Shown here: positions 1-64,000 of the stretch, in pieces
Layout of the letters: each line of letters opens with the position of its first letter
Position numbering within the stretch: position 1 is the first letter of the stretch
Origin: an uncultured Planctomycetota bacterium
GTDB lineage: Bacteria > Planctomycetota > Planctomycetia > Gemmatales > Gemmataceae
DNA length: 64,000 nt
Direction of reading: 5' to 3'
Assembly (NCBI GenBank): GCA_963849325.1
Contig: CAWKHF010000005.1
Span: 704,001-768,000, forward strand
The notes under the pieces: model-generated
The model's input: the letters and a program-made list of their open reading frames with translations, nothing else
Databases searched by the model: none
What the model was told of the DNA's origin: nothing
Translations under genes and position numbers: made by a program

Positions 1-1113
1 CGGATGCCGCACAACCTGAAAACGCTGCACAAGCTCATCGAGGCGGCCGACGCCGACTTCCGCCATTTGCGCGCCGGTTCGTCCTCCAGCCAGGTTCGCA
101 TTCGCCGCGACCTGGTACGCCGCCTGCGCAAGGCCGTGCGCCTCGCCGAGGAACTGTCGCCGCGCATCGACTTGCTCGATCGCTGGGTCGATGAGTTGCG
201 CGGGCTGTCGCGGCAGATGGCCCAGCTGGAGCATCAGAAGGACGCCGGCGACCGCTCGTCGGCCGACCGCGAACGTCGTACCAAGGCGTCCAAGCAGCTG
301 CGCGACCTCACCCTGGAGGTGCGATCCTCTTCGGAGGATCTGGCGCAGCTGGTGCGCGTCCTGGAACATCGCCGCATCGAGTATCAGAAGGCCCGGCGCG
401 AGCTGGCCGAGGGCAACCTCCGCCTGGTGGTGTCGATCGCCAAGCGCTACCGCAGTCGCGGCCTGCCGTTCTCCGATCTCATTCAGGAAGGCAACCGCGG
501 TCTGATGCGGGCCGTGGACAAGTACGAGCATCGTCTGGGTTACAAGTTCGGCACCTACGCGACATGGTGGATCCGTCAGGGCATCACCCGCGCCCTGGCC
601 GACCACGCCCGCACCATCCGCGTGCCGTGCCATCAGGTCGGCACGCTGGCCGCGGTCGAACGAGTGCGTGGCGAACTGTCGATTGCCCAGGGCCGCGAGC
701 CGACGGTCGAAGAGATCGCTGCCGTGCTCGGCGTGACGGCCGAGGAGACGCAATCGCTGCGCATGGTCGCGCGCCATCCGGTCAGCTTGCACGAGCCGCT
801 CGGCGGCGATGGCGAACGCGCCCTGGAAGATTTTCTCGACGACCCCGACGCCGCCAACCCCGGCCAGCAGGTCGATCAACACCTGCTGCGCGAGCGCATC
901 GCCGAAGTGCTGCGTTCGCTGACGCCGCGCGAGCGCGAGGTGATCGAGTTGCGTTTCGGTCTGCGCGACGGCCAACCGCGGACGCTGGAGGAAGTGGCGC
1001 GAGCCTACGGCATCACGCGCGAGCGCATCCGCCAGATCGAGGCGCACGGCCTTCTCAAGCTACGGCAGCCGCTGCGCAGCCAGCGGCTGGCGGAGTTCGC
1101 CGAAGCGGAATAA
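1..1113 (+). CDS. Sigma-70 family (RpoD/SigA-like) RNA polymerase sigma factor, probably 5'-truncated by the window edge
   Basis: Region 2 motifs [43 protein letters not shown]; region 4 [23 protein letters not shown]. Confidence 0.93.
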
Positions 1114-1496
1114 CCTCTCGGCGCGCGCTGGCATCATCTCTCACATATCAATGAAGAGGGGTCTTGTTGCCAGATGGACAGCCCGAGCCGCCGGAGGGTT
1201 TTCGGGCTACGCCGCGCTCTAACCAGGATCGATGCTCCAGGTTAGAGCGCGCTTTAACCCGGGCGGTTTTCGTTGGACAATCGGCGAAACGTCCTGTACC
1301 GTGAGGCTGTTGCATCGCCGAGCGGATCCAGTCACTCCGAATTAGAGCGCACGGCGCACTCTAACCCCGGAAATACGGCGCGCCCGAAACAGTAGTTCGG
1401 CGATAAGTAGCTTGGCACCTGTCCTGTTAGCGTGAGCGCACCGCAACCAGATGGCGTGCGGCAATCGGCGGTGGCGTCAGCTTGAGAGGTGTTCCA

Positions 1497-1877
1497 ATGA
1501 ATGCGTTGCGGATCGTTGCTGCGGCCGCCCTGGCTGCCGGGCTGGTGGGCTTCCTACGGGCCGAGGGACAGAAGGCCGATAACAAGACGCTCATCGTCGG
1601 CTTCTGGGAATTGACGAAAGCCGACAAGGGCGGACCCCCGCTCGGAACGATCATGGAGTTCACGAAGGACGGCAAGGTCAAAATGACCGGCAAGGCCAAC
1701 GGCAAGGATTTCGTCGCCAACGGCACCTATGTCGTCGAGGGCAACAAGTTCACGGGGATTCTGAAGACCCCCGACCGTGAAGAAAAGGGCACGGTGACGA
1801 TCAAGAAACTCACCGACCAGGAGTTCGTCACAGAAGACGATGTCGGCCGAGTCCTCGAATTCAAACGGAAGAAATGA
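1497..1877 (+). CDS. Secreted TIGR03066-like (Gemmata paralogous family) protein
   Basis: Signal peptide, then LIVGFWEL...MEFTKDGK...GTY..EGNK...TIKKLTD...EFKRKK pattern. Confidence 0.7.
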   Translation: MNALRIVAAAALAAGLVGFLRAEGQKADNKTLIVGFWELTKADKGGPPLGTIMEFTKDGKVKMTGKANGKDFVANGTYVVEGNKFTGILKTPDREEKGTVTIKKLTDQEFVTEDDVGRVLEFKRKK

Positions 1878-1900
1878 CGACAACAGGAGGAGAAAAGGCA

Positions 1901-1934
1901 CCAGGAACCTTTTTGAATCCGAAAAGGTTCCTGG
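1901..1934. repeat. REP-like palindrome (CCAGGAACCTTTT...AAAAGGTTCCTGG)
   Basis: 13-bp perfect inverted repeat after the stop codon. Confidence 0.7.
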
Positions 1935-1992
1935 CACTATTTCCTGACCCCGAGCGCGGGACGCGGTTCCAGCTCTACTGCTCGTGCTAACG

Positions 1993-2088
1993 GCCGAATC
2001 AGCCGCTGCACCTGACCGGGGCCGCATGACGGCGTCCCGAGGCATCACGGCTATCGAGCGGCCCCGGCCGGTGAGCGTGTCGTTCGGC
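1993..2088 (+). other. attC-like integron cassette recombination site
   Basis: GCCGAAT...GTTCGGC ends; inner arms CGCTGCACCTGACCGGGGCCGC / GCGGCCCCGGCCGGTGAGCG form an imperfect hairpin with unpaired bases. Confidence 0.7.
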
Positions 2089-2141
2089 GAAGGGGGAAAC
2101 TACTACACTAGTCTGTAATTATCCTCCTTGAGGGTATCATC

Positions 2142-2372
2142 ATGCGGGAGCGGATTACCGTTCAACCGCACGTCCACTTTGGCAAGCCCTGTGTTGCCGG
2201 CACCCGAATCACGGTGCAGAGCGTACTGGAACTCGTCCGCGAGAGGGTTCCCGCAGCGGACATATGTCGAGACTACTACCCAGACCTGTCAGCCGATGAT
2301 ATCCGGGCGTGCGTCCAGTATGCCATCGACCTGATTGCGCTGGAGGACATCCGCCTGGCGGAGGCGGTATGA
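2142..2372 (+). CDS. DUF433 family putative antitoxin
   Basis: Motif I...P.VHFGKPCVAGTRITVQSVL...YPDLSADDIRACVQYA. Confidence 0.88.
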   Translation: MRERITVQPHVHFGKPCVAGTRITVQSVLELVRERVPAADICRDYYPDLSADDIRACVQYAIDLIALEDIRLAEAV

Positions 2373-2410
2373 GGTTTCTGACGGATCAGGATGTATACGC
2401 CGCGACGGAG
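2369..2410 (+). pseudogene. N-terminal remnant of a DUF5615 PIN-like toxin
   Basis: ATGA overlap with DUF433 stop; MRFLTDQDVYAAT resembles the DUF5615 start, then similarity is lost. Confidence 0.55.
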
Positions 2411-2483
2411 ACACGATGTTGTCCGTCCGGTGGCTTCGGGGGACGATCCAGAAAGAGGATGTCCCGGCTCCCGGAGGAATGGA

Positions 2484-2720
2484 ATGGACCGAGACACTTT
2501 TGACAGCACGATCCGCACTTTCAAGCATCGGACGCCGTTCCGACCATTCACCGTCTCGCTGGTGAATGGCGAACGCCTGGAAGTGGACCATCCGGATGCC
2601 TTGGCAGTGCGAGATGGCGTGGCTCTGTTCGTCGGGCCGGGAGGCGTGCCTGCGGTTTTCGATCATGAGAGGGTTGCTCAGGTAATTGGGGATCTGGTCA
2701 GACCTCCGTCTACAGAATAG
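2484..2720 (+). CDS. Small planctomycete-type hypothetical protein
   Basis: GGAGG RBS; PFRPFTVSLVNGERLEVDHPD motif; followed by attC-like site. Confidence 0.7.
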   Translation: MDRDTFDSTIRTFKHRTPFRPFTVSLVNGERLEVDHPDALAVRDGVALFVGPGGVPAVFDHERVAQVIGDLVRPPSTE

Positions 2721-2757
2721 CACGACCGCCCTTCGGCTCGAAGTAAGGCGGCTTCTC

Positions 2758-2854
2758 GCCGAACCCGTCGCTGCCGCAGACCGGGCGGCCATGCCGGCTT
2801 TTCAAGGCGCGCCGTCTCTCCAGGCCGCCTGGCTGTTGAGTTAGGTCGTTCTTT
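2758..2854 (+). other. attC-like site (degenerate right core)
   Basis: GCCGAAC-CCGTCGCTGCCGCAGACCGGGCGGCC...GGCCGCCTGGCTGTTGAGTTAGGTCGTT, same architecture as the other sites. Confidence 0.6.
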
Positions 2855-2917
2855 GCCGAGCCACGACCGTCAGGGAGCGGAGGGAAGGACAAGCTCCCCT
2901 GACGTTCGCGGCTCGGC
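2855..2917. repeat. REP-like palindrome (GCCGAGCCACGACCGTCAGGGAGC family)
   Basis: Imperfect inverted repeat between convergent genes. Confidence 0.75.
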
Positions 2918-2926
2918 TTGGTTTAC

Positions 2927-4375
2927 CTACCGGATCGGAAGCACGGTGATCGTTGGTTTGCCCTGGCCGAAACCCGCGAGCATCAGAATCGTCTGTCCTT
3001 CCTCCGCCAACTTCAACTCGCGCGCGCGCCGTCGGGCCACCTCCTCGGGTTGATCGAACTCGGCCCGGTCGATCAACTGCGGAATGACACCCCACAGTAG
3101 GTTCATGCGCCGGTACACGCGCGGGTCCATCGTCAGGGCGATGGTCGGCGCCGCCGGCCGCGTGGCGGCGACGACCTCGGCCGATAATCCCTTGACGGTG
3201 CGCACCACCACGGCGCGTACCTGCAAATCGCGCGACAGCTGGGCCGTCGAACGCGCCACCGCCGTCCGCAGCGGCAACGGCGGCGGCAGCTCGCGCTCAC
3301 CCTCGGTGATCGAGCGGAAGCCGCCCTCGATCCACTGCCAACCCTCGACCTGTCGGGCCACGCGGTCCATCATCTCGACGGCCTTGACCGGGTACGCTCC
3401 GGACGCCGTCTCCGCCGACAGCATGACGGCGTCGGCGCCGGCGAAAACGGCGTGAGACACGTCCGACACCTCGGCGCGCGTCGGCCGCGGATGTTCGACC
3501 ATCGATTCCAGCATCTGCGTGGCCACGATGATCGGCTTGTTGCGCTGGCGGGCGCGTTGCACCAGGTCGTGCTGGATGATCGGCACCGCCTCCGGGGCCA
3601 GCTCGACGCCGAGGTCGCCGCGCGCCACCATGATTCCGTCGGCCACCTCCAGGATCTCGTCCAGGGCGTCCAGCGCCTCCGGCTTCTCGATCTTGGCGAT
3701 GACCGGCGTCGTCGCTCCCGTGGCGGCGATCAGCTCCTTGAGATCGGCGACGTCGCGCGGATGGCGCACGAACGACAGGGCGAGGAAATCGACGCCGAGA
3801 TCGAGGGCGAACCGCGCGTCTTCGCGGTCCTTGTCGGTCAGGGCCGGCGAGGACACGAACACGCCGGGCAGGTTCATGCCCTTGCGGTCCTTGAGGACGC
3901 CGCCGAACGTCACGGTACACGTGACTTCGCTGCCGGCCGCCGCCTCGACGTGCAGCTCGAGCATCCCGTCGTCGAGCAGAATGCGATCGCCGGGCCGCAC
4001 GTCGTCGGCCAGGGCGGCGTACTGCGAGGGAATCAGGCCCGGCCCACCGAGGACGTTGCGCGTCGTCACCGTCACCGGCCGGCCGGCTTCGAGCGTGATC
4101 TGTCCGCCGGCGAAACGGCCGACGCGGATCTTCGGCCCGCACAGGTCGGCGAGGACGGCGATCGGCTCGCCCCGCGCCTCGGCCGCCGAGCGGACACGGG
4201 CGAAGTTGGCGCGATGCCCGTCATGATCGCCGTGCGACAGGTTGAGGCGAAAGACGTTGACGCCGGCGCCGAGCAGGGCGTCGAGCACGGCCGGCTCGCG
4301 CGACGCCGGCCCGACGGTGGCGACGATCTTGGTACGGCGGCGGCGCAGCAACAGGGGAGAAGGAGGGGTGCTCAT
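2927..4375 (-). CDS. pyk: Pyruvate kinase
   Basis: RRTKIVATVGPAS, FRLNLSHG, DLCGPKIR, IAKIEKPEA, GIMVARGDLGVE, ATQMLESM, DAVMLSAETA. Confidence 0.97.
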   Translation of the reverse strand: MSTPPSPLLLRRRRTKIVATVGPASREPAVLDALLGAGVNVFRLNLSHGDHDGHRANFARVRSAAEARGEPIAVLADLCGPKIRVGRFAGGQITLEAGRPVTVTTRNVLGGPGLIPSQYAALADDVRPGDRILLDDGMLELHVEAAAGSEVTCTVTFGGVLKDRKGMNLPGVFVSSPALTDKDREDARFALDLGVDFLALSFVRHPRDVADLKELIAATGATTPVIAKIEKPEALDALDEILEVADGIMVARGDLGVELAPEAVPIIQHDLVQRARQRNKPIIVATQMLESMVEHPRPTRAEVSDVSHAVFAGADAVMLSAETASGAYPVKAVEMMDRVARQVEGWQWIEGGFRSITEGERELPPPLPLRTAVARSTAQLSRDLQVRAVVVRTVKGLSAEVVAATRPAAPTIALTMDPRVYRRMNLLWGVIPQLIDRAEFDQPEEVARRRARELKLAEEGQTILMLAGFGQGKPTITVLPIR

Positions 4376-4515
4376 GGGATCATCGGGCGAGAGGTTGCGG
4401 GCGTCCGAGCGAGCGTGGAGAGGCTGACGAAGCTTAACGAACGCGGCGGACTTCGACAAGGCCGCCGTCCGAGAGGCATCTCGAAAATTGGTGGATTCTT
4501 TGTACACAAAAGAGG

Positions 4516-4633
4516 AAAGAGCCTCACGCAAAGGCGCAAAGGACGCAAAGGAAAAAAAAGAAGAAGAGGCAAGCGACTCGCGTCTATTGTTTGTCTTCCT
4601 TTGCGTTCTTTGCGCCTTTGCGTGAGGCTCTTT
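4516..4633. repeat. REP-like palindrome (CGCAAAGGCGCAAAG family)
   Basis: AAAGAGCCTCACGCAAAGGCGCAAAGGACGCAAAGG ... CCTTTGCGTTCTTTGCGCCTTTGCGTGAGGCTCTTT. Confidence 0.85.
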
Positions 4634-4692
4634 GGGTTAGAAGCTCTTAGTCGCGGATACTTCGGACTAGTCGATTGGAAACGGAGGCTCCG

Positions 4693-6123
4693 ATGCGATA
4701 CGCGCTGACTCTTCCGCGAATGGGTGTCGCCCTATTCGCCGTGCTGCTCTCGGGGACGGTGCCCACTTTTCTTCGGGCGGCGGACTTGCAGGCGGGCGTC
4801 GCCGTGGTGGACATCACGCCGCCCAAAGGCTACCGCATGAGCGGCTACTTCCGCGAACGACTCAACACCGGCACCCACGACCCGCTCTGGGCCAAGGCGC
4901 TCGTCTTCCGCCAGGGCGACGAACAGGCGGCGCTGGTGTTCTGCGACCTCATCGGTATTGCCCGCGACGTGTCCGGCCGCGCCCGTGAGCTGGCGGCGAA
5001 AAAGACCGGCATCCCCGCGGCGAACATCGTCATCGCGGCGACGCACTCGCACACGGGGCCGCTGTACATGGGGGCGCTGCGCAACTATTTCCACGACCGG
5101 GCCGTCACGGCCAACGGCGCCGACCCGCACGAGAAGATCGATTACCCGGCCGTCCTCGTCGAGAAGCTGGCCGAGGCGATCCAGCGCGCGCGGAAAGCCG
5201 TCCGACCCGTCACCCTCTCCGCCGGCGTCGCTCGACAGGCGGGACTGTCGTTCAACCGTCGCTTTCACATGAAGGACGGCAGCGTGCAATTCAATCCCGG
5301 CAAGCTCAATCCCAACATCGTGCGGCCGGCCGGTCCCGTCGATCCGGACGTGGGGCTGCTGCGCCTTGCCGACGGCGAGAAAAACCTGGCGATCCTGACC
5401 GTGTTCGCCCTGCATCTGGATACGGTCGGCGGCACGGAATACTCGGCGGATTACCCCTTCCACCTGGAACGCCAGCTCCGTCCGGTGCTCGGCCCGGAGG
5501 GCGTTTCGCTGTTCGGCGCCGGGACGTGCGGCGACATCAACCATATCGATGTATCCAAAAGAGATCCGCAAAAGGGACAACTTGAAGCCGCCCGGCTCGG
5601 TACGACGCTGGGCGAGACCGTGCGGGCGGCGCTGCCCAAGCTGCGGCCGGTGCGCTCGCCAAGCCTCGCCGTCCGCCGAACCATCGTGGAGGCGCCGCTC
5701 CAGAAGTACGATGCCGAAGCGATCGCGCAGGCGAAGAAGGACATGGCGAAGATCGGCACGCGCGATCTGCCGTTTCTGAAGCAGGTCGAGGCGTACAAGA
5801 TCGTCTCGCTCCAGCTCTTGCCGGGTGAGACGCTGCCGATGGAAGTACAGGTGTTCCGCCTGAGCGACGACGTGGCCCTTGTGGGATTGCCGGGCGAAAT
5901 CTTCGTCGAGCTGGGCCTGGCGATCAAGAAGGCGTCGCCGTTCCCGGTGACGCTGGTGGTCGAGCTGTGCAACGACGCGCCCGGCTACGTGCCGACCTTG
6001 AAGGCGTTCAAGGAGGGCAGTTACGAGACGGTCAATTCCCGCGTTCGGCCGGGCGGCGGCGAGGAACTCGTGGAAGCCGCCACGCGCTTGCTCAAGCAGT
6101 TGGGGGCTTCGCGCCGCCGGTGA
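4693..6123 (+). CDS. Secreted neutral/alkaline ceramidase-like hydrolase
   Basis: Signal peptide; VDITP, HDPLWAKA, ATHSHTGP, SADYP, GTCGDIN, GLPGEIF, GYVPT motifs. Confidence 0.8.
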   Translation: MRYALTLPRMGVALFAVLLSGTVPTFLRAADLQAGVAVVDITPPKGYRMSGYFRERLNTGTHDPLWAKALVFRQGDEQAALVFCDLIGIARDVSGRARELAAKKTGIPAANIVIAATHSHTGPLYMGALRNYFHDRAVTANGADPHEKIDYPAVLVEKLAEAIQRARKAVRPVTLSAGVARQAGLSFNRRFHMKDGSVQFNPGKLNPNIVRPAGPVDPDVGLLRLADGEKNLAILTVFALHLDTVGGTEYSADYPFHLERQLRPVLGPEGVSLFGAGTCGDINHIDVSKRDPQKGQLEAARLGTTLGETVRAALPKLRPVRSPSLAVRRTIVEAPLQKYDAEAIAQAKKDMAKIGTRDLPFLKQVEAYKIVSLQLLPGETLPMEVQVFRLSDDVALVGLPGEIFVELGLAIKKASPFPVTLVVELCNDAPGYVPTLKAFKEGSYETVNSRVRPGGGEELVEAATRLLKQLGASRRR

Positions 6124-6875
6124 TCGCGTTCATGTCCTCGATGCCCTCCGGCCAGCGGTCGCGCGGCTCGAAGCCGAGCAGCTTTCGGGTAGGTTCGAGA
6201 TCGTACATGGCGGTTCGCAGGGGCCGGCTCGTGGCGTAGACGACGGCGAAGCGGATGTCGGCGGGCGCCTCGACGGCGCAGGCGAAGAAGCGGCCGGCGT
6301 CGCCGGGGCTGAGGTACACATCCTTGGCCCAATCGAGAGCGGCCAACTCCTCGACGTGTTCGCGCGAACGCGGCACCCAGCCGAGGCGGACGGCGATCAC
6401 GCTCAGGCCGTGGTTCTCGGCGAGACATGCGGCCGGCCGCTTCGAGAAAGACCTTCGCCGCCGCGTACCAGCCGCGCGGCGTCGGTGGATCATCGGCCTT
6501 GATCGGCCACGGCCCGCGCTGCCGCTGCCACCACACGACCTGGCCACTGCTGGCCAGCACCAGCCGGCGCACGCCGGCCAGCCGCGCCGATTCCAGGACG
6601 TGATAAACGCCGACGAGATTGTTCGGCGCCAGCTGGGTCAAAAAATCGTCGTCGTCCGGCGTGGCGGCGAGGTGGATGACCGTGCCGGCGCCCTCGACGG
6701 CGCGACGCACCGCCGCGGCGTCGGTGAGGTCGGCGACAACGCAGTCCTCCAGGCCCGGCGTCGGTACGCGATCGAAGCCGCGCACCGGCCGGCCGCGCGC
6801 CTGCAACTCCGCCACCACCGCCCGGCCGATGCGTCCGCTCGAACCCGTGACCAGGACTGTCGGCGATTCGCTCAT
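6092..6875 (-). CDS. NAD-dependent epimerase/dehydratase (SDR), frameshift near 6425
   Basis: VLVTGSSGRIG, HLAA, LASS, YAAAK; C-terminal part continues in ORF 6092-6547. Confidence 0.85.
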
Positions 6876-6992
6876 GTGTTTCTCTCCGGCAGACGGAATC
6901 TCCTCTCCTTGTGCCTGCGGATCAATGTATCGGACAGGGGGGCGGAGAGGATACACTGAGCAGGGTTGTCCTCGAACGAGAAGGAGTCCCTC

Positions 6993-8157
6993 ATGACGAC
7001 AACGGACCAGAAACAGTTGCTCGCGGATGTCGAGGCGTTTTGCCAGGAGGTTCGGCCCATCGAAGAGCTGTGCTACGTCGAGCACCGCTTCAACGATCAA
7101 GTCCTGCCGCTGGCGCAAGCACAACCTGCTGGGCATGCCCGTGCCGCGCGAGTACGGCGGCCGCGGCGCCGACACCGTCACCTACGCTCGCGCCCTGGCT
7201 CGCATTGGCCGCGAGGGGACCGGCGTGCGGACCTTCTTCTCCGGCCACACGTCCATCGGCGAATATCCCATCCTGACCTGGGGCAGCGAGGAGCAGAAAC
7301 GCCGTTACCTGCCGGCCGCCTGCCGTGGCGAGAAGGTGCTGGCCTTCGGACTGACCGAGCCGGAGGCGGGCAGCAATCCGCTGGAAATGCAGACGACCTA
7401 CGAACGTCGCGGCGATCACTTTATCCTCAACGGCGTCAAATACCTCATCTCCAACGGCGGCATCGCCGACGCCGTGGTCTGCTTCGCCTATCCCAAGGAC
7501 GGCGGCCGCATCAGCGCCTTCCTCGTCGATCGCGGTCCCGGCTTCGTCAGCGAGGACCTGACGGCCAAGCTGGGCATGCCGTCGGCGAACACGGCCATGT
7601 TCGAGCTGCGCGACTGCAAGGTGCCGGCGAATAATCTGCTCGGCGAGGAGGGGGCGGGCTTTCGCATCGCCATGGGCACGCTGGTCAGCGGCCGGCTCAG
7701 CGTGGCGGCGGGCTGTCTCGGCGTGATCGAGGACTGTCTGACGGAGGTGGTCCGTTACGCCAAGGAGCGCCAGCAGCACGGCAAGCCCATCGGCCGCCAT
7801 CAGCTCGTGCAGGAACACATCGCCGCGATCGAGATGGCGCGGGTGGCGTCGGATGCGTTGGTTCGGCAAGCCGCCGAGGCGAAGGACGCCAGCAACGCCG
7901 CCCCCGCCGATGCCGAGCTGCGTGCGCGGGCCGAATTGCTGGCGGCGCAGGCGAAGTTGTTCGCCGCCAACGCCGCCTGGGAGGCGGCCGATCGCGCCGT
8001 GCAAGTGTACGGCGGTCGCGGCTGGTCCACGTTGTATCGCGTCGGCCGGCACCTGATGGACGTGCGCGTCTGCCGCATTTACGAAGGCACGGATGAGATC
8101 CTCAAGCTGAAGATCGCCGCCGCCGTGCTGGGCAAGGAGTATGAAGCGTACAAGTGA
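6993..8157 (+). CDS. Acyl-CoA dehydrogenase, frameshift near 7110
   Basis: PREYGGRG, AFGLTEPEAGSN, LNGVKYLISNG, AVQVYGGRG, IYEGTDEI; N-terminus in ORF 6966 frame. Confidence 0.92.
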
Positions 8158-8306
8158 ATCGCCCTGCCAGACGTGGAAGGAAAAAAGCGAAAAGCGGTAC
8201 GTCTTGAGATTTCTGTTGATAGCGAGACAATTTCGGCCCCTTGCGCGAACCTTGGCTGGTGCTTTGGGTGTCGTTTCTGGGTGACATTGTTGCGTTCTCA
8301 GTGGAG

Positions 8307-9155
8307 ATGACGTTCATGCGCGCCCTGACGAGTTGGGAGAGCCTTCAGCCGCTTGTCGGCACAACTTCAGAGAGCGCCGACCTTGACTTCAAAGCGACAC
8401 TGGATCCGTCGAAGGGCAAAATCGAATTTGCGAAGGACGTCGCTGCGCTGGCCCATGTGTTGGGCGGTCATGTGCTTGTCGGCGTATCCACCGATATGAA
8501 TGGAATCCGTTGCACGGGGTTCCACGGCATCGAGAAGGACCTTGCAACCGAGATCACCAAAGTCATCGAGGAACAGGTTAAGGATCGCTGTCGGCCAACG
8601 CCGATCTTCAATGTTCGATCATTTGGCCTGCCGGGATCGCCGAAAGTGGTTGTCGTGGTTGCCATCGAGGCAAGTGCCCGCGCACCGATTGGCGTCTGCC
8701 TTCGCCAAGACAGGGGTGGTCTCCTTGTCGATAAGGGATGGGCATTCCCATACCGCGTCGGCGCACTGACCGAATTCCTTCACCCGGACCAGTTCGGAGT
8801 CTACGAATCCATGACCGCCCGCCGTGCCGCCGCCATCCTGACTTCCATTCCCGCGAACGAACGCGAGCACATCATCCTTCGTTGGGTGGTACATGCAACA
8901 GTGCTGGGCACTGGGTACGGGGACGGTCAGAGCGCTCATCTCGAATCCGTGGCGGTCCGGTTCCTATGTGTCGATCTGCTTGGCAACGCGGCATCGTTCA
9001 GCGAGTTGGATGGGGCAGCACGAATCGACGTGCCGCTTGACCAGATCCAGACCGTTTGGAGGACAACTTGGAGGGCAACGGAAGGTTGGGCGGTTTCGAT
9101 CAACGGCAGTATCCAACAAACCGATGGCGAATGGCAGTACTGGCCCTCGATCTGA
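8307..9155 (+). CDS. AlbA_2/Schlafen-like domain protein (cassette-like gene)
   Basis: ESADLDFK...FAKDVAALAH..GGHVLVGV motif; atypical codon usage; followed by attC. Confidence 0.8.
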   Translation: MTFMRALTSWESLQPLVGTTSESADLDFKATLDPSKGKIEFAKDVAALAHVLGGHVLVGVSTDMNGIRCTGFHGIEKDLATEITKVIEEQVKDRCRPTPIFNVRSFGLPGSPKVVVVVAIEASARAPIGVCLRQDRGGLLVDKGWAFPYRVGALTEFLHPDQFGVYESMTARRAAAILTSIPANEREHIILRWVVHATVLGTGYGDGQSAHLESVAVRFLCVDLLGNAASFSELDGAARIDVPLDQIQTVWRTTWRATEGWAVSINGSIQQTDGEWQYWPSI

Positions 9156-9180
9156 GCCGTCGTTAGCGTAGTGACTCAGG

Positions 9181-9264
9181 GCCGAACACGGCGCTGCGGC
9201 AGACCGGCCACGCGGCTAGCAGTTACTCGTGCTACAGCGCCGCGCTCCGCGTGAGCCGGCAGCT
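9181..9264 (+). other. Left part of an attC-like site interrupted by IS110 (right part at 10718-10733)
   Basis: GCCGAACACGGCGCTGCGGCAGACCGGCCACGCG...GTGAGCCGGCAGCT aligns with the uninterrupted site at 46832-46936. Confidence 0.85.
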
Positions 9265-9279
9265 TCTATGATGCCAGGC

Positions 9280-9609
9280 CACTCGTCAAGAGGAAAATCA
9301 CCTTTTCTCGGCGTTAGTCTCCTCTCTTCCTCCCGGAACAGAGAGAGGCTAGCCGGGGGTCCAGGGGGCGGCAATCAGCGCCCCTGGTCGCCGCACGGAG
9401 GCGGCGAAATCTTCGGCAGGACGCCGACGCTGTCGGGGCTCCCATGCTTCTTATCCGAGCGTGGGTTCAAGACCCTGCCCAAATGGGATGCGAAGAAAGG
9501 TTGCGGGCTGCCCCATCTGAGCGCGAGGATTAAACCCCAGCAGCCGGCCGAGCACACCCGCAACCGCTCAGGAACTTCCCCGACAATGACAACGCCTTGT
9601 CACTATCCG
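9280..9609 (-). ncRNA. Putative bridge/seek RNA region of the IS110 element (ends unknown)
   Basis: Stem 9499-9507/9557-9565 encloses segments matching both sides of the target core. Confidence 0.7.
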
Positions 9610-17274: not shown

Positions 17275-17603
17275 GTCGCCTCTCGATTCGCTCTCGGGGC
17301 TGTCCACACGGCAAGGGCGAAGCACCAGCACCGCGGCGCGACACGGGCAGGGCGATCTGCGCCACTACCCTGTGTCCGGTGCTCGATACTTTCGTAGTTG
17401 GTTTCGACCGAGGGCCGGACAACGCTCCAAGCCGACTCGCCAGGTTCACCATCTCCCCCCCGTGCGCGGAGCGATGACAAGGAGTGTGCGCTCCCTGCCG
17501 GCTGTGACGGTTGCGCCGGAAAAGATGGCCGGGCCGGTGTTGCCCCCTATGCGTGCGAGGGTAGAACAAAGGAGTGGAGAGTGAAAGGTGGAGGGTGAAG
17601 GCG

Positions 17604-17921
17604 ATGACAGGCAAGTCGCGCAAGCAACAGATCGAGGAAATGCTGGTGGAAGACCCCAACGACCCGTTCCTGCGTTACGGGCTGGCGATGGAGTACGTCA
17701 GCGCCGGGCAGGACGACGAGGCGGTGCGCTGTTTTCAGGAGTTGCTGCGCGTGGCGTCGGACTATGTGCCGGCCTACATGCAGGCGGGGCGGACCCTGGC
17801 CCGGCTTGGACGCGAGGAGGAGGCGCGCGAGCTGTTTCGCAGTGGCATCGCCGTGGCCCGGCAGAAGGGCGACGAGCATGCGGCCGGCGAGATGCAAGGT
17901 TTTCTGGAAGGGCTGGACTGA
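17604..17921 (+). CDS. Small TPR protein
   Basis: DPNDPFLRYGLAMEY...DYVPAYMQAG...GD.HAAGEM. Confidence 0.85.
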   Translation: MTGKSRKQQIEEMLVEDPNDPFLRYGLAMEYVSAGQDDEAVRCFQELLRVASDYVPAYMQAGRTLARLGREEEARELFRSGIAVARQKGDEHAAGEMQGFLEGLD

Positions 17922-18139
17922 GCCGGCGTATCCGGGGCCATGCGCCCACCGTCGCCTTCTCCCGTCTTGCTTTCCGTTTCCCAACGGTTATTCTGAGGGG
18001 TGAAACGCCATTCGCCTTTCGCGCGGTCTCGCGCACGCTGTCTCCGCCTCTTCGGCACTTATCCTCTCCGGGCCGGGCGAACGGTCGGCCGGCGTCCGGG
18101 GAGACACTTCGGAAGGTTCGCGTGAGGAGGGTCCGGACC

Positions 18140-18595
18140 ATGAAACTCGAGGAACTGCTGGTCAGCCGTCACATCGCGTTCCAACGGCTGCCGCACCGGC
18201 GCACGTACACGGCCAACCGCATGGCCCAGGCGCTGCACGTCAAGGGACGGGAGGTGGCCAAAACCGTACTCGTGCGCACCGGCCACGGCCACGTTCTGGC
18301 CGTGCTGCCGGCCACGCATCACGTCGATCTCGAACAGCTCGGCGAAGATCTCGGCGGAGAGCGCGTCGAGTTGGCCAACGAGGAGGAAATGGATCGCCTC
18401 TTCCCCGACTGCGAGCGCGGCGCTCTGCCGCCGTTCGGCAGCCTGTACCAGGTGCCGACCATCATGGACGAAAGCCTGAGCGAAGACCCGACCATCGTTT
18501 TCGAGGCGCAGGACCACGAGCAGGCCATCCGCATGTCGCGGGAAGATTACGAGGCCGTCGAGCACCCGCGCCGCGGCCGCTTCGCTCATCGCTGA
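18140..18595 (+). CDS. YbaK/EbsC-family aminoacyl-tRNA deacylase-like protein
   Basis: VAKTVLV, LAVLPA, FPDCERGALPPFG. Confidence 0.88.
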   Translation: MKLEELLVSRHIAFQRLPHRRTYTANRMAQALHVKGREVAKTVLVRTGHGHVLAVLPATHHVDLEQLGEDLGGERVELANEEEMDRLFPDCERGALPPFGSLYQVPTIMDESLSEDPTIVFEAQDHEQAIRMSREDYEAVEHPRRGRFAHR

Positions 18596-18687
18596 GGCGC
18601 AGAGGGAGGCAAACATTTCCGGGTGAGGGCCGCTCGCAGCACGGCGGTTTCCGCCGCCGGGCCGCCAGCGGCGCCGGAGAGGACGTC

Positions 18688-19404
18688 ATGATTCATCACC
18701 ATTCGGCGCGGGGGATGGCCGAAGCCATCGTCCACGCCAACAGCTATCGCGAGTCCCACCAGCAGGCGCGCGGCTCGTCCGACGCGCCGTCCTTGACCAT
18801 CGCCATCAGCCGACAGGTCGGCGCCGGCGGCACCGCGATCGCCACCGAGGTCGGCACGCGGCTGGGTTGGCCGGTCTACGACAACGAACTGGTCCAGCGC
18901 ATCGCCCAGGAGATGCACCTGCGCACGAAACTGCTGGAGAGCATCGACGAACGGCACACGAACTGGCTGACGGAGTGCGTCGAGTCGTTCGCCCAGGTGC
19001 CGCTGGTCAGCGAAAGCGCCTACGTGCGGCACCTGATCCAAACGATCCTGTCGCTAGGAGCGCTCGGCTCGTGCGTGATCGTCGGCCGCGGCTCGGCGCA
19101 CATCCTGCCGCCGGCGACGACCCTGCGCGTCCGCCTGGTGGCCGACCGCGAAGATCGCGTCACCGCCTTCGGCCGCGAAGTACACGTGTCGCGCGACGAG
19201 GCCAACCGCCGGCTCAACGTCATTGATCGCGAGCGCGACGCTTTCGTCAAGGACCATTTCCACAAGGATCCGCACGACCCGCGGCACTTCGACCTGGTGC
19301 TCAATTCCTCGTGCTTTTCCTACGCCCAGAGCGCGGATCTGATCGTTGAGGCGCTGCGTCACCTGGAAGCGCGCGTGCGGGCGGGCGGGCGCCCATCTTC
19401 CTGA
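18688..19404 (+). CDS. Cytidylate kinase-like family protein
   Basis: IAISRQVGAGG, CVIVGRGS, DRERD.F...F..D..DP.HFDLVLNS. Confidence 0.88.
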   Translation: MIHHHSARGMAEAIVHANSYRESHQQARGSSDAPSLTIAISRQVGAGGTAIATEVGTRLGWPVYDNELVQRIAQEMHLRTKLLESIDERHTNWLTECVESFAQVPLVSESAYVRHLIQTILSLGALGSCVIVGRGSAHILPPATTLRVRLVADREDRVTAFGREVHVSRDEANRRLNVIDRERDAFVKDHFHKDPHDPRHFDLVLNSSCFSYAQSADLIVEALRHLEARVRAGGRPSS

Positions 19405-19414
19405 CAGGAGCTTG

Positions 19415-20363
19415 TCAGCGCAAGGCGGCGGCCTGGCGATGGCGGGCGAAGAACGTGCCGATGGGAGCGCCCGGCAGCGGGCAAACCTCCACCTCGAATC
19501 CGGCGTCGGCGAGGCAGCGCGCCAGCTCGTGGCGCGAGAAGCGGTCCACTCCGGATACGCGGCTGGCCGGCGGGATGTCGTGCGGCTCGATCTCGTGGTA
19601 TTCGCCGTGGATGTGGTCGATAAGGGACAGCATCCGCGAGGTCAACAGAATGGGGAACTCCGACCCCTCGCAGTCGATCTTGACCAGCTTGATCCGTAGT
19701 CGGCCGTCCTCGCTGAGCCGGCGCACGATATCGTCGAAGGTGACGACGGACATCTCCTCCCCCGACGTGGACCACAGGACGCTGCCGCCGCCGGTGTTGA
19801 CGCCGTCGGCGCCGTAGCCGGCGTGAAACAGTCGATCGCCGATCCGATCCGAGCGGAACACGGCCTGATGATAAAGAGTTACACGACCGCCGAAGGGGCT
19901 GAGGTTCCGCACGGCGCATTCGTAGTTGCCGCGCTCCGCCTCGAAGCCGTGTACGCGGTGCGAGCCGCGCTGCACGGCGGCATAGCAAAAGGCGCCGATG
20001 TGCATGCCGATGTCCACGACAACGTCGTCGGTGTCGAGGTGGTCGGGCAGGCGGTACTCGTTGCCGTCGTGGACGTCGTGGAAGAATCTTCTCGTCCCAC
20101 GTCCCTTCGCGGACGTGGAAGGCCGGGGCCACGAACTGTTCCATGCGGCGCAGGATGGCGACCACGCGCTCCTCGAAGGCGCGTTGGCGTTCGATCTCGC
20201 GGGGCAGAGTCGGGCCGGCGAGCTTCCAGGCGAGCTTGCGGACGGCGGTGAGGAACGGGCCGACCAGCGGCCGAGGGCAGGGAGCGGGGCGGACGGGGCC
20301 GTCCCCGTGAGCCAGCTCGCGCAAAGACGCCAGGGCGCCGGCCAAGGGATCAATCGCTTTCAT
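19415..20363 (-). CDS. FkbM-family methyltransferase, frameshift near 20085
   Basis: VVDIGMHIG.F, GFEA, VKIDCEGSE, GEYH. Confidence 0.85.
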
Positions 20364-20453
20364 GCCCTTCACGGCCTATCCTCCCGAGGTTCGCTCTCAC
20401 CTGTCCCCGTGCGGGGCACAGATAGCGATTGCCCGATGACGTTGCAAGACCGA

Positions 20454-20543
20454 AGGCGAACGGCCGGCGTAAGCCGGCTGGTACGGGCCAAACTCGCTGG
20501 CGGGTTTGGCCCGTACCAGCCGGCTTACGCCGGCCGTTCGCCT
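20454..20543. repeat. REP-like palindrome (GGCGAACGGCCGGCGT(A/T)AGCCG family), copy 1
   Basis: Long inverted repeat; related copy at 61486-61545. Confidence 0.85.
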
Positions 20544-20671
20544 ATCTGGTTAAACTATTCCGCAGTCCGAACGAATTAGGGGATGAGGGCCTTCGAGAAT
20601 CTTCTCGCATCGGGATCGCCCGCCGGTAAGCTATCCCCTCGCCAGGATGCGGCAGCGGAATTGAGGTACGC

Positions 20672-21831
20672 ATGTCCAGCCAGCAGATGGTGACGGCAGT
20701 GACGATCGGCGGCGCGCTTGTCTTCGGCATGAGCGTGGCGCTGTTCGGCAATCTTAAGTTGGCCCTGACGCGGCGGCTACAGCGGGACGATGGCCAGGTC
20801 CGCCGATGGCTCATCGCCTTGACGGTGGCGCTGGCTCCGCTGGTGCTGCTGTGCGGAATCCTCGTGGACATTTACGGACCTCGTCCGGTGCTCATCGCCG
20901 GCTCGGTCGCCCTGGCCGTGGGACTGGTCAGCCTGAGCCTGCGGCCGAGGTATCCCCACGCTTTTCTCTCGGTGTTGCTGGCCGGCTTCGGGGCCGTGGC
21001 TCTGAGCGCGTCCGTCACCGTGTTGATGCCGCGCGCCTTCTTCGCGCCGCCGGAGACGTCCGCCTCGATCAACCTCGGCTACGTCTTCGTCGCCCTGGGC
21101 GCCCTGCTGACGCCGGTGCTGGCCGACATCCTGTTCGGCGTCCTGGAGCTGCGCCGCGCCCTGGCCGTGTTCGCCCTGCTGGCGCTGGTCCCCGCCTTTC
21201 TCGCCGTCTTCCCAGACTCTGCATCGTGGCAGATCGCCGATCATCCGGGCGACCCGACGGCGCTGCTGTTCACGCCGGCGGGCTGGCTGGCGGCGCTGGT
21301 CTGCTTCTTTTACGCGCCGCTGGAGGCGTCGATCAGCTTGTGGACGTTCGCGCTTCTCCGTGAGCGCGGGCAGGATCGAGCGCGAAGCGGGCGGCCTGTT
21401 GACCGGCTTCTGGGCCGCCTTCGTGGCCTCGCGTCTGCTGGTGGCACTGGCCCAACATGCGGGATTTCTGTCGGAGTGGTGGGACCGCTCGCTGATCGTG
21501 GTGCCGCCGCTGTTGGCGGCGGTGCTGATCGGCAACCTGGCGGGAGCAAGCCATTCCGGCCGGCCTCGCGCCGGCCTGGTCCTGCTGGGCCTGATGCTCG
21601 GCCCCGTCTGGCCGACGCTTCTGGGCCTCGTCTTCCGCCACGTCGCGCCCGCCGAGCAGGGATTGACTTACGGACTCGTGTTCGCCGCTGGCGCGCTGGG
21701 CAGTCTGTTGCTGTCGCCACTGGTCGGCATGCGCAGCGCAGACACCATTGCAGACGGCCTTGCGTTTGCCAATCTTCCTCGCGCTGCTCTTGACGGCGGT
21801 GTCCCTGGTGCTGGGACTGATGACGCCTTAA
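20672..21831 (+). CDS. MFS transporter, frameshifts near 21370 and 21745
   Basis: Many TM segments, G.LVD.YG.R motif, GPVWPTL; split across frames. Confidence 0.8.
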
Positions 21832-21840
21832 TAACACTCC

Positions 21841-21894
21841 TCCGAGCCTGAAGCGTAAGCGAAGGAAGCTCTTCGCTTACGCTTCAGGCTCGGA
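21841..21894. repeat. REP-like palindrome (GAGCCTGAAGCGTAAGCGAAG family), copy 2
   Basis: Inverted repeat between convergent genes. Confidence 0.9.
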
Positions 21895-21901
21895 CAAAAA
21901 C

Positions 21902-22420
21902 TTACTTCGGCTTGGCGATTTGCCGGTATTCGGCGAGCATCTCGGGCGTGGCGGGGTAGATGCGGGGCGGCCCGATACTGGCACCGTGCAAGGGAGGATA
22001 GCCGGGTGAGGGCGGCGTCGGCGCAACCTCAAAGTTTCGCGCACCATCTTTGGGGATGATTTGCAGCGGCAGGATGTACTTGCCGGGCCCGGTGTAGTCC
22101 GGCGGCGGTTCCTTGCCTTTTTCCATGGGGTCGGGCAAGGGCTGGCACTTGTCGAGGTTGCCGACCTGAATTTTGTCGCCGGCCTTCACGGGCGGATTGT
22201 CACCGGGATAGAGCACCTCGTCCACGACGACCTCGCCGCCCTTGTCGTCCTCCACCTGGGCGACGATGTCGAGCATGGACACGAGGAACTGCGGCCGCGA
22301 CAGGGTGAGCGGCCGGCCATCCGGCGTGTGCGGCCGGCACAGGACCAGGTAGCCGAGATAACCCAGCCAGGCGACGAATAACCCAGCCGTCAGAACCAGG
22401 CGCCCCACGGCGGGCCTCAT
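21902..22420 (-). CDS. Membrane-anchored hypothetical protein
   Basis: N-terminal TM helix; ATGA overlap with the upstream gene. Confidence 0.7.
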   Translation of the reverse strand: MRPAVGRLVLTAGLFVAWLGYLGYLVLCRPHTPDGRPLTLSRPQFLVSMLDIVAQVEDDKGGEVVVDEVLYPGDNPPVKAGDKIQVGNLDKCQPLPDPMEKGKEPPPDYTGPGKYILPLQIIPKDGARNFEVAPTPPSPGYPPLHGASIGPPRIYPATPEMLAEYRQIAKPK

Positions 22421-22836
22421 GACCCTTCCTCCACTTCTTCCTTGAAGTCGATGTGGTAATCGCGCACGAGCACCTGATCGAGGTCATAAACGTCGCGGAA
22501 ATCGTCGCGGTTGTCCTCGGCGGTCTTGCTCATGAGGTTGGCGGCGACGAGGTTGAAGACGATCTCGCCGAAGTCGGCGGTCGAGTCGATGCCCCACATG
22601 TGCAAGACGGTGCGGGCCATCAGCCCGTATTCGCGCAGGGCCAGGTCGCGGATGCCGTCGAGCAGTTGTCGGCCGCTGACGTGATAGTCCGGTTCGCCGC
22701 TGCCTTCCTGCGGCGGCACGCGGCCGAGCAGACGCTGCGTGTGGGCCAGGGCGGCGAAGACAAACTCATACGCTTCGTAGGTGTAGCGCGGGTCGCGCCG
22801 GACCACCTCATCGAGTTTCGGATGGTGCATCGTCAT
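22417..22836 (-). CDS. Minf_1886-like conserved PVC protein
   Basis: DPRY..EAYEFV..AL...HVSG..L...A...YG..A..VL..WGI..T.DFGEIVFNLV. Confidence 0.82.
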   Translation of the reverse strand: MTMHHPKLDEVVRRDPRYTYEAYEFVFAALAHTQRLLGRVPPQEGSGEPDYHVSGRQLLDGIRDLALREYGLMARTVLHMWGIDSTADFGEIVFNLVAANLMSKTAEDNRDDFRDVYDLDQVLVRDYHIDFKEEVEEGS

Positions 22837-22843
22837 GTCTCAA

Positions 22844-22931
22844 GGGACTAGGGAATAGGGAATAGGGAATAGGGAATAGGGAGTAGAGAGGCAGCTTCTT
22901 CTCTAGTCCCTATTCCCTATTCCCTAGTCCC
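22844..22931. repeat. Heptamer tandem repeat (GGGAATA)n with an inverted (TATTCCC)n partner
   Basis: Six GGGA(A/C/G)TA units 22844-22885 and four TA(T/G)TCCC units 22904-22931. Confidence 0.9.
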
Positions 22932-22938
22932 TTCTTCA

Positions 22939-23748
22939 TCATTTTCCCAGTCTCGTCAGGACTTCGCCGACGGCCACGGGAAGACGTCGGCCGTCCTCGA
23001 ATTCGACCAGCAGGCGGCGTGCGAGCACCTCCTGGGCCAGCACGCGACCCTGGCCCTTCTGGGTCAGGACACGGCTGCCGACCGGCGGCAGCGACGCCTG
23101 GAACTCCTCGTACACGTCCTGCTCGAAGCGCAGGCAGCACTTGAGTCGGCCGCAACGGCCGGAGATCTTCGACGGATCGAGGGTCGATTTTTGCAGCTTG
23201 GCCATGCGCATCGATACCGGCGGCATCGCGACCATGTGCGTGTTGCAGCAGACCGGCTTGCCGCAGTCGCCATAGTCGGCCAGCAACTTAGCCTCGTCGC
23301 GCACGCCGATCTGCCGCATCTCGATGCGCGTCTGATACTCGCGGGCCAGATCCTTGACCAGCTCGCGGAAATCGACGCGCTTCTCGGCCAGGAAGTAGAA
23401 GATGATGCGCTCGCCGCCGAAAAGGTGCTCGACGTCCACCAACTCCATCTGCAAGCGCCGCTGCTGCACGAAACGACCGCACGTCTCCAGCTCGTGCTGC
23501 TCCAGCTCGCACAGCCGGTCGCGCTCGGCCCGGTCGCGCTCGCCGAGGACGCGGACGATTCGGCCGTGCGTCGGCTCGGCGATCAGCTCGACGGCCCGGG
23601 GCGTGGCGAGGCAAAGCACCTGACCCAGCTCCAGGCCGCGCTCGGTGCGGACGACGACGTCCTGGCCGCGCGCATAGGTCCCGGCTTCGGGATCGAACTC
23701 GCCGAGGAAGCGCATGGCGCCGTGCCGCACGATCCAGGAGGACGCCAT
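22939..23748 (-). CDS. PSP1 C-terminal domain protein (RicT/YaaT family)
   Basis: RVDFRELVKDLA...RIEMRQIGVRDEAK...GDCGKPVCC...ISGRCGRLKCCLRFE. Confidence 0.92.
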   Translation of the reverse strand: MASSWIVRHGAMRFLGEFDPEAGTYARGQDVVVRTERGLELGQVLCLATPRAVELIAEPTHGRIVRVLGERDRAERDRLCELEQHELETCGRFVQQRRLQMELVDVEHLFGGERIIFYFLAEKRVDFRELVKDLAREYQTRIEMRQIGVRDEAKLLADYGDCGKPVCCNTHMVAMPPVSMRMAKLQKSTLDPSKISGRCGRLKCCLRFEQDVYEEFQASLPPVGSRVLTQKGQGRVLAQEVLARRLLVEFEDGRRLPVAVGEVLTRLGK

Positions 23749-24019
23749 GATACACCTCGGTCACCGGTTCGGGACGCACCTGCCACGCGCCCCATTCTAA
23801 AGGACGCGGGCGGGAAGGAAAGAGCATTCAGGACAAGATCCGCGCCGCGGGCCGATGGCCGCGCCGGATTCTTTTCGTTTGGAGAAAAGAAAAAAGGGAT
23901 AAACTATCGTCACCCCTTGCTCTACTACAAGGGAAGACCCTTCGAGAAGAGATCGACCGTCCCGACCCGCGGAGGATCTGGTCCCTGGATCGAGCGGCCA
24001 TCGCCAAGGAGATCCACCC

Positions 24020-25132
24020 ATGAATCGGCTCGCGTCGCCGTTCCCGTCGCGGCGGGGCTTCACCTTGATCGAGTTGCTGGTGGTAATCGCCATCCTCGCC
24101 GTGCTGCTGGCCCTTCTGCTGCCGGCGGTGCAGAAGGTGCGCGAGGCCGCCGCCCGCATGAAGTGTCAGAGTAACCTCAGGCAGCTGGGCCTGGCCCTGC
24201 ACGGCTTCCACGACGCCAACGGCTATTTGCCGGCCGGCATGGTCACCGAGGGGAACATTCAGGATTCGTACCACACCGGCTTCACCTACCTGCTGCCCTA
24301 CATCGAACAGGACAACATCCACCGCCTCTACCACTACGACAGACCCTGGTACGACGCCGACAACTACCCGGCCGTCGAGCAGCAGGCGCCGCTCCTGTAC
24401 TGTCCCAGCAACCGTAACGGCGGCGCCATGGACCTGTCGTCGTACATCGAGCAGTGGAGCAGCGCCATGCCGCCCTCGGTCGGTGCCAGCGATTACGTCC
24501 TGTGCAAAGGGGCCAACGCCGGTCTGTCCGCCGATCCGTCTCGGGTTCCGCTGGCGGCGCGAGGCCCGTTCAACATCAGCCAGGCCGACGGGAGCGTCAA
24601 CGCGCAGACGGGCCAGCTGCAAGGAGCGCCAACGCCGCGGTTCCGCGTCCGCCTGACGGACGTCAGCGATGGTCTGTCGTCCACCCTGGCCATCGGCGAG
24701 GCGGCCGGCGGCACCTCGTACTTCGTCATCGCCGACGTCAACGACCCCAGCCAGCCGGCGACCGAGCCGTTCGTCAACGGCCCGATACAGGCGGACCAGG
24801 CCTGGGGCGCCGCCAGCCTGGGCGACTCGTCGCACCCGTGGTACGCCGGTATCCTCGGTGTCACGGCCCAGTTCGGCCTGCCGTCCGACCCGCTGGACGA
24901 ACCCATGAACCGCCGGCCCGTGACGCCCTCGATCATTGGTGGCGATTCCTCCGGCTACAACGTCAGCGGACGCAACAAGGTCAGCGGCTTCCGTAGCCTG
25001 CATACGGTCGGCTGCAATTTTCTGTTCCTCGACGGCAGCGTCCACTTCCTGCCGCAGTCGATCCAGCCGGCCGTGTATCGCGCGCTCTCGACCTACGCGG
25101 GAGGGGAGACGATCTCCGCTATGGAGTTCTGA
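24020..25132 (+). CDS. DUF1559 prepilin-type N-methylation domain protein
   Basis: [13 protein letters not shown]...[36 protein letters not shown]. Confidence 0.95.
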
Positions 25133-25147
25133 GGGAGAGGAGGAGCC

Positions 25148-25633
25148 ATGCCCCGACGATGGTCGCGATGGTTGTGGATTGCCCTGCTGCTGGGCTGCGG
25201 CCGAAAACCGCCTTACGAGGGGCGGAGTGTCGCCGAACTGGAGCGCATGCTGGACGACCCCAATCCGACGGTGCAGGTGCAGGGAGCGTTCGGCCTGGGC
25301 CAGCACGGCAGCGGCGCTCGTCCGGCCGTGCCGGGCCTGGTGCGCGCCCTGAAGTCGCCCGACGCCCTGGTGCGCCAGCAGGCGGCGCTCGCCCTGGGAC
25401 AGATCGGCGCGGACGCCGACGACGCCGTGCCGGCGCTGATAGCGGCGCTGCGCGACCCCGAGTGGACGGTGCGCCGCCAGGCGGCCGTGGCCCTGGGAAA
25501 GATCGGTCCGCCGGCCCACGCCGCCGAGACCGCTCTGCGTCAGTGCCAGGGCGATCCCCATACACTCGTTCGCAAGGCCGTGAGCGAGGCGTTGGCCCGA
25601 ATCCAGAGAACCCCAACCACACAGCGGCGGTAA
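25148..25633 (+). CDS. HEAT-repeat lipoprotein
   Basis: LLGC lipobox; repeated AVP.L..AL.D....VR..AA.ALG.IG. Confidence 0.88.
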   Translation: MPRRWSRWLWIALLLGCGRKPPYEGRSVAELERMLDDPNPTVQVQGAFGLGQHGSGARPAVPGLVRALKSPDALVRQQAALALGQIGADADDAVPALIAALRDPEWTVRRQAAVALGKIGPPAHAAETALRQCQGDPHTLVRKAVSEALARIQRTPTTQRR

Positions 25634-25654
25634 AGCGTTCCCCATCGATCCGGT

Positions 25655-26440
25655 TCATGGAGGAGGTGGTTGGAGGATTCGACCCGGATAGTGGGGTGCG
25701 ATCCACGTCCGGAACCAGGCGGGTAAAGAGTCGGCCGTCACCTTGAGTTGAAGTTCCGCCTCGGGCGTCAACTGGGCGAGCCAAATCGGCTCTGCGCCCG
25801 AGTTGTCGAACAGAAAACCTCGGTACGCATGGGAAAGGGCCTCCCCGGCAAGTTCGAGGCAGCGCTGATACCGTTCGACGATCTTGTCTTCAGGGACATC
25901 GTGTTCGCCGAGAGCGGCGCGATTCTTGACACGGTAAACGTTGAGGGAAGAGGATTCCGTGGCGATGAAGTACAGGTAAGTTCGATAACCAGCGGCGCCG
26001 GCGCGGGCGAAGAAGTCGATCTTGCTCCGATGGGACATTACGGTTTCAAAAGAGAAGGATTGGCCGGCGGACAACAATTCTTCACGAAGAAAGTCGGCAA
26101 CGGCCGCCGCAGTGTAGGCATCGGATAGCCGAACCGGGTCGATCAAGCGTCCATTGACCACCTGGGCGGTTGCGAGAAAGGGATGATCCGATCTCAAACG
26201 TCCTCCCGCGGCCAGGGCGGCGCGGATCTGCTCCACCGCAACGGGTCTCTTGAGGAGTCCTAACGAAACCCCTCTTCCTTCTTGCAGGTCGCGGAACAGT
26301 TCGTCGGCGTTGAGAAAGTGATGAAGTTGAAAGAGCCCGTCCGGTGTGTATTCTCGGGCGAGTTTCCGAACCAAACTGGTCTTACCGGACCCGTTAGGGC
26401 CGGCGAACATACGCAGGCGTTTCGGGAGGTCTGGAGTCAT
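25655..26440 (-). CDS. Zeta toxin-like P-loop kinase
   Basis: FAGPNGSGKT, NADE, SFSFETVMSH, GEHDVPEDKI..RY, FDNS. Confidence 0.85.
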   Translation of the reverse strand: MTPDLPKRLRMFAGPNGSGKTSLVRKLAREYTPDGLFQLHHFLNADELFRDLQEGRGVSLGLLKRPVAVEQIRAALAAGGRLRSDHPFLATAQVVNGRLIDPVRLSDAYTAAAVADFLREELLSAGQSFSFETVMSHRSKIDFFARAGAAGYRTYLYFIATESSSLNVYRVKNRAALGEHDVPEDKIVERYQRCLELAGEALSHAYRGFLFDNSGAEPIWLAQLTPEAELQLKVTADSLPAWFRTWIAPHYPGRILQPPPP

Positions 26441-26655
26441 TCGTGCGTGTGGCCTGCCTCCGTCTCCCCATGGAGGGGTTGAATGATTTCTTCCGTGCCG
26501 TCCGGATGCAGGGCCACGAGCGACGCACCTTTGACGATGAATACGGGTCGCCCTGCCGCAAACGCTGTCCGGCGAGCGTCTCGACCCACACGCCTCAAGG
26601 CGACGCGCAGCTGTTCATCGCTGAACTCGGGAGCGCCGGTAATGTCCTTCGACAT
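26437..26655 (-). CDS. Small hypothetical protein coupled to the zeta-like gene (candidate antitoxin)
   Basis: 72 aa, ATGA overlap; AGRPVF...LVALHPDG. Confidence 0.6.
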   Translation of the reverse strand: MSKDITGAPEFSDEQLRVALRRVGRDARRTAFAAGRPVFIVKGASLVALHPDGTEEIIQPLHGETEAGHTHE

Positions 26656-27094
26656 GATAACGACTCGCTTGTCCGGAAACTCTCTCGGATTAGGCGCGGA
26701 AAGTTCTGTGTTGTTGAACGTCCGACTCAACACCTGCCTATAGGAAGTATAGGCACTCGGCACTACAAATCCAGCGTAGGATTCTCTGGCTTCTTTGAGA
26801 TGGTCCCAGAGGAGGCCCGTCCAACGCCGGAGACTCGGTGTGCGATTCTGTCGCGGGGATGGCGCAGCGCGTGCGAAAATGGAACACAGCCAGGCAGCTG
26901 ACTCCTGCCTCGCTATCAAGGACTCCTCCCTTTCTGGCATCCGAAACCTTTCTGTACCAAGGGACTAAATCATCTCCCGCCATCCCTTCCGCCGCGGGAA
27001 TATACGGCACTTCGTTTGCACATCTTTCTAAAAATTGGACATTCCTATCCAGAATGAGGAGTATTCACGATGCGTTCTTCCCCGGAGTGGATCG

Positions 27095-28910
27095 ATGCCC
27101 GCATCCAGAATCCCCGATTTGCTCCGCGCCGCTCCTCAGGTGCGGCCGGTACTCGACCGCTACGGGCTGCGCGGCTGCGGCGGACCCATGGGGCCGGCCG
27201 AATCTCTGGAGTTCTTCGCTCGCGCCCATGAAGTCTCCTTGCCGCGGCTGCTGGACGAGATCCGCGCGGCCTCGCGCCAGTCGGCCGCGCCGGCGCCGCC
27301 GGAGGAAGCTCCTTCCCTGGCCGATGCCATTTATCGGCCCTTCTTCAAGGCCGGCATCGCGGTTACGTTGACGCTGGGGGCGGTCTGGGGCGCCTACTTG
27401 CTCTTGCGGATTGCCTTCACCGGCTCGTTCCGGGCGGCCGGCTTGCACGAAGTCAACGCCCACGGTCATGCTCAGATCTTCGGCTGGGTGGGACTGTTCG
27501 TGATGGGCTTCGCCTACCAGGCCTTCCCGCGCTTCAAACACACAACCTTGGCTCGGCCTCGTCTCGCCTGGACCAGCCTGGTCCTCCTGCTCATTGGCCT
27601 GGTCGCCCGCTCCATCCTGGAACCGTTGGCCGGCGCCGTCGCCTGGGCCGGGACGGGGGCGGTTGCCGGCGCGGTGCTGGAGGTGGCGGCCATCGCCCTG
27701 TTCGTCTGGGTCGTCGTCGCCACCTGGCGAGGGTCCGGCAAACCGCTCGCCGTTTACGACTATTACATTCTCTGCGCGCTGGCCTGGTTCCTGGTCCAGG
27801 CGGTGTATGAGGCCGTTTACCTGGCGGCGACACTGCGGACGGCCGACGGCGAAGAGTTGATCCATCTGGTGGCGACCTGGCAAGGCGCCCTGCGCGACGT
27901 GCAGATCCACGGTTTCGCCTTGCTGATGATCCTCGGCGTCAGCCAGCGTCTTTTGCCCAACTTCTACGGCCTGCCCACGCTGAACCGGCGACTGAGCTGG
28001 CTGGGTCTCGCGGCGATCAACACGGCGGTCGTCGGCGAAGTCCTCGGCCTGGTCCTGCACCGCACGGCTGGACAGGCGTGGCTCGGATGGTGGTATGCCT
28101 CGACGTTGCTGCTGGCCGGCACGGTCGCCGCCCTGGTGTGGAACGGACGAGTGTTCACGGCGCAGGCGGAAGCCGACCGTTCCCTGAAGTTCGTGCGGGC
28201 CGCCTATGCCTGGCTGCTGCTGTCGCTGGCTATGCTCGTGCTGATGCCGGTTCACCAGCACGTCCTGCTGGCGTGGCTGGCGCCGGCGAGCGAGGCGGCG
28301 CGAATTCACTTCTCACACGCCTACTTCGGGGCCATCCGCCATGCCGTCACGGTCGGCTTCATCAGCCTGATGATCGTCGGCGTGGCCTCCCGCATCGTGC
28401 CCACGCTCAACGGCGTCGAGGCGGGCCGTCTGCCGCGCCTGCTCCTGCCGTTTGTGCTGCTCAACGCCGGCTGCGCTCTGCGCGTGTGCGGCCAGGTATT
28501 GACGGACTTCGTTCCCCAGGCCTTCCTCGTCACCGGCGTCAGCGGCGTGCTGGAGGTGTGCGGCCTGGCGCTGTGGGGTGTCCACCTGTGGCGCGATCAT
28601 GGCCGGCCATTACGGCGACGGACCCGAGCCGGAGAACGCCACGCTGGCGGGCGGAGCGCCGGTCGAGGCGCGGCACCGCGTCGGCGGCGTCCTCGATCAG
28701 GATCCCGAGTTGCTCGCCGTCTTTCTCGCCTTCGGTTTTCAGCCTCTGGCCAACCCGGTGCTGCGCCGGTCGCTGGCGCGTCGCCTCACCATCGCCCGCG
28801 CCTGTGCCATGATGGGCGTGTCAACGCAAGAACTGCTCGTGGCCCTCAACACCGCCCGCATGAGGCGGAAAGCGGGGCGAGTTCCGCTGTCGCTGTTGAC
28901 GAACGGCTGA
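27095..28910 (+). CDS. NnrS-like membrane protein with small N- and C-terminal DUF1858/ScdA-like domains, frameshift near 28595
   Basis: HGHAQIFGW, GAIRHAVTVGF, many TM helices; terminal domains with V..YGL.GCG...E.L...A..H and P.LL.VF..FGF..L.NP. Confidence 0.75.
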
Positions 28911-28985
28911 TCCCACCGGACAACGAGGTCGATCGGTCGGATACCGATCCTCCCGTCCATGAACCTCCTATGAGGAGCACTCCCC

Positions 28986-29411
28986 ATGTTTACCCATGTC
29001 ATTCTTCGGGCCATCCACGGAGACCGGGGACACGAAGAATTCGTCCTGGCGAACGGGCGAACCTACGTTCTCGGCCGCGCTACCAATTGCGCCATCCGGT
29101 TGCACTCGCCCCTTGTGTCGCGGCATCACTGCCGGTTCGACGTTCACTCTCCCTTCGTTTCCTTCCGCGATCTCGGCAGCCGCAACGGCACCCTCCTCAA
29201 CGGCGAGGACATCGGCCATCGTAGCAAGGATTGCACCGCCGAAGAGGCGGACAACGCCGCGTCTACGGAGCACATCCTCGAGGAGGGTGACGTAATCCGC
29301 ATTGGTGACAATCTCTTCTGGGTCGATTTTGGCGACACGCCGGAAGACGAGGCGCCGGAGAGCGAGCGGGAGCAGTCCCTGCGAGCCGGAGACGTAAGCC
29401 TGATGGCTTGA
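28986..29411 (+). CDS. FHA domain protein
   Basis: LGR...C......VSRHH...DLGSRNGT.LNG...GD.IRIG. Confidence 0.9.
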   Translation: MFTHVILRAIHGDRGHEEFVLANGRTYVLGRATNCAIRLHSPLVSRHHCRFDVHSPFVSFRDLGSRNGTLLNGEDIGHRSKDCTAEEADNAASTEHILEEGDVIRIGDNLFWVDFGDTPEDEAPESEREQSLRAGDVSLMA

Positions 29412-29488
29412 AACGTCGGCGTCGCAGTCCGCAGTGTCCGCGAGGGCTTTTCCTCGCGGACGCTGCGGACTCCGATGGATTGGCCAAC

Positions 29489-32400
29489 TCAATGATTGAA
29501 CTGGAACGCCTTCGAGTTGAGCAGCGCCCAGGCCAAATCCTGTGCCCCCGGCAGCCGCTTATCGACCGGCATCGGATGCTCGACGACAGCCTGACGCAGC
29601 CGCGGCAGTTCGGCGTCCATCGAGCGGTAGAAGTTGCTCAGCTCTGCTTTTTGCGGCGGCGTCCGCTGGGATGGATCGACGGCGAGGATTTTCACGATCG
29701 CCTCCGGCGGTCCTTTCAGCGACAAGGGCGTCTTGCTCGTCGTCAGCGATAGGCGGAAGCGGCCGATGTTGTGCTCCTTGCCGGGGAAGCTGCTGCACCA
29801 TCGTCACCGTCAGCGTCGCGCCGGCCGGCAGCGACAGAGGCGATGCCAGCTCGAACCAGGCCGTGTGCTTCTTGCCGAACTGCGGCATGATGGCCCAGCC
29901 GGTCGCCGGGTTGTTGTCGATGGCGTTGCCCACCGCGAAGCCCTGCTGCGCGAAGTCGGCCTGAGCGTTGCGCAGGGTGATCGGCTTGGGCTTCTTCTCG
30001 CCCGCCGGCGCGAACGCCAGCTTGAACTCGTTGAGGACGAAGTTGCCGTTGGGCGACCGGCCCGGACCCTTCGCCGGCAGGGATGGGTCGGACAGCACTT
30101 CCAGGCTGGATCGCCGTGATGCCGTTGAGCTTGGTTTGCGCCGTGATCGTGTACACCTCCGGCGACGGGTTCTTGCCGCTGGCCAGGATGGAGCCGTCCG
30201 ACTGCTTGGTCAGCGTCGCGCCGCCCTTGGAGGCGGCCTTGACGATCTCCAGCGGCGTCCACGTCGGCGGGACGGTGTGCTTGATGCCGTCCTCCCACTG
30301 CGCCTGCCGGGCGTCCAGACCCTTGTCGTAGGCGGCCAGGGCGTCCTGGTGCCGCTTCGCCTCGGTGATGAGCGTCTGATAAACCTGCCCCCCATCCCGG
30401 AGCGATTGCAAACCGACCTGCATCTCGTTCTTCGTCGGCAGACGGCCCAGGAAAGCGAGGAACATCTCCTCGACGACCTTGGCGTCGTTCTTCTCGGCCG
30501 CGACCAGCTTGGCGATGCGGTTCTTGGGGTCGTTGATGGCGTTGCCGACAACGGGCCGTTCACCAGGTTGAGGACCGGGCCGAACATCATGGTCGAGGAG
30601 CGCTCGCACTCGCAGGCACTCTCGCGGGCCGGCTTGCCGAACAGCACGAAGAAACCGCCCGGCACGTCGTCGCGCGAGTCGAGCATCTGCGCCGCCCGCG
30701 CTCCCGGCGGCAGGCCCGGCAGACGGCTCAGCGAGCCGGTCGCGCGATGGATGCTGTCGTACAGCACCTCCGCCGGCAGACGGCGGACCAGGGCGTGCGA
30801 GTAGTTGATGTCGTCGTCGCGGTTGAAAGCGTTGGTCCGCACCGACTGCTGATAGACGCGCGACTGGCAGATCGTCCGCAGCATGTGCCGGACGTCGAAG
30901 CCGCTCTTGACGAAATCGTCGGTCAGGGCGTCGAGTAGGGCGGGGTTGGTCGGCGGATTGCCGGCGCGGATGTCATCGACCGGCTCGATGATGCCAACGC
31001 CGAGCAGGTAGCTCCACAGACGATTGACGTAGCTCTTGGCGAAGTAGACATTCTCTTTCGACGTGACCCAGTGGGCCATCTGCTCGCGGCGGCTGGCGCT
31101 GGCCGGGGACACGTCCTTGTGCCGGTAGGGGAAGACCGGCGGCGCCACCTGGCCGGTGCGGATGTGGGTCTCTTCGCCGGACTTCTTGTCGGCGATGATC
31201 TCGACCAGCGGCGTCGCGCCCTGGACGGCCGTCCCGCTTCCGGCGACTTTTTGCCCCTTGAACTTGGGGTCTTCCTTGCGCTCGATCTGGGCGAAGAAGG
31301 CGGCGGTCTGGTAATACTGGTCCTGCGTCCAGCGCTCGAAGGGGTGATCGTGGCACTTGTTGCAGTTGAAGCGCACGGCCAGGAACAGCTGCGTCGTGTT
31401 CTCCATGACCGCGTCCGGGTCGCGCAGGACCTTGAAATAGCTGGCGGCCGGGTTGTCCATGTTGGAGCCGCTGGCCGTCAAGATGTCGTAGACGAACTTG
31501 TCATACGGCTTGTTGGCGACGATGGCGTCGCGGATGTATTTGCGGAAGGCGGCCGCCCCCGGTTCGCCGAGGAACTTGCGGTTGACTTGCAACAGGTCGG
31601 CCCACTTGTTCGTCCAGTGCTCGATGAACTCGGGATTGCCGATCAACTTCTCGACCAGGGCGTCGCGCTTGACGCGCGTCGGCCGGCTGTCGGCGAGGAA
31701 GGCGCGAACGTCCGACGGCTCGGGCGGTAGGCCGGTCAGGTCGAGGTAGATGCGGCGGATGAACTCGGCGTCGGTACACAGCTCGCTGGGCAGGATCTTC
31801 ATTTGCCGGAGCTTGGCATCGACGAGCTTGTCGATGTAGCCGTGCTCCGGGACGTCGTGCCACTGGTAGCCGTCGCGCTGGCCCATGATGACGAGGCCGG
31901 CGGCGGCGTAGGCGCCCTCGTAGCGGGCCAGGATCGTCGTCTCGCCGCGGCGCACGGCCGTCACGGTGCCGGCCCGATTGACCGTCGCCACCTCGGTATT
32001 GCTGCTCTCCAGGAACGCCTCGGCGCTGACGTCGCGTGTGCTGCCGTCGCTGTAGACGGCGCGGACGGCCATCTGCTGCTTCATGCCCGGCAGCGCGATG
32101 ACGGCGCTTTCGGGGCAGCACCTCGACGCTCTGGACGCGCGGAGCGTTCAGGTCGAGCTTGACGCCGTCGGCGATCCAGGCGCGCAGCAGGTCGTAGTAC
32201 GGCTCGCCCGGCTGCGTCAGCACGCCGCCGACGTGGGCGACGGTGCCGGTACACTTGAGCAGCATCAAGCTGGCGTCGGGAGCGGCCCGGTTGAAGCGGC
32301 GGCCCTTGAGATCGTCCGTCAGCGCCCGGTGGTCGAAGATCGGATCGTAGCCGCGCAGCGACAGTTTGAAGCCGTTCTTGCCCTTCTGCGCTCCGTGACA

Positions 32401-32827
32401 CGTTCCGGCGTTGCAGCCCATGCGCGACAGCGTCGGCATCACGTCGCGGACGAAGCTGACTTCGTGCTTGTCCTTCTGGCCCTTGACCTCGACGGGCAGC
32501 GTCAACGTCTGCTCTTGCAGGCGGATCGTCGAGGGCGCCGCGGCCGTTGGCGACGGGCCGCACGACGCCGGTGTCGTTGACGCGGACGAGCGGCGCCGGC
32601 GCCTCGATCTTCGCCAACCGCGTCACGTCGAGCTGTTCGCCGCCGGCGAGATGGGCGGTCAGCAAGAGCTGCGAATACTCGAAGGGCGTCTTCAGTTCGA
32701 CGCGCGGCGGATGCGCTTCGAGCTTGACGACGCGGGCGCCGGGCGGCAGCGCCTCGGCCGGCTCAACGGCGGTGGCCACGGAGGCGAGACAACCCAGTGT
32801 CCAGGCGACCAGAACGTATCGAGTCAT
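29489..32827 (-). CDS. DUF1549/DUF1553 protein with Ig-like domains, about five frameshifts
   Basis: GCNAGTCHG, FIRRIYLDLTG, CNKCHDHPFERW, NPPTNP.LL, RRL.AE, R.SACECER, DLAWALLNS..F.FNH in ORFs 32081-32839, 31501-32505, 30210-32084, 29743-30609, 29559-30098, 29489-29725. Confidence 0.88.
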
Positions 32828-32869
32828 GGCGGTCCTCATGTGATGTCAATGGTATTAGCCGTTTGCGGC

Positions 32870-34345
32870 TTAGCGCGCCCTGGCCGTCCGGGTCAGCGGC
32901 ACAGGGATGAATTCCTTGACGACCTTGCCCGTCTTGGCGTCGCTCAGACGAACCACGCCATCGAAGCCGGCCGAGGCGACCACCTGGCCGTCGGGCCGGA
33001 ACGACACCGAATAAATCGGCCCGATGCCGGTCAACTTCGAGACGACCTTGCCGTCGGCGGTCTGGTAGACGCGCAGCTCGCCTTTGCCGTCGAGGCTGCT
33101 GCCGGCCGCGAACTGGCTGCCGTCGGCGCTGAACGCCAGGGCGTAGAGCAGGCCAGGCATCTTCTCGTAGTCGCGGACCTTGTTGGCGTCATCGCCGATG
33201 ACGCGCTTGCTGGTGCGATGCATCTTGTACAGGCGCGGCACGCCGTCGTCGCCGCCGATGAGCAGTTCATCGTACCACTTCTCGCTCTGGTCGGTGCCCT
33301 TGGCGGTGTTCTTGACCTTGTCGTCGCGCTGGACCGGATTGCGGGCCACGGCCAAAAGGCCGCCCTTGAGCGCTCCCGGCGTGATGCTGGTGACGTTGTC
33401 GATGAAGCGCTGCGTCGCCACCTCCGTCAGCTTCACCGAGCGGTCGCGGCTGATGGACGCCAGGAACGTCGAATCTTTCGAGAAGACGGTGCCGAGCACC
33501 CAATCGCTGTGCGCTCCCTGGAAGAGCACCTGCTTGCCGGTATCGGCTTCGATGGCGCGGACGCTGTTGTCGGCGCAGCCGAAGGCGAGCTTGTCGCCGT
33601 CGTGCGACCAGCTGACGCCGTAGATGGTGTCATAAGTGATCGGCACGGACAGCTTCAGCTTGCGTCGGGCCACGTCCCAGACCTGGATCTCGCCGAAGCG
33701 GCCGGGCGCGCCGCCAGCGACGGCCAACCGTTTGCCGTCCGGCGAAAAAGCGATCGCCTCGATGCGCTCCGACAGGCCGACGAGCCGGCCAACCAGGCCG
33801 GAGCCATCGCCCTTGTGCAACAGGACTTCGTGATAACCGGAGACGGCCAGCAGGTTGCCATCGGGCGAGTAAGCGATGCAGCTCAGGCCCGGCGACACGG
33901 CGTAAACCGGCGGGTGTTCGGCGTCGATGACCAGCTCCTGCGTCCGGGGCGTATCGTTCTTGGCCCCGGCCGCGATCCATTTCCGGATGATCTCGATGTC
34001 GGCGGCGGGCAGAGGGGCTTTGCCCTTGGGCATGGCCGGCTTCTTGCCCTTCTTGGGCAGCAGTTGATCGACGACCATGCTCTGCTCGGGATGTCCGGGC
34101 ACGATGCCGGGCTGATCGTGATCGCCCTTCTTGAGCAGATCGGCATAGCCGGTCATGACGTAGCCGCCCTGCGGCTTGGCCGGCTGATGGCAGCCCTGGC
34201 AGTGCTGCTGGAAGATGCGGCGGACGTCCTTGTAGTAGCTGACCTCACTCGTCCCTTTCGGGTCGGTGGGTTCGGCGGCGGCGGTGAACGAGGCGGACAG
34301 CGCCAGCAATCCGCCGGCGAGGAGGAGAGATCGGCCCGAAATCAT
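32870..34345 (-). CDS. Planctomycete cytochrome c domain + WD40 repeat protein
   Basis: CQGCH heme motif, MP..K.PL...I..I..WI..GA; multiple FSPDG/WD repeats. Confidence 0.9.
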   Translation of the reverse strand: MISGRSLLLAGGLLALSASFTAAAEPTDPKGTSEVSYYKDVRRIFQQHCQGCHQPAKPQGGYVMTGYADLLKKGDHDQPGIVPGHPEQSMVVDQLLPKKGKKPAMPKGKAPLPAADIEIIRKWIAAGAKNDTPRTQELVIDAEHPPVYAVSPGLSCIAYSPDGNLLAVSGYHEVLLHKGDGSGLVGRLVGLSERIEAIAFSPDGKRLAVAGGAPGRFGEIQVWDVARRKLKLSVPITYDTIYGVSWSHDGDKLAFGCADNSVRAIEADTGKQVLFQGAHSDWVLGTVFSKDSTFLASISRDRSVKLTEVATQRFIDNVTSITPGALKGGLLAVARNPVQRDDKVKNTAKGTDQSEKWYDELLIGGDDGVPRLYKMHRTSKRVIGDDANKVRDYEKMPGLLYALAFSADGSQFAAGSSLDGKGELRVYQTADGKVVSKLTGIGPIYSVSFRPDGQVVASAGFDGVVRLSDAKTGKVVKEFIPVPLTRTARAR

Positions 34346-34618
34346 GAAGCATTCCTCGGTAAGCGCTCGTGAGACGTAGGGATCGCCGCAAACGGCTCGG
34401 TGGCAAGCCGCCCGCGGATTTCCTTCAGGGTGGAAGGCAGCGTGGAGGGCGGGTCGTTTAACTCTTGAGGATTATCTTCGCACATGGACGGTCGGCGTTC
34501 AAGGATTTTTCTGGCGGAGAGGAGAGTTTTTCCGAGGGCGCGGCGCGAACCGACATTCCCCGTCGCCACGGTGGCCGGTTAGAATGCCGGTGAATTCCGA
34601 ACAAGAGGAGTCTGAATC

Positions 34619-35182
34619 ATGGCCACCGTTGCGACCGCGATGACCACGGAAGAGATGCTCGCCCTGCCCGACAACGGCATGGAACGCTGGCTCATCGCCG
34701 GTGAACTGAGGGAACGTCCCATGACGGTACGCAATCGCTTTCACAGCCGCGCGATGATTCGGGTCGGGAAGTTTCTCGACAACTGGCTCGATGAGCAGCC
34801 CTCGCCGCGCGGCCAGATACTCGGCGGTGAGGCCGGAGTGCGGTTGAGCCACGATCCCGACACAACTGTGGGCGTCGATGTCGTGTACGTCTCCTCCGAG
34901 GTCATCGTCCGCCAGACGGGCGAGACAAGTCTGATCGATGGCGTGCCGACGCTGGCCGTCGAGATCCTCTCGCCCAACGACACCGTGGAGGACATTCATG
35001 AGAAGCTGACGGCTTACCGGCTGGCCGGGGTGCCGCTGGCCTGGGTGCTCGATCCCTACAACCGCACGGTGATGGTGCATCGGCCCGATGCCGAGCCGGA
35101 GCTGTTCAACGTCCGTCAGGAGCTGTCCGGCGAGCCGCACCTGCCGGGTTTCCGCGTGCCGGTCGCTCGTCTGTTTGAGTGA
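34619..35182 (+). CDS. Uma2-family putative endonuclease
   Basis: P.LAVEILSPND...K...Y..AGV...WVLDP...LPGF. Confidence 0.9.
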   Translation: MATVATAMTTEEMLALPDNGMERWLIAGELRERPMTVRNRFHSRAMIRVGKFLDNWLDEQPSPRGQILGGEAGVRLSHDPDTTVGVDVVYVSSEVIVRQTGETSLIDGVPTLAVEILSPNDTVEDIHEKLTAYRLAGVPLAWVLDPYNRTVMVHRPDAEPELFNVRQELSGEPHLPGFRVPVARLFE

Positions 35183-35210
35183 TGACCGCGAACTCTTTGT
35201 CTACCACAAC

Positions 35211-35264
35211 TAGCCCGGAGCGCAAGCGAGGGGAGGAAAAACCCGTCGCTTGCGCTCCGGGCTA
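35211..35264. repeat. REP-like palindrome (TAGCCCGGAGCGCAAGCGA family), copy 1
   Basis: Inverted repeat; related copy at 43982-44035. Confidence 0.85.
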
Positions 35265-35305
35265 ATATGTTTGAAAGTAGTTCCTGCGACCTACGGAGAA
35301 CAACC

Positions 35306-37979
35306 ATGCGTCGGCTCGGTCCCTATACCCTGGCCTTGTCCCTGCCCCTGGTCCTCGTGCTAACGACGAGCGGCGACGCGCCGGCGGAGCGGACGATCGC
35401 CTACCGCGGCGCCCGCATCCTGACTGCGGCCGGCGCTCCCATCGACAAGGGCGTCCTCGTCGTGCGCCGGGACAAAATCTTCGCCGTCGGCGCCGAGGCC
35501 GACACAGCCATTCCCGAGGGGGCGGAAGTCATCGATCTGACCGGCAAGACGATCATCCCCGGCCTGGTGGATACGCACTCGCACATCGGCATCTGGCCGC
35601 GTCCGCACGTGCCGGCGCACAACGACGGCAACGAGGGCAGCGGGCCGGTGCAGTCGAGCCTGCGCGCCCTCGATGCCATCCAGCCGGACGACCCCGGCAT
35701 TCGCATGGCCGTCGCCGGCGGTGTTACCACGGCCAACATCATGCCCGGCTCGGCCAACGTCATCGGCGGACAGACCGTCTACGTCAAACTGCGCGGCCGA
35801 ACCATCGAGGACATGCGCGTGCGCTCGCCGATGGTTCTGGGCGGCTTGAAGATGGCCAACGGCGAGAACCCCAAGCGTTGGAACTTCGAGGGCCGCAAAA
35901 TGGCGCCGGCCACGCGCATGAAGATCGCCGCCCTGCAGCGCGAGCAGTTCACCAAGGCCCGCGATTATCTGCGGCAGTGGCAGCGTTATCGCCAGGCCAA
36001 GGCCGAGGGCAAGGACGCGACGCCGCCCGAGACCGACCTCGGCCTGGAACCGCTCGTCGAGGTGCTGCAGCGCAAGCGCACCGTCCACTTCCACAGCCAT
36101 CGCGCCGACGATCTGATGACGGCGATCCGGTTGTCGAAGGAATTCCACTTCGAGCTAGTGTTGCAACACTGCACCGAGGGTTATCGCATCGTGGATGAGT
36201 TGGTCCGCGAGAAGATCCCGGTATCGCTGACGCTGGTGGATAGTCCCGGCGGCAAGCTCGAAGTGGCGGGCCTGCTCGAAGAGAACGCCGCCCTTCTCGA
36301 CAAGGCCGGCGTCCAGGTCGCCATCAACACGGACGATTCGATCACCGAATCGCGCTTCCTGCTGCGGACAGGCGCCATCGCCGTGCGCGGCGGCATGTCC
36401 GAGGCGGTGGCCCTGTGCGCTCTGACGATCAACGGCGCGCGCATGTTGCACCTGGACGATCGGCTCGGTTCGCTGGAGAAGGGCAAGGAGGCCGATTTCG
36501 TCGTGCTGTCCGGCCCGCCGTTTAGCGTCTACGCGCACGTCTTGCAAACCTACATCGACGGCCAATGCGTCTTCGATCGGAGCAAACAACAAGATTGGTC
36601 CTACCAGGTGGGCGGCTTCGCCCTGCGCCAGCGCGAACGACTGCCGAGGACGCCGTCGCTGATCAAGCCCCAGGCCGAAGCGGCTCTGCGCACGCCTATC
36701 CTCCGCGTGGGCCAGAAGCCCTGGAACCGCAATGTGCCGCGCTTCGCCATCCTGGCCTCAAGCCTCCACACGGTTAGCCACGGAACCCTCCACGGCGGCA
36801 TCGTCCTCGTCGAAGACGGCAAAATCAAGGCCGTCGGTCCCGCCGAGGACGTGAAGGTGCCCGATGGCTGGCCCATCCTGACGGCGGCCGTGGTGACACC
36901 GGGCTTGATCGACGCCCACACCGTCGTCGGTCTCTCGGGAGCGGCCAACGTCGGCGCCGACCAGGACCAGGACGAGATGAGCGATCCGAATCAGGCGGAT
37001 TTGCGCGTGCTGGACAGCTTCAATCCGCGTGAGCCGCTTTTGGAGTTCGTCTGCCGCGAAGGCGTCACCGTGGTCCACGCGGTCCCCGGCCGGGCCAACG
37101 TCCTCGCTGGGCAGACGGGCATCTTCCGCACCTCGGGGCGGACGGCCGAGAGCATGACCCTGCGCTTCCCGGCCGGTCTACTCGTCAATCTCGGCGAAGC
37201 GCCCAAGTCCGCGTACAGCAATCGCCAGCCGACGACGCGCATGGGCACCGCTGCTCTGCTACGAACGGCATTGACACAGGCACGAAATCACGCCCGCAAG
37301 CTCGCCGCCGCCAAGAACGACGACAAACGCCCGCCGCACAACCCGAAGCTGGAGGCGCTGGGTCTGGCCTTGCAGGGCAAGCTGCCGGTCCTCTTCGCCG
37401 CCCATCGGGCCGATGACATCAACACCGCCCTGCGCTTGGCCAAGGAGTTCCAGCTGCGACCGCGTTCTGGAGTTGGCGACGGAGGGCTATCTGCTGGCCG
37501 ATCGTCTGGCCGAGGCGAAGGTGCCGGTGGTGGTGCATCCGACCATGCAGCGGCCCGGCTCGATGGAGACGTATCACAGCCACCTCGGCAACGCGGCGGT
37601 GCTGGCCGATCACCACATTCCGCTGGCCATCGGCACCGGCTTTGAGGCGTACGTGCCCAAGACGCGCGTGCTTCGCCACGAGGCGGCGATAGCGATGGTC
37701 AACGGACTCGGCTACGACCGTGCCCTCCGTGCCGTCACCCTCGACGCCGCCCGTATCCTCGGCATCGACGCCGAGCGCGGCAGCATCGAGAAGGGCAAGA
37801 CCGCGGATCTCGTCTTGTTCGACGGCGATCCATTCGAGCACGCCACGCACGTAACGCACACGCTGATCGATGGTCGAGTCGTCTATGACCGTGGCGAGTA
37901 TCTGAAACTGCCGTTCGCTCGGCGGGCGATGCCGCTGACGGGCGGCAGCGGCGTCGGCTGCTGCCTGGGGATGTGGTGA
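35306..37979 (+). CDS. Secreted double-domain amidohydrolase, frameshift near 37460
   Basis: Two PGL.D.H motifs (PGLVDTHSH, PGLIDAH) and two GS.EKGK.AD.V motifs. Confidence 0.88.
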
Positions 37980-38038
37980 GAAGTGTCGGGTGCATAGGCG
38001 GGCACGGGGTTTGCACATCCATCCAATAGGTTCCCCGT

Positions 38039-38092
38039 TTCGCCGCGATGCGCAGCGGAGCGCGATGCGCTCCGCTGCGCGTCGCGGCGAAA
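38039..38092. repeat. REP-like palindrome (GCCGCGACGCGCAGCGGAGCGC family), copy 1
   Basis: Inverted repeat; copies at 39184 and 59572. Confidence 0.85.
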
Positions 38093-38120
38093 CGAAGTTC
38101 GTTTTGGAAAGGAGTGCGTT

Positions 38121-38650
38121 ATGAACCGTGCAATCGCACTGTTGACCGGAGCGGGCCTGGGTGCGGGGTTGATGTACTTTCTCGACCCTCGGGCGGGCCG
38201 GCGTCGTCGGACCACCCTACGCGATCGGACGATTCGCATGGCCCGCGAAACCCGCGAAGCGGCCCGAGTGATCTCCTGCGACATGAGGAACCGGTGCAGG
38301 GGCTGGCGGCCGGCGACTTGTCGGTGCTCGTCGGCGGTCGGCGGGCGCTGAGCAATCCCTTGCGCGGCGGCTGGTCACCGTCGGCGCGGGCCTTGATGAC
38401 CCTCGCGGGCAGTGGCCTGTTCCTGAGTGGGCTGACGCGAAACGCTCCAACGGCATGCGTCATGGGTACGGTTGGCCTGGCCCTGATCGCGGAGGGCGTC
38501 AGCAACATTCCCATCGAGGACATCCCGCACGTCCCGCAGAAGGTGGCCGGCAAAGTCACGGAGATGGCCGATCGGTTCGGTATTGGCGGGCGGATGTCAG
38601 CGGACGGACATGCGCGGCGAATGCCCCAGCCAGCCGGCGCAGGTGAGTAA
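38121..38650 (+). CDS. Membrane-associated hypothetical protein, frameshift near 38300
   Basis: AAAGGAG RBS; GAGLGAGLMYFLDP..GRRRR N-terminus; WSPSAR + TM hairpin in a second frame. Confidence 0.65.
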
Positions 38651-38808
38651 AAGTGTGTCCCCAAGCCGCTTGCGGCCTGGCGGTCTTCCCCGCCAGGCCG
38701 CAAGCGGCGAAGACGTTTCGGTCCCCATTTCCTGTTTGTGTTCCGGCCGGGCTTGCGTTAGACTCATCCCCGGATACATTTCCGGTCGTCCAGGGAGCAG
38801 GCTGCGTC

Positions 38809-39187
38809 ATGTCGGAACCGCCGTTCAAGCACGTGTGTTGCTCGGTGATTGTCCTTCGCATTGGGCCGGCCCAGTTGGTGGGCGAAGCTGTCGCCGACGC
38901 CATGCGCGAGGAGTTTTTGACTGCGCAAGCTGGTGGGGGCGCGGAATGTCGTGATCGATTTCCAGCCGGTGACGTACCTGTCCAGTTCCAGCTTTCGGCC
39001 GTTGCTGAGCCTGTTGCGCGAGGTGCGCGACGGGGGCGGACGCCTGGTGCTGTGCAACCTCAACCGCGACGTGCATGAGATCTTCAGCGTGACGCGCTTG
39101 ATCGCCACCAACGACTCGACGCCGGCTGCCTTCGAGGTACAGGCAGACGTGCCGGCCGCCGTCGCCAGCCTGCAACTCCCCGTTTAG
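38809..39187 (+). CDS. STAS-domain anti-sigma factor antagonist, frameshift near 38935
   Basis: VVIDF..V.YLSS....LL.L......GGRLVLCNL...V.EIF.VTRL. Confidence 0.85.
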
Positions 39188-39244
39188 CCGCGACGTGCAG
39201 CGGAGCGCGGGACTGTCCCGCGCTCCGCTGCGCGTCGCGGCTAA
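39184..39244. repeat. REP-like palindrome (GCCGCGACG family), copy 2
   Basis: Inverted repeat overlapping the STAS stop codon. Confidence 0.85.
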
Positions 39245-39433
39245 CCGAAGTCGTATCTGACGTTCCTGCCGTTCGCGCCTGTCGTACCGTGGCCTCTTTG
39301 GCGGGACGTCGAATCCGTCGATGATTTCCTTGTGAGGGAGGGAAGGAGTTCCTATAATCGGAATATGTCCTTTTGCCAAATGGATTGCCCAGCAGCCTGA
39401 GATGACTGTCATCCCTCGCCGGGGGTTCCCTGG

Positions 39434-41033
<1,600 letters not shown>

Positions 41034-41161
41034 TACCGGCCGTTCGCCGAAAATTCCTTCAAGAATTCGACGTCCCCGGTCGATACAGACGAGGAGCGGG
41101 TCGGCAATGCTCCCTCCGCGGGCAGCGTCCGCGCCCGCCTGGAACAGAGGAGACGCCGCCC

Positions 41162-41797
41162 ATGGACGGGCTCGATCTCGCGGCGTTCCGGGCCACGCCC
41201 TTGACCCGGGAGCCTTTTCCCTTTCTCGTCGTCCCCGGATTCATCAAGCCGTCGGCGCGGCAACAGGTCAACGCCGATTACCCCCGTATCGACGACCCCG
41301 GCAGTTTCCCGGTGACGGGGCTGACTTACGGACCCGGCTTCGGTCAGCTGCTGGACGAGCTGCGCGGCCCGGCCTTCCGATCGGCCTGCGAGGAAAAATT
41401 CGGTCTCGACCTGGGCGGCCGCAGCACCATGATTACGGTGCGCGGCCGTTGCGGCACGCGCGACGGCAACATCCACACCGACGCCGTCAACAAGATCATC
41501 ACCGTGCTGCTGTACATGAATCCGACGTGGGAGCAGTCCGGCGGACGGCTGCGCCTGCTTCGCTCCGGCAACGACATCGAGGATGTCATTGTCGAGGTGC
41601 CGCCGACGGAAGGAACGCTCGTCGCCTTTCGCCGCCGCGACAATTCGTGGCACGGCCACAAGCTGTTCATCGGGCCGCGCCGCGTCATCCAGTTCAACTG
41701 GGTGGCCAATCAGGGTTATCAGCGTCGGGAGTTCCTCCGCCATCGGGTGTCGGCGTGGATGAAGAGGACGCTGGCGATGTTCCGTCGCTCGGCCTGA
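41162..41797 (+). CDS. 2OG-Fe(II) oxygenase
   Basis: IHTD, VLLYMN, GG.L, SWHG, RR. Confidence 0.85.
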   Translation: MDGLDLAAFRATPLTREPFPFLVVPGFIKPSARQQVNADYPRIDDPGSFPVTGLTYGPGFGQLLDELRGPAFRSACEEKFGLDLGGRSTMITVRGRCGTRDGNIHTDAVNKIITVLLYMNPTWEQSGGRLRLLRSGNDIEDVIVEVPPTEGTLVAFRRRDNSWHGHKLFIGPRRVIQFNWVANQGYQRREFLRHRVSAWMKRTLAMFRRSA

Positions 41798-41831
41798 ACC
41801 CAGGGCGATTTGCCGTTCGCCAGGAGATCGC

Positions 41832-42981
41832 GTGAACACGTCTACCTTGCGCAACCGGCCGTTCGAGCGCATCCTGCTCATCAAGCCGTCGGCGGTGGGC
41901 GACGTCATTCACGCCCTGCCGGTGCTGGCCAAGCTGCGGACCCGCTATCCGTCGGCGCGAATCGACTGGCTGCTGACGCCGGCCATCGCCGAGTTGGTCG
42001 GCCGCCATCCGGCCTTGTCCAACGTTGTCCTGTTCGACCGCGGCGCACTGGCCCGCGGTTGGCGGGGTTGGTCGGCCGGCGTGCTGCGCATGTTGGCCGG
42101 ACTGTGGCGGACGCGCTATGACCTGGTGATTGACTTGCACGGCCAGTTTCGCTCGGCGGTGCTGACGCTGGCGGCGCGGGTGCCGGTGCGGCTCGGCTTC
42201 GATCGGCCCTTCGCCGGCCCGCGCTCGGCCGGCGACCGTCGGCTCATCGCCAACGCCTATCGGCACGGCTGGACCGGCGCCCGCGAAGGCGCCTGGCTGG
42301 CGTACACCCATCGCATCCCTCTGCCTCGCTCCGACGTCCACGCGGTTGATCGCTATCTCTCGCTCGGCCCCATCCTCGGATTGGACGAGGGACCGCCGGA
42401 TTTTCACGTGCCCATCCCCCCTCACTCGGCGGCGCGCATCGAACGTCTTGCTGAGCCAGCACGGACTGCGGGGCCAACCGTTCGCCGTGCTGGTGCCGGG
42501 GACGATCTGGCCGACCAAGCACTGGCACGTCGAGGGCTTCGCGGCCGTGGCGCGCCATCTGCGCGGCAGCGGACGAAGGGTCGTGCTCGCCGGCTCGGCG
42601 AGCGAACGGCCGCGCTGCCAGGCCGTGTCGGACCTCGCTCCCGGTGTGGTGGACCTGTCGGGACAAACCACGCTCTCGGAGCTGGCCGCGCTCATCCGCG
42701 GAGCGGATTTGTGCGTCACCAACGATTCCGGCTCGATGCACCTGACGGTGGCGCTGGGACGCCCGATCGTCAGCGTGTTCGGGCCAACCGATCCGGTATG
42801 GATCGGGCCTTACGGCCGGCCCGGCAGCGTGGTCCAGGCCCATCTCCCTTGCGCCCCCTGCTATTTTCGACAGCTGCGCGCTTGCCCGCACAACCACGCC
42901 TGCATGACCGAGGTCACGGCCGGCATGGTCATCGAGCGCATCGAACAGATCCTTGGCGGCGGTCGCCGCGTCAGCGCGTAG
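41832..42981 (+). CDS. Glycosyltransferase family 9 (heptosyltransferase-like), frameshift near 42450
   Basis: ILLIKPSAVGDVIH, YDLVIDLHG, TKHW, TNDSGSMH, FGPT. Confidence 0.92.
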
Positions 42982-42989
42982 TGTTTTCG

Positions 42990-43064
42990 TCCGAGCCTGA
43001 AGCGTAAGCGAAGAGAGCGATAACCGAAGGTTATCGCTCTCTTCGCTTACGCTTCAGGCTCGGA
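42990..43064. repeat. REP-like palindrome (GAGCCTGAAGCGTAAGCGAAG family), copy 3
   Basis: Inverted repeat containing the stop codon of the convergent kinase gene. Confidence 0.9.
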
Positions 43065-43940
43065 GCGGCCGGCGCTCCGCCTGCGCTGGTGGCGTTCGTG
43101 GCGCCGCTGGTAATTCCATGCTTGCAGACGGATGATGCGGCGCAGCCAGCGCACCGCGCGGCGGCGGCGAGTGTCGCCGAAGTACAGACGCCAGAACCCC
43201 AGGCGGTCGCGGACGTCCACGCCGGGCAGGTCGGACGAATAAAGTAGTTGAGCGAGGTCTTTAATCCTCCACCAAGGCCAGGTCCAGCGGTGATGGCCGA
43301 GGCGGTGCAGATCGATGAGGTGGACGCGGCCGCGCCAGTCGGGCAGGCGGCGCGTGTCCTCCTCGTCGATGTAGAAGTGGCAGAGATAGAGATCCTTGTG
43401 GAACCAACGGCGATCGTGGAGACGGCGGCTCAGCGCGACCATCTCCCGGACCAGGCCGCGCTTCCAGAGGCGGAACGTCGCCGGATCGAGCCGCTGGGCC
43501 GCCAGGGGAACGGCCTCGTGCAGCGCCAGCATGTTGGTCAGCTCTTCGACGGCGAGGAAACTTTGCAGCCGGCCCCAGGGTCCGATGAATTCGCCGCCCG
43601 CCGCGGCCACGGGCACCGGCAGGCCCGCCGCCCGCGCCTGTTCCAGGTGCGCCCATTCCTGCATGGCCGGCGACCAGTCGCCCTCCGGCCAGAGCAGCGC
43701 CAGCAGTCCGTGCCACCACGGCAGCCGATAGTGACGTTTGAGATAGACCACGAGCCGCCGGCCGTCCGAACGCAGGGACCAGCGGCCGATGGTGCGGCCT
43801 TGCTTGGCGTGGAAGCGGTCGGTGACGGCCGCGTGCATGATGTGCTCGGCCCAGTCGGGACCGGCGAGGTCGGGCCAGTGCGGCTGCTGGCGCAAGCGAC
43901 GCACACCGCGAAAAAGACGCTGCCAGAGGGTGCCCGTCAC
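43047..43940 (-). CDS. LPS core kinase (WaaP/Kdo kinase-like)
   Basis: YLKRH, HKDLYLCHF, LIDLHR, KDLAQL; GTG start after AGGAGG. Confidence 0.88.
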   Translation of the reverse strand: MTGTLWQRLFRGVRRLRQQPHWPDLAGPDWAEHIMHAAVTDRFHAKQGRTIGRWSLRSDGRRLVVYLKRHYRLPWWHGLLALLWPEGDWSPAMQEWAHLEQARAAGLPVPVAAAGGEFIGPWGRLQSFLAVEELTNMLALHEAVPLAAQRLDPATFRLWKRGLVREMVALSRRLHDRRWFHKDLYLCHFYIDEEDTRRLPDWRGRVHLIDLHRLGHHRWTWPWWRIKDLAQLLYSSDLPGVDVRDRLGFWRLYFGDTRRRRAVRWLRRIIRLQAWNYQRRHERHQRRRSAGRSEPEA

Positions 43941-43981
43941 GAGTGTCCTCCTGACAACCGGCGCTTCGACACCTTTTCTCA

Positions 43982-44035
43982 CTAGCCCGCGAGCGCCAGC
44001 GACGGGTTCTCACCCGTCGCTGCGCTCCGGGCTAG
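43982..44035. repeat. REP-like palindrome (TAGCCCG family), copy 2
   Basis: CTAG-bounded inverted repeat. Confidence 0.8.
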
Positions 44036-44048
44036 CAAGGGATCTCGT

Positions 44049-45421
44049 CTAAGCGGCGAGCGGTCCCGGCGTTGCTCGCGCTTCGGCGCCGAGCTGCAAT
44101 CGGCCGCGACGCCTCAACAGCACAACCCCGACCAGCCACAGGAGCAAATTACCGTACATGGCCGAGCCGCAATCGCGCAAAAGGTTCATGTTCGGCAGTT
44201 GCGGCAGCAGATTGGCGAGCGCGTTCACGGCCAGCAAGGCCCACAGCCACGCAGGCAGCGACAACCCCTCCTGGCGCTGCCAGCGCTCGGCCAGGATCGC
44301 CGCTACCAAGGGCAGGGCAAGGCTGAAGTAGTGCAGATGACAAACGGGGCTGACCAGCAGCATGTCCAGTACGAGCAGGCCGAAGAACGCCACCATGTCG
44401 ATGCCGTCGTCGCGCCGCCGCCAGCCGAACGCCGCCAACGTCGTCAGCGTCAGCAGGCCGCCCAGCAGGTGGCTGACCAGCCGCACGGCCGGCGGCGCCT
44501 TCGGCGGCCGCTTGGTGAAGTCCGGATAAAGCGTGTTGTGCAGCGCCGTCAGGATCGATTGTCCCTCGGTCGCAGTCTGGTTGGTCAACTCCTCGCGCGC
44601 GAGGCGTCTGCGCCGCTGCCCAGACCGGGCAGCAGGACGGTTTGGGTCATCTCGCCGTAACACCGAACGGTGCGCGTCGGTCCCAGGACGGCCACGGGGA
44701 TGACGATCAGTCCGACGATCAGGCCGGTGGCGCAGCCGGCCAGGCAGCGGCCGTCGCGCCGCCACAGCGGCAACAGCAGCAAGTACGCCGGGATGATCTT
44801 CACGCAGATGGCCGCCGCCAGCCACAGCCCGGCGCGAAAGCGCCGGCCGTCGAGCAGGTCCGCCAGAAAGCCGGCGAACAGGGCCAGCAGCAGCAGGTTG
44901 ACCTGGCCGCGGCTGAGCGTGTGTCCGATCGGGATAAGGCAGGCCAGCAGCGGCCACAAGCGCAGCGCCCACCAACCGCGGCTGCGCGGCGAGCCGACCA
45001 GCGAATACGGGCCGGTCGCCGTCCGCTCCAGCGCCCCGGCCAGGTGATGGACGGCGAAGGCCAGCAAAAGCAGATTGAAGACGTAGCACAGGGCAACCGA
45101 GACGGAATAGGGGACCATGCCCGCTCGGTCGGCGCCGGCGGGCGGGTCGGCCAGGGGGGCGGCGAGGATGGCCAACAGTGGCGGATAGTGGTAGTGGAAG
45201 CCGTTGTCGTCCGTGACGTCGTACAGGTCGGCGTCGGCGCGAACGGCCCAACCGGCGCGGAGGAAGACGTTCAGGTCGCCCTTGCGCGTCTGCTGCAAGG
45301 CCGAGCGGATTTCGACCACGACGCCGAAAACCACGAGGACGGTAAGGAAGGCGGCGAGGGCGAGCCATTCCACACGGCTCGGAGGCGCCTGTCGGGAGCC
45401 GGCCGTTGGTGATCCATCCAT
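44049..45421 (-). CDS. Glycosyltransferase family 87-like membrane protein, frameshift near 44595
   Basis: GDL.VF, YHYPP, RGQVN, IK.IP-like, QSI, SPVCHLHY. Confidence 0.83.
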
Positions 45422-45617
45422 GACGACGACGACCTCTCTCCAGGGGACGTGGTGTGCCCGCCGCACGGGACGGGTCGTCCGTGATACTCCCGCGACTGTC
45501 CGCGTGTCAACCCGGACCTCGCCGTTCGACGAGACAGCGGCTTCTCGGATTCACCCGCCCGAACGGTTGTGCTACCATTGAAGCGTCCCCGTCCCGGAGG
45601 GGGCAGGAGAACAGACC

Positions 45618-46103
45618 ATGGCGCGCAAGCCCAAGAAAGACGAAGCCGACGGCATCCGCATCATTTGCCGCAACAAGCGGGCCTTTCACGAGTACGACAT
45701 CGAGGACACGCTGGAGTGCGGCCTGGTGCTGACCGGCACCGAGGTCAAGAGCCTGCGCGACGGCGCCGGCGGACTCGAAGATGCCTACGCCAAGATCGAG
45801 GACGGCGAAGTCTGGCTGATCGGCTGCGACATTCCCGAGTACAGCATGGGCAACCGCATGAACCACAAGCCCAAGCGGCCGCGCAAGCTGCTGATGCACC
45901 GCCGCGAGATCGCCAAGTTCGCCGCCAAGGCGTCGCAGCGCGGCTTCACGCTGGTGCCGCTCAAGATGTACTTCAAGGACGGCCGGGCCAAGGTCGAGGT
46001 GGCCGTGGCTCGCGGCAAGCAGCTGCACGATAAGCGCCAGGCGGCGAAGAAGTCCGACGCCCAGAGAGAAATTCGCCGGGCCATCTCCGAGCGCCGGCGG
46101 TAA
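45618..46103 (+). CDS. smpB: SsrA-binding protein
   Basis: NKRAFHEY.I.DT.ECG.VL.GTEVKSLR, RKLL.HRREI, ARGK.LHDKR. Confidence 0.97.
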   Translation: MARKPKKDEADGIRIICRNKRAFHEYDIEDTLECGLVLTGTEVKSLRDGAGGLEDAYAKIEDGEVWLIGCDIPEYSMGNRMNHKPKRPRKLLMHRREIAKFAAKASQRGFTLVPLKMYFKDGRAKVEVAVARGKQLHDKRQAAKKSDAQREIRRAISERRR

Positions 46104-46118
46104 CAATCAGAAAAGAAC

Positions 46119-46182
46119 CACGGATAACACGGATAAAGACAAAAAACAAGAAAATACCTCTTCTTTATCCGTGTTATCCGTG
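46119..46182. repeat. REP-like palindrome (CACGGATAACACGGAT family)
   Basis: CACGGATAACACGGATAAAG ... CTTTATCCGTGTTATCCGTG. Confidence 0.85.
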
Positions 46183-46202
46183 ATTTGGCAAGGTCAGGCA
46201 TC

Positions 46203-46870
46203 ATGCCGACTTCATCCTGGAATATCGTCTTTGTTATCGCCCTCATTGCCTATCTCGGCATTCGAGGAGTGTTCGATCACCGCGCCGAAGCAACGAAAAG
46301 ACCGTCCGCCGAACGGACTGGCGCGATCGGGCTTTGCTGTCCCTCGTCCTACTTGGAAGCCTCCTGCTGCCGGCCGGTTATCTGCTCACGCCTTGGCTCT
46401 CGTTCGCGGATTATCGTCTTCCGGCTTTGGCTCACTGGTGCGGCACGGTGGTGATGGCGGCTGCGCTCTGGCTGTTCTGGCGGTCTCACGCCGATTTGGG
46501 TCCGAACTGGTCGGTTACGTTGGAGCTGCGCAAGGGCCATCAACTGGTCCAGCGCGGCGTTTACCGCTCGATTCGCCACCCGATGTATGCTTCCATCTGG
46601 CTGTTCAGTATGGGACAGGGACTCCTGCTGGACAACTGGCTCGCCGGCTGGTCGGCCCTGGCGTCGTTCGCGCCGCTGTATTTCGTGCGTACGCCCCGCG
46701 AGGAACAGATGATGTGCGAGTTCTTCGGGCAGGAGTATCGTGATTACATGCGGCAGACCGGCCGGCTGTTGCCTCGCCTTTCTGTCAAGCAGACGATCTC
46801 CAGCAATACGAACAATGCCCAGCGAAACCATGCCCAACCAGGCGTTGCAGCAGACCGGCCACGCGAATAA
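46203..46870 (+). CDS. Isoprenylcysteine carboxyl methyltransferase family protein (cassette-like), frameshift near 46310
   Basis: LG.NWS, HQLV..GVYRSIRHPMY, EEQMM...FG.EY..Y; 3' end runs into attC. Confidence 0.88.
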
Positions 46871-46936
46871 CGCCTGTTCGTGCTTCAGCGCCTTCTTCCG
46901 AGTGAGCCGGCTGCTGAGCTTGTTATTTTTTTCGGC
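46832..46936 (+). other. attC-like site, not interrupted (right core degenerate)
   Basis: GCCCAAC (RYYYAAC)-CAGGCGTTGCAGCAGACCGGCCACGCG...GTGAGCCGGCTGCTGAGCTTGTTAT..TTCGGC. Confidence 0.8.
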
Positions 46937-46967
46937 TGGATACGCGCACCGGGTCAGGGAGGGCCCC

Positions 46968-47973
46968 ATGCACTGGATCGGCCTGGTCGATCATCCCGAA
47001 CACGTCTGTTGCCGCTATCGCCTGGCGGCGTTCCGTCCCTTTCTGGAGCAGGCGGGCCATACCCTGGAGCTGCAGGCGGTCCCGCGCCGCTGGTGGTCGC
47101 GGCTGGCCTTCTTCCGCCGGCTGTGCGGGGCCAACGTGATCTTGCAGCGCCGCCTACCGTCCGCCTGGCAGCGCGTTCTGCTGCGCCGAGCCTCTCGACT
47201 GTTGTTCGATTTCGACGACGCCGTGTTCCTACGTGATTCGTATGCCGCCCGCGGCTTGCACGATCCTCGCCGTCTGCGCCGCTTCGCCGGCCTGCTGCGC
47301 TGCGCCGATGCGGTGATCGCCGGTAACACCTTTCTCGCCGAGCACGCCGCCCGCTGGGCCGGCGAAGAGCGCGTCCACGTCATCCCGACCTGCATTGATC
47401 CCGGCCGCTATCCGCTGGCCGAACCGGCGCGGATCGGCAGCGGCGTCGAGCTAGTGTGGGTGGGATCGTCGAGCACCTTGCAGGGACTGCAAGCGATCGC
47501 GCCGCTGCTGGAAGAGATTGGCCGCAGTCTGCCCGGCTTGCGCTTGAAACTCCTCTGCGATCGCTTCCTGCAACTGCACGACCTGACCGTGATGCCGTGC
47601 CGGTGGAGCGAGTCCAGCGAGGCCGAGGACATCGCTGGCGCCGACATCGGCATCAGCTGGGTGCCCGATGACCTGTGGAGCCGCGGCAAGTGCGGCCTGA
47701 AAGTGCTGCAATACATGGCCGCCGGATTGCCGGTGATCGCCAACCCCGTCGGCGTCCAGGTCGAGATGGTGCGACACGGCGAGACGGGTTTTCTGGCCGA
47801 GACGCCAGCGCAGTGGGTCGAGGCGGTGCATCGACTGGCGCACGACCCGGACCTGCGGAGGCGGATGGGACGCGCCGGTCGGCGACTTGGTTGAATCACG
47901 CTACAGCGTCGCGGCGGGCGCGGCGCGCTGGGTGACGCTGTTGGATCGCTTGAGGGAGCCGCTGGCGGCTTAG
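46968..47973 (+). CDS. Glycosyltransferase family 4, frameshift near 47890
   Basis: FDFDDA, VIPT.ID, WVGS, GKCGLK.LQYMAAGLPV.ANPVG, GETGFLA. Confidence 0.9.
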
Positions 47974-48116
47974 TGTCTGTCCCGTAAGCCCCTCTCCCCC
48001 GTACTCCGGGGGAGAGGGGTTGGGGTGAGGGGGCGTTTTCTGCGGGTTTGCCGCCCCCTCACCCCCAACCCCTCTCCCCCGAGTACGGGGGAGAGGGGGG
48101 CTTACGGGACAGACTC
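47973..48116. mobile_element. MITE-like element: G(A/T)GTCTGTCCCGTAAGCCCC terminal IRs, TTA duplication, internal CCCCTCTCCCCC palindrome
   Basis: TTA at 47970-47972 and 48117-48119; 20-bp TIR with one mismatch. Confidence 0.7.
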
Positions 48117-48156
48117 TTAGAAGCGGCTTGTGAGCACAACGACACCGAGGGGCAGC

Positions 48157-49859
48157 ATGTCGGAGTCCCCTATCCTTGTGACCGGCGGAGTGCGCTGGCA
48201 GATACGGCCTGGCCTGGAGTATCTGTTCGGGTCGGACGGCTTGCGCCTGAACGAATGGCTGGCCGCGGGACAGGCCCGCGTCATCAAACATGGCCAGCAT
48301 CGCACGGTCTATCACGTCACCTTGCCCGAGTTGGATTTCTATCTCAAGCACAATCGCCTCGCCGATGGCCGTGCCTGGCTGCGCGAAATGGTACGGCCGA
48401 GCAAGGCCCGCGGCGAATACGACAACGCACTGGTCGTCGCCGCCCGTGGGGTGCCGACCATCGAGCCGTTGGCCCTCGGCGAAACGAGTCGCGGGGCCGG
48501 GCCGCGCTGCAGTTACCTCATCACGCGAGCACTGCCGGAGACCCGGCCGCTCAACTCCTTCCTGGAAACGACGCTGCCGCAGTGGCCGGCCCCGCGCCGT
48601 ACCCGCCTGCGCCAGCGCCTGGCCGTGACGCTGGGCCGATTGCTGGCCCACATGCACGACGCCGGCATCGCCCATCCCGATCTCCACCCCGGCAACGTCC
48701 TTCTGCGGCTCGACGCCGACGATCGGCTCGAACTCTTCCTCATCGACCTGCATGGCCTTCACCTGGGTGCGCCGCTGTCCTGGCGTGCCCGGCGAGCGAA
48801 CCTCATTGTCCTCAACCGCTGGTTCATGCTCCGCACCGAGCACAGCGATCGCTTGCGCTTCTGGCACGCCTACCGCTCGACCGGCCGGAGCGAGGAGCCG
48901 ACGGTCGAAGGCCGGCAGCCGATCGCCGAACTGGAGCGCGGAACGCTGGCGTCGAACCTGTGTTTCTGGCGCGGGCTGGATCGTCGTTGTCGAAAAGGGA
49001 ATCGCCACTTTCGGCGCGTGCGCGGCGAGGGCGTCGCGGGCCATGCGGTGGCAGACCTTCCAGCCGAGGCGCTGGCGCCGCTGCTGGCCGACCCCGATGC
49101 GCCGTTCGAGCGGCCGGACGCCATGGTGCTGAAGAAATCGCCCAGTTCCGCCGTCGTCGAACTGGACCTGCCGGGACCGCAGGGGTCGCGGCGCGTCATC
49201 TACAAGCGCTTCGCCGTGACGACCTGGAGCGACCCGTGGGCGGCACTATTTCGGCCGACGCCGGCACTGCGTTCCTACGTCATGGGGCACGGCTTGCTGC
49301 TGCGCTGTCTGCCGACGCCGCGTCCCCTGGCGGTCTGGCACCGCTATCGTCGCGGTCTGCGCCACGAGGGCTACCTGCTCACCGAGAAAGCTCCCGACGC
49401 CCTGGAATTGCTTCCCTTCGTGAACCACCTGAACACGCTGCCCGCCGCGGAGGGCCGTGCCTTGCTGCGCCGCCTCATCGATCAGGTCGCGCACCTCGTT
49501 GGTATCTTGCACCAGCGCCGCCTGTCACACCGCGACCTCAAGGCGGCGAACCTGTTGGTGAGCGGCGTCTCCTCTCTGGCCGCCGGAGGCGAGGTGTCGG
49601 TCTGCTTCATCGATCTCGTCGGCGTCCGCCGACCGTTCAAGCTGTGCCGCTCGCGGCGGGTGCAGAACCTCGCTCGGCTGAATACCAGCTTCCTCGACCA
49701 CCCCGGCCTGACGCGCACGGATCGATTGCGCTTCCTGCGCATGTACCTGCGCTGGGGCTGCGCGGGCGGATCGGTTGGAAACGCTGGTGGCGGCAGATCG
49801 CGGAGGCGACCGCCGACAAGGTCCGCCGCAATGGACGCAACCGCCGTCCGCTGGGCTGA
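48157..49859 (+). CDS. Tandem-domain LPS kinase (InaA/Kdo-like), frameshift near 49760
   Basis: Two kinase motif sets: HPDLHPGN/LIDL and HRDLKAAN/FIDL. Confidence 0.87.
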
Positions 49860-49928
49860 CCGCCAGGCAACTCCTCTTGCCAATCCACGCGGCCGACCGT
49901 ATGAGGTCGAGAAGCCGAGCAAGAACTA

Positions 49929-50067
49929 ACCACCGAGACACAGAGAGCACAGAGAAACAAAAAGAGAGAAGCACGCGAAGGCGGAGAACGAAGGATGGCA
50001 GGGCAAAATCTCCGTTTTTCAAGGTGTTTTGTCTCCTCTTCTTCTGTCTTCTCTGTGTCTCTGTGGT
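49929..50067. repeat. REP-like palindrome (CACAGAG family) overlapping the next gene start
   Basis: ACCACCGAGACACAGAGAGCACAGAG ... TTCTGTCTTCTCTGTGTCTCTGTGGT. Confidence 0.75.
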
Positions 50068-51017
50068 ACTCCGTTCTTTTGTCTTCGATGCTCGGCTGCA
50101 ATTCCTTCAGCCTGAATCTGCTGTCGCGCGACAAGACCGAGAAGACGGGCGCCGATGCGCATGTGCTGCCGGCCTCGCCGGGGCGCTACACGTTCCGAAT
50201 CGCCCCCTACGTCTTCCTGTCCGACTTCGAGGTGAAGCGCGATCAGCCGCTGTTCCAGGAATTGGCCAAGCTGCGCGACCAGGTCTACCGCGAGCTGCAA
50301 CTGACGCCGGGCCGCTCGGCCGTGCAGGTCTACCTCTTCGAGAACAAGGAGCGTTACGAGCAGTTCATGCACGCGGTCTATCCGAACTTGCCGCCGCGCC
50401 GCGCCTTCTTCATCGCCCAGCAGCGGGCGATGGGCGGCGCCGACGATCTGCTGGTGTATACGCGCTGGGGCGACCGCATCCAGCAAGACCTGCGCCACGA
50501 ACTGACGCACGCCCTGCTGCACAGCGTCATCCGCGACGTGCCGCTGTGGCTGGACGAGGGCTTGGCCGAATACTTCGAGCTGCCGCCCGAGCGCCAGGGC
50601 GTCAACGCCGCGCACGTCGAAACGCTCCGCCGCGACCTCGGCGTCAGCTTCCAGCCCGACCTCGATCGACTGGAGAAGCTCAAGGACGTAGGCGACATGA
50701 AAAGTGCGGAATACCGCGAAGCGTGGCTGTGGGTCCACCTGATGATGCACGCCCGGCCGGAGTCCAAAAAGGTGCTGCTGGCGTACTTGCAGGACTTACG
50801 CACGAATCGCAACCCCGGTCTGCTCGGCCCGCGCCTGGCCGCCGTCTTCCCGTCCTTGCCCGAAGCCTTCAAGAAACACCTCGAAGGTCATCGAACTACC
50901 CGTTCCTGGCCCGCTCAGCCCAGCGCTGAAGAAGAGACCACCACGGAAAACACGGAATACACGGAAAAAAGACAAAAGATAACAACCGAGATCGTCAAGC
51001 AGATAAGATGGAAGTGA
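49995..51017 (+). CDS. DUF1570-like metallopeptidase-motif lipoprotein
   Basis: LGC lipobox; HELTH; PLWLDEGLAEYFE; YREAW.WVH. Confidence 0.8.
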   Translation: MAGQNLRFSRCFVSSSSVFSVSLWYSVLLSSMLGCNSFSLNLLSRDKTEKTGADAHVLPASPGRYTFRIAPYVFLSDFEVKRDQPLFQELAKLRDQVYRELQLTPGRSAVQVYLFENKERYEQFMHAVYPNLPPRRAFFIAQQRAMGGADDLLVYTRWGDRIQQDLRHELTHALLHSVIRDVPLWLDEGLAEYFELPPERQGVNAAHVETLRRDLGVSFQPDLDRLEKLKDVGDMKSAEYREAWLWVHLMMHARPESKKVLLAYLQDLRTNRNPGLLGPRLAAVFPSLPEAFKKHLEGHRTTRSWPAQPSAEEETTTENTEYTEKRQKITTEIVKQIRWK

Positions 51018-51062
51018 ATGGAGTTTGGTATTTTTTCCGTGTATTCCGTGTATTCCGTGGTG
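50939..51062. repeat. REP-like palindrome (CACGGAATACACGGAA family)
   Basis: CACCACGGAAAACACGGAATACACGGAAAAAA ... TTTTTTCCGTGTATTCCGTGTATTCCGTGGTG. Confidence 0.88.
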
Positions 51063-51088
51063 ATCTTCTTGGATTTTTCGTGGTCGGT

Positions 51089-51822
51089 ATGAACCTCCTC
51101 GTCACGGCCGGCAACACGCTCGTCCCGATCGATCGTGTGCGCGCCATCACCAACGTCTTCACCGGCCGCACCGGCGCATCCATCGCCCGGTGCGCCTGGG
51201 AGCGCGGCCATACCGTCACCTTGCTGACTTCGCATCCGGAAGTGGTGGACGCGCCTACCGGTGGCGCTGGGCGATGGTCCGCTATTGCACGTTTGAGGAC
51301 CTGCAAAATCTTCTGGGCGAGCTGGTGACGAGCGGCGGCCTCGATGCGGTCATTCACTGCGCGGCCGTCAGCGATTACCTGGTGGGCGGCATTTACTCCT
51401 CGGCGGAGCACACGCATTTTCGCCCGCAATCGGGGCGCTGGGAGAGTGAGGACGCGGCCGGCCCGGCGCTGGTCGATCGCGCGGCGGGCAAGGTCAAGAG
51501 CGACGAGCCGGAGTTGTGGCTGCGGCTGGTGCGCGCCCCCAAGCTGATCGACCGCGTCCGCAGCGACTGGGGCTTTCGCGGCCTGCTCGTCAAGTTCAAG
51601 CTCGAAGTCGGCGTCGGCGACGAGCAACTGCTCGCCGTCGCCGAACGCTCGCGGCTGCACTCCGCCGCCGATCTGATGGTGGCCAACACGCTGGAAGGTG
51701 CCGGCGAGTGGGCCTTCCTCGGCCCGCTGGACGGACAGTATCAGCGCGTGCCGCGGCGCGACCTGGCCGAGCGACTGCTGACTGCACTCGAACAGCACCC
51801 ACGGAAACACACCGATGGCTAA
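51089..51822 (+). CDS. coaB: Phosphopantothenate-cysteine ligase-like (CoaB/DFP domain), frameshift near 51280
   Basis: LVTAGNT..PID.VRAITN.FTG.TG, HCAAVSDY, PKLID, VKFKLE, MVAN. Confidence 0.85.
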
Positions 51823-52453
51823 CCTTCTGCTCGGCGTCACCGGCTCGGTGGCCGCCATCAAAACCCCGTTGCTGTACGAGACGCTGAAACGTGCGGGCCA
51901 TGCCGTCAAGGTGGTCGCCACGCAAGCCTCTCTCTATTTCTTCGACCCGGCCGCTATCGAGCGCGAAACCCTCGTCCTCGATGAGGACGAATGGCCGGGG
52001 CGGAACGAAGGACGGCGTTGGCAGCGGGACGAGGAGGTGCTGCACATCGAATTGCGCCGCTGGGCGGACGTGCTGCTGATCGCGCCTTTGGACGCAAATA
52101 CGCTCGCTAAACTCGCCAATGGCCTCGCCGACAACTGCCTGACCTGCGTGTGGCGCGCCTGGGAGCCGGGCCGGCCGGTGGTGCTGGCGCCGGCGATGAA
52201 CACGCTCATGTGGCAGCATCCGGCGACCGGCCGGCACCTGCGCCAGATCGCCGCCGACATGGGGGCGACGCCGCCCGCCGACGTGCCGCTGGACGAACTG
52301 CCCGAGTGGATCAACGGCCACAACCCGCGTCTGCGCATCGCGGCCCCGGAGGACCGGCGGCTGGCCTGCGGCGACGTCGGCGTCGGCGCCATGGCGTCCG
52401 TGGAAACGATCACGGAAATGGTTCAAGTCCTGCTTCGCATCGCCGCCCCTTGA
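51815..52453 (+). CDS. coaC: Phosphopantothenoylcysteine decarboxylase-like flavoprotein
   Basis: GVTGSVAA.K, HIELRRWAD, APL.ANTLAK.ANG.ADN, APAMN..MW, LACGD.G.GAM. Confidence 0.88.
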   Translation: MANLLLGVTGSVAAIKTPLLYETLKRAGHAVKVVATQASLYFFDPAAIERETLVLDEDEWPGRNEGRRWQRDEEVLHIELRRWADVLLIAPLDANTLAKLANGLADNCLTCVWRAWEPGRPVVLAPAMNTLMWQHPATGRHLRQIAADMGATPPADVPLDELPEWINGHNPRLRIAAPEDRRLACGDVGVGAMASVETITEMVQVLLRIAAP

Positions 52454-52530
52454 CAGCCGGTCCTCCCATCAGCTAATTTGCATATGCCTCTCCGCACATC
52501 CAGGACGCCTTTCTTGCAGGAGGTCCACTC

Positions 52531-53190
52531 ATGTCTGCGCGTTGGCAATTCCCCCTCGTCGTCTCCTTGTTGGGCATCGCTTTCGCCGGTGGTCCTTACG
52601 CGAACCGTGCTCGCGCTCAGTGCCGCCACGGCGGAGGGGCCAATTCCCAACAAACCCCGGGGCTGATGCAGCAGCAATTGATGCAGCAGCAATTGATGCA
52701 ACAGCGGATGTTGATGCAGCAAATCCAGCGACAGCAATTGATGCAGACGGTGCAGCTCGATCGTCAGATGCGCGAGATGGTCCGCCAGGGACCCGAGGCG
52801 ATCAAGGACGCCCTGCACGGTTCGTCCGCGGAGAAGCGCGCGTTGGCCGCCCTGGTTGTCGGCAAGTACGGCCCCGCGCTGACGGACGATTTGATCCAGC
52901 TGCTGACCGACGACCAGGCTTTCGTTCGTCAGGCGGCTCGGCGTGGACTGGTCCAGTTGAACACCAGCACCGTGACGCGCGACGGCAAGCCGGTCAGCGG
53001 ACGCAGCGTCGATTTTGGACCAGCTCCTCAGGCCAATCGCGCCGCTCAGAAAGCCGCCGCCCGTAAGTGGAGCCTTTGGTTCGAGCGGCAGCAGACGCGC
53101 CTCGCCAAGACGAAAGCGGCCAGCCCTCCCGCGGCCGCGACTCCTCCCCTGAAGGGCATCGCCGCGGCGGCAGCCAAACCGGCGCCCTGA
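52531..53190 (+). CDS. Secreted HEAT-repeat protein with a Q/M-rich tract
   Basis: Signal peptide; (MQQQL)n; LI.LL.D....VR.AA..GL; VDFGP. Confidence 0.75.
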   Translation: MSARWQFPLVVSLLGIAFAGGPYANRARAQCRHGGGANSQQTPGLMQQQLMQQQLMQQRMLMQQIQRQQLMQTVQLDRQMREMVRQGPEAIKDALHGSSAEKRALAALVVGKYGPALTDDLIQLLTDDQAFVRQAARRGLVQLNTSTVTRDGKPVSGRSVDFGPAPQANRAAQKAAARKWSLWFERQQTRLAKTKAASPPAAATPPLKGIAAAAAKPAP

Positions 53191-53217
53191 CGGAAGGGAC
53201 GAGGCACGGCCCCAAGC

Positions 53218-54444
53218 TCACAAACCATGCACGGCGACGACAGTGCAGTTATCGCTGCCGCCGCCCTGGTTGGCCAACTCGATCAGGCGATTCGCCAAAC
53301 CCGCCGCGGACGTACCCGCCTTGGCGATCACCTCCTGCATCATGCGGTCGGTGACGTGCGCGTACAGGCCGTCGCAGCAGGCCACCAGCCAATCGCCCTT
53401 GCCCAGCGTCAACTCATAGCGTGCCGGCTCGAGGAGGGCGTACTTGCCGATGGCTTGCGATACCTCGTGGCGGCGCGGGTGCTTGGCCGCCTCCTCCGGC
53501 GTCAGCTGGCCCAGCTCGACCATGCGGGCCACCAACGTCTGATCGCGCGTCACCTGCGTCAGCCGGCCGCCGCTGGCGTGGTAGACGCGGCAGTCGCCCA
53601 CCAGGCTGATGTAGACCTGGCCGTCCCATAGCAGCAGCGCCACGGCCGTCGAACCCATGCCCTTGCAGTCGGCGTCCTGCTGCGCCTTCTCGCGGACCAA
53701 TCGATTCGCTTCGAGCATGCCGCGATCCAGCGTCTCGGCCAGGTCCGCAGACACCGATTTGCCGCTGAGCACATCGGCCACCAGGGGCATGACCGCGCCG
53801 CCGAGGGCGCGGACGACGAGCGCGCTGGCCCGGTCGCCGGCCTGGTGGCCGCCCATGCCGTCGGCGATGACGATCAAGGCGATTTCGTGCATCCGGTCGA
53901 GGCTGCTCCAGGTACACTGCTGCACCAGCAGGCTGTCTTCGTTGCGATCGCGCACTCGGCCGCGCGTGGTGGCGCTGCCGAGGACGAGACGCACGGTCGG
54001 CGCCGACGGCCCGGCGGCGGCCGGCGCCGCCTTCTTCTCCCGGGTGACTCCTTCCAGCTCATCCAGGAGTTCCATCACCCGCTCGTCGTCGTCCACCGGC
54101 GCGGCGGCGGCCTCGCCGTCCCAGGGCGCGGCGAACATTTCCTGCTCGGCCTGCTCGGCTTGCCGCACGTCGTCGAGCCAGTCGGACGGCGCCGGCGCGG
54201 CGGCCGGCTTCTCGTCCTCGGCGGCGCGCAGGTCGCTCAGCCAGTCGGGCGCGGCCTTGCTGGGGGCGGCAGGGGAGAAATCGACGGCGGTTTGCGCCGG
54301 CACCGCCTGAGTGTGGTCCTTGCCTTCCGGCCAAATGAGGTCGGTCGGCCCCAGCTGTCCGGCGAGGGCCAGCTGTCGCAGCTGCGCCGCCGTCGCCGGG
54401 CCGAGCGTCTGACCCGCGTGCGTGTAATACCAGCGATCGGCCAT
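53218..54444 (-). CDS. GYF_2 (DUF4339) + PP2C-family Ser/Thr phosphatase
   Basis: WYY...G...GP...L..TDLIW.EG; R..NEDS, IADGMGG, GST, VGDCR.Y, CCDGL, GG.DN.T. Confidence 0.92.
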   Translation of the reverse strand: MADRWYYTHAGQTLGPATAAQLRQLALAGQLGPTDLIWPEGKDHTQAVPAQTAVDFSPAAPSKAAPDWLSDLRAAEDEKPAAAPAPSDWLDDVRQAEQAEQEMFAAPWDGEAAAAPVDDDERVMELLDELEGVTREKKAAPAAAGPSAPTVRLVLGSATTRGRVRDRNEDSLLVQQCTWSSLDRMHEIALIVIADGMGGHQAGDRASALVVRALGGAVMPLVADVLSGKSVSADLAETLDRGMLEANRLVREKAQQDADCKGMGSTAVALLLWDGQVYISLVGDCRVYHASGGRLTQVTRDQTLVARMVELGQLTPEEAAKHPRRHEVSQAIGKYALLEPARYELTLGKGDWLVACCDGLYAHVTDRMMQEVIAKAGTSAAGLANRLIELANQGGGSDNCTVVAVHGL

Positions 54445-54533
54445 AAGGATTTCCCGTCTCTCTACCAGCCCGGAACGTCCGCGACGGGTTTTTTCCCGTC
54501 GGGGACACTCCGGGTTAGTCGTTTTGCAGCCCC

Positions 54534-57500
54534 TCAGCGAACCGGCGTCACCACGATCGATTTGATCTCGATGTCGCCGTCCTCCGACCACACGCGCACC
54601 GGCGAGCGGGCGTTGGGGAGCGTGCTGAGGCTGGAGCTGCCCTGTCCGCCGATACCCCGACCATTCACCCAGGCCGTCAACCCATCCCGCTTCATCAAGA
54701 TGCGGATCTCCTGCAAGGCGCCGGGAGCGGGGTTCAGCCGCGCGACTGCGTTGTGGACGAACCGACTCCGTTCGTCCGGGTCCGATTCGTAGGGCCAGTA
54801 GACCCGCGCTTTCACGGACGTTCCGTCGGGGTCGAGGGTCAAGGCGCCGCCGCTGAGGAAAGAGATGCGAAGGTGCCCCTTGGGCAACACCACTGTCACA
54901 CGAATGTCAATCGGGCCATCGTAGAGCTGGCGCGTTGTGACGGGCAGAAACGCCGGGACGTGGAGGAGCGTCCCTACAGCCGGCCTTGTAATCGACTTGG
55001 CGTTGGCATAGTCCAGGTCGTGGAACGGACGGCCTAGTTCCGGCAGCTTGCCGATCAGGGAACCGAGATTTTTTTTGCGCGGGCCTGGTCCTTCTTGTCC
55101 GCTTTCGGATTGTCCAGGCAGCGCTGATACCAGAAGTACGCCCGCCGCCGAGCGGCGGCCTTGTCCTTGGCGTCCGCCTTGTCCGCGTACTTGGCCCACT
55201 CGTCGCCGAGGTCTGCCTGCTCGGTGGGGCCGGCCGGATCGTCCACATCCTTCCCGGCCAGTTCACTCAGCGCCATGTCCTTGTCGCCACCCTTGGCCAG
55301 AAGCGGCAGACCAGCCTCCCAGTCACCGCGCACGAAACTGCGGAAGCGGCCCAGCGCCAGGTTCCCCTCGGGATCGTCCAGATCCTGATCCAACTTCTGG
55401 ACGGAGGGTTTGATCGCCGTGTACTCCTTGCGAAGGGACTCGAACGGGCCGGACGCCCGCTCCACCGCCTTGCCCAGGACGGTGCTCATGTCGGCCTTGA
55501 GGGCGGCGGCGCGGGCCACCTTCAACAGACGTTCGCCCCGGACGAAGTCCTCGTCGATCACGGCGCGATCCAACAGCAGCAGCGCCTTCTGCGTGAGGAT
55601 GCGGTATTTCTCCTTCTCTTCTTTCTTTCCGGAGAGTTTGCCCAGGACCTGCTCGAGAGCCTCGCATTTGACCTCCAACGGTTCGACGGAGAACTGGGAG
55701 CTTAGCTCCGAAACGGCGCGGACGGCCGTGCTCACTTCGCCGCTCTCGACGGCCAGGTCGCGCGCTTTGAGCAGCATGACGTAGCGCAAACCCGGATCGG
55801 GCTGACGCCGGTTCTCTTCGCACAACCGGGCCGATAGACTGCGCGAAGACATCGATTTGAGATCGTCCTTGTAAATAACTTGGAACAGCTTCTGCTTCTC
55901 GACCACCGTCTGCTCGTTGGGGACTTCCATCGTATTGAAGGACCGGCGCGGCCGAGGTCGAGGCGGGGGGGGCGGTTTGACCACGGTAACCGCCGACGAA
56001 CCCGGCAGATCGACGCGGACCATTTCTCCTGGTCCCTGCTTGAACTGGAACTGATCGAAGACGGGGGCGAAAGTCCGGGCGGAAGTCGAGCCGGCGAGGA
56101 CGCCGAGCTTGACCTTGGCCGGCCATTCGATTTCCAACGGTTTGACGTCGTGCCATTGTTGGCCGTCTTCGCTGTAGGAGGCCAAGATCGTGTTGCCGCG
56201 ACGCCTCAGCCGCAAGTAGGTTTCCTCTTCACTCAAGCTCGGGAAATTGTGTCCGACGTTCTTCAGCACGCCGTCCTGACGCACTTCCCAGTTGGCATAC
56301 AGCGTCGAAGGTTTTCGCTCGTGCCATCCCGCGCGTTCCCAACGAAGGAAGGTGCCTTCCTTGACCCACACCAGCAGGCCAGCTCCGATCCAGGAATACG
56401 GCCCCCGGGTCGCGGTCTTCGCGGGCACGAAGTCGCCGCCAACCCGCACCTGCGCCGTGAAGTCGCCTTCAACGTCGAACAGCACGCGCGGGGAGTTCGC
56501 GCGATTGTCGGGGCCTTCCAGGATGTGAGGCTTGTCCGGGACGGCGATGGTCAGCTTGCCGGCGACATTGGGGAACTTGCAATCGCCATCGGGATCAACC
56601 GGCTTCTCCCAGGCGACGGCGGACCCGCTGGGTGACGACGGATTGACAGCGACCATAGTCGCGCCCGAGAGAGGAAACGTATCGAGGTGGATTTTGTCGC
56701 CGTTGAGACTGGCGCAGAGCAATTGCTTGCTGTCGAGCGAAAAGCCGGCGCTCAGCATATCCGCGGAGGAGGCGAGACCGGGCACGTTTTGGCGCGTGGC
56801 CAGGTTCCAGACGCGGACCTCACGACTACCGGCGGCCAGGACGAAGGCGTTGTCGGGAGAAAAAACCAGTTGATGAATGGGACCGCTCGGCAGGCTCGAC
56901 TGCCAAAGAAGTTTGCCATTGCTTGTTTCCCACAGGGAGAGGAGCGGGGATTGACCTCCTTGCACCGAGGCGACATACTTGCCGTCCGGCGAAGCCGCGA
57001 TGCTGCCGACCGGCTCCGGGCGGCCGCGGAAGGACCGAATACCTCCATTGGGGACGAGGGACCACATCATCATCACCTGATCGATGTCCTTGTCGCCGCG
57101 CTCGAAGCCAATGAAGAATGCCTGGTTATCGGCGGAGAAGGCCAGACAGAGAGGGCGTCGTTGAAACCCATAACCATTTTGCTTCGACGCCTCGAAGTCC
57201 CATCGGTGGCAGTTCCGCAGGTCGCGGGTGTTGGTGAAGGCCCCTTGCCGCCCATCGGGAGACAGAGCGACGGTAACGATGGGCGCACGGTTGGAAACGG
57301 TGCGGATCGTCTCTCCGGTCTGTACGTTCCACAGGCGTATGCTTCCATCCACAGAGCCGGTGAGGACACGCTGTCCGTCGGCGGAAAACGCCACGGACGT
57401 AATCGCTCCCTTATGTCCGGTAAACGTGCGGATGACGTCGTTGGTTTGCGGGTTGACCAGGCGCCAGGTTGCTTCTCCTTCGTTGGAGATGGCCAGCATG

Positions 57501-59551
57501 TCCCCCTTCGGCGACAGAAGGAAGATACGCTCCGCCACCAAGGTGCTCGCGGGTGCGTGCAGCGGCTTGCCCTCGACGCCCTGGCGCCGGATGTCCTGGA
57601 TCTCGGAATCCGACAGCGCGGCGGGCTGAGCGTGACCTCGTCGAGGACACCCTTCATATTCACGCCCAGGAAGTCGAAGGCGCCCTCATCGGGGCCGGCG
57701 GTCATCTGCGATTTCAACTCGTAAGTGCGATCGTCAACGATCAGCCGCAGGTCGCCTTGGCTGGTGCCGCCGTTGCGGAGCACGGCGGCGAGAAAGACCC
57801 ATTGTCCTTTCGGAAAGACCAACTGGCGCGTGCTGGACTTGATCCATAAGTCCGGCCGATGGTCCGGGTTCCAGGCACTGACCCACAGCATGCGCTCGAT
57901 ATCGGTCGTGAGGCCGAAATGGAAGTCTTTCAATGGCTCGTTCGCCCGCGCAGTAGATCCAACAAACTTTGTCGTTCGTATCGTCCAGGCGGACCCAGGC
58001 CGTAAGCGTGTAGTTGGGTAGGCGGTTGATGAGCGAGCGCTTCAGGCGGAGAGAGCCGCCATTGCACGCCAGGCCGCCGCCGGCCTTGCCCTCGTCGGTG
58101 AAGGCCACCTTATCGCACAAGCCGTCGTTGCCGCGACCGCTCCGGTCGCGGACGTAGGTTTGGCCGTCCTTCTGATAGAACGAGTCCTTGTCGAAATTCA
58201 TCACCAGCACGGCGTCCTGGAGAGGCCCCACGGTCGGAGCGGGAGGCGGTTGGACCACGTTCCGGGGGCGAGGGTTGTCGTTGTTGACGGGGCTGCTCGG
58301 TGGGACGACCGGCGGTTGTTGATCGGCTTCCGGCTCCGGCTTGGACGCCTCCGACTTGGGCGGCTTCGACTGGGGCCGATTCTGCGCGACGGGTGTATCG
58401 CGCTTGGCAGACGAACCGCCGCGTAGCCCCAGGCCGGCGCCCACACCGATGCCCAGCAACAGCAGCAGGGCCGCCGCGCCGCCAATGGCGCCCCAGGCCC
58501 AGATCGGCATCTTGCCTGTCGCCTTCCGCTTCTTGTCAATCGGCTCGCCTGGCTCGCCGTCGCCGAAGTCCCAATCCGGTCCCTGCGCCGCGGCCGATTG
58601 TCCGTCGGCCGTCGCCTTCGTCGCCTTGCTCGCCCGCTTTTCCTCCGGCACCAGTTCCGTCAACAGCGGCACCTTGTCCAGCGGACCCCGGCAAGCGTCA
58701 TACAGTTCCTTCACCAGCGGCTGCGCCTGCGCATCTCGTATCTCCAACAGTTCCTTGAACAGCGGCGACTCGGTCGGCGCCGACAAGTCGGATTGGCGGA
58801 ACAGCAGGTTGTCGCCGTTGTCATAACGCTCCCACAACGAGCGACCGCCGACCGTCAGGCAACGCAGACCCGTGGCGATTGCCAACAGAGAAAAGCGATC
58901 CACTTCCTGGTTGTACGCTCCCGTCCGCAAGCGTTCGGGATGCTGGAAGGCGGGATGGCCGACCTCGCCCGACTTCTTGCCCGCCAATGCCGGCACGCAC
59001 ATGCCGTCGTAATCGATCAGCTTGACCGCCAGCGAATTGGCATTGCTGCCGGGCACCAACAGGACGTTGCCGTGCTGCAAATCGCAGTGTGCCAGCTTGG
59101 CGTCGCGCAGACGTCGCGCCATGCGCAGCCAGATTTGACCCATCGCCTGCAAGATCGGCTTCTTGTCCAGGTTGTCGCGGACGAACTCGTTGAGGACGAA
59201 GCCCTCGACCCACTGCATTTTGAGGATGGGATACCATTGGCCGCGAACGCGGATGCCCTGCTCCAGATACTGGAAATCGACCATGAACGGCAGGTTGGTC
59301 TGGTGCAGGTACTTGCTGATTTCGTGATAGCGTTCGCGCAGGCCGGCGACTTCGCGGGTGAAGCACTTGACGGCCCAGCGCGAGCCGGACGGGCAGCGCA
59401 CCTCGTAGACATCGGCGAAGTTGCCGGAGCGCGGCAGAGGAATGCCCAGGGCGTTGCTGACCGCCTCGCCCGTCTTCAGCTCGGCGTCGCCGAAGCTCTG
59501 GCGCGGGTCCTGGATGGCTTCGTTGTAATCCTGGGACAGAGGCCAACTCAT
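54534..59551 (-). CDS. Large TerY-associated protein kinase with TM helix, LamG-like, WD40 and DUF1349-like domains; about four frameshifts
   Basis: SGNFADVY, AVKCF, HCDLQHGN, LIDYDG in ORF 57734-59551; continuation in ORFs 57073-57933, 55055-57541, 54534-55199. Confidence 0.75.
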
Positions 59552-59571
59552 GGGGCAAACTCCTGCGATTT

Positions 59572-59636
59572 CGTTTAGCCGCGACGCGCAGCGGAGCGCG
59601 GGGCTGTCGCGTTCCGCTGCGCGTCGCGGCTAAACG
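59572..59636. repeat. REP-like palindrome (GCCGCGACG family), copy 3
   Basis: Inverted repeat overlapping the PP2C stop codon. Confidence 0.85.
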
Positions 59637-60391
59637 GGAAAGTCGATAATCACCAGTGTCACGTCGTCGTTGCGCAGACCCTGCTTGTCGCGGCGCTCCT
59701 CGACCCAGCCGGCGAAGGCGTCGAGCGGGGCCGACTCCGCCAGCAGGCCGGCGATGTCGTCGCCGGGCCGGCCGTCCTCTTCGCCGCGGCGCAGCGACCA
59801 CTCGGCCAGGGCGTCGGTCATGAGCAGGAAGCGGTCGCCGGGCCGCCATCGGCCGTCGACGCGCCGGACGGCCGGATGCGGCGTATCGATGGGCCGGCCG
59901 CGCGAGCCGAGCAGCGGCGGTTGATTGCCGAAGTCGGCCGAGCGCTTCAGCGGGAAGGCGTGGCGCAGTCGGCCCCTGCTCAGGTGGAACAGGCAGCTGT
60001 CGCCGACGGCCACCGCCCGCCACGGACCCGATTCCTCATTCGCTTCCGGTTGGTGGAAGGCGACGCCCAGAAACGTGGCGAAGGCGCCCTGCTCGCGCTT
60101 GTCCTCAGCATACCACGGCAGCGTCAGGCCATCGACCTCCGCTACCCAGCGCTGACGCGGCGGTGTCAGCCAATCCAACTCCTGCCACGGCTGACCTTCC
60201 GCGGCGACGAAGCCTTCGACCAGGTATTTCGCCCAGGTCGCCACGAAGGAACTCTCCGAGGCGCCGTCGGCCACGGCGAAGCGTCCACGATCCGGGTCGC
60301 CGGCGAAGGCGTCCTCGTACTCCTCCGGCGCGTGGCCGCGCTTGGGCAGGTGGAAGGCGTGCCAGCGCGGGAGAAGGCCGTTGTCGGGCAT
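59630..60391 (-). CDS. PP2C-like phosphatase (TerY-P type)
   Basis: EDA, AVADGAS, VGDSCL, MTDAL, NDDVT. Confidence 0.88.
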   Translation of the reverse strand: MPDNGLLPRWHAFHLPKRGHAPEEYEDAFAGDPDRGRFAVADGASESSFVATWAKYLVEGFVAAEGQPWQELDWLTPPRQRWVAEVDGLTLPWYAEDKREQGAFATFLGVAFHQPEANEESGPWRAVAVGDSCLFHLSRGRLRHAFPLKRSADFGNQPPLLGSRGRPIDTPHPAVRRVDGRWRPGDRFLLMTDALAEWSLRRGEEDGRPGDDIAGLLAESAPLDAFAGWVEERRDKQGLRNDDVTLVIIDFPV

Positions 60392-60426
60392 GGTTTACCG
60401 CACCGTCTGGGCCACGCGCGTGCCTT

Positions 60427-60528
60427 TCTCCCCTCTCCCCCGCTTCGGGGGAGAGGGGTAGGGGGTGAGGGGGAGGTTCCTCCCCCTCACCCCCTACCCC
60501 TCTCCCCCGAAGCGGGGGAGAGGGGGGA
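60427..60528. repeat. REP-like palindrome (CCCCTCTCCCCC...GGGGGAGAGGGG family)
   Basis: Nested inverted repeats; related to the core of 47973-48116. Confidence 0.85.
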
Positions 60529-60534
60529 CTCGAT

Positions 60535-61374
60535 TTACCGCACCGTCTGGGCCACGCGGGTGCCGATGTCCAAAAAGCGGACCACCGACACTAGGTCGGC
60601 GTTGAAGACGAAGCCACGCGCTCCCGCATCCACCGGAAACTTGTCGGCCCGCGCCGCCTCGAACAGCCGTGTCGGCAGCTTGCTCGACATGCGAAACAGC
60701 AGCTTGGCGAAGTTGTCGGGCAGACCATCCTCGGCCGCCGGGAACTCGATGGGCAGCACCTTTGACTTCGAGACGTGCGTGTTGAACAGCAGCACGTTGC
60801 CGTCCTGGCTGGCCAGCTCGCGCACCGTCTTGGCCGCCGGCAGCGGATCGCCGTCGGTGGCCATGCCGTCGGTGACATTGATGACCAACGGCGGATAGCA
60901 AGAGGAGAAGCGGCCGAGGAAGACTTCGAGGTATTGCTTGGCGAGCTGGAACGCCTCGCACATGGGCGTGCGGCCGGTGGCCTTGGACTCGAACCAGACG
61001 GGAAACTTGAACGACTGTTCCAGGATGCCGCCGGCGCCGTCATCGACGCGGCGCGTGCGCTGCTCGACGCGCAGCGGGTTGTTGGCAATGGCGCTGATGG
61101 GCACCAGGGTTTGCCCGGCCAGGCCGCCGCCCAGGGCCGAGTTGACGCGGCCGCCGTAACCGATGACGCCGACATAGAAGTAATCGCGGATGCCGTCGGA
61201 CTTGGCGCACTTGAGGATGAGGTTTTGCAGCAGGCGGTTGATGGCGTCGGCGACACCCTCGGACTTTTTCTTGTCCTCCTGGCCGCCGAATGGCTCCAGC
61301 ATCGAACTGGACTGATCGACGAGGAAAACGAAACAGGTGGGATTGGTGCGGGTGATCTCGGCGCTGTACGGCAT
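60535..61374 (-). CDS. vWA domain protein (TerY-like)
   Basis: MIDAS FLVDQSSSM, G.TPM, INVTDG. Confidence 0.88.
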   Translation of the reverse strand: MPYSAEITRTNPTCFVFLVDQSSSMLEPFGGQEDKKKSEGVADAINRLLQNLILKCAKSDGIRDYFYVGVIGYGGRVNSALGGGLAGQTLVPISAIANNPLRVEQRTRRVDDGAGGILEQSFKFPVWFESKATGRTPMCEAFQLAKQYLEVFLGRFSSCYPPLVINVTDGMATDGDPLPAAKTVRELASQDGNVLLFNTHVSKSKVLPIEFPAAEDGLPDNFAKLLFRMSSKLPTRLFEAARADKFPVDAGARGFVFNADLVSVVRFLDIGTRVAQTVR

Positions 61375-61485
61375 GGGCCAGCTCGATTCGTCGGGGCGAG
61401 GGAGAAACAACGGAGGCGCTTATTAGAACGAGTCTAACAGCGCTCTCGCCCCGCAACAAGGGTGTGGAGAGCCCTTACTTTTTTG

Positions 61486-61545
61486 GGCGAACGGCCGGCG
61501 TTAGCCGACTGGTTCTTACCAGCCGGCTAACGCCGGCCGTTCGCC
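61486..61545. repeat. REP-like palindrome (GGCGAACGGCCGGCG family), copy 2
   Basis: Inverted repeat containing the transglutaminase stop codon. Confidence 0.85.
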
Positions 61546-63778
61546 ATCCGTAGCGCCTTGGCGAGACGGTGCAGATCGGCATCGAGTGTCCGGTCCTCGT
61601 CCGCGCTCAGCGGGCGAGCGCCGAAACGCACCCGGTAGAACAGCTCGACCACACGGCCGGGCAAGTCCGCCACGACGGCCAGGCCCGGCCGCGTCCGCAA
61701 AAGTTGTCGCGCCGCCTCGCCGAACTCCCACGGCGTCTGTCCGGGGCGTGGCCGCAACGAGGCGCGGCGCGCCAGCAGGACGAGGAGACGATCGTAGAAG
61801 GCCCCGACGTTATCCGGCCGCGCGCGGCCAACCGGCGCCGGAGGAACAGGCGGCGAAGGAAAGGCAACGCCACCAGCGCCGTCGAACCGGCCGCGAGAAG
61901 GAAGCCGAGCCGTGCCAGCGTACTCGGATGGCCGTCGGGGTTGAGGCGGTCCCACAGGTCGGCCTGTTGGTCGGCGTTGTACTCGACGATCAACGATTGC
62001 CACAGTTGCGCGACGCCGCGCCGGCCTTCCTGCCACCAGTAGGCCAGCGCGAAGGCGACCGGCGACGAGGCCGGCTCGGCCGGCGTCGGATCCAGCGTCA
62101 ACCAGTCGAACGGCGGCGACGCCTCGCGGCTCGGCACCAGGGCCTCGACCCAGGCGTGGGCGTGGCGGTGGCGCACGACGTAGCGGCCGCCACCCTGGTC
62201 CTCCGCCCCGCGAAATCCCTTGACCAGCCGGGCCGGGATGCCCAGCGAGCGCAGCATCAACGTCAGGGCGGCGGCGTATCGTTCGCAGTGGCCCTGCTTG
62301 AGGTTGACCAGGAAATCCATCACCGGGTCCATGCCCAGGTCCTTGCGGGTCAACTGCAGGGAATAACCGAACTCGCCCGAGTTGGCCAGGTAGTCGGTCA
62401 AGACGCGGGCCACCGCCTCCCAATCTTCCGAGCGGTCGATCAGGAAGGCGTGTTGTGGTCCCGCCAGGGCCACGCACACGCTGTCCGGCAGATGGTAGCG
62501 CGGCTGGACCGAGAGGCGGCGCAACAGGTCGAAGGTCCACTCCTGCATGCCGGGCAGGTTCTGACGGATCAGGCGTTCGACATACGGTCCCGACTGGACG
62601 CCTTCGGCGGGTACGCGCCGCGGATCGGCTCCCGCGCGGAGGACCTGGCGATAGTGGTACTCCCTTCGGCGAAACGGGGCCAGCGGCAGGACGGTGCCCG
62701 ACGCCTCGGAAAACAGGGGGTGGCCGCGGCTGGGGCCGGGCACCTGGACGACGGGCAGACGGGCGGACTCGGGTCCGAAATGAATGGGTTCGGCCAGCAC
62801 CAGTCCGCCGGCCTGACGCGGCTGGACGGTGAAGGTCAGGAAACACTGGCCCGGCCCGAAGTCCGGCAGCTCTTTCTGGCGAGGTCTCCTTCGGAAAGGC
62901 CGGGGGGGCATCGCCATCCATCTGCCCGCCTCGTAGCTGTCGAACACCGCGCCGCGCCAGCGCTGGTCGCCGGGCAGGTCTAGCTTGGGCTGGTCGTCGG
63001 CGTCGCTGGCCAGGACCTCCAGGGCCACCTCGTTGTCCGGCTCCAGGGTGCCGGTGTGATTGAGGTCGATTTCCTCGCTCTGGCCGACCCGCAGGTGCGC
63101 TGGCTGATCCGATTCCGGGCGAAGGTCCTCCAACGGCTCCCAGGCCGAGCCATCCTGCCGCGGCGTAAGCAGGAACAGCAACAGCGTCAGGGCAACCACC
63201 AGCAGACCCCAGCGACAGGTGAACGCCAACAGCCAGCGGGCGGAGATCGTTTGCCGGGCGACGGTCGGCTCGGCCGGACCCGACAGCCGATAGCGCAGGG
63301 CGAGGACGGCGAGGGTGCTGGCGAGGTAGACGGCCAGCAAGCCGCCGAACGCCGGCCCCTCGGCCAGCACACAGCCCAGGCCGACTTGCAGCAGCCCCAA
63401 CCCTTGCAGACGCCAGAAGTCGCCCGGCCGGCGCGGCTGGAACACTTTGACGAGCAGGGCGGCGATCAGCAGCGGTCCCATGTACGGCACCAGGGCCAAC
63501 TGCACCGGCACGCGCGTCAACCACGATTCGGGATCGGCCAGGTGCAGGGCCAGCCAGGCCACTCCTCCGCCGCCGATCAGCGCGGCCAGGACGTTCGCTC
63601 CCCAGACCGGCAGGCTCCAGCGTCCTTCGGCCCACCAGGCCAACAACAACAGCGCCAACACCGGGGCCAAGCACATTTGCAGGCTGGGCAGGAAGAACGA
63701 CTCCGCGAACACCAGGGCCACACACGACAGTCCCAGCGTCGCGTAACCGCAGAGGCGGAACCAACTCTCCAGAGACAT
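61527..63778 (-). CDS. TgpA-like membrane transglutaminase (DUF3488 + TGase + DUF4129), frameshift near 61810
   Basis: N-terminal TMs; WRG..FD.Y; GHCERYA, GIPARLV.GF, AHAWVE, DPTP; C-terminal QTP.EF, FY.VRFG. Confidence 0.9.
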
Positions 63779-63791
63779 CGGCGTCCTCCGG

Positions 63792-64000: not shown

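Follow-up and report, generated by a model that had tools for sequence, protein, structure and literature searches.

The insertion sequence on the minus strand of the window, the whole 64,000-nucleotide stretch of DNA from an uncultured planctomycete of the family Gemmataceae that was analysed here, very probably pairs the gene of an IS1111-type RNA-guided DEDD recombinase with its own guide RNA, aimed at attC-type repeats. We attribute the insertion of this element, which is always at one spot, to the fact that its RNA carries two guides matching an integron-type repeat.

Anatomy of the element and its transposase

Four copies of the element were found in the host genome (8.16 Mb in 14 contigs, 84.7% complete). 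Comparison of their flanks set the left end at ATGGGG, from 10715, and the right end at CATAGA, to 9265. The AG core follows the right end at 9264-9263, and a second core copy is present at 10717-10716. The main features of the element are listed below.

9263..10715, minus strand: whole insertion sequence, 1453 bp with one AG core counted (flanks of four copies and empty site)
10699..10709, minus strand: left subterminal inverted repeat ATGATGCCGGG, set in by 6 nt from the element's left end
9268..9278, minus strand: right subterminal inverted repeat CCTGGCATCAT, set in by 3 nt from the element's right end
9610..10623, minus strand: transposase gene, 337 aa, IS110-family RNA-guided DEDD recombinase (Pfam, NCBIfam, alignment)

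The protein matched the Pfam domains PF01548 (N-terminal, RuvC-like DEDD, 72.4 bits) and PF02371 (C-terminal Transposase_20, 87.4 bits), and scored 203.5 bits against NCBIfam NF033542, "IS110 family RNA-guided transposase", whose cut-off is 140. In an alignment of 11 sequences D12, E58 and D100 were invariant, and D97 was conserved in at least 90%; we take D12, E58, D97 and D100 to be the DEDD tetrad. The reading frame was open in all four copies and the encoded proteins were 99-100% identical; the intact gene described in the first-pass annotation is indeed there, and both IS110 Pfam domains were recognised in it. The motif G254 L255 T P257 C N R S S262 G263 was observed, with P257, S262 and G263 invariant in the alignment. 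The two 11-bp subterminal inverted repeats were complementary at 10 of 11 positions, and the non-coding DNA amounted to 345 nt downstream of the transposase gene (9265-9609) versus 92 nt upstream (10624-10715). Subterminal inverted repeats of 7-17 bp and a longer non-coding region downstream of the transposase gene are both traits of the IS1111 group (PMC11208160; PMC11187229), in which transposases of 330-350 aa with a GL-P----S(t)G motif are described (PMC11187229). As judged from the subterminal repeats, the long downstream region and the GL-P----SG motif, which are all present, the element at 9263-10715 is an IS1111-type member of the IS110 family, which upholds the earlier reading.

When the transposase was searched against 400 other genomes of the phylum at E<=1e-40, zero matches were obtained outside its own genome. 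In 72,556 plasmid records, its identity to plasmid-borne IS110-family genes was at most 33% among the matches listed, the best named one among these being an IS1328-type transposase with 33% identity; the one Klebsiella plasmid match that was inspected was not located in an integron. Since published members of the IS1111-attC group are reported to be 46-86% identical to each other (PMC11187229), these values of 33% or less among the matches listed make it likely that the transposase of the window represents a lineage separate from that group.

The predicted downstream RNA and its guide arms

The non-coding region downstream of the gene contains, on the minus strand, two predicted loop modules, the first of them starting 44 nt past the transposase stop codon.

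9499..9565, minus strand: target-binding loop module of a predicted seekRNA/bridge RNA (sequence, consensus structure, covariance model)
9557-9565 with 9499-9507, minus strand: basal stem P1, 9 bp (sequence and compensatory changes)
9553-9550 with 9513-9510, minus strand: P2, GCUC/GGGC (sequence and consensus structure)
9535-9538 with 9525-9528, minus strand: apical hairpin of the target loop (consensus structure)
9539..9548, minus strand: 5' guide arm (arm 1), GCCGGCUGCU (sequence; covaries with the right flank in relatives)
9517..9522, minus strand: 3' guide arm (arm 2), GCUCAG (sequence; covaries with the left flank in relatives)
9441..9487, minus strand: second, donor-type loop module (alignment and consensus structure)
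9485-9487 with 9441-9443, minus strand: closing pairs of the donor loop, CCC with GGG
9477-9480 with 9457-9460, minus strand: hairpin of the donor loop, GGGC with GCUC
9481-9490, minus strand: donor 5' arm CAUCCCAUUU, resembling the reverse complement of core plus left end
9447-9454, minus strand: donor 3' arm AUAAGAAG (AUA(A)GAAG), which apart from an additional A is the right end plus core

In the target loop, the basal stem, its GCUC/GGGC extension and the minus-strand sequence were exactly as the first-pass annotation had given them. Arm 1 can pair with the core and right flank as read on the transposase-sense strand (AGCAGCCGGC), and the plus strand beside the element reads GCCGGCAGCT at 9255-9264, which has, as already noticed there, one mismatch versus this arm. 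Arm 2 is identical to the left flank plus core (GCTC+AG) and is therefore complementary to the opposite strand; its reverse complement, CTGAGC, was found on the plus strand at 10716-10721, again in line with that earlier reading. The flanks common to the four copies can be written as ...GCCGAAC-spacer-GCTCAG / IS / AGC(A/T)(G/A)CCGGCTCACGCGG. Arm 1 is the reverse complement of AG+CAGCCGGC, perfect at two of the four sites and with one mismatch at the other two, and the consensus of the sites was matched perfectly. The interpretation of the loop arms as left and right guides around a 2-bp core is supported by these matches.

We then considered whether these arms follow their flanks in natural relatives. 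A scan of genome contigs gave 13 loci, from which 12 were used (L018-L029), and a scan of metagenome contigs gave at least 519 confirmed relatives, from which 80 were kept; together with the four own copies, this made a set of 96 loci. The protein identity of the relatives went from 47% to 91%. The scaffold GCUCG, 10 nt, GG(G/A)...CUCG, 6-8 nt, AUGGGGCA was present in 85 of the 96 loci, and among the 11 that lacked it (L026, L028, L039, L043-L046, L092, L096, L103 and L109) some were cut contigs and some were later matched by the covariance model. After removal of loci whose contig ended before the flank, and dereplication, 54 pairs of arm and right flank were analyzed, with 45 distinct 5' arms; the register tolerance between arm and flank was 0-2 nt and was identical for the controls. 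At the six non-core positions, 36 of the 45 arms matched their own right flank completely and 6 matched it at five positions, while the remaining three, e.g., that of L024, matched 4, 3 and 1 positions. The mean against flanks of other loci was 2.65 positions, and none of 10000 permutations reached the observed sum. For the 3' arm, the four non-core positions all agreed with the own left flank in 20 of 42 distinct arms, three agreed in 15, two in 6 and one in 1, i.e., 35 of the 42 had at least three matches; the cross-locus mean was 1.11, and once again 0 of 10000 permutations gave a sum as high. In locus L021, the core is GG: the two junctions, the two target arms and the donor arm all carry this change from AG. 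The covariation of loop arms with insertion flanks across homologues, put forward in the first-pass annotation as a way to check its reading, was thus found, and the outcome that would speak against it, i.e., different targets with identical arms, is the opposite of what was seen, as the arms change together with the flanks. In this distant clade, RNA-guided targeting of the type reported in 2024 is confirmed by natural covariation alone.

The structure was analyzed in an alignment of 65 sequences, made of the window and 64 of 67 distinct segments, with L019, L047 and L093 (>175 nt) excluded. The consensus contained 27 pairs, 13 of them with compensatory changes; covariation was strong in the 9-bp basal stem, and both GCUC/GGGC and the apical GGGN/NCUC hairpin were nearly invariant. 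In these 65 sequences, paired cells accounted for 96.8% versus 83.3% in shuffles, and cells changed on both sides numbered 218 versus 59.9, a value that was as high in none of 500 shuffles. When partners were slid 1-3 columns out of register, pairing fell to 32-54% of the cells. The covariance model matched exactly the four copies over the host genome, and no orphan RNA copies were detected in this search. Among 92 related loci it matched 88, in each case on the downstream side of the transposase gene; 64 of these matched by construction because they are in the seed alignment. A search of Rfam with positions 8800-11200 at E<=1 returned no family.

The stem-loop could also be no more than a terminator or a stabiliser of the mRNA 3' end, resembling the flanks by chance or through a piece of target that was carried over. 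Its position just past the stop codon would suit such a role, and so would the folding of the whole 363-nt region, which was modestly better than that of shuffled sequences (z -2.5). Nonetheless, there is neither a T run nor a terminator call, the scaffold is invariant in 65 sequences, and the arms track their own flanks to a degree that 0 of 10000 permutations attained, which makes this explanation highly improbable. An RNA with a target-binding loop remains our reading of the region.

Directly after the target loop lies the donor-type loop, with the same punctuation. The first-pass annotation had the target loop right, but overlooked this second module at 9441-9487. The donor 3' arm reads AUAGAAG, equal to right end plus core, in 58 of the 65 aligned sequences, AUAAGAAG in 6, and AUAGAGG in L021. 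The six sequences with the extra A are that of the window and the five nearest to it in the alignment; they come from different samples, and their ORFs match the transposase along its length. The donor 5' arm is near the reverse complement of core plus left end in the subclade of the window; this reading is tentative because the match spans only ~4-5 nt in most relatives, and the arm may merely be part of an intramolecular stem. The target module measures 67 nt and both modules together ~135 nt, sizes that fit the short (70-100 nt) and long (145-170 nt) forms given for published seekRNAs (PMC11187229). Both loops share the order CUCG, arm, GGGN hairpin NCUCG, core-ending arm and A(A)UGGG, a likeness that hints, tentatively, at an origin of the two-loop RNA from a single module duplicated in tandem.

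As a separate observation, the hexamer AUGGGG (9516-9511) directly 3' of arm 2 is the same as the first bases of the left end of the element. We discarded it as a candidate left-end guide of the handshake type, reportedly a term of the IS621 structure paper, as the hexamers differed in 18 of 59 cases with zero shared variants.

The extra A of the donor arm relative to the right end is one of the points that would fit a relic, i.e., a lineage no longer mobile in the host genome, whose "programmed" loop is a fossil. Moreover, the four copies are not very recent, because 30 of 1455 alignment columns differ among them (~98% identity), and a perfect empty target within the same window has stayed unfilled. 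Against this, the four reading frames are open and specify proteins that are 99-100% identical, none of the 30 variable positions falls inside the two loops (zero within 9435-9576), and the extra A is common to 6 of 65 sequences of different samples with transposase-length ORF matches. On balance, we regard a fossil as unlikely, and keep to an RNA-guided element that may still be mobile.

The target repeat and its relation to attC sites

The target, an imperfect palindrome of ~100 nt, has a single bulged base in each of its arms. Its elements come in the order GCCGAAC, spacer, L'' (CAGCAGCCGGCTCACGCG), variable centre, L' (CGCGTGGCCGGTCTGCTG) and GTTCGGC, and L'' and L' pair with each other. 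Boxes of attC sites in general follow the consensus RYYYAAC/GTTRRRY, and R'' (GCCGAAC) and R' (GTTCGGC) of the repeat are each one position off it. The window holds one occupied and one unoccupied copy, as follows.

9181..9262, minus strand: right part of the occupied repeat, with the remainder of L'', variable centre, L' and R' (GTTCGGC, 9181-9187)
10718..10733, minus strand: left part of the occupied repeat, with R'' GCCGAAC (10727-10733), spacer and GCTC
46832..46922, minus strand: unoccupied repeat of the target family, reading AAGCTCAGCAGCCGGCTCAC and holding the empty 14-nt target at 46906-46919

Insertion had taken place at the same position and in the same orientation, with R'' to the left and R' to the right, in all four copies, and the same arrangement around the element was observed in the relatives L018, L035, L038, L040, L041 and L047. 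Three relatives of 62-77% identity (L019, L047 and L041) occupy the same position of attC variants with canonical ACCTAAC and GTTAGGC, and their 5' arm has changed accordingly, the conserved GCTCAG being followed there by TTGCCGGC and CAGCCGCG. Other relatives (L051, L060 and L108) are inserted in a REP-like palindrome, which is present in the window too.

An iterated profile found 34 copies of the target repeat in the genome. The full 14-nt target occurs as an empty site once in the 8.16 Mb, with 0.37 expected, and this single occurrence lies inside the unoccupied repeat. Sites with at most one mismatch to the 14 nt numbered 30, 5 within the repeat family and 25 outside it. The copies adjoin none of the 25 outside sites; therefore, the choice of site must also depend on history or on more than the 14 nt.

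The repeat might be a REP-like or other genome-wide palindrome that merely resembles attC, with the guide RNA reading itself correct. In the host genome (84.7% complete), no integron integrase was found above the TIGR02249 cut-off; below it there were weak partial matches, the strongest of which (85 and 36 bits) was to an ORF of 431 aa on contig 10. The attC-like sites, 49 in total, are scattered over many contigs as 27 single sites, 8 pairs and 2 triples. The bulged bases are on both hairpin arms. The empty repeat, folded as single-stranded DNA, was predicted to form a hairpin not clearly better than those of shuffled sequences (z -1.7 and -1.3). Lastly, the REP-like insertions just mentioned demonstrate that other members of the clade do target such a palindrome.

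The comparison with integrases in the same taxa points the other way. An integron integrase above the TIGR02249 cut-off was found in 93 of 201 sampled genomes of the order, among them 1 of the 6 in the genus. The repeats adjacent to integrase genes in genomes of the same family carry the same boxes, sharing GCCGAAC-spacer-(A/C)TCAGC...GGTC...GCAGCG..GTTCGGC, and stand in same-strand arrays of 3-7 with ~0.2-3 kb spacing. In L134, seven repeats on one strand are packed into 8 kb at a distance of 3.5 kb from the integrase gene, and other integrase-adjacent repeats were found in L120 (three within 830 bp) and L123 (two). A profile built from only 13 such integrase-adjacent sites recovered the target family: it gave 31 matches in the host genome, 16 of them in this family, the window's empty site and one occupied site among them, and added 15 further sites, two of which are in the window at 1993-2088 and 2758-2851. 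Within the pairs and triples of the host genome, the sites are on the same strand and have a cassette-like spacing; the pattern of the 49 sites fits clusters of attC sites without an integrase, which are reported to be common (PMC4889954). In addition, the repeats occupied by L019, L047 and L041 have canonical boxes. Taken together, a REP-like or similar palindrome is quite unlikely, and the sequence evidence indicates that the target repeat is probably an attC site. The attC-like nature of the target stated in the first-pass annotation agrees with this, since the architecture is that of the integrase-adjacent arrays in genomes of the same family.

Proposed mechanism and comparison with known systems

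In the mechanism that we propose, the element would be excised as a circle. One half of a candidate promoter was noted near the right end:

9284..9289, minus strand: -35-like box TTGACG, facing outward and 19 nt ahead of the right end's final base

A TTGAC/T box was present at exactly this 19-nt distance in 60 of 67 distinct right-end tails, and a promoter and terminator scan of the linear element returned none. In a search of RNA sequencing runs, none with the element was listed, and those that were listed carried small shares only. Joining of the ends would bring the box next to the junction and place GA-AG-AT 17 nt after it. By analogy with the junction promoter cited for ISEc11 (PMC11187229), we infer a promoter split between the joined ends, with the -35 box as a candidate half, which would be active in the circle form only and would drive the transposase gene plus the 345-nt 3' region. 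That 3' region would be trimmed to an RNA with the target loop (9499-9565), and a longer form would add the donor loop (9441-9487). The RNA is presumably made, trimmed and bound to protein in this manner, held by the recombinase. In the target loop, arm GCCGGCUGCU would pair with the transposase-sense strand of AG+CAGCCGGC, and GCUCAG with the opposite strand of GCTC+AG, so that the guides overlap on the 2-bp core, while the donor loop would bind the joined ends via AUA(A)GAAG, equal to right end plus core. The recombinase would then exchange strands at the core, with a chemistry presumed from the published work on ISEc11, ISKpn4 and IS621. Strand exchange at this point would therefore result in one position and one orientation, between the R''-side spacer and the L'' box, in a subfamily of ~100-nt attC-type repeats.

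The IS1111-attC group is said to have been treated by Post and Hall in 2009 and by Tetu and Holmes in 2008. For three attC-targeting IS1111 elements, ISKpn4, ISPst6 and ISPa25, the seekRNAs were shown experimentally by Siddiquee et al. 2024 (PMC11187229). The element of the window resembles them, as far as they are described there, in its ~340-aa DEDD transposase, subterminal inverted repeats and long non-coding region downstream, and likewise in using one attC end as target in a fixed orientation. In ISEc11, ISPa11, ISKpn4 and ISPst6, the top-strand match is reported to lie 5' of the bottom-strand match, with an overlap in the target (PMC11187229), and the window element shares with ISKpn4, ISPst6 and ISPa25 the top-strand match coming first and both matches overlapping at the insertion point. 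Unlike these three, its host is a planctomycete, its relatives come mainly from environmental metagenomes, and its attC type is that of planctomycete integrons.

The IS621 bridge RNA was reportedly the subject of Hiraizumi et al. in 2024 alongside Durrant et al. in 2024. As in the account of that RNA, the window element has two predicted internal loops in one RNA, one for the target and a candidate one for the joined ends; its target loop has a left and a right guide that meet at a 2-bp core and covary with the flanks, and its donor loop would be built alike, with the 5' arm tentative (PMC11208160). Unlike in IS621, the RNA of the window element lies downstream of the gene, as is given for 93% of IS1111-group elements (PMC11208160); the order of its strand matches is reversed, its subterminal repeats are long (11 bp), and its core is AG on the transposase-sense strand. 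ISPa11 and ISPpu9 likewise use an RNA guide to enter a palindrome that recurs in the genome (PMC11187229; PMC12288879). According to these reports, those two elements target REP palindromes, whereas the window copy is aimed at attC-type repeats instead, and extra ssr9 copies accompany ISPpu9 (PMC12288879), whereas no orphan RNA copies turned up in the host genome studied here.

RNA-guided targeting by IS110/IS1111 elements and its natural reprogramming are already published (PMC11187229; PMC11208160), and because the mechanism and the attC-targeting seekRNAs were described in 2024, the window element is a new distant example and brings no new principle. As for its origin, we suggest tentatively, and with rather less than even confidence, that it belongs to a separate, mainly environmental IS1111-like clade of soils and planctomycetes that gained attC targeting independently of the clinical group, by drift of the guide arms. 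With at least 519 relatives, the clade is common in environmental metagenomes. For integron biology, it means that attC sites, both those of planctomycete integrons and those in clusters lacking an integrase, are split subtype by subtype through guided insertion. The combination of a 337-aa protein and a predicted RNA of ~135 nt, with a rigid scaffold and many guides, may aid the engineering of bridge recombinases. One invariant scaffold carries at least 45 natural guides in this clade, for REP-like palindromes and for different attC subtypes, which read CAGCCGGC, TTGCCGGC and CAGCCGCG after the conserved GCTCAG.

Surroundings of the occupied repeat and other attC-type repeats

The IS1111-type element splits an attC-type repeat, and the following features of the window are found around this site and further away:

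1993-2088, minus strand: attC-type repeat
2758-2851, minus strand: attC-type repeat
8241-9155, plus strand: ORF with a Schlafen/AlbA_2 domain
10803-11233, plus strand: HicB/HicA-like toxin-antitoxin pair
12968-14497, plus strand: 509-aa ORF with a DDE_Tnp_1 transposase domain and a SWIM zinc finger

The occupied repeat is flanked by the HicB/HicA-like pair on one side and by the Schlafen/AlbA_2-domain ORF on the other, the latter ending 26 nt from the repeat, and both are cassette-like neighbours of this site. The 509-aa ORF is a second mobile element, unrelated to the IS1111-type element and located 2.2 kb off. The two additional attC-type repeats share their strand with the occupied site, are spaced by 765 bp and enclose a small minus-strand ORF, an arrangement that resembles a lone gene cassette lacking an integrase.

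Copies in the source genome and integron layouts in related genomes

The second copy of the element, at locus L002 (G000:C5:64312-67237), occupies the third repeat of a cluster of three repeats on the same strand. About 4 kb away, at C5:71247-71597, the N-terminal portion of the integron integrase model has weak, partial matches. On another contig, a 195-nt fragment (L005, G000:C7:287260-287454) aligns with the transposase gene's 5' portion at 87% identity, and was probably left behind by an older or related copy. Among related genomes, L120 and L134 differ in how the attC array is placed relative to the integrase gene: in one, the array lies past the 3' end of the gene and is oriented towards it, whereas in the other the array is found on the gene's 5' side, facing away from it. 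Both layouts therefore seem to exist in the family of the source genome.

Guides and targets of the element's relatives

The window contains three occurrences of a perfect palindrome of REP-like type, TCCGAGCCTGAAGCGTAAGCGAAG ... CTTCGCTTACGCTTCAGGCTCGGA:

15674-15730: REP-like palindrome
21844-21894: REP-like palindrome
42993-43064: REP-like palindrome

The insertion point of the metagenome relative L051 is exactly this palindrome sequence, and L060 and L108, which have the same 5' arm as L051, are located in closely related sequences. The source genome has no relative of this kind. Another metagenome relative, L073, contains two guide-RNA modules in tandem (2679-3002), with 5' arms CGGATGCGCT versus CGTATGCGCT that differ by one base; such an arrangement is a possible path to new guides. 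The close relatives L018 and L020 are filed in Chloroflexota and Betaproteobacteria bins, and the one filed under Chloroflexota shares 82% identity with the element, along with the same guide and the same attC type. This reflects either inter-phylum transfer or contigs misplaced in bins.

Possible hairpin over the transposase start

Near the left end of the element, GGGTTGCTCC (10692-10701, minus strand) is able to pair with GGAGCAACCC (10627-10636, minus strand), which contains the ribosome-binding GGAG immediately 5' of the transposase ATG. The paired halves co-vary in relatives, e.g., CTCGTTGCTCC with GGAGCAACGAG, which suggests a translation-masking hairpin.
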